Below the pieces are notes generated by a model that was not told the DNA's origin, searched no databases, and saw only the letters and a list, made by a program, of their open reading frames with translations. Both the position numbers and the translations under genes were made by a program. Below, one piece after another: positions 1 through 64,000 of a stretch of 64,000 bases of DNA (position 1 is its first letter; each line of letters begins with the position of its first letter). This stretch comes from Oculina patagonica. Its lineage: Eukaryota. Location: NCBI RefSeq assembly GCF_052425735.1, contig NC_135759.1, positions 30,070,001-30,134,000 on the forward strand, in the 5' to 3' direction.

Positions 1-13207: not shown

Positions 13208-14021
13208 TTTGTTTGAATGTCACGTGTACGCACTATGCTGCACTATCACTTTTCGCACAGAGACACTTTCATTATTTTACTTTTGCAACTTTCACGAGGA
13301 ATATTGAAGGCATTGTTTCATTTGTAGCTGTATGCAGCAATTAGTGTGAAGATGAAGATAAAATGAAGTGTATCAGAATTCCACAATTGTGTGGGAACGG
13401 AGTCAAAGGAAAAGTTCGACTGTTCCAATCCAACGGGTGGGATCAAGGGCTTTTGAAAATCTGCTTTTCGAAGATATAGCATGAAGAGATTGGGAGGATT
13501 GATACTCTCACTGGATGGAAGGCTATGTAATCCCACCACATGTAAGCCAACCTACCCCTCCCTTCCTCCGATGATAGGCTCACTTGTATGATAATATTTT
13601 TTAATGAATATATGAAATTCATATATTTGTACTGCGGATATACATTTTAAGCAAATGAAAGATCATCGCCTTTTTTTTTTTTTTTTCTTGTGTTGTTTAC
13701 AACCCCCCATACTGTAAAGTGTACTTTGCAGTTCATATCGATATTATTACAGATAGTCATAGACTTAGAAGAGATAACAGTCGCTATATAAAATACAGAA
13801 ACGTTTGCAACCTGACGAACGAAAGATTGAAGGGCAACTGAAGAAACAAAGCCACCTTGATTTACTACTGGATAGGAGGGAAACAGCACGAATTCTTACA
13901 AGTGAATGTCAAATTACGATTTTTTGCTTTATTTATATTTTTTAGTTTAATGTTTTTACAAATCAATTATTTATTTTTATCTCTAGGCTGTTTCCATTTG
14001 GGTCCATAACCTTTTTGCTTC

Positions 14022-15222
14022 TTAGAACTTGAGTTTTTTACTCTTGTCTTCTTTCTTGTCCTTGCTTGATTTTATTTCCTTTTTGGAAGCTTCATCATCT
14101 TCATCATCTGACTTTGCCTCCTCTGAATTGTCCTCGTAGCCTCGGATGCAGGCCCTACGTCCAAAGAACCTGTGAAGAAGAAGAAAATTTGACTAATCAG
14201 CATCTTATATTTTCAATATTGTCAATCAATAATTCTGCAAAATTAAATTTGTCATTTGCTACATTCAGAAGATAGTCAAAACAGTGCGTGAAGTGTGACT
14301 CCCCCGACATACCCAATCCGTTCTTCTGCCAATCCACCAAATCTCTTTAAACTGATCTCTTGCATCTTACACTTTAGGAAGATATGATATCTTCAAAAGT
14401 CTGTGTAATTCCCAAAGTAAAGTAGAGTAAAGAGTAATTAAAACAAGCCCGCGTTCATATAGCCCGCACGCAAACACGAAAGTGATTTTCAGATCTAAAG
14501 AACTCGAAAACTTGTGTTAACCTGAACTGCGGGTTAAAAATTTACTCAGGGACTTTAATTCCGAATTCAAGAGCTCTGAAACACATGTTTGGCATCAAGC
14601 TATGCAAATACGTAATAGCTCTTGCAGTTTTCTTTTTTTTTTAAAGAAAAATAATAACATAAAAACCCTCGCTATTCGATCAAGCACCAACATCAGCCTA
14701 CGAAGATTGGTGTTTTATAACCAGTGCTTTTTTTTGTCTTTTTCCTGGGCCCGGTTGTTCAAGGGGTGGATAAAATCACTATCCAGGGGATAAGTGTTGA
14801 CAAAAGACCACAAAACAAACTACGCTATCCATTGGATAGTGATTTATCTGGAGGATATAGCGTTATCCATCCTTTGACAACCGGGATGAGTGATGGTCTT
14901 GTGTTGTGTTATGACACACACATACTCCCATACGCGACCCAGGAACTATATATTTTTTTAGAAATTGCTATGCAAAAAACATGCACAATAGTAACAATAA
15001 CATCATACCCAACAGTCCTGCACACCAGCCCCTTTTTGCAGTAGTTGGAAACGTCTTCGGCTCTTCTGAAGAGATCAAACAAGCTTGAGTGTCCACATGT
15101 AGCTCCCTCTCCCAGCTTGGCCATGCACACACGGTTGAAGCGACTGATGTCGGGTTGCTCCCTGCAGCTTAGTTCCTCGGCGTCAGTGGAATGGCATTCG
15201 CTGTCTGAGTCACAGAATGTAC
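14022..15222 (-). CDS. Duplicated last two exons of Dkk-C (orphan or alternative 3' exons; intact)
   Basis: Exons 15222-15009 and 14169-14022 have intact splice sites and the same protein sequence as 24324-24111 / 23336-23189. No copy of exons 1-2 is present in this block. Confidence 0.7.
14748..14885. mobile_element. Short palindromic MITE (ggcccggttgttcaa...ttgacaaccggg)
   Basis: Terminal inverted repeats and internal tggata/tatcca motifs. There is a truncated duplicate at ~23860-23990 and a related decayed copy at ~36710-36850. Confidence 0.65.
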
Positions 15223-16885
15223 CTACAAATGATAATTCAGTTGAGAAATGATGGTCAAGGTATCAAAATGTTTCCTACAGAACGACTTCAGTATAATGTA
15301 GCCGCTTCTCATCGGATGTTTCGCCGGAGGCCAGGGACTATTGGCCTCACTTATCTCTTGCACCACAGTGCATACATTTATGCCGTCTACATCAGGAGTA
15401 AAAAGAAAGAGTTTGCAATTTAGTGACTCAAACATTTAATAACTTAGATTTGACCTTGGACATTTGTTTCCTTCTAAATCCATAAATAACAGTTTCTTTA
15501 AGAAAGATTCGGGTTAAATCTTGGTTGAATATCATAATTATTGTAAACGAAATTTCAATATGAAAAATTTTATCCGCATTTGCGAAAAGTCTTCAGGTGT
15601 ATTTAGTTAGGTCGCCACCTTGATTAATTATTTGGTTTATTGCAGCGAGTTTACAAATAAAGCCCTCCTTGTTCTTGCAATTTTCCAGCGTGCCGCACTT
15701 AAAAAAAAGCATTCCACACACCCAGACTCGTTGGGGTTAACCTTTACCCCAAAGTGGGAAGTTACGGCAATGGTATTTACTGTCGCTGCCCAAATAAAGT
15801 CCAAACCAAATTTCAACCACTTTGCCAACGTTCGCGAAGTAAAACAGAGGAATAAATGCTTTGGGAGGGGAGAGTGTGTTTTGTACATTCGCCAGTTGAC
15901 AATAAATGTCTGTTACCGACAAGGAACTAACCAAAAGGATATTTCTGTTTCTCGGACCCAACATGACAAGTTACATTGAGACTGTTCAAGTGCAATTAAC
16001 TACAGCAAAATGAAATCCAAAGCCCAGGAGCTGATTATGTTCTAATTACCGATTTGCCTCAAAAAAAGTTGGCACAAATGTTAGATGTAACGTGTATGGT
16101 CATCAAATAACCATCTTCTGTCCAAATTATGGGGATCTCCTACACTAATGGCCATGACTGTTATGGGAATGAACCGTTTATACGGTATGGGTTGCAGCGA
16201 CTTGTAGCAGGGACAAAAACACAACATGTACATACACAAGAACGTGTAACGGGAACATGTTGTAGCGATATGTCCCCTGCTATATGTCTTCGCTACATTT
16301 TCTTTAGTGTGTACGTGTTGTGATTTTGTCCCTGAATTTATCATATGACCCTCTGTGTGTCGGGACATCTATTTTTTGACCCAGGCCACCTATTGGTGTG
16401 ACTATTGCTATCTTCAGGCATTTTTTCATATCAAATAAATCATGGTCTTGTATGGCAAAACTCAAAGCTACTACTCAAAGGATATTTTTAAAATTTAGTT
16501 GTAGCCAATAGTATTTCGACAACTTAGTTTGCTTAACATGAGCTATTAAAATGGAGAACATTATTTTTCACGTCCTGAAAACCTATATTTTGCCACTATC
16601 CGAAGGCTTTATTCTTAGAGCAGGTGCAAACACCTATACAAATAGTTTTGACAAAGGATTATTAAATATTCTATTAAGCAAAAACAGATGGTTCTTCAAC
16701 ACGCTGTAGTCTTTTTCAAGAAAAGCAACTTTATTTACTCGTGTTATAAACCTTTGGCCTATCGGTTGTTCGAAATCTAGTCTAATTAACCATAAAAACG
16801 CAACTTGCACATAAAAAAACCTAAAAGAATAACTTTTTTCCTTACTAACATTACGTGCTATTAGCTACGCTTACAGTAGGTAGTT

Positions 16886-17764
16886 TTATTCGGTGTTCTT
16901 ACATAGCATTTCTCTTGCTGTCTTTATGACTGCCGTTCGAAGCTCGCGAAGACGCCAGCAATATAAAAATGGGTTTATGGACGAATTCAAAAATACTGCA
17001 GTATCGCTTAAGTTCCAAGCAACTGTCCAGCGATCGTAGAAGAAAAATAAAATTGTCATGGAAATAAATAGCGGTGTATAACAAAGAATCATCACAATGT
17101 AATATATAAAAGTGTTTTTGGCACTTTTTACTGATCGTTGTATGTTGCTTTCGTCATTTAAACTTCCAACAGCGTTTTGTTGAGCGAGGATTTGTAACTG
17201 ATGCCGACGAACAATGAAATAAATTCTGACATAACAAACAGTAGAAAGCAAGAGATAAATAGGAATGCTTACAGCTGCAAGAAAATAATAAGCAGTTATT
17301 TTCCAAAAAGCAAGAAATGATACAAGGAAGGTAAACAACCAAAGGGTTATTATGGTATACTTTGCACGATGTATGGTCACCATATCTGGATATCGCATGT
17401 GATAGTGAAGAGCCAGGAATCGATCCAAACTTATGACTGTTATTGTACCAAGAGAGACACCGACTCCATTAACAGACATCGCGATCATTAGCTCGTACAA
17501 GGAACTAAATTTTGTTAATTCATATGCAATGTAAAGCGGTTGCACGATAAAGCCAACGAAAAGATCAGACACAGCCAGACTGCAGAGGAACAATATGGAC
17601 GGTGAGTTCAGTGAAGGGGTTCTCAATATGGCAGCCAACACCAGTGAATTTCCAATAATGGATATGAGCATCAGTGGAGCATTAAAGATGCAGTTTATGA
17701 TCACAATAGTTTCAGGACGATAGTTGCTCTCCTTAAGCTGATCAATTTCTGTCATGTTTTCCAT
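16886..17764 (-). CDS. Class A GPCR (adenosine/melanocortin-receptor-like), paralog A, copy 1
   Basis: Intronless 292-aa ORF with 7 hydrophobic segments and the motifs GN (TM1), LAVSD (TM2), DRF (TM3), CYTP (TM6) and NPFLY (TM7). Confidence 0.93.
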   Translation of the reverse strand: MENMTEIDQLKESNYRPETIVIINCIFNAPLMLISIIGNSLVLAAILRTPSLNSPSILFLCSLAVSDLFVGFIVQPLYIAYELTKFSSLYELMIAMSVNGVGVSLGTITVISLDRFLALHYHMRYPDMVTIHRAKYTIITLWLFTFLVSFLAFWKITAYYFLAAVSIPIYLLLSTVCYVRIYFIVRRHQLQILAQQNAVGSLNDESNIQRSVKSAKNTFIYYIVMILCYTPLFISMTILFFFYDRWTVAWNLSDTAVFLNSSINPFLYCWRLRELRTAVIKTAREMLCKNTE

Positions 17765-19206
17765 CCTCTTTTATAAAGTTTCAAAATACTTAAGGGCGCG
17801 GTTTACGTGCAATGTTGAGTTTTTGCCGAAAACTAAGCATATAAGAGAAATATATTCCACCAATAAACGTAGTGTTTGTAATCCATTTAAGCTCTTTAGG
17901 TTAAGAAAGGGTTAATGGATTGTTGCCAGTGCCAAAATTTAAATGGTAGTTTGCTAATTAATTCCTGGACATTTTATGAATCGCGCCACGCGTAGAATGG
18001 ACGACATTCAGGTTAAAAACGTTATATCGGAAATCAAGGATTTTCAAAGTTCACTGCTACGAGTGGCACATTTAAAATAAAATAATATTTAAAAATGTGT
18101 TCTCTTACTATAAAGGTTTAACTACTGAGCAGATGTTTTTTTTTTTTAATTCCCAGGAAACTAATCTCTGAGATTATAATGTAGAAATTGTTTCTAGAGT
18201 TGTTTACTTAAGACCAATAGAAAATTATCATTTTTTGACATTCCGCTTCTTTTTGTTAGGAATTTCTTTACATGATACTTTCTGTCCAAAAAAATATTTT
18301 TTGTATTTTTGGGGCCCCGCAAAATACCAATCTACATATCTCGTTATTATTTTCCTGTGGCCATTTGCAATATCACTGGCATTTCTAATGCTTGATATTA
18401 CGAATATTTAACTTCAACTAGCTATCTAGATGTTTCTATTATTTTTTCATCCTAGCCATCATGCACTAAAGAAATTACTGTTATATAATATTCTTTGATC
18501 TGCACTTTCAGGTCGCGCAAGGTCAACGTCCAGAATATTTGTTAAGTCGGTTTTAGAGAGTTGGGCCTGTGCCTGGCACGTTTTTGCTGCGTTGCATGTC
18601 TCTGACGCATTTCCTTCTGTGTGGACCTGTCGTGATTTCGTCCCTGCAACATGTCTCGTATTCAGGGACCTTCATTTTTTGATCCAAATGTTCGGTTTGA
18701 CTAATGCTATCTTCAGGGATCTTTAATATCAAGGAAAATGGTATTGCATATCTCGCTTGATGGCAGAACTCAAAATCGTTATTTACAGGACAATTTTTCA
18801 TTTTAGTTGTAGCCAATAGTATTCCGACAACTAATTTTGGCCTACACGAGCTGAGCAAGTGGTAGACCGTCTATTGACATTATTTTTACCGCCCTAAGGA
18901 CCTATATTTCGCTATTATGCGAAGGCTTTATTCTTAGAGCAGGTGCTAAACAACTGATACAATAAGTTTTAGAATAACAAAAGATTGTGCCGCGACAAAA
19001 TTAACTAAAATATTCTTTTTAGAAATAAAAGAGGGGAGAGAGGGTTGCGCAATCCACTGTAGTCTTAGTAGTTAGTAGTGCAATAACTGTTCAGTGCTTT
19101 AATAATCTGGAATAATTAACCACAAAAACGAAACATGCTAACTAAAAATAAACACCTAAACAAATAACATGTCTTCTTTACTAACTTGACGTGCTATTAG
19201 CTGCGC

Positions 19207-20100
19207 TTAGCTAGGGAAGTTTCCTTCTGTCCTCTTACATGACATTTTCTTTGCTGTCTTTATGACTGCCGTTCGAAGCTCGCGAAGGCGCCAGCAATAT
19301 AAAAATGGATTAATAGACGAATTCATAAATGCAACAGTATCGGTCAAGTTCCAAGCAACTGTCCAACGATCGTAGAAAAAAAATAAAATTGTCATGGAAA
19401 TGAATAGTGGTGTATAACACAAAATCATCACGATGTAATATATAAAAGTGTTTTTGGCACTTATCGCCGATGGTTGCATGTTGCTTTCGTCATTCAAACT
19501 TCCAACAGCGTTTTGTTGAGCGAGGATTTGTAACTGATGCCGACGAACAATACGATAAATTCTGACATAACAAACAGTAGAAAGCAAGAGGTGAATAGGA
19601 ATGCTTACAGCTATAACAAAATAATAAGCAGCACGTTTCCAAAGAGCAAAGAATGATACAAGGAAGTTTAACAACCAAAGAGTTGCGATAGTATACTTTG
19701 CACGATGCATGTTCACCATATTTTGATATCTCATGTGATAGTGAAGGGCCAGGAATCGATCCATACTTATGACTGTTATTGTACCAAGAGAGACACCAAC
19801 TCCGGTGACGGCGATCGTGATCATTGGCTGGTACAGGGAACTAAGTTTTGTTAATTCATATGCAATGTAAAGCGGTTGCAGAACAAGGCCAACGAAAAGA
19901 TCAGACACAGCCAGACTGCAGAGGAACAATATAGACGGTGAGTGAAGTGTAGGGGTTCTCAATATGGCAGCCAACACCAGTGAATTTCCAATAATGGATA
20001 TGAGCATCAGTGGAGCATTAAGGATGCAGTTTATGATCACAATCGTTTCAGGACGATCGTTGTTTTCCATTAGCTGACCACTTTCTGTTATGTTTTCCAT
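19207..20100 (-). CDS. Class A GPCR (adenosine/melanocortin-receptor-like), paralog B, copy 1
   Basis: Intronless 297-aa ORF with the same rhodopsin-family motifs; close paralog of A. Confidence 0.93.
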   Translation of the reverse strand: MENITESGQLMENNDRPETIVIINCILNAPLMLISIIGNSLVLAAILRTPTLHSPSILFLCSLAVSDLFVGLVLQPLYIAYELTKLSSLYQPMITIAVTGVGVSLGTITVISMDRFLALHYHMRYQNMVNMHRAKYTIATLWLLNFLVSFFALWKRAAYYFVIAVSIPIHLLLSTVCYVRIYRIVRRHQLQILAQQNAVGSLNDESNMQPSAISAKNTFIYYIVMILCYTPLFISMTILFFFYDRWTVAWNLTDTVAFMNSSINPFLYCWRLRELRTAVIKTAKKMSCKRTEGNFPS

Positions 20101-20162
20101 CCTCTTTTTTAAGTTTTAGACTTAAGTTTTAGACGTGTTATGTCGAGTCAGCCGAAGACTAA

Positions 20163-20860
20163 GAATAAGGTGAAACAATTAGAATCCTGGGTTTTGTTAT
20201 CTATTTATATTTAAAATCAGGCTTAATTGTTAATGGATTGCTGTTACATCCAAAATTTTAATTTTAAATTTTGGCCGTAACAGCAAAAAGATAACAAACA
20301 ACAGATAACAAACAGATATTGACATTTAAATATGTTATTAAATTCAGTCGTGTACGTTTTTTTTCCTTTTACGCCACGCGTAGAATGGACGACGAAACTT
20401 CAAGTAACCATTAACGTAACCACTTTACTTTTTAAATTGTGGCACAGCTAAAATGAAATAATGTTTAAAATATCTTCTGTTGGTATGGTTTCGTTACAAA
20501 GTAGATGTTTTATCGCCAGATCTTTTCCCAGGAAACTAGCATTTCTAGTTTCCGAAATTAGAATAAGGTGAAACAATTAGAATCCTGGGTTTTGTTATCT
20601 ATTTATATTTATAATCAGGCTTAATTGTTAATAGATTGCTGTTACATCCAAAATTTTAATTTTAAATTTTTGCCGTAACAGCAAAAAGATAACAAACAAC
20701 AGATAACAAACAGATATTGACATTTAAATATGTTATTTAATTCAGTCGTGTACGTTTTTTTCCTTTTACGCCACGCGTAGAATGGACGACGAAACTTAAA
20801 GTAACCATTAACGTAACCACTTTACTTTTAATTGCGGCAGTAAAATGAAATAATTTTAAA
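20163..20860. repeat. Local ~400-bp tandem duplication upstream of GPCR B copy 1
   Basis: gaataaggtgaaacaattagaatcctggg starts at both 20163 and 20561; block 2 has a single copy (~29110-29520). Confidence 0.9.
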
Positions 20861-23188
20861 TTTTTTTTTTGTTTTTTTTTCGCAGTCTTTTATTTTTATT
20901 TTCCCCCCCACATTACTTTTGACGTTCCACTTCTTTTACTTGGAATATTGTTTTTACTTTTTGTTTTTACTTTTTCTGGCTTAGCCGAATAGAAAACATT
21001 TCTATTCTAAGTTGAGACGCAAACAACAGCACAGTTTATTGAAGGAGCCGCCAGCGATCGAGTTTGTTACATCAGATGAATACAAAGATATATGAGCGAA
21101 AACATAACTGAGATATTTAACAACTTTTTACCGAAGTGGAGGTGGCTAAGTGGATAAATAGTAAATAGTTGTTTTAGTAATTATATTAAAACAGTGAGAT
21201 AATATAGCACAAAAGGATGCTTTTTGACTAGTTTAAGTTATTCCTGTTGAAGATTACAATTTTCTCGCGCGCAAAGCATATTTAGAGTTTGAGTAGCCAA
21301 TCAGCGCGCGCCAAAAACATTATTTTCTCTTGACACTATCCACTGTTAAGTATATGCTAATACAGTATATGTGCTGTTAACGTTAACGGTGAAGAGAATC
21401 TAGTGAATAAACAATTTTATTATATAAACTAGAGTGTATGGTGAATTACCAGGATTTTCCTTCGCTGTGAAAAATCATATCTTTAAACTTTAGAAGATCT
21501 TTTACATGTGAAGATATTGATTTCGACACGTAACTTGCTGACGAGTTTGCCATGTTTCGATGCTGAATGAGCAATATTTATCTATATTTAGTCGAAACCT
21601 CTTCGGATCGTCTTCGGCAATCTTCGGTAATCTTCGGAATTTTTTTGGAAAAGTTTGGAAAATGTTGGGAAAGATTCCTACGACCTTCGTACAACATTTT
21701 AAAACTGATGATCTTCGGAAAATCGTCAAAAACCTCGTAACAAACAGAATCATACATGGTTGCCGTTGGAGATCTCCATGCAACCATGTATTATCCTCTA
21801 TACAACCAAAAAAAAGAGAGCGGAAAAGAACGAAAACGTGATAACAATAAAAAATTAAGCTATTACTACAGTTGAAAACAAACTTATGAAAAATACATAA
21901 ATATTATACGAAAATAAGGAAAAACTGAACAGCCTCGAGTAAACTGCTCGGCGTCAAATGGTGTGATAGTTACAAAGAGGGGCTGAAAACCAAAAGGGAA
22001 CTGCAATGTGCAATAGAAATACAACTAAAAGAAAAACATTTCACTTTTTGGTGCTCCGGCGTATTAAAATGCCAGTCTATATATTTCGTAGTTATTTCCC
22101 ATGGCCAGGTTCAATATCATTTGCATTTCAACTCATTATCTAGATTTTAGACACTTTATTGAAAAGGCGGTGCTTAAAATACAGCCTTCTATGCTTGTAT
22201 TACGTGTTTATTCTTGTCATCACGTACGAATTACTGTTAGATAGTAATCTTTGATCTGCACTTTCAGATCGTCCTTTGTTTGAGGGTTTCAAAGAGTCAG
22301 TGGGCGCGTACCTGGCACATTTTCAACAGAAAAGAGAGTGCTTACCCGACGCAAGCACCTCAAAATGACTCATCGATTTTTAACAGAACAGTAAGCATAC
22401 AGTGCAATTACGTGCCATTTATATTGCACACACAATGACAGTTTGACTTAGAATTAACGCATTCTGTGAACAAACATGTTTAATGTCACGTGTACGCACT
22501 ATGCTGCACTATCACTTTTCGCACAGAGACACTTTCATTATTTTACTTTTGCAACTTTCACGAGGAATATTGAAGGCATTGTTTCATTTGTAGCTGTATG
22601 CAGCAATTAGTGTGAAGATGAAGAAAAAGTTCGACTGTTCCAATCCAACGGGTGGGATCAAGGGCTTTTGAAAATCTGCTTTTCGAAGATATAGCATGAA
22701 GAGATTGGGAGGATTGATACTCTCACTGGATGGAAGGCTATGTAATCCCACCACATGTAAGCCAACCTACCCCTCCCTTCCTCCGATGATAGGCTCACTT
22801 GTATGAAATGAATATATGAAATTCATATATTTGTACTGCGGATATACATTTTAAGCAAATGAAAGATCATCGCCCTTGTGTTGTTTACAACCCCCCATAC
22901 TGTAAAGTGTACTTTGCAGTTCATATCGATATTATTACAGATAACAGTCGCTATATAAAATACAGAAACGTTTGCAGCCTGACGAACGAAAGATTGAAGG
23001 GCAACTGAAGAAACAAAGCCACCTTGATTTACTACTGGATAGGAGGGAAACAGCACGAATTCTTACAAGTGAATGTCAAATTACGATTTTATGCTTTATT
23101 TATATTTTTTAGTTTAATGTTTTTACAAATCAATTATTTATTTTTATCTCTAGGCTGTTTCCATTTGGGTCCATAACCTTTTTGCTTC

Positions 23189-26100
23189 TTAGAACTTGAG
23201 TTTTTTACTCTTGTCTTCTTTCTTGTCCTTGCTTGATTTTATTTCCTTTTTGGAAGCTTCATCATCTTCATCATCTGACTTTGCCTCCTCTGAATTGTCC
23301 TCGTAGCCTCGGATGCAGGCCCTACGTCCAAAGAACCTGTGAAAGAAAAATTTGACTAATCAGCATCTTATATTTTCAATATTGTCAATCAATAATTCTG
23401 CAAAATTAAATTTGTCATTTGCTACATTCAGTAGATAGTCAAAACAGTGCGTGAAGTGTGACTCCCCCGACATACCCAATCCGTTCTTCTGCCAATCCAC
23501 CAAATCTCTTTAAACTGATCTCTTGCATCTTACACTTTAGGAAGATATGATATCTTCAAAAAACAAGCCCGCGTTCATATAGCCCGCACGCAAACACGAA
23601 AGTGATTTTCAGATCTAAAGAACTCGAAAACTTGTGTTAACCTGAACTGCGGGTTAAAAATTTACTCAGAGACTTTAATTCCGAATTCAAGAGCTCTGAA
23701 ACACATGTTTGGCATCAAGCTATGCAAATACGTAATAGCTCTTGCAGTTTTTTTTAAAGAAAAATAATAACATAAAAACCCTCGCTATTCGATCAAGCAC
23801 CAACATCAGCCTACGAAGATTGGTGTTTTATAACCAGTGCTTTTTTTGTCTTTTTCCTGGGCCCGGTTGTTCAAGGCGTGGATAAAATCACTATCCAGTG
23901 GAAACGTGTTGACAAAAGACCACAAAACAAACTACGCTATCCATTGGATAGTGATTTATCTGGAGGATATAGCGTTATCCATCCTTTGAAGAGTGATGGT
24001 CTTGTGTCGTGTTATGACACACCCATACTCCCATACGTGAACCAGCGGATTTATGTATTTTGTAGAATTTCTATGCAAAAGCATGCACAATAGTAACAAT
24101 AACATCATACCCAACAGTCCTGCACACCAGCCCCTTTTTGCAGTAGTTGGACACGTCCTCGGCTCTTCTGAAGAGATCAAACAAGCTGGAGTGTCCACAC
24201 GTAGCTCCCTCCCCCAGCTTGGCCATGCACACACGGTTGAAGCGACTGATGTCGGGTTGCTCCCTGCAGCTTAGTTCCTCGGCGTCAGTGGAATGGCATT
24301 CGCTGTCTGAGTCACAGAATGTACCTACAAATAATAATTCAGTTGAAAAATGATGGTCAAGGTATCAAAAGGTTTCCTACAAAACGTCTACTGCAGGAGT
24401 AAATAGAAAGAGTTTGCAATGAAGTGACTCAAACATTTAATTACTTAGATTTGACCTTGGACATTTGTTTCCTTTTAGTAGTTATATAAATAACAGTTTT
24501 TTTAAGAAAGATCCGGGTTTGATCTTGGTTGAATATCATAATTATTGTAAACGAAACTTCAATATGGAAATTTTATCCGTATTTGCAAAAAGCCTTCAGG
24601 AGTAGTTAGGTCGCTACCTTGATTAATTATTTAGTTTATTGCAACGAGTTTACAAATAAAGCCCTCCTTGCTCTTGCAATTTTCAGCGTGCCGCACTTAA
24701 AAAAACATTCCGCACACCAAGACACGTTGGGGTTAACCTTCATCCCAAAGTAGGAAGCTACGGCAGTGGTATTTACCGTCGCTACCCAAATAAAGTCCAA
24801 ACCAAATTTCAATCCGAAATTGCCAACGTTCGCGAAGTACAACGGAGGAATAAATGCTTCTGGAACGGAGTGGGGTGTGTTTTTTGTACATTCGCCAGAT
24901 GACAATAATTGTAAGTTACCGAGGCAAGGAACTAAATATAACCAAAAGGATATTTCTGTTTCTCTGACCCAATGTGACAAGTTACACTTAGACTGTTCAA
25001 GTGCAATTAACTACAGCAAAACTGAAATCCAAACCCAGGAGCTGATTATGCTCTATAATTACAATTTGCCTCAAAGTTGGCACAAATGTTAGATGTAACG
25101 TGTATGGTCATCAAATAGCCATCTTCTGTCCAAATCATGGAGACCTCCGACACTAATGGCCATGATTGTTATGGCCATGATTGTTATGATTGCCATGATT
25201 GTTAAGTGAGTCGTTTACACGATAGGTTGCAGCGACTTGTAGCAGGGCAAAAACGCAACATGTACATACACAACAAAGTGTAGCGGGAACATTTTCAAGC
25301 GACACCTCCCCTGCTATAATACATGTCTTTGCTACATTTCTTTCTGTGTGTACGTGTTGTGATTTTTTCAGGACCTTTATTTTTGACCCACTTACTGGTG
25401 TGACTATTGCTATCTTCAGGCATCTTTCATATCAAATATATGGTCTTGTGTAACTCAGAACTCAAATCTCCTACTAACAGGACATTTTTAAAATTTAGTT
25501 GTAGCAATAGTATTTCGACTACTTAACTTGCCTAAAATGAGCTATTAAAATGGAGAACATTATGGTTTTCACGCCCTAAAAACCTATATTTTGCCATTCT
25601 CTGAAGGCTTTATTCCTAAAGCAGGTGCTAAACACCTATACAAATAGTTTTAGGATGACAAAGGCTTGTTAAATATTCTATCAAGCAAAAACAGAGGGTT
25701 GTTCAACACGCTGTAGTCTTATTCAAGAAAAGCAACTTTATTGACTCGTGCACTAATAAACCTTTATCCTATCGGTTGCACGACATGTAGTCTAATTAAC
25801 TGGTACATTAAAAAACCTAAAAGAATAACTTTTTTCCTTACTAACATTACGTGCTATTAGCTACGCTTACAGTAGGTAGTTTTATTCGGTGTTCTTACAT
25901 AACATCTTCTTTGCTGTCTTTATGACTGCCGTTCGAAGCTCGCGAAGACGCCAGCAATATAAAAATGGGTTTATGGACGAATTCAAAAATACTGCAGTAT
26001 TACTTAAGTTCCAAGCAACTGTCCAGCGATCGTAGAAGAAAAATAAAATTGTCATGGAAATAAATAGCGGTGTATAACAAAGAATCATCACAATGTAATA

Positions 26101-29100
26101 TATAAAAGTGTTTTTGGCACTTTTTACTGATCGTTGCATGTTGCTTTCGTCATTTAAACTTCCAATAGCGTGTTGTTGAGCGAGGATTTGTAACTGATGC
26201 CGACGAACAATAAAATAAATTCTGACATAACAAACAGTAGAAAGCAAGAGATAAATTGGAATGCTAAAAGCTGCAAGAAAATAATAATAAGTAATTTTCC
26301 AAAAAGCAAGAAATGATACAAGAAAGGTAAACAACCAAAGAGTTATTATGGTATACTTTGCACGATGTGTGGTCACCATATCTGGATATCGCATGTGATA
26401 GTGAAGAGCCAGGAATCGATCCATACTTATGACTGTTACTGTACCAAGAGAGACACCAACTCCATTAACGGACATCGCGATCATTAACTCATACAAGGAA
26501 CTAAATTTTGTTAATTCATATGCAATGTAAAGCGGTTGCACGATAAAGCCAACGAAAAGATCAGACACAGCCAGACTGCAGAGGAACATTATGGACGGTG
26601 AGTTCAGTGTAGGGGTTTTCAATATGGCAGCCAACACCAGTGAATTTCCAATTATGGATATGAGCATCAGTGGAGCATTAAAGATGCAGTTTATGATCAC
26701 AATAGTTTCAGGACGATAGTTGGTCTCCTTAAGCTGATCACTTTCTGTCATGTTTTCCATCCTCTTTTATAAAGTTTCAAAATACTTAAGGGCGCGGTTT
26801 ACGTGCAATGTTGAGTTTTTGCCGAAAACTAAGCATATAAGAGAAATAGATTCCACCAATGAACGTAGGGTTTGTAATCCATTTAAGCTCTTTAGGTTAA
26901 GAAAGGGTTAATGGATTGTTGCCAGTGCCAAAATTTAAATGGTAATTTGCTAATTAATTCCTGGACATTTTATGAATCGCGCCACGCGTAGAATGTACGA
27001 CATTCAGGTTAAAAACGTTATATCGTAAATCAAGGATTTTCAAAGTTCACTGCTACGAGTGGCGCATTTAAAATAAAATAATATTTAAAAATGTGTTCTC
27101 TTACTATAAAGGTTTAACTACTGAGCAGATGTTTTTTTTAATTCCCAGGAAACTAATCTCTGAGATTATAATGTAGAAATTGTTTCTAGAGTTGTTTACT
27201 TAAGACCAATAGAGAAAAAAATTATCATTTTTTGACATTCCGCTTCTTTTTGTTAGGAATTTCTTTACATGATACTTTCTGTCCAATAAAAATATTTTTT
27301 GTACATTTTTTGGTGCTCCGCCGTATTAAAATACCAATCTACATATCTCGTTATTATTGTCCTGTGGCCATTTGCAATATCACTGGCATTTCTAATGCTT
27401 GATATTACGAATATTTAACTTCAACTAGCTATCTAGATGTTTCTATTATTTTTTCATCCTAGCCATCATGCACTAAAGAAATTGCTGTTATAGTCGGTTT
27501 TAGAGAGTTGGGCCTGTGCCTGGCACGTTTTTGCTGCGTTGCATGTCTCTGACACATTTCCTTCTGTGTGGACCTGTCGTGATTTCGTCCCTGCAACATG
27601 TCTCGTATTCAGGGACCTTCATTTTTTGATCCAAATGTTCGGTTTGACTAATGCTATCTTCAGGGATCTTTAATATCAAGGAAAATGGTATTGAATATCT
27701 CGCTTGATGGCAGCACTCAAAATCGTTATTTACAGGACAATTTTTCATTTTAGTTGTAGCCAATAGTATTCCGACAACTAATTTTGGCCTACACGAGCTG
27801 AGCAAGTGGTAGACCGTCTATTGACATTATTTTTACCGCCATAAGGACCAATATTTCGCTATTATGCGAAGGCTTTATTCTTAGAGCAGGTGCTAAACAA
27901 CTGATACAATAAGTTTTAGAATAACAAAAGATTGTGCCGCTACAAAATTAACTAAAATATTCTTTTTAGAAATAAAAGAGGGGAGAGAGGGTTGCGCAAT
28001 ACACTGTAGTCTTAGTAGTTAGTAGTGCGATAACTGTTCAGTGCTTTAATAATCTGGAATAATTAACCACAAAAACTAAACATGCTAACTAAAAATAAAC
28101 ACCTAAACAAATAACATGTCTTCTTTACTAACTTGACGTGCTATTAGCTGCGCTTAGCTAGGGAAGTTTTCTTCCGTCCTCTTGCATAACATTTTCTTTG
28201 CTGTCTTTATGACTGCCGTTCGAAGCTCGCGAAGGCGCCAGCAATATAAAAATGGATTAATAGACGAATTCATAAATGCAACAGTATCGGTCAAGTTCCA
28301 AGCAACTGTCCAACGATCGTAGAAAAAAAATAAAATTGTCATGGAAATGAATAGTGGTGTATAACACAAAATCATCACGATGTAATATATAAAAGTGTTT
28401 TTGGCACTTTTCGCCGATGGTTGCATGTTGCTTTCGTCATTTAAATTTCCAACAGCGTGTTGTTGAGCCAGGATTTGTAACTGATGCCGACGAACAATAC
28501 GATAAATTCTGACATAACAAACAGTAGAAAGCAAGAGGTGAATAGGAATGCTTACAGCAATAACAAAATAATAATAGGTAATTTTCCAAAAAGCAAAGAA
28601 TGATACAAGGAAGTTTAACAACCAAAGAGTTGCGATAGTATACTTTGCACGATGCATGGTCACCATATTCTGATATCTCATGTGATAGTGAAGAGCCAGG
28701 AATCGATCCAAACTTATGACTGTTATTGTACCAAGAGAGACACCAACTCCGGTGACGGCGATCGTGGTCATTGGCTGGTACAGGGAACTAAGTTTTGTTA
28801 ATTCATATGCAATGTAAAGCGGTTGCAGAACAAGGCCAACGAAAAGATCAGACACAGCCAGACTACAGAGGAACATTATAGACGGTGAGTGAAGTGTAGG
28901 GGTTCTCAATATGGCAGCCAACACCAGTGAATTTCCAATAATGGATATGAGCATCAGTGGAGCATTAAGGATGCAGTTTATGATCACAATCGTTTCAGGA
29001 CGATCGTTGTTTTTCATTAGCTGACCACTTTCTGTTATGTTTTCCATCCTCTTTTTTAAGTTTTAGACTTAAGTTTTAGACGTGTTATGTCGAGTCAGCC

Positions 29101-32100
29101 GAAGACTAAGAATACGGTGAAACAATTAGAACTTTTGGGTTTTGTTATCTATTTATATTTATAATCAGGCTTAATTGTTAATGGATTGCTGTTTCATCCA
29201 AAATTTTAATTTTAAATTTTGGCCGTAACAGCAAAAAGATAACAAACAACAGATAACAAACAGATATTGACATTTAAATATGTCAATATCTGTTTGTTAT
29301 TTAATTCAGTCGTGTACGTTTTTTTCCTTTTACGCCACGCGTAGAATGGACGACGAAACTTCAAGTAACCATTAACGTAACCACTTTACTTGTATTAAAT
29401 TGCGGCACAGCTAAAATGAAATAATGTTTAAAATATTTTTTGTTGGTACGGTTTCGTTACAAAGTAGATGTTTTATCGCCAGATCTGTTTCCAGGAAACT
29501 AGCTTTTCTCCGAAATTAAAATGTAGAAATTGTTTCTTCAGCTGCTTACAGCGCGCGCCAAAAACATTATTTTCTCTTGACACTATCCACTGTTAAGTAT
29601 ATGCTAATACAGTATATGTGCTGATAACGTTAACGGTGAAGAGAATCGAGTGAATAAACAATTTTATTATATAAACTAGAGTGAATGGTGAATTACCAGG
29701 ATTTCTTTCGCTGTGAAAAATGATATCTTTAAACTTTAAAAGATCTTTTACATGTGAAGATATTTATTTCGACACGTAACTTGCTGACGACTTTGCCATG
29801 TTTTGATGCTGAATGAGCAATATTTATCTATATTTAGTCGAAACCTCTTCGGATCGTCTTCGGCAATCTTCAGTAATCTTCGGAATTTTTGGAAAAGTTC
29901 GGAAAATGTTGGGAAACATTCCTACGACCTATACGTACAACATTTTTAAAATCTTCGGAAAATCGTCAAAAACCTCGTAATAAACAGAATCATACATGGT
30001 TGCTTGGAGATCTCCATGCAACCATGTATTATCCTCTATACAACCAAAAAGAAGAGAGCGGAAAGGAACGAAAACGTGATAACAATAAAAAATTAAGCTA
30101 TTAGAAGCTACAGTTAAAACAAACTTATTAAAAATACATAAATATTATACGAAAATAAGAAAAAACTGAACAGCCTCGAGTAAACTGCTCGGCTTCAAAT
30201 GGTGTGATAGTTACACGGAGGGGTTGAAAATCAAAAGGGAACTGCAATGTGCAATAGAAATACAACTAAAAGAAAAACATTTCACTTTTTGGTGCTCCGG
30301 CGTATTAAAATGCCAGTCTATATATTTCGTAGTTATTTCCCATGGCCAGGTTCAATATCATTTGCATTTCAACTCGTTATCTAGATTTTAGACACTTTAT
30401 TGAAAAGGCGGTGCTTAAAATACAGCCTTCTATGCTTGTATTACGTGTTTATCCTTGTCATCACGTACGAATAACTGTTAGATAGTAATCTTTGATCTGC
30501 ACTTTCAGATCGTCCTTTGTTTGAGGGTTTCAAAGAGTCAGTGGGCTCGTACCTGGCACATTTTCAACAGAAGAGATAGTAACAGGGAAAATTCATTAAA
30601 AATATATCTATATTTCAAACTAGTTCTAACCTGAACTTCCTTCGTCAGAGTTCTTTATACAGCGGCCCCAGGTACATCTATATTTGCCATCACACTGGTC
30701 CTTCTGCGTGCATGCTGCCCCATCGCTTAAACGGTCCTTACATACGCTGAAGAACGCGTCACAGTACTGCTCTTTCTTGCAGTCTGCAGATTGGGCGCAT
30801 TTCTGAAACATAAAAATACAAAATCAATTTTAAGGTTGATTTTAATCAACTTAAAAATCCTTAGTGGCCAAATAGGAATAGGAATCCTTCTTGTTCGAAC
30901 ACCGGAAAACTCCATGTAAAAGGAATGTGGGGAAAAAAGAAGGCGACAGTGTCTATATTGAATATTTGAATTTGAAGATTCACGATTGAAAAAATAACAT
31001 CCAATCAGTATTATATAAACACTTCTTATAACTAAAAAATGGGTTTTTTAAATTGGTCAGACACATCAGACTTAACTGGAAAACAACAAAAATAACACAA
31101 TAGCTAAATTGATTGTTTTGTTTAGCTGTTGATTAACTGTACAAACTGTTGCCATGGTTACGGTCAGTGTTTTATAAGATAAACCTCCAGTCGCTGTATA
31201 AGCTGGAATAACTTTCACTTATTATATGACTAGCTCCGTGAGCGGTCAAGATGAAACGAATCGCGTGCTCTGATTGGCTACCAGAGCGGTCAAGATGGAG
31301 CCATCTTGACCGCTCGGGATCGCCCGCTGTGTTCCCGCATTGAAGCAAAAAAAAAAAAAACTTTTCTGCTCCGTCGACGCTACTACAAAAAGCTTTTCCG
31401 TCGTAAACTTGAGCTATGAAACCATTTACCGAAACAACACAAATATTTTCTGCCTGTTTCTAGCGAAAGAGGGTCCTATTACAAAGAAATAGGTTTTGAA
31501 GCAAACGAGAACAAACTAATTTCAAAAACAACAAATGTTAACGAATTCCGTGAATTATATTTGCCACAACAACCAGCTATAGATACAAAAATTAAAACGC
31601 AAAGCGACTTGAAGACATGATATCGGTTTTGTTCGGTGGAAAAGGGAGAGAAGTCTGACAGTGACATACCTGAAGAATAAAGAATTCGGCAAACTTGTCG
31701 TTTGTGTAAATCTTAAAAGAGAAAGCGGTCGGCACGGCGAACCAGGCAATGTAAGCTTTTAAAACATCTTTTCACCAAAGCCTCTAACGCTCACGTCGAA
31801 TAAGGTCGGGTCGAACATTTAAATCAATGATGTAGGAAAGTTCAAGCTCTTCCCGTGAATTTATAAGTCCCAAACGCTTTCAACAATCACAATTGCAATA
31901 TTCAGCTCGAGTCACCGTGACGGCAGGCTTGCACCACTAAAGCGCCTGAAGCGAGCAAATACTCTGCAAAACGTCCAATAATCAAAAGCTGGCGGCCAGA
32001 TGGAATGGACATTCTTGTTTTAAGGCTTCAAAGTCAACGTTGATTTGCAATTTTAGCCATTTCAATATCCTTTTGAGGGTTATAAAAAAGAGGTAAATTT

Positions 32101-32321
32101 CGCTGTTGTAGCGTCGTTTTATTTCGTCTCGATTCATTCAAGAATTTGACAGTCACTCGTTAAACTTTTAAACCAATTAAATGATTTTAGCGTGCGCCAT
32201 TGATTGTGCATGCAACTGGCTTCCTTTTCAGTACTCGAAAAAAGTCATATAATAAATCCTTTATTGACCGAGCTTGTTCGGTCAAGAAGGCAGGATATTG
32301 GCCTCGTTCTTTTTTTGCGTG

Positions 32322-32354
<33 letters not shown>

Positions 32355-33633
32355 CACGCAAAAAAAAGAACTTGGCCAATATCCTGCCATCTTGACCTCA
32401 CTCTTGGTCAATAACCCATATGTATCGACGGTCGAAAACATGATTTTTCGTTTGTGATTTAAAGTCAAATTGTGTTGCTCGTTTACTTTACTCGTTCGAT
32501 TAATCAGTAATTGCACAGTCTTGGGCCGGAGAAGCCTGAAGCAGGCGGTCCGTATAACCTACACACAAGATGGTGTCACTAAAAATTAAAAACTGCTTTT
32601 TAGCTTTCTCTGAAGATTGAATGTATTTTAAAATAATTTTATTCTAATTATTTGAGACTTTCCGCTGTTAATGTAGCTATTTTCATCTTGCAAACAACGA
32701 CACTTTAACATTCTATATTTGGCGTAGCAGGTCTCTTGGCCGGTACCTGTCAAAAGCTATCAGTTTCTGAAGACCAAAAAAATATCTTATGTCATAAAGT
32801 TTGTGTAGCTAAACTGAAGAAATATTTTCGTCTTAACAGTGATTTCACCGAATAACTCTCTTTCCAATTTCTACAACACAGACTTAATTACATAAAATCA
32901 AAATCAGTCGTATTTATAAACACGATAGACAGTAAACCACCAACAGATAAACATGCTATAATCAAGGCTGTCACGTACGAGACGATGCACTTTCTCAAAG
33001 AACAAATAAAACCGTTTGAATCGTTGGCTGAAAAATCAAAATCTTATGGAAAAAACGTGTAAGAGTTAATTTACTCGATCTCTGAACACTTCTTGAAGAT
33101 TTAAGAACGCCCTAGCTTACCTGCCCATCAAGATCATCACGGAATTGCGGTCCAAATGGTCCGAAGTCGAATTCCATAGCAGATAGTAGCTTGATTTTTC
33201 CATTCTTACCCTTGGGAAGCTTGTCTTTATCAAGGGTAGTTATAGATTTGTAAATCTTGGACAGAATGTGTGGTGAGCTCTTGTTATCGGCGGATACAGT
33301 CTCCGATGTGACACTGTAAGTCTTGAACGGACCGTGAGTTGAATTTTTTGTTCTGGTCGTGGTTTTAGTCTTGCCGGGTTTACCACCATCAGCGAGCTTC
33401 TGTCCTGTGAAGAGGTTTTCCAGCTGTTCTCTTATATGAGACAGGGCACCGAAACTTGGAATCGGAATGCGGAGCGCGAAACCCGGAAATTCGCTCTTCT
33501 CTTCGGTCTCGGGTTCTTTGCTTTCTTCGACTTCCTTCTGGTCTTCAGCTAGTTCATGTTTCTTAGCCTTTTTAGCTTCAATGCATAGTGTGGTCAAAGC
33601 TAAAAGCACAAGCAAAACTATTAGCTTGTTCAT
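23189..33633 (-). CDS. DKK3-like: Dickkopf-related secreted protein (Dkk-C), 4 exons, ~348 aa, hosts two GPCR genes in intron 2
   Basis: Exons 33633-33121 (signal MNKLIVLLVLLALTTLCIEA plus long charged N-region), 30802-30631 (CRD1), 24324-24111 (CRD2: GTFCDSDSEC...CRTVG) and 23336-23189 (FFGRRACIRG..., acidic/Lys tail, TAA). Phases 0/1/2 match. Confidence 0.85.
25882..26760 (-). CDS. Class A GPCR, paralog A, copy 2 (nested in Dkk-C intron 2)
   Basis: Intronless 292-aa 7TM ORF; about 16 aa differences from 16886-17764. Confidence 0.93.
   Translation of the reverse strand: MENMTESDQLKETNYRPETIVIINCIFNAPLMLISIIGNSLVLAAILKTPTLNSPSIMFLCSLAVSDLFVGFIVQPLYIAYELTKFSSLYELMIAMSVNGVGVSLGTVTVISMDRFLALHYHMRYPDMVTTHRAKYTIITLWLFTFLVSFLAFWKITYYYFLAAFSIPIYLLLSTVCYVRIYFIVRRHQLQILAQQHAIGSLNDESNMQRSVKSAKNTFIYYIVMILCYTPLFISMTILFFFYDRWTVAWNLSNTAVFLNSSINPFLYCWRLRELRTAVIKTAKKMLCKNTE
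28154..29047 (-). CDS. Class A GPCR, paralog B, copy 2 (nested in Dkk-C intron 2)
   Basis: Intronless 297-aa 7TM ORF; about 14 aa differences from 19207-20100. Confidence 0.93.
   Translation of the reverse strand: MENITESGQLMKNNDRPETIVIINCILNAPLMLISIIGNSLVLAAILRTPTLHSPSIMFLCSLAVSDLFVGLVLQPLYIAYELTKLSSLYQPMTTIAVTGVGVSLGTITVISLDRFLALHYHMRYQNMVTMHRAKYTIATLWLLNFLVSFFAFWKITYYYFVIAVSIPIHLLLSTVCYVRIYRIVRRHQLQILAQQHAVGNLNDESNMQPSAKSAKNTFIYYIVMILCYTPLFISMTILFFFYDRWTVAWNLTDTVAFMNSSINPFLYCWRLRELRTAVIKTAKKMLCKRTEENFPS
31219..32421. mobile_element. Non-autonomous repeat with terminal hairpin (common anthozoan element)
   Basis: The left end carries gagcggtcaagatgg...ccatcttgaccgctc inverted repeats. The right end has a ~50-bp-arm hairpin at 32280-32397 (ggtcaagaaggcaggatattggcc...ggccaatatcctgccatcttgacc). 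Confidence 0.65.
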
Positions 33634-34709
33634 CTCGGTGGTCGAAGTTAAGTTCGAGGCCGGTTCGCACCACTTGAAGTTAAAACAGTGATCAGTTGGT
33701 CGCTTGTTATATAATCTAAATAAAGTGCGCCACGCACGTGGTCTAACGCAATTTGTTGCAAGAACTTTAATTATTAATCTGTTGAGATAATTGAACTGGA
33801 ATTGTCGCTAATGGACAGCTTTTCTTGGCTTTTTGTCATTTTAAGTGGCAGCTTATTGAAGGCTTTTACGGTAATGGATTTTTGTGCTATGAAATAAGTT
33901 GCAGTATTCAGCAGTTTGCAGTAACAGTGCGGTGAATCAAAAACATGACAAACTATAATGTGGCTCTTTTAAAAAGGGCGTTTGCAACCTTATTCTACTT
34001 TAATTGTGTTGGCTCCACGGTTCACTGAAGACATAATAAAGACATAACAAACAAGCAAATAAAGTGACCTAAAACGTGCATGGTACAACTGGGGCAAAAG
34101 TTAAGATCATGTCATGATTGAATATAATTTAAAATAATGACAAATATTCCCGTACTTACGAGTTTTCTTCCTTTGCTTGGACGGCCAATTAACGATCTGC
34201 TATTCAACAACAAATCAGACATATAACTTGCAATTGACTACTCCCAAGACACTGCAAAAAGCCGAAGCCTTCCTGGTGCTTGTGTTAATTAGACTGCTGT
34301 GTGGAGCACCCATCCGTTTCAACCAGACATTTCTTGCCATTCATATTGTTAAAGAAAATCACTGTTTAAAGTGGCTTACACAAAACAGGCTATCGTTTGA
34401 GATTCTCTCTACATTAGAAGGTTATTTTGGCCAATACAGAGGAAGTTTTGGATTAAAATCCAGTTTCAAGTCATAGCCCGATTAAAGGTGAATTTTCTAC
34501 ATGACCGCTTAAGCAAACATTGTGTGAAATTCCAGTAAAATTCACTCAAGAGGCTCTTCACTAAAAGGGACTTGCATTATTTAGTATTTTCCCATCAGAC
34601 GGCTTGTTTACGAGTGTTTCCTATGACTCTTCCTTTTTTTCCATCCCTCGTCGAATAATTTCCGTAAAGTTTGCCATCCGAAATATTCAGCGTTTAAACT
34701 ATAACCGGC

Positions 34710-34930
34710 TACTGCGTCAAGCTCCAGAAGGACATGCCTTGATTTTGAGCCCTAGTGACGGGGTTCCTGTCCTGTGCTCTTAGACAAAGCACTTTACTCT
34801 CAGTGCCTCTCTCCACCCAGCAGTATATTGGGTACCTTGTGTGGGGGAGGGTGGTGGGGCTATCCTGCGTAAGGACTAGCATCCTATTCAGAAAGATTAA
34901 ATCCAAACCAGAATAAGCTCCTTAATGGCT
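34710..34930 (+). mobile_element. Decayed CORE-like SINE
   Basis: cactttactctcagtgcctctctccacccag...gggtacc...ggactagcatcc matches the copy at 60921-61320. Confidence 0.55.
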
Positions 34931-35392
34931 GGGTCAGCCACATCAATGATTACGAGGATGTGGTCGAATCATGGTCTGTGCCCCAGCAATGTTTTGTTGG
35001 GGGTCATTTCAGATATAAAAAGATCTATTGACTCAAGGTGGTAGTCTAAAAACCTTTAATCTAACTGACAGGCCACAATAAATACTGATTTTCTATTTTG
35101 TACAAACTAAGCCTTCAACTACATAAATATGTTAGCCCAATTTTCTACATGTAACGCGTACAGAAGTCTATAACACGTTAGAATACTGATGCAACAACAT
35201 GATTTCATTGTTGAGTAAATATCAAGGAACTTATTTCACTCATAGATTGTATTCCCCTAATCTAAAGCATAGAAATCTAAGTTGAATGTCTAGTTTCCTC
35301 TTGACTACGTGCACATGTTGATAGAATCGGTCAAATTAAGAAGCTACTCTCTTTTCAGCTGATTTCGCAAGCGGAAAGATGTCCCGTCAGTT

Positions 35393-48424: not shown

Positions 48425-51400
48425 TTTTTTTTTTTAAACCTTAAGTCCTTGTAGTAGGGAGAATCGCTTACTGACCTCTAATATGAAGTCTCCTGTCTTA
48501 ACACCCTGCACGTCTGCCTGTCCTCCTTTCTCAAGTTCTCCAAAGTACTGTAGAGCTGGGAACTCAGTGGTTGGAACGAAATTCAGTCGTGGAACTTGCG
48601 CTGTCGGTGAAAATATTAAAGTAAGCAACAACGCCATCTTCACTATCTAAAGTGAAATACTTCTGTTCTTAGTGTTTGAAACGGTTCAGATAGCTCACGT
48701 GTTAGACCTGACACAAACTAAAGGCAAAGCTTCCTATAACTTTTTTGGTTGTTTGCCATTTTCTGCCATTTTTTCCATAAAAAAGTACAAGTTGAGTTTT
48801 TGGCCGGAATCTCAACCTCGAAAATTAACTAAGCTCAGTGAAATCTTCAGAGACATGATAACAAACGTATCCTGGTGGCGGTAGGCAATGACTCGCATAT
48901 TAGACTATATAGCCCGTGCAATATCTGACTGAAAAAATAGTTCTTGACTGCAGTACGTACTGTACAGCAAAAATACGTATTGTTACAACATAAGTTATCA
49001 TTGAATTTTAACCATTATAGCCACGCTATTTGGGTCTTATCGCAACGATTCCGAACGCTTTGCCTTTTGTGAAGCCTTGCGCTGAAACACAAACGAAGCA
49101 GATCACTTACAATTCGCTCCTCTCATCTGAAAGCCAAAGCCAGCTTTGCTTCTTTTTAGAGTAACTAGACGAGGAGCTTCAGCGCCGTTCTTTAATCCAA
49201 TATGGTTCATATCTTGGAAATCACTGAAATAGCGAGATGCGATACAATCAAATGACTTAACAGATAACTGTACCATTACTTAGCATACTCCGTTTTACCC
49301 CAAATGGCTGAGGAAGCTGTAAACCGCTATTCTTTCTAACACTTTATACAACACATAGGAAAGCAAGATCTGTACAAGACCGCTAATAATAAACTTAAGC
49401 GTTAGCAATACTCTAATTTAACAACAGTCGTAAAGCTAAATAACAGCCAAAAAATAAACAATAAAATAATAAATATATTGACGAATTATGCTGACGTGAA
49501 ATTGCATGTTGAACTCTAAGAAACCTACCCTTTGGCGTGTGATGGTGGCCGACCAAATAGTGTCTTCGGTCTACTTTTGCCTGGCAAATTACAAATAAAA
49601 TCAACAAAGTCAAACAAAGAAAAGCTGAAAGAGCATTTAAGCGTATACACCTAGGCTTTATCACCGGCCGTCCCGGGGAGGGGAGAGGTGGGGAAGAGCA
49701 TCTCCTTCGTAACCGTTATGTGGGCGTAACGCCACGCTTTTCCCAAACAAGTGGAGAGAATCATCGCGTGACATGCAAATAACAGCTGTGACGGAGACTA
49801 CCTTTGGGACTGTACCAATGAAAACCCTTTTTTGTAAATCAACTTGAACTACCGTTAGTCTGATTGTCACGCAACGGTTGACAACGAAAACAAACGGCTA
49901 CGAAGGAAACTTTTTTCTCCTTGCAGAATAGGGATACACACATGTACACAGATGATGAGATGTTTTACGGAGAGATTTTTAAGTGAATCACGAGATTGGA
50001 CTGCCTGTGATATGGGAAACTAACCAATATAGCAATATTTAAGTCACGTACCTTTTCCTTTCTTTTCTTGTACGTATGAATGATGAAACCAGCCAGTTGA
50101 ATTTCCCACTCGTCCTTCCCAGTAGCCTTTTTCGCCAACATACAACACTGAAAACACAACAAATTACACCACTTAACAAGAAAAAGAACTTCAACTTATT
50201 GAAACAATATGGCATGTTTTCAGTTACTCCCATCAATAAGATTGGCACAGTAATTCCGAACGATTTATAATAAATGGGTTTTTACGAGTTGACAGTGGAC
50301 GAGAGAGAAATGAAAGCCAAATAAGTATTGCTTCAGCAATCAGTTAATGTATACAAATAACTAACATTGAAACGCCTCAGTTTTATTATCTCTGAAAACT
50401 GTGAATTCTGCTATTCACTCAACAAATAACATCACGCAATGCGATTACTGTTGTTCCAGATCACCTTCCGTCTGACCTCTAATCTATAGATCGCTAAAAC
50501 CTCAACATAAATACCACAAAAGCGACAAAAACTCGACTAAGTGTTCGATTGGATATTGTTCCTTACAAAATGAATCATTGTTAAGCAAAATGAAAAGAGC
50601 ATTTGCGTTGAGTCGATTCTTCTCGGTCAATTTGTTTTCCACTCGAAAAGAAAAACACAACTGAGGGGTCATACTGGCCGTTTAATTTAGTTCTAGAACG
50701 TGTCACTGCGTGTCACTACCAGGCCGCCGTACAGTTAAACCAGTTTATACTAATGGAACAACAGTATGTAAATAAAGTTTCTTATTTAATCTTATCTTAT
50801 CTAATCTCAGACTCCACCATAACGAAACATACCTTCAACTTCGTCGCCTTTCTCGAGCGCTAACTCTCCAGCCATCAAAGGTCGATAATCCCTGATGGCC
50901 ACAAATCTCTTCCCGGGCACGCTAGCGTACAGCCTCTTACGGATTGTTGCTGCTCCAGAAACGACTTTGACGGGTGGTACAACAGGTTTCTCCGAAATGT
51001 TTGGCATCGAGTAGTGCTGCCATGATCGCTTCTTTCGCTTTTCTTCGCGCGGGGACAGCTCGCCCGAGTCTGACCCCGAACCATACGATGAGTCCGAAGC
51101 CGTGGAACTCACGGATAGCGTTCGGTTCAAGTCCTTTTTGGATTGCTTATGAGTTTCTATTTCGCCATTCATTGTTATGTTGTGTTCATCAACTGATGCC
51201 GTTTCCGAGGCCGTGGTAGATGGAACACTGTGGGTGGACGAACCAGGCGACGGCGGCGTTGAGTCGCTCTGCGCCGACAGCTGAGTATCCGAAGATGTCC
51301 GAGGAAACAACGAAGATGCCTTCGGCTTAGAAACGGATTTGCGACGGCGGGTACTGTAAGTGGGTTTTGCAGAGAGCTTGACTGAAAGAAAGAATAACAA

Positions 51401-54400
51401 ATTAGTAAAAATCTGTTAATGAATCAGCGAGGACTAGTTCAAAGATCAAGTTTAAAGAGAAAACCAAACAAAAGAGTAATAAAAACATGAAGAGAACACC
51501 TTTAAGAAAGAACTTATTGTACAATGTACCTATATCTTTATCTCTAAAACTCCTTATCAACTCGGCAAGTTCTTTATTCCCACTAACAGCGGCCACCTGC
51601 AGGATCAACAAAAAAATTTCTGGTTAACAAGTACTTTAACGATAACACTCACTTTGTTTTAAATCTTGCACAGCAGATGTTTCGTACCACTGAATAAATA
51701 TGTACTTCTTTATGCCCGAGCACTTACAGGAAGATAGAAAATAGAAGATTCTTAGACTTCACAGGCCGAAACTAAAATAAGGGGAAATTATAACTGGAAC
51801 TTTTCCTTTCTTGTGAAGAAGTAAGGATAATGAAAGTAAATTGGGACTTGTCTCCTATTTCAGACAACTGAACTAGCATGAAGCGGGAAGTATTATCTAC
51901 CAGACAGAGGGCCGGCGTACAGTGTATAATATTAATGAAGTATAAGCTTAATTTGCATCCTTGATTTGGAAACTTGGCAGCACTTGTCAGATGCGCGTAG
52001 AATAAAAATACATTGTATTCTTTTATTAGTTTTTCCCAATGGCATTTACGTAAACTCGTTCCAAACTTTAAAATGCGTAAAGGAAATAAATGTACACATG
52101 TTGTAGCGACTTTTGGTAAATGTGCTGAAAAATATCGACCAATATTTGATAATTCAGGTGCAAAGTTAAATAAAATAAACAAATATAAGAAAGCAAACTG
52201 AAATTGACTGATTTGCATAAATACAGATTAGCTCGACCTCCTTTCAAGTTGGACAGTTATGACATCTACTTAAGTTCTATGTCCAGGTTACTGTTTCACA
52301 GTAATATGGCTCTAGGAGAAATTTCTCGGCCAGACGCAATGTGGAACTAGTACAAGTTTGCTCACGGACTGCGGGTAGAACGGTACTTGAATAAGGATGT
52401 TGCAAGATTCTTCAAGTTCTCACTGCCTCCCTGTCACCTGTTGCCTCAAACTAAAGTCGCAAATTCATGGAGGCGGTGTTGGATCTCAATTAAGAACCAT
52501 AAAGAAAAACATATACGAAAGCCGCTAGCGAAAAACGTTCTTGGACAGACTTGCAGAAAAGAACATACAAAAAAAACTAATGTTAAGCTAGGCTATAAAG
52601 TCTTTTTCAGCTCAATTTTTCTATCCGAATAAATGGTTTGTTTCGTCGGAGAAGGTGGATCCAGACAAGACCGTATTTTATGAGTGTCTGTCGAAAATGT
52701 AAGGACTAGGTTTAGCAGCTAAATACAGAGATATTACGATGTTTTCTTTTTTCTTTTTCTCACAATCATCATTAGAACAAGACGATAATTATTTAAGAAA
52801 AAATTCTAGCGTGACCAAAAGCGTGACCGTCACAGTTTTTACACATCCAACATTATAGCTAACTTTAGCAGGTAAAACAAAGGTAAGATAAACGATCGAT
52901 CAGCTCAGTCATAAATCCGTCTGTACTGGATGCTAATTAACTTCACCTGTGAAGTCCTTCTACGGTTCATAAATGCATTCAGCCATTAACCCGATTGGAA
53001 GTTGCGAGAAGAATATTCGTTCCACCAACTTTTTCATTTGCATGTACAGTTACACGAAAAGGGCAAAAAACAGGAATTGCTGGTGGTAACAGGATGTTTG
53101 TTGATATTTCCTCGGCCTCAAGGTTATAAACTTACGTACATCCTAGATTTGTTTAGAAATAAAAACACAAACAGCCTTGTCTCGAACTCAGTATGGTTGA
53201 GCCTCAAGGCATATATTCATCGAGGGCCTTGTGTGTGATGAATACTCGTAAATCAATCTCCACGAAACTTGAACTAAAATTAATGAATAGGTACATGATA
53301 CGGTAGAAGCTTTACCTACAACAAAGTTGAACTCTAACAAAAGGTCTCCTTAGAAATACTGTAACCTGGATAATGAGCAAGTCTTGTAATACGATACCAG
53401 CGCAACAAACAATATAATATTGTTCTTTACAATTATGCAAAATTGGATCGCAAGTTGCGCTTTCTTCAATGTCACGCGAACTTAAATAAACAGCTTCGCG
53501 GTAAAACCGAACGTTGATCCAACTAGATTACAATTGACTATTTGCACATCGGGGTGTCAGGTAAAATTAGAAACCAACAGGATCAAGAGGTACCCTGTGC
53601 TGAATTTTGAAAATTAAGCGCAATAATGCAATATAAATTCAAATTTAACACTAAACCACAACGATCAAGTTACACGTCAAGCTTGATTTTAGGCCAAACC
53701 CCACGCAAACGAAACTTTTGTTGTAGCTATTTTTTAGGATCACAAACTTAGAAAATAAACTGAGCTCTCTGTCCGAGAACTTTCGACTAAGACCGCTCAG
53801 ACGTTACCTTACCTCGTATGCAGATTGGTTGGCGTAGTTCAGAATATTCCTTTTTGCTCCTCTGAACAGCAACACTCTTGTACATTCATCCTAACGGAAG
53901 AAACCAACACGAAATTGAAACACATCCATACATACTAAAACGATAACTTCAGTTCCTGAAGCAACGCAATTACCGCAACGTCTAATTGCGTATTATTAAA
54001 CGTGCGAATTATAATACGTCTCAATCCGTTAGATCGTGCGATATGAAAACTCTCGGAAACTGATTCTGGGAAAGTTGTCGCCTTCACATATTCTAATACG
54101 TAATTTAAAGAGCTTAATAGTCACCAGTTCTGTAGTTTGCGATAAATTCTTCTCTAACACGTGGCGTGATACCGATCGCTGTGCAAACTTTTCAATATAA
54201 TTTTTGTTCAGTCCGTTTTACAATGACGTGACCACCGAAGCATTTCCTAGCGAATACAAGTACCGCATTTTACAGCGTATGCATAAATATATTACACATT
54301 GTGACCATGACTTGCCAAAAATAGAGGATATCGGTGACATTTAAAATTCAGGTGTAGGAAAACGTTTGCGGATTGGATAAAGACATATCTATATTTGTTC

Positions 54401-57400
54401 CTTAATGTGTTAGCAAACTAAAACGAGCGACAGTCTAAACAAAGCCACAATTGAATTACTGATTTTGAACAGGAAAAAAAAACATCGTCTAATAATATGC
54501 AAGGTGAATGATCTCTTATGCAAACTATTTCCCTTCCAATCGAATTTCAGAATTATACCGTTGATAATCAAAACATTATAAGCTTTCTTGGCCAACTATC
54601 AATAATTCATTCAGCGTCCAATTAATGACTTCCTTTAACCAAGCAAAAATAAAAAGAGACAAAAAGAGACAAAACGCGAAAGCGGAATTCAAGTGGCGGG
54701 CAAAGACACAAGCTCCTGGGTGGTCAAGCATCGTAACAACAAAGGTTATTGAAATTTAACAGCAGTGGTTCCTCTTACTGCATAAACCACAATTGTAATG
54801 CAAACGAAACTTTACGCAATTCTAATTTAACAACATCGGTTTACTGATACACAAAAAGCTTAAAAAAACAAGGAGTCTATTATGTTAACAGTTTGAGGTG
54901 TTGTTTTATACAAAGCAACATGCTTATTCTAGTTTGTGTTACACAGTGCCTTTCTACATTGTAAACCACTACTAACAGTGCTTCAACACTTTCCAAGTCC
55001 CAAGGTCAGACACAAAATTTTTGTTACTGTTTATCATACAGTTTTCAATCATCTTACTTGGAGGAATTGAAATTTAAAATCATGATATTGATTTCCTGAG
55101 ATGATCAGACCCTTTACTTTCCTGTCCTAACCAAACTAACGTTTACAATAAAAGGTATGGAGAAGGTGCGAATTCATCAAAAATAGCTCTCTATTGTTGT
55201 TTAAGACAATATCTCCATACCCTCCCAAGGGAGGTTTATACTCTAGCGGCACCCCACCCCCCAAGGCACCACCAACCCTCTGAAAAATTCTGGTTTTCAC
55301 TTCATAGTTTACTTCAGAAACTTTGTCATGAACAGAAGTGATTAGAATTTTGATGATGGTCTTCATAAACTTGAAAGGTTAATGATTTTCGTAAGGTTGG
55401 GTACCTGATTATTCAGTGCAGCCACATGCAATGCTGTGTTTCCTGATGCTGTGCGAGCATCAATTTCAGCTCCATAATACAGCAAATGCTCCAGGTGTTG
55501 AACAAGACCATTTTTACATGCCTGATAAATAAAATAACACAACTCAAGTCCTGAAATACCTGTAGGCATTCTTGTATGTAGGTTGCAATTGTCTGGGCAA
55601 GTTTGACATAAAAACTACTTGCTAGTAATTATATATGCAAACAAGTGGCTGAAAAAGTAATGCTTATGTATCAGTCAATTCCAGGTGAGATCATGCCCCC
55701 CCCCCCCCCTCCCTCCCCGGGCAAACCCCCAGACATCTGACTTTTTTCAAAATGTCTGATCAAATTCCCCACTATGTAGGCCAGTTGCACGGTGTCAAAT
55801 GCCACACTGGTCGGGACTGACTGTCATTGTGAGTTGGGTTTTCTCCTTAACACCAGGTCTACACGGAAACTTAGCCCTATTAATCAGCCAATTTTAATAT
55901 GATAACTAAAGATACATTTACATTAACGTAGCGAAATACTAACTTCATGTGCTTGCGCTTGCTGGTGTTTTTATATAGTTTATGATGTACACATTTTGTC
56001 TACCGTCAACTATATCAGAGCTTGACTGAACATGGTCATGTACATGACAACTGTTACATTGAGAGGCTGCGTGGCGGAGTGGTTAGAGCGCCGGACTTGA
56101 AATCCGGAGGTCGCGGGTTCAAGTCCCGTTCTGACCACTAGCTGGTGTTATTTTCCGTAGCCCCGAATTCAACTCCTTGGCTACGCTTGTTAATAGCCAT
56201 CTCGTCTGCCTCCTGCCAGTTGGGATTCTTAATCATGTTACGTTTATTTACAATTTTATTTCAGAGTTAGTTTACATTGGCCCTGAAAAGCCCCATTCGG
56301 GGAGTGGTCAAATACATGCATATATACACATGCATATATACATATACAACAATCATTTAATTTTGAGAACAGCCCAGAAACTCAATGATTTAGAAATATA
56401 ACATATACATTAGGTTTTAATTCAACCATGTGTAAATATGCGTAATAATTAATGTTAATGGTCTTCTTTGGTTATTTAGTAAAGGGCATTTTTTCTCAGA
56501 CTGAGAATAAGTCATTCTGGCTACCCTGAAAATCCAAGGAGAAATAAAATTTATAGTAAGTAAGTTGAGCTCACCAGGTGTATTTCTTGCATGCCTTGAT
56601 GATCAGAGATGTGAAGCTCAGCATGATCATTAAGAAGGATCTCACTGCAGTACGGGTCACCCCCATGTAGTACAGTGTGAAATAATGGTGACAGACCCTG
56701 CAGGGAAAACAATTCAAAATAATGTAAACATTCACTCCTTTATACTAGTACACCTTACAAAGGAAATTTCAAAGTAGGTAACAGTTCAGGCAAAATTTGG
56801 TTTGACTGTTAGAAAATTGTTATCATAGTAACAATATACATTGTACTATAAAAAGGGATACACAGTATTTTAACAGCATCATTAGCATGCTCTTAAAGTG
56901 AACTGGAAATCAACCTCCAACCACCATCTCATGTACATGCACATGTATGTGTACCTCGAACAAAGCTTTATAGCAGGTTAAACACAGATGTAACTCGGGT
57001 CGTTTTGCGAGGTACAGATAATGTTGTGCTTGCTCTAGACAGCAAAGGTCTTTAGCCACATAAATTAAGACTCGGAACTAGACTTCAGGGCTGTTTTGAA
57101 GGTGGTCATAACGATATTTGCCTTGAACTTTACCGTGACTATGCAATTTGTATGTACATGTACATGTATGTCTACATGTACGTGAACATGTACATGTAAA
57201 TACATGTACACTTAGTACACGTACACATATGTGTACATGTACAATCAGGGCAGATAGAATGTGATTATCTTAATGTAGCCTTACCTTTAAGTCTTTGTAA
57301 TTTGGTGAAGCTCCAAAGTCTAAGAGGGTCTGCAAATAAAAGTGAGAATAAAAGTTAGGTAAAATACTAATACTAAACTATGTATCCAGATGCACATTAA

Positions 57401-60400
57401 TAACAAAATGTAATATGTTATAATAAGCATGACTTTATACCTTAACAGACATTGCCTTTCCAGAGGCAGCTGCTCTGTGCAGAGGTGTCAGTCCCTCTCT
57501 TGTCCTGTAGTCCAATAATGCTCCACCATTCACCAGCATGATTATCATTTCACAAGCATTGTCTTTGGTGACTGCTACTGATAGTGGCGTTTCTAAAAAT
57601 TGGACAGTAGCAATTATGTAAATTGAAGTACTTCTAAGTTGTACCTAGATAGTCAATAGAACGAAGTAAAAAGCAGTGAGCTTCATGTAACTGATCATAC
57701 AATTGTAAGGAATTCTCACAAGTTTCACTGGTTAACTTACATAGCTGTCAACTGACCAATACATATAAAGCTTACACACAGTAAGGATCATTTGGATAGA
57801 TCTGTAGAAGTATTCGCATCTGAAAAACTCTTTTCAAATTAAATTACCAACACAGTTATTGGGATGACACCTATCTTTGAGACTAATATTAACTGAGAGC
57901 CCTTTATTACCATTATTTTATTTATTAACATGCAGATCCCTATACACTGGGCTCATTCATCTTAACCACAAGCCATGAATTCTACCATAATAGTAGTCAT
58001 CATTAGTTAGATCTCACGGTAAAGTCAACAATTTGTCATATTCCGATCAGCGAAACTTTAATGCAGTACTGTATAGCTATTAAGTACCCTGCTGGTACAA
58101 CTTACCACCAGTTCGTTCATCATGAAAATTAGGATCAATTCCTCTTTCTGTCATCTTGCCAACTTGACTGACTGCATTGGAAGAGACCAACTCCATGAAC
58201 TTTCGCTGATTTGTCTGATAAAAGAAATTTTACAAAGGGATAATTGACACTAAAAACAGTGGAGCTTTTCGTTTTGCTGTACAACGGTTTCAAATACCAC
58301 TTTCCGGGTTAAGTCTTACAAAAGGTTGGCAACACTAGAATTTTTTAAACGCAACAGACCCACTTCTACAAAATACTGTATGACTAAGATCATTTGCCTC
58401 TCTTTTCTCATCTTTGATATTTTTAACTATAAATCCTGTAAACCATGTTGAATTGCGTGCGCCAATTTTTCAGAATCAGGGTAGTTTTCCACACGCTTTA
58501 TCTCTGAAACGAAGTCGGTGACCCCCACATTTTTTTAAATTTCTAACACAAGTAACCTATTATCTGACTGCTGTAAAAAATTTTAAAAAATCTATAGACT
58601 AGAAATTGTTCGCGCGAACATCCTTAAGCCAGTAACAGTCACATGAAACCAGTAACATGTACTGGGCATCAAATGTTAAAAAAACACACTTTTTCCCCTT
58701 TAAAGCCTGTATTATGTATGCACAATGTACATGTACATTCAGTACAGTACCGCCAGGAAATACATGTAATGTAGTTGAAGATAAGTTTACTGCACATCAC
58801 AAATTATCCATTTAATACAAGTCATTTTTTAGCAATCCTGCAACTCAATAATAACAATTGGCAGACGAGCCATGTACAATATTGTAACAAGTCATCTTTA
58901 TTCAGGGCTCGAGACTAACAGTAGCCAACTAGCCAAAGGCTACTAAAATTTAGGTTTTAGCTACCAGGTTAAGCATTTCTACTAGTTAGCCATTTGGCTA
59001 GTGAAAAACTCAGAAAAGTCAACTGTTCTTGATAGAAATCAATATACCTGACTAGTGAAAAATTACTTTTGGCTAGTAAAATCTGACATGTCACTAGCCA
59101 GTAAACCAGTGAGTTACCAAGTTAGTCACAAGCCCTGTTTATTCCACCTCACCTTTGCATTAACTTTTTGCAGAGTCTTTTGTTCATAAGTCACAGAACG
59201 GTAAATTCTTCTTTTGACTTTAAACTAATGGAAGAAAAATAACATTTTTACATTACTTTTTGGAAGGTACCAAAATAATTATTTGTTTGTTACATCCTTG
59301 TGCACTACAATGTTGCCTCTTTAACCTTTTAAGTCCTGATAGTGCCATTTGGCACATGAGGTCATAACTTGGTCAATATTTGTCTGATCAATTTGAATTT
59401 TTTCCACCAAAATTCCCTTGGAAAGATCTGCATTTTGAAAACATAAAATTGCTCCTCCCCCTGTTTGTGACTTGATTGACCACCTCTATAACTTTTGAAC
59501 CTTTTTTCCTGATAAGTATGAGATTCAACATAACTGAAATTAACCACAACACAGAGAGCTGCACAGTAAGCTATAGTTTAGGGGTATACCTACTATATAC
59601 GGAGATGCACACATTTTTAAACCTTTTTCTTTTTACGTTTTAAAGCCATTTCTTGCAAGGCCATTACTTTTCTATTATTTGTTGACATGTTTTATGAACT
59701 ATTCTAATCAATACCTTTCAAATGGTGTATCAAACATGGACATCCATTTAATATTTATTGATTTAGGAAAATAGACCAGTCCCCTTGTGGCTTAAAGGGT
59801 TAAAGAGCAACCTTTAAAGATTGACCTTTGACCTTTTTAAAGTTCTTGTCCATGCATTTGAAAACTGCCTCATATACACCTCAACCACTAACTCCTGAAT
59901 TTGTGATACTGCATGTCTCTTTCTGAATTCTACAAAAGTTTGATATAAATTTCATGTTCAAGAGCCTAAAGAATTTTTTCAACCCCTTAGCCTTTACCCT
60001 TAGTGGAAATTATTTAAACTTCCCTCAACTTTGACTGGACTCTTTTGCTTTCTTTTTAAAGTGCCCATGTCACCAATTTTTTTAGTTTTTCAAATGAAAG
60101 TCCGCATCGAAAAGGGAACTTCTGCTATATTTTTTTTTATTTGAACAAAATGCGACTCGTATTAGTATTCTCTCAGTCACAAAGGAGTTGTCACGTAGGT
60201 TAAGGAACTAATACTGCAGATCCAAAAAAAACTTCAGAGAGATCTTAATAAAGACATTTCTCCAAGCAGTTCAGGCTGGCAGTTCAAAGTTGTTTTGTCA
60301 AATATACACAAGAACTAGCCGACTATGCGTCATTTGCTTATAGTAAACCTAAGAGCCATGGCAACAAGCATTTCTGAAGCGAAAGGGGTGTACCAAACAA

Positions 60401-61600
60401 TAGTAGGCTTTAAAAATTTATAAAAAATTCATATTTTGTTCAAATCAAAAAGGTTTGCAGAAGTGCCTTTTTCAATGCGGACTTTCACTTTAAAAATAAA
60501 AAAAAAATTGGTGATATGGGCACTTTAAATTCACCTACATGTAAGCCTTAGATACAAGCTAAAATTTTACTTTTAATTTAAGGTGCATTAAAAGTGCTTC
60601 AAGGTAAATTCTATGATCCTAAGAAAAAATCTACACCTTACAAAGGAATATTGTCAAAAAGAGAGGGTTTCAATCTGACCCAATAAAATGTACATGCAAG
60701 TACATGTATGTACATACCTCAAGAACTGGAGGAGAACCAGACAAGGGGTAATCACTAAATGGCCTTTCCTCTTCAAGAAACTTGCCAGACTTTCCATTAC
60801 AGGGAGGGTCATAGAATCCATAATTTATAGCATCTTTAACACCCTAAAAAAAATAATAAAACAAGGATTTTCAAACTTTTCACAATATCAGACTGTAAAG
60901 TTGAAAATGCCACTTTACTGAGGCGCAGTGCCCTAATGGTAAGTGCACCACACAGCAGAGCAGATGTTTAGGGTTTGAGCCCTGGCCGGGGTCACTGTGT
61001 TGTGTTCTTGGGCAAAACACTTTACCCTCATAGGACCTCTCTCCACCCAGGTGTATAAATGGGCTGGCAAAATAAGATAAGATAAGATTTTATTTACCTC
61101 TCCAAAAATGGTTTTTCAGGGCAAATTACAATAAAATGTTAAAAATGTACAGCTAAAAAATAACATCATTCTAAATATTAAAAAGGGTTACGTTGGGGGG
61201 GGGACCCTGCGATGGACTAGCATCACATGCAGAGGGGAGTAGAAATATTCCTAGCTGCTTTATGCTATTGAAACCGGGATAACAATAAGCTTCGGCAGTA
61301 TGCGCCACTTGGCTCGAGGCTGCCCTTTTTGTTTTCTTTTCAGCCACAATGTACAATAATATGCGTAGATGCTGTATAGATGTGACCAGTAGTTTCTTGC
61401 ATGTTGCAAATGACAGCTACTAATAAAATGAAAAGAACCATAGCATTCATGTTACAGGTACCAATGAAAGCAGAACAAAACCATGCAGTGCAACTACTGA
61501 TTAGAAATGACCCTTGTACATCATTTACCTTTATCAACTCATTAATCACTTGCAGTTTGGCAGACCACACTTTGTCATGTACATCAAAATGATAAAGACC
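42539..61600 (-). CDS. SHANK: SH3 and multiple ankyrin repeat domains protein (SHANK); start exon unresolved
   Basis: In-frame GT-AG exons: 61600-61529, 60843-60718 (SPN: DAINYG...GKFLEEER), 59224-59153, 58214-58106, 57592-57441, 57329-57285, 56697-56575, 55521-55405, 53890-53813, 51596-51530 (ankyrin repeats), 51381-50833, 50147-50052 (SH3), 49580-49529, 49223-49111, 48600-48476, 48109-47971 (PDZ: GFGFQMRGA...FPALQY), 47363-47265 (PPPPNRDPSTTLTL), 46765-44046 (Pro-rich), probable microexon 42976-42951, 42779-42539 (SAM). Confidence 0.95.
43641..43979. mobile_element. Tc1/mariner-type MITE, same family as 7556-7890, opposite orientation
   Basis: TA|ccgtaaaact ... attttgcgg|TA; the interior is the reverse-complement homologue of 7556-7890. 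Confidence 0.85.
44046..46765 (-). CDS. SHANK: SHANK large proline/serine-rich exon (2720 nt)
   Basis: Lies within the 919-aa ORF; contains KPPVPPKP and PPPPEF motifs. Confidence 0.92.
48270..48436. repeat. Poly-T low-complexity tract (possibly base-calling error)
   Basis: Long T homopolymers directly visible. Confidence 0.7.
50833..51381 (-). CDS. SHANK: SHANK exon: post-ankyrin linker and first half of SH3
   Basis: RKRLYASVPGKRFVAIRDYRPLMAGELALEKGDEVE is the characteristic SHANK SH3 start. Confidence 0.92.
56063..56348 (+). mobile_element. tRNA-derived SINE with Meta-domain-like core
   Basis: A-box tggcggagtgg and B-box ggttcaagtcc, then aactccttggctacgcttg...tgcctcctgccagttgggattcttaa (MetaSINE-like, recalled) and a (CATA/TA)n tail. 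Confidence 0.8.
58903..59137. mobile_element. MITE with cagggct(c/t)g(a/t)gactaac TIRs
   Basis: 17-bp imperfect TIRs, with tttatt on both flanks. Confidence 0.75.
59325..59799. mobile_element. piggyBac-like MITE (TTAA flanks)
   Basis: TTAA|ccttttaag ... cttaaaggg|TTAA. Confidence 0.55.
60060..60524. mobile_element. Kolobok-like MITE with long TIRs and TTAA target duplication
   Basis: TTAA|agtgcccatgtcaccaatttt...gaaagtccgcat ... atgcggactttc...aaaattggtgatatgggcact|TTAA; the inverted similarity extends about 90 bp. Confidence 0.8.
60921..61320 (+). mobile_element. CORE-like SINE interrupted by ~120-bp AT-rich insert
   Basis: Decayed tRNA head and a tgtgttcttgggcaaaacacttt...ctctccacccaggtgtataaatggg core; the 3' part resumes at ~61195 (ccctgcgatggactagcatc). 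Confidence 0.7.
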
Positions 61601-63098
61601 CTGAAAAATTAAGCAAATTCATCTAAATGAAATGTGCACAAATGTACATAATCTGGGTACTTAACTGTACATGAAGTGAGACCTGCTAAGACATCAGGTG
61701 AGCAATATCGTTGCTATTAAGAGAGTTTGGATATCTCCATTTAAAAAAGCTTTATTTTGTACTTCTCAATTTTATTGGCCCTGGGAGAACTACATGTACA
61801 GTACTTCAGTTTTTAAAGTCAATTTACTTTCTCTACACAATCTGTTCCACTATAACTATGCTCAAAGCCTTCCCTCTTGAAGAAATTGTGAAAAAAATTA
61901 ACTTGCCAAAGAGAGCAGTCAATCCCTACTGGATATTAAGTGATTTAATAAATGCAATATTGATGAATTGGCACAGTGGTGGGTGAAAAAAATATAATCT
62001 CACAAGAGCAAAACAAAACACATCTACATTGTGTAGCAGAATTGTGAGGCACTTTGGTCTGATCTTGCTGTAACTTTGGAATTACCTATTTTAAATAAAA
62101 TTTTAATTAATTTAATACCACTAGCATACGAATGTAAAATACATGCACTGAGTACAATATACAAGTGTTGTTCACCAGGTAGCTTGAAACGCATGGGATT
62201 ATAGTTTTAATTAGTAGCCTGGTAAAGATCACACAGCAGGGGGTTTCAAAGGCTTTTTTATGTCTATAGGCCAGCTGCAGCTAAAAATACAATGATCATG
62301 AATGTAGACAACAACAGAACATGAAGTTACTGCATGGCAGGAGGAGAAAAGACATTTTGCCAATCTACTTTTATATGTAGATTATATATAATGTTCATGC
62401 CCAATGCCAGAAGCACAAATATAGTCAGTATTAATCTGAGCAATAGTTGTATCAAAACAGTAATCTGGGTAATAAAAAAATTATGGTGGAACCATCAGTT
62501 CCACAACAAAAAGGTGATGTGAGGCACACATGTACAGTGTACACTGTTGCTTATTTATTTGAAATCCCTGGCTACATGTACATGAATCACACCCAGCAAA
62601 GACGTATTTTACATCCAGCAGATACGTCAGGACATCAAGAGTACAAATAATGCAGAAAACCAGTACAAATAACGCAAAATACATGTACTGTATTAGAACT
62701 CGAGGAGACAACAATAAGCTGTAATACTCTTAATCCTTCTGTCTGCACAAGAGTGCAAAAGCCACTTTGGATTTTGGTAAAGAAAAACATTGGATAATAA
62801 ATCTATTAGACAGAGGTGAGTAGTCATGCTATAAATGTTCGTTTTCACTCATTACTTGTATTTTGACAAGGCATTTGGACTCACAAACAAACATGTACCA
62901 CAAAACTTTACTATAAACACTAAACATCACAATGTCTCGTAAGATATGTACATTGCATTCACATACATCACAGGTAACCAAAGCGTACTATGAGAGTTTG
63001 TATGGATGTACTAAGAAGGCTTGTATGGATTTGAAATAAAGTTGAGAAAAATATCCCTTTTTACCGGCGAAAAGTTATAATGAAACTTTAAACCTTAC

Positions 63099-63420
63099 CT
63101 GGTTTCACGTTTTTGTATTTCTAGTGCTTTAGAAAGTCATACGCGCGATTTTCGTCTTAACCGTCTGTTGCGTACTAAAAGAAAGACAAGGTAGGAAAGC
63201 AAATTCGAAAGGCGAACGCAGGCCTCTTCGAAAAACTCGCTAAAAGTACCTCAAAACCAGACCTAACTCGATCTTTTCCCTTCACGATCCAAGAGCGATA
63301 ATTATTCCATCTTTCTATGTAATTGAATTGCATTCAAGTTGAAGTTTGGAGCCAAGAACTTCATTTGAATTCACAACTTCGGCACAAATCGGGCGCCATT
63401 ACGGCCGTGAAATTCAAATG
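63099..63420 (-). promoter_or_regulatory. SHANK: Probable SHANK 5' UTR exons / CpG-rich promoter region
   Basis: CpG-rich segment; candidate 75-nt intron 63249-63175 (gag|gtactt...ctttcttttag|) and a strong donor cag|gtaagg at 63099. No long ORF. Confidence 0.45.
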
Positions 63421-64000
63421 CGAGCACCTAGCTAACGGTCGAGCCTAGGGCGAGTACAAAATCCACCCCATCCGGGGGAGACAGAGGAGACCTCTTGTAA
63501 GCACCATCTCATGCTCACTACAACCACTATAAGTTAATTTTTGTAACGGCGGGTAAACCCAAACGTCAGCAACCCATTTAATCAACATTCAAATCTGTGC
63601 ACCGTTCCGAACGTTACAAAAATTAACTTATAGTGGTTGTAGTGAGTATGAGATGGTGCTTACAAGAGATCTCCTCTGTCTCCCCCGGATGGGGTGGATT
63701 TTGTACTCGCCCTAGGCTCGACCGTTAGCTAGGTGCTCGCATTTGAATTTCACGGCCGTAATGGCGCCCGATTTGTGCCGAAGTTGTGAATTCAAATGAA
63801 GTTCTTGGCTCCAAACTTCAACTTGAATGCAATTCAATTACATAGAAAGATGGAATAATTATCGCTCTTGGATCGTGAAGGGAAAAGATAGAGTTAGGTC
63901 TGGTTTTGAGGTACTTTTAGCGAGTTTTTCGAAGAGGCCTGCGTTCGCCTTTCGAATTTGCTTTCCTACCTTGTCTTTCTTTTAGTACGCAACAGACGGT
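63160..64000. repeat. Large inverted repeat (arms at least 389 bp, 63-nt spacer 63549-63611), continues beyond window
   Basis: 63160-63548 is the reverse complement of 63612-64000 with no indels; I saw 3 mismatches. Confidence 0.95.

Follow-up and report, generated by a model that had tools for sequence, protein, structure and literature searches.

Two receptor genes inside the CRD1-CRD2 intron of a Dickkopf-like gene of Oculina patagonica: probably an ordinary host/nested gene pair

In the genome of Oculina patagonica a gene for a secreted, Dickkopf-like protein holds two receptor genes, on its own strand, in the intron between its two cysteine-rich domains (CRD1 and CRD2). The question raised by this locus is whether the nesting couples the secreted protein to the receptors, or whether one gene simply came to lie inside another. 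The window analysed here is the whole stretch of 64,000 nucleotides from position 30,070,001 to 30,134,000 of contig NC_135759.1 (assembly GCF_052425735.1), and all positions below are counted from its first letter.

The host gene and its splicing

The host encodes a secreted protein and is conserved among anthozoans, being present in sea anemones as well as in corals without the guest receptor. In O. patagonica the four-exon model on the minus strand (33633-33121, 30802-30631, 24324-24111 and 23336-23189) gives a CDS of 1047 nt and a protein of 348 amino acids, whose sequence is that of the NCBI protein P0034, "uncharacterized protein LOC144644040 [Oculina patagonica]" (100% identity over 348 residues). 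The host gene and the receptors in it comprise the following parts:

33633-33121, minus strand: host exon 1, 171 codons, with the ATG, a signal-peptide-like start and the conserved N-terminal region; phase-0 donor CAG/gtaagc
30802-30631, minus strand: host exon 2, 172 nt, CRD1, Dickkopf_N-like; phase 0 after a tttcag acceptor, phase-1 donor G/gttaga
30630-24325, minus strand: host intron 2, 6306 nt, with both receptor genes inside
29047-28154, minus strand: receptor B2, single-exon ORF of 297 aa, rhodopsin-type 7TM (Pfam 7tm_1, 1.1e-32)
26760-25882, minus strand: receptor A2, single-exon ORF of 292 aa, rhodopsin-type 7TM (Pfam 7tm_1, 5.5e-29)
24324-24111, minus strand: host exon 3, most of CRD2, colipase-like; tttgtag acceptor (phase 1), phase-2 donor GG/gtatga
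23336-23189, minus strand: host exon 4, the last cysteine of CRD2, a charged tail and the TAA stop

In the protein a signal peptide is followed by about 150 conserved N-terminal amino acids that belong to no named family, then by CRD1, a 12-residue linker, CRD2 and the charged tail. Exon 1 encodes residues 1-171 of P0034, and a protein search with it returned 20 coral ORF calls, all reading into the intron, in which its conservation is 54-89%. At the junction of exons 2 and 3 the codon G/GT is rebuilt and the protein reads ...EGSSG-TFCDSDSEC..., and the G-T-F/Y-C motif found there is encoded without an intron in two paralogues in the window.

The joining of these exons was also seen in public RNA data. 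A contig of run X14 (1097 nt, depth 136) contains the joint of exons 3 and 4 (24109/23334), and its loose end at 24326 matches, in reverse complement, the very 3' end of exon 2 (30633-30662). Exon 2 sequence was found at the same loose end in runs X1 and X2 of another study, giving three runs from two studies, the splice from exon 2 to exon 3 being read in each case from the loose-end sequence of contigs placed on 23050-29049. Exon 1 (513 nt) and 170 nt of exon 2, together with some 53 nt of 5' UTR, can account for the 736 unmatched bases of the X14 contig, and the run contains 87% of the words sampled from exon 1. Uninterrupted orthologous transcripts (P0021, P0032, P0033, and L011 and L012 of Pocillopora) have the same exon order as in O. 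patagonica. The first-pass annotation had described a secreted Dickkopf-like host whose CRD1 and CRD2 flank the intron, exon 2 continuing in frame into the CRD2 exon at 24324-24111; this is borne out, with all coordinates and phases, by the RefSeq model, the RNA contigs and the orthologues, and the predicted joining of 30631 to 24324 by the loose ends of the three runs.

The likeness to Dickkopf proteins is of graded strength. Exon 2 alone matches Pfam Dickkopf_N (PF04706) with 26.5 bits, above the cut-off of 25, while the whole protein scores 20.7 bits and falls below it. CRD2 has 8 cysteines rather than the usual 10 and is missing one of the five usual disulfides; in P0024, an orthologue from further away, both the CC and the CxxC pair are present. 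Neither DIKK1-2-4_C nor Prokineticin was matched in Pfam by exon 3, by the CRD2 pieces of the paralogues or by the whole protein, and a profile search of PDB sequences returned no solved Dkk chain, only a chance match (E = 4). An AlphaFold model of CRD1-CRD2 (mean pLDDT 80) has as its best solved fold matches 3s2k_C and 3s8v_X, the C-terminal domain of DKK1, with target-normalised TM-scores of 0.69 and 0.67; their probability is 1.0 but E is 8e-3 and 4e-2, and MIT1, Dkk2 and colipase come next. The closest named Atlas clusters are Dkk3 families (score 0.82, a lead only). In layout the host is most like Dkk3, with its 12-residue linker between the CRDs and its long N- and C-terminal extensions; it differs from the Dickkopf family in the cysteine count of CRD2 and in an N-terminal region of no named family.

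The nested receptors and their tandem copy

Both receptor ORFs lie wholly within intron 2 and sense to the host, as the first-pass annotation had claimed in describing two intact GPCR ORFs in the 6.3-kb CRD1/CRD2 intron; the term intronless refers here to their coding parts only. A2 and B2 are 85% identical in protein (dS 0.26). A second receptor pair is found next to the host gene, in a tandem copy of the unit that contains A2 and B2:

13009-22339, minus strand: older-looking tandem copy of the 9.2-kb unit 22341-30580, self-BLAST identity 94-97%
20100-19207, minus strand: receptor B1, ORF intact
17764-16886, minus strand: receptor A1, ORF intact
15222-15009, minus strand: orphan exon copy ex3', differing from exon 3 at 5 sites, all synonymous
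14169-14022, minus strand: orphan exon copy ex4', identical to exon 4

The RefSeq host transcript does not include the duplicated pair (20100-16886), which is as intact as A2 and B2. At four of the five sites that distinguish exon 3 from ex3' the X14 contig has the exon-3 base, with a third base at the fifth. All four receptor ORFs match Pfam PF00001 (1.1e-32, 5.5e-29, 2e-30 and 6.7e-29; 102-114 bits against a cut-off of 30.5), and their translations carry NPxxY and DRF, the latter in place of DRY. The dN/dS values of the guest receptors are 0.14-0.51 (0.14-0.23 for B2 against the guests of relatives), and the guest receptor is under purifying selection. Together with the four intact ORFs and with intact guests in two relatives (L014 and L015), these values point to a functional receptor product rather than a decayed insert.

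RNA coverage of the receptors was low. B2 is overlapped by low-depth contigs of X1 and X2, the depth over the receptor ORFs in these runs (2-25) being similar to that over plain intron sequence, and such contigs may stem from host pre-mRNA or from carried-over DNA. At the 3' end of A2 no more than about two reads of a poly(A) library were found, in sense orientation, and X14, where host mRNA is deepest (depth 136), has hardly any coverage of the receptors.

The family of the guest numbers at least 134 full-length members in the genome (134 scored full-length matches among 4138 first-look candidates), mostly in arrays on another chromosome, C11, and 1887 database proteins match the family at E<=1e-60. 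The more than 100 closest paralogues bear NCBI names assigned by automatic similarity (MSH, histamine H2, adenosine and beta-2-like) which are not prokineticin-receptor-like. This is in line with the lineage-specific expansions of orphan class A GPCRs in cnidarians, which likewise show single-exon ORFs of 290-300 aa and tandem arrays, the automatic names of the present paralogues including melanocyte-stimulating hormone receptor-like and histamine H2 receptor-like; the four copies described here differ in lying off the C11 arrays, inside or just after an unrelated gene.

Origin of the nesting

Intron 2 contains no receptor in five more distant coral loci (L005, 0.34 kb; L003, 0.97 kb; L010, 1.0 kb; L009, 1.8 kb; L001, 2.1 kb), and the host intron is thus older than the guest. 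In four closer assemblies (L014, L015, L007 and L002) one sense-strand receptor occupies the same intron position, the intron being about 5.0-5.5 kb long. The guest is intact in the first two; in the other two it is broken while the host exons are intact, by a stop at codon 159 in L007, resting on one metagenome contig, and by the presence of amino acids 1-184 only in L002. The first-pass annotation had named absence of the nesting in relatives, together with uncorrelated expression, as a sign of chance insertion; such absence is not what was observed, because a subclade keeps the nesting. A nested gene is hard to remove, however, and conserved nesting alone therefore says little about function.

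All intron guests fall in one clade (support 100/99), and every other sampled O. patagonica paralogue falls outside it. Within 10 kb of its deepest branch (P0070, L013) there are no host exons, and the clade's members other than the intron guests are not placed in their genomes. The guest subclades mirror the host tree, in which the base of that clade shows no firm branching. Such agreement between host and guest trees fits a single old insertion of the guest, which would be the most economical reading.

The account that we consider probable, with some assurance, is that of an ordinary host/nested gene pair, in which one receptor copy was inserted in a host intron and later amplified. The intron between CRD1 and CRD2 would be ancestral and originally short, and in the ancestor of one stony-coral subclade a single-exon copy from a very large orphan rhodopsin-type family would have landed there in sense orientation and afterwards diverged together with its host. 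In the Oculina line the guest would then have doubled in tandem to give A and B (dS about 0.22-0.26), and a 9.2-kb block comprising both receptors and host exons 3 and 4 would later have doubled in its turn (dS about 0.05-0.08). Transcription of the host runs through both receptor genes, which are spliced out, and the receptors would presumably use weak promoters and poly(A) sites of their own. The exon structure, the splice of exon 2 to exon 3, the intact ORFs, the retention and loss of the nesting in relatives, the size of the family and purifying selection are observed; we infer this mode of insertion, the independent transcription of the receptors and the lack of functional coupling.

Guests without introns that lie in a long host intron, on the strand of the host, have been well described as a class. 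Nested genes typically arise when short young duplicates insert into long introns, and guests with the orientation of the host mostly lack introns (71.5% of the same-strand nestings of Drosophila; PMC5174743); in mammals the two orientations of nested genes are about equally common (PMC11694760). Like the pairs of Drosophila, mouse and human, the present locus has a guest with a single-exon coding region, a young copy from a large family that is confined to one intron; where the guest is missing in other species, this intron is far shorter. It differs from them in that the guest was amplified in place, the guest pair and the last two exons of the host being tandem-duplicated, and in that the host is a small gene of four exons and not a long one with many introns.

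Readings that couple host and receptors

Both forms of coupling offered by the first-pass annotation, a ligand-receptor module and a poly(A) switch, found no support in our data, the guest being one offshoot of the family of at least 134 copies. Functional coupling in general is made less likely by the greater age of the intron, by guests broken in two relatives whose host exons are intact, by the intact duplicated pair outside the host transcript, and by the low coverage of the receptors where host mRNA is deepest.

Interference between the two transcription units is unlikely in our view. The use of a receptor promoter or poly(A) site in intron 2 would here compete with elongation and splicing of the host transcript, and a cell would produce the complete CRD1-CRD2 protein or else receptor mRNA together with a truncated, CRD1-only host product. 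A precedent comes from mammals, where at some loci the host transcript is known to be polyadenylated prematurely, upstream of the nested gene (PMC11694760, PMC3192792), and deep host coverage with nearly absent receptors, as in X14, is also expected from mutual exclusion. Sense AATAAA/ATTAAA hexamers are found 104-275 nt past the stop of B2 and 140-500 nt past that of A2, but they carry no weight because 20 of them occur in 7.6 kb of AT-rich DNA. No contig or read with a host transcript ending in the intron was seen over 23050-29049, a span without the exon 2 side and covered by contigs, which cannot show 3' ends. The decay of the guest in L007 and L002 beside intact host exons also speaks against interference.

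It seems quite improbable that the sense receptors and the duplicated terminal exons form a selectable switch, with the nesting kept in the subclade for regulation and not by inertia. If this were true, whether a CRD1-CRD2 or a CRD1-only product is made would depend on intronic polyadenylation or on which acceptor is used (24324 or 15222), and would be tied to receptor expression.

Prokineticins are colipase-fold proteins that act on GPCRs, and by analogy the colipase-like host protein might be a ligand of the receptors in its own intron, with linkage keeping the pair together. Apart from this analogy only the conserved nesting in the subclade speaks for such a relation, and we give it very little credence: the host gene long predates the nesting, the nearest relatives of the guest are more than 100 paralogues with names of another kind, the guest is broken in two relatives, the duplicated pair beyond the host gene is still intact, and adjacency is the sole hint of binding.

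Hardly credible, finally, is the chimeric gene of the GenBank submitter model ACROYT_G006874, in which codons 1-112 of A2 would be joined by splicing to exons 3 and 4 of the host: the NCBI protein P0045 (231 aa) does align as A2 residues 1-112 followed by exons 3 and 4, and a phase-compatible GTATG is present in the A2 ORF at the splice point, but the joint of about 26425 to 24324 is absent from all four runs, all three loose ends at 24326 are exon 2 sequence, translation would give a receptor that breaks off after TM3, and the RefSeq model does not use it. The chimera is unsupported, and the annotation conflict at this locus is settled in favour of the four-exon RefSeq model, which is right.

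No new question on Wnt or GPCR signalling arises from the locus. Read as an ordinary host/nested gene pair, it records a short ancestral intron, one guest in a subclade, co-divergence, decay in some lines and amplification in one, and it would provide a clean and dated cnidarian example of an expanding receptor family that seeds copies into the introns of unrelated genes.

Structure and splicing of the host gene

The flanking Dickkopf-like genes aside, every gene discussed lies on the minus strand. The host gene and the receptors in its second intron are laid out as follows.

33633-33121, minus: host exon 1, with the ATG start, a hydrophobic signal-like stretch and the donor CAG/gtaagc
30802-30631, minus: host exon 2, with the acceptor tttcag, a six-cysteine domain and the phase 1 donor G/gttaga
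29047-28154, minus: receptor B2, a complete ORF of 297 aa in host intron 2
26760-25882, minus: receptor A2, a complete ORF of 292 aa in host intron 2
24324-24111, minus: host exon 3, with the acceptor tttgtag, the split codon restored as GGT, and the end GG/gtatga
23336-23189, minus: host exon 4, which restores the codon split with exon 3 and ends in TAA

The four joined exons give a coding sequence of 1047 nt (348 aa), in which a G-T-F-C motif is restored across the exon 2-exon 3 junction; two paralogues in the window encode this junction motif without an intron (GTYC at about 1617-1937, plus strand, and GTFC at 6435-6010, minus strand). Intron 2, between exons 2 and 3, measures 6306 nt, and both receptors within it match Pfam 7tm_1 far over the cut-off, which bears out the first-pass annotation of two intact sense-strand GPCR ORFs between CRD1 and CRD2. 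With exon 1 as query, unfiltered HMMER retrieved full-length spliced relatives, and a word-based search with one of these gave P0034 and P0045. P0034, the RefSeq protein "uncharacterized protein LOC144644040 [Oculina patagonica]", is identical to the four-exon translation over 348/348 residues, so that the RefSeq model equals the one proposed from the sequence.

The proposed splicing of exon 2 to exon 3 at 24324 was likewise found in public sequencing runs, four of which were mapped against 23050-29049, a stretch that ends short of the exon 2 donor. Run X14 gave a single 1097-nt contig (depth 136) over exons 4 and 3, with the joint at 24109/23334. Beyond 24326 the contig departs from the mapped stretch and reads GAACTTCCTTCGTCAGAGTTCTTTATACAG, which is the terminal part of exon 2 in reverse complement. 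Its 736 unmatched bases fit a leader of about 53 nt together with exon 1 (513 nt) and 170 nt of exon 2, and 87% of the words sampled from exon 1 are present in the run. These runs are labelled "RNA?", and X14 behaves as RNA since its coverage is exon-limited and its contig spliced. X1 and X2, from another study, have the identical loose end at 24326. The original observation is confirmed and its structural reading is correct.

P0045, the GenBank submitter model ACROYT_G006874, joins residues 1-112 of A2 (26760-26425) to host exons 3 and 4 (24324-23189). None of the four runs mapped on 23050-29049 joins a point within A2 to exon 3, and this chimeric receptor-host model is therefore without support.

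CRD1 scores 26.5 bits against Pfam Dickkopf_N as an exon alone and 20.7 bits within the whole protein (cut-off 25), and CRD2 gave no match in Pfam or PDB sequence searches. In a fold search with an AlphaFold model of CRD1-CRD2 from eight orthologues (mean pLDDT 80), the best solved matches were to the DKK1 C-terminal domain, 3s2k_C and 3s8v_X (target-normalised TM-scores 0.69 and 0.67, E = 8e-3 and 4e-2, probability 1.0), with the prokineticin-type toxin MIT1, draxin, Dkk2 and colipase next in rank. CRD2 of the coral host proteins has eight cysteines, in contrast to the ten-cysteine form, whose CC and CxxC pairs are still present in the distant orthologue P0024; read against the DKK1 disulfide map, this fits a domain that has lost one disulfide. 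The host resembles Dkk3 in its linker of 12 residues and in having long extensions at both the N and the C terminus, and its nearest named Atlas clusters are Dkk3 families (score 0.82, a lead only).

Three more Dickkopf-like genes flank the host (813-1937, plus; 6435-5295, minus; 37499-36395, minus); two of the three contain CRD2 pieces of the canonical ten-cysteine type, and their introns are placed differently from those of the host. The neighbourhood is the same in Pocillopora damicornis (L010), where a SHANK-like gene and a Dickkopf_N gene precede the host orthologue and a second Dickkopf_N gene comes after it on the opposite strand.

The tandem copy and RNA coverage of the receptors

In a self-BLAST, 13009-22339 matches 22341-30580 as a tandem copy (94-97% identity), and the repeated unit has its upstream boundary about 50 nt past the exon 2 donor. 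The minus-strand order is accordingly exon 1, exon 2, [B2, A2, exon 3, exon 4], [B1, A1, ex3', ex4']. The RefSeq host transcript does not reach the B1/A1 pair, which is as intact as A2/B2. Two orphan exons belong to the second copy.

15222-15009, minus: ex3', with five differences from exon 3, all synonymous and none non-synonymous
14169-14022, minus: ex4', identical to exon 4

The neutral chance of five all-synonymous differences is about 4e-4 to 9e-4, and the flanks of both exons are only about 94-95% alike, with indels, so that the orphan exons are better conserved than the surrounding intron. Judged from this conservation, they may still be used, perhaps as alternative terminal exons, or may have been homogenised. 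Of the five sites separating exon 3 from ex3', four have the exon 3 base in the X14 contig and one has a third base. In X1 and X2 nothing mapped on 24050-24249 at ≥97%, with a contig break about 31 nt from the first diagnostic site, whereas exon 3 is cleanly covered in a third run; the gap may reflect a mixture of exon 3 and ex3' forms, or of alleles, in that RNA.

Depth on the receptor ORFs in X1 and X2 is 2-25, similar to that on plain intron (24297-25286, 26879-27089 and 27707-27840), and host pre-mRNA or carried-over DNA would account for the depth at both. In the poly(A)-primed raw reads of X23, sense reads number about four at the 3' end of the host and about two at that of A2. Sense-strand poly(A) hexamers lie downstream of both the A2 and B2 ORFs, and carry no weight since there are 20 such hexamers in 7.6 kb. 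A short repeated element occurs at about 23857-23990, 14724-15044 and 36652-37089, its translation reading ...DSDLSGGYSVIHPL...; contigs over it have unrelated sequence beyond their loose ends (23957, 23960 and 23990), and the depth there therefore comes from copies elsewhere.

History of the nesting in corals

Coral loci around exon 1 homologues and receptor homologues were compared by mapping the O. patagonica exons and receptors onto them.

Host intron 2 and receptor content in the coral loci
L005: 0.34 kb; no receptor
L003 (Pocillopora, Tara sample): 0.97 kb; no receptor
L010 (Pocillopora damicornis, whole gene 3.4 kb): 1.0 kb; no receptor
L009: 1.8 kb; no receptor
L001: 2.1 kb; no receptor
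L014: 5.5 kb; one intact receptor, sense strand
L015: 5.05 kb; one intact receptor, sense strand
L007: contig ends short of exon 3; one full-length receptor, stop at codon 159
L008: contig ends short of exon 3; first 125 receptor codons only
L002: 2.1 kb; one receptor, residues 1-184 only, ending about 100 nt short of exon 3

In Pocillopora, the transcript contigs L011 and L012 both encode the 340-aa host orthologue without a break. In the receptor tree every intron guest falls in one clade (100/99 support) and all other sampled O. patagonica paralogues fall outside; the remaining members are database proteins. Within the clade, Oculina groups with L007, and L014 (via protein P0061) with L015 (via P0066) and L002, and the host tree contains the same two groups. 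The simplest account would be one insertion in the common ancestor of both groups, after Pocillopora and L001 had split off, with guest and host co-diverging thereafter; we infer this from the trees, in which the base of the host-tree part holding the guest-bearing groups is unresolved. The deepest branch of the clade, P0070, has no host or Dickkopf-like exons within 10 kb (L013). It is present there as two tandem copies (10001-10897 and 17886-18782), which may represent the un-nested source state of the nested receptor. The host itself is far older than the nesting, since orthologues are present in Nematostella and Actinia.

The receptor family and the reading of the nested pair

A six-frame search of the O. 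patagonica genome scored at least 134 full-length, mostly stop-free matches among 4138 first-look candidates, concentrated in arrays on another contig (16.6-17.3, 19.6-21.8 and about 23.0-23.9 Mb). These arrays are very large and consist of tandem single-exon receptor genes, most with open frames and a few with single stops. Outside the window the closest copies reach 64-68% identity, and the protein database holds 1887 relatives at E≤1e-60. NCBI automatic names of O. patagonica paralogues include melanocyte-stimulating hormone receptor-like, histamine H2 receptor-like and adenosine receptor A1-like. dN/dS is 0.14-0.33 for guests between species, 0.30-0.38 for A against B receptors (dS 0.22-0.26) and 0.33-0.51 for receptors in the two copies of the 9.2-kb duplication (dS 0.05-0.08), which indicates that the receptors are retained as coding genes, with some relaxation after recent duplications.

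The first-pass annotation had further proposed a ligand-receptor module, or a switch in which receptor poly(A) sites truncate the host. Premature host polyadenylation tied to nested genes is known at some loci (PMC11694760, PMC3192792). Either function is unsupported here, and several facts speak against them: the intron is older than the guest, which has decayed in two relatives, the B1/A1 pair has stayed intact although un-nested, the guest belongs to a huge family, and host and guest depths in X14 are discordant. About 10% of Drosophila genes are nested, 71% of these on the opposite strand; same-strand guests are mostly intronless (71.5%), and nestings usually originate from short young duplicates inserted into long introns (PMC5174743). 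Nested genes of mouse and human lie in either orientation with about equal frequency, and over a tenth of genes are involved (PMC11694760). The O. patagonica pair fits this described class in every tested respect, with the receptors as putative transcription units of their own, and the locus is a well-resolved coral example of nested genes.
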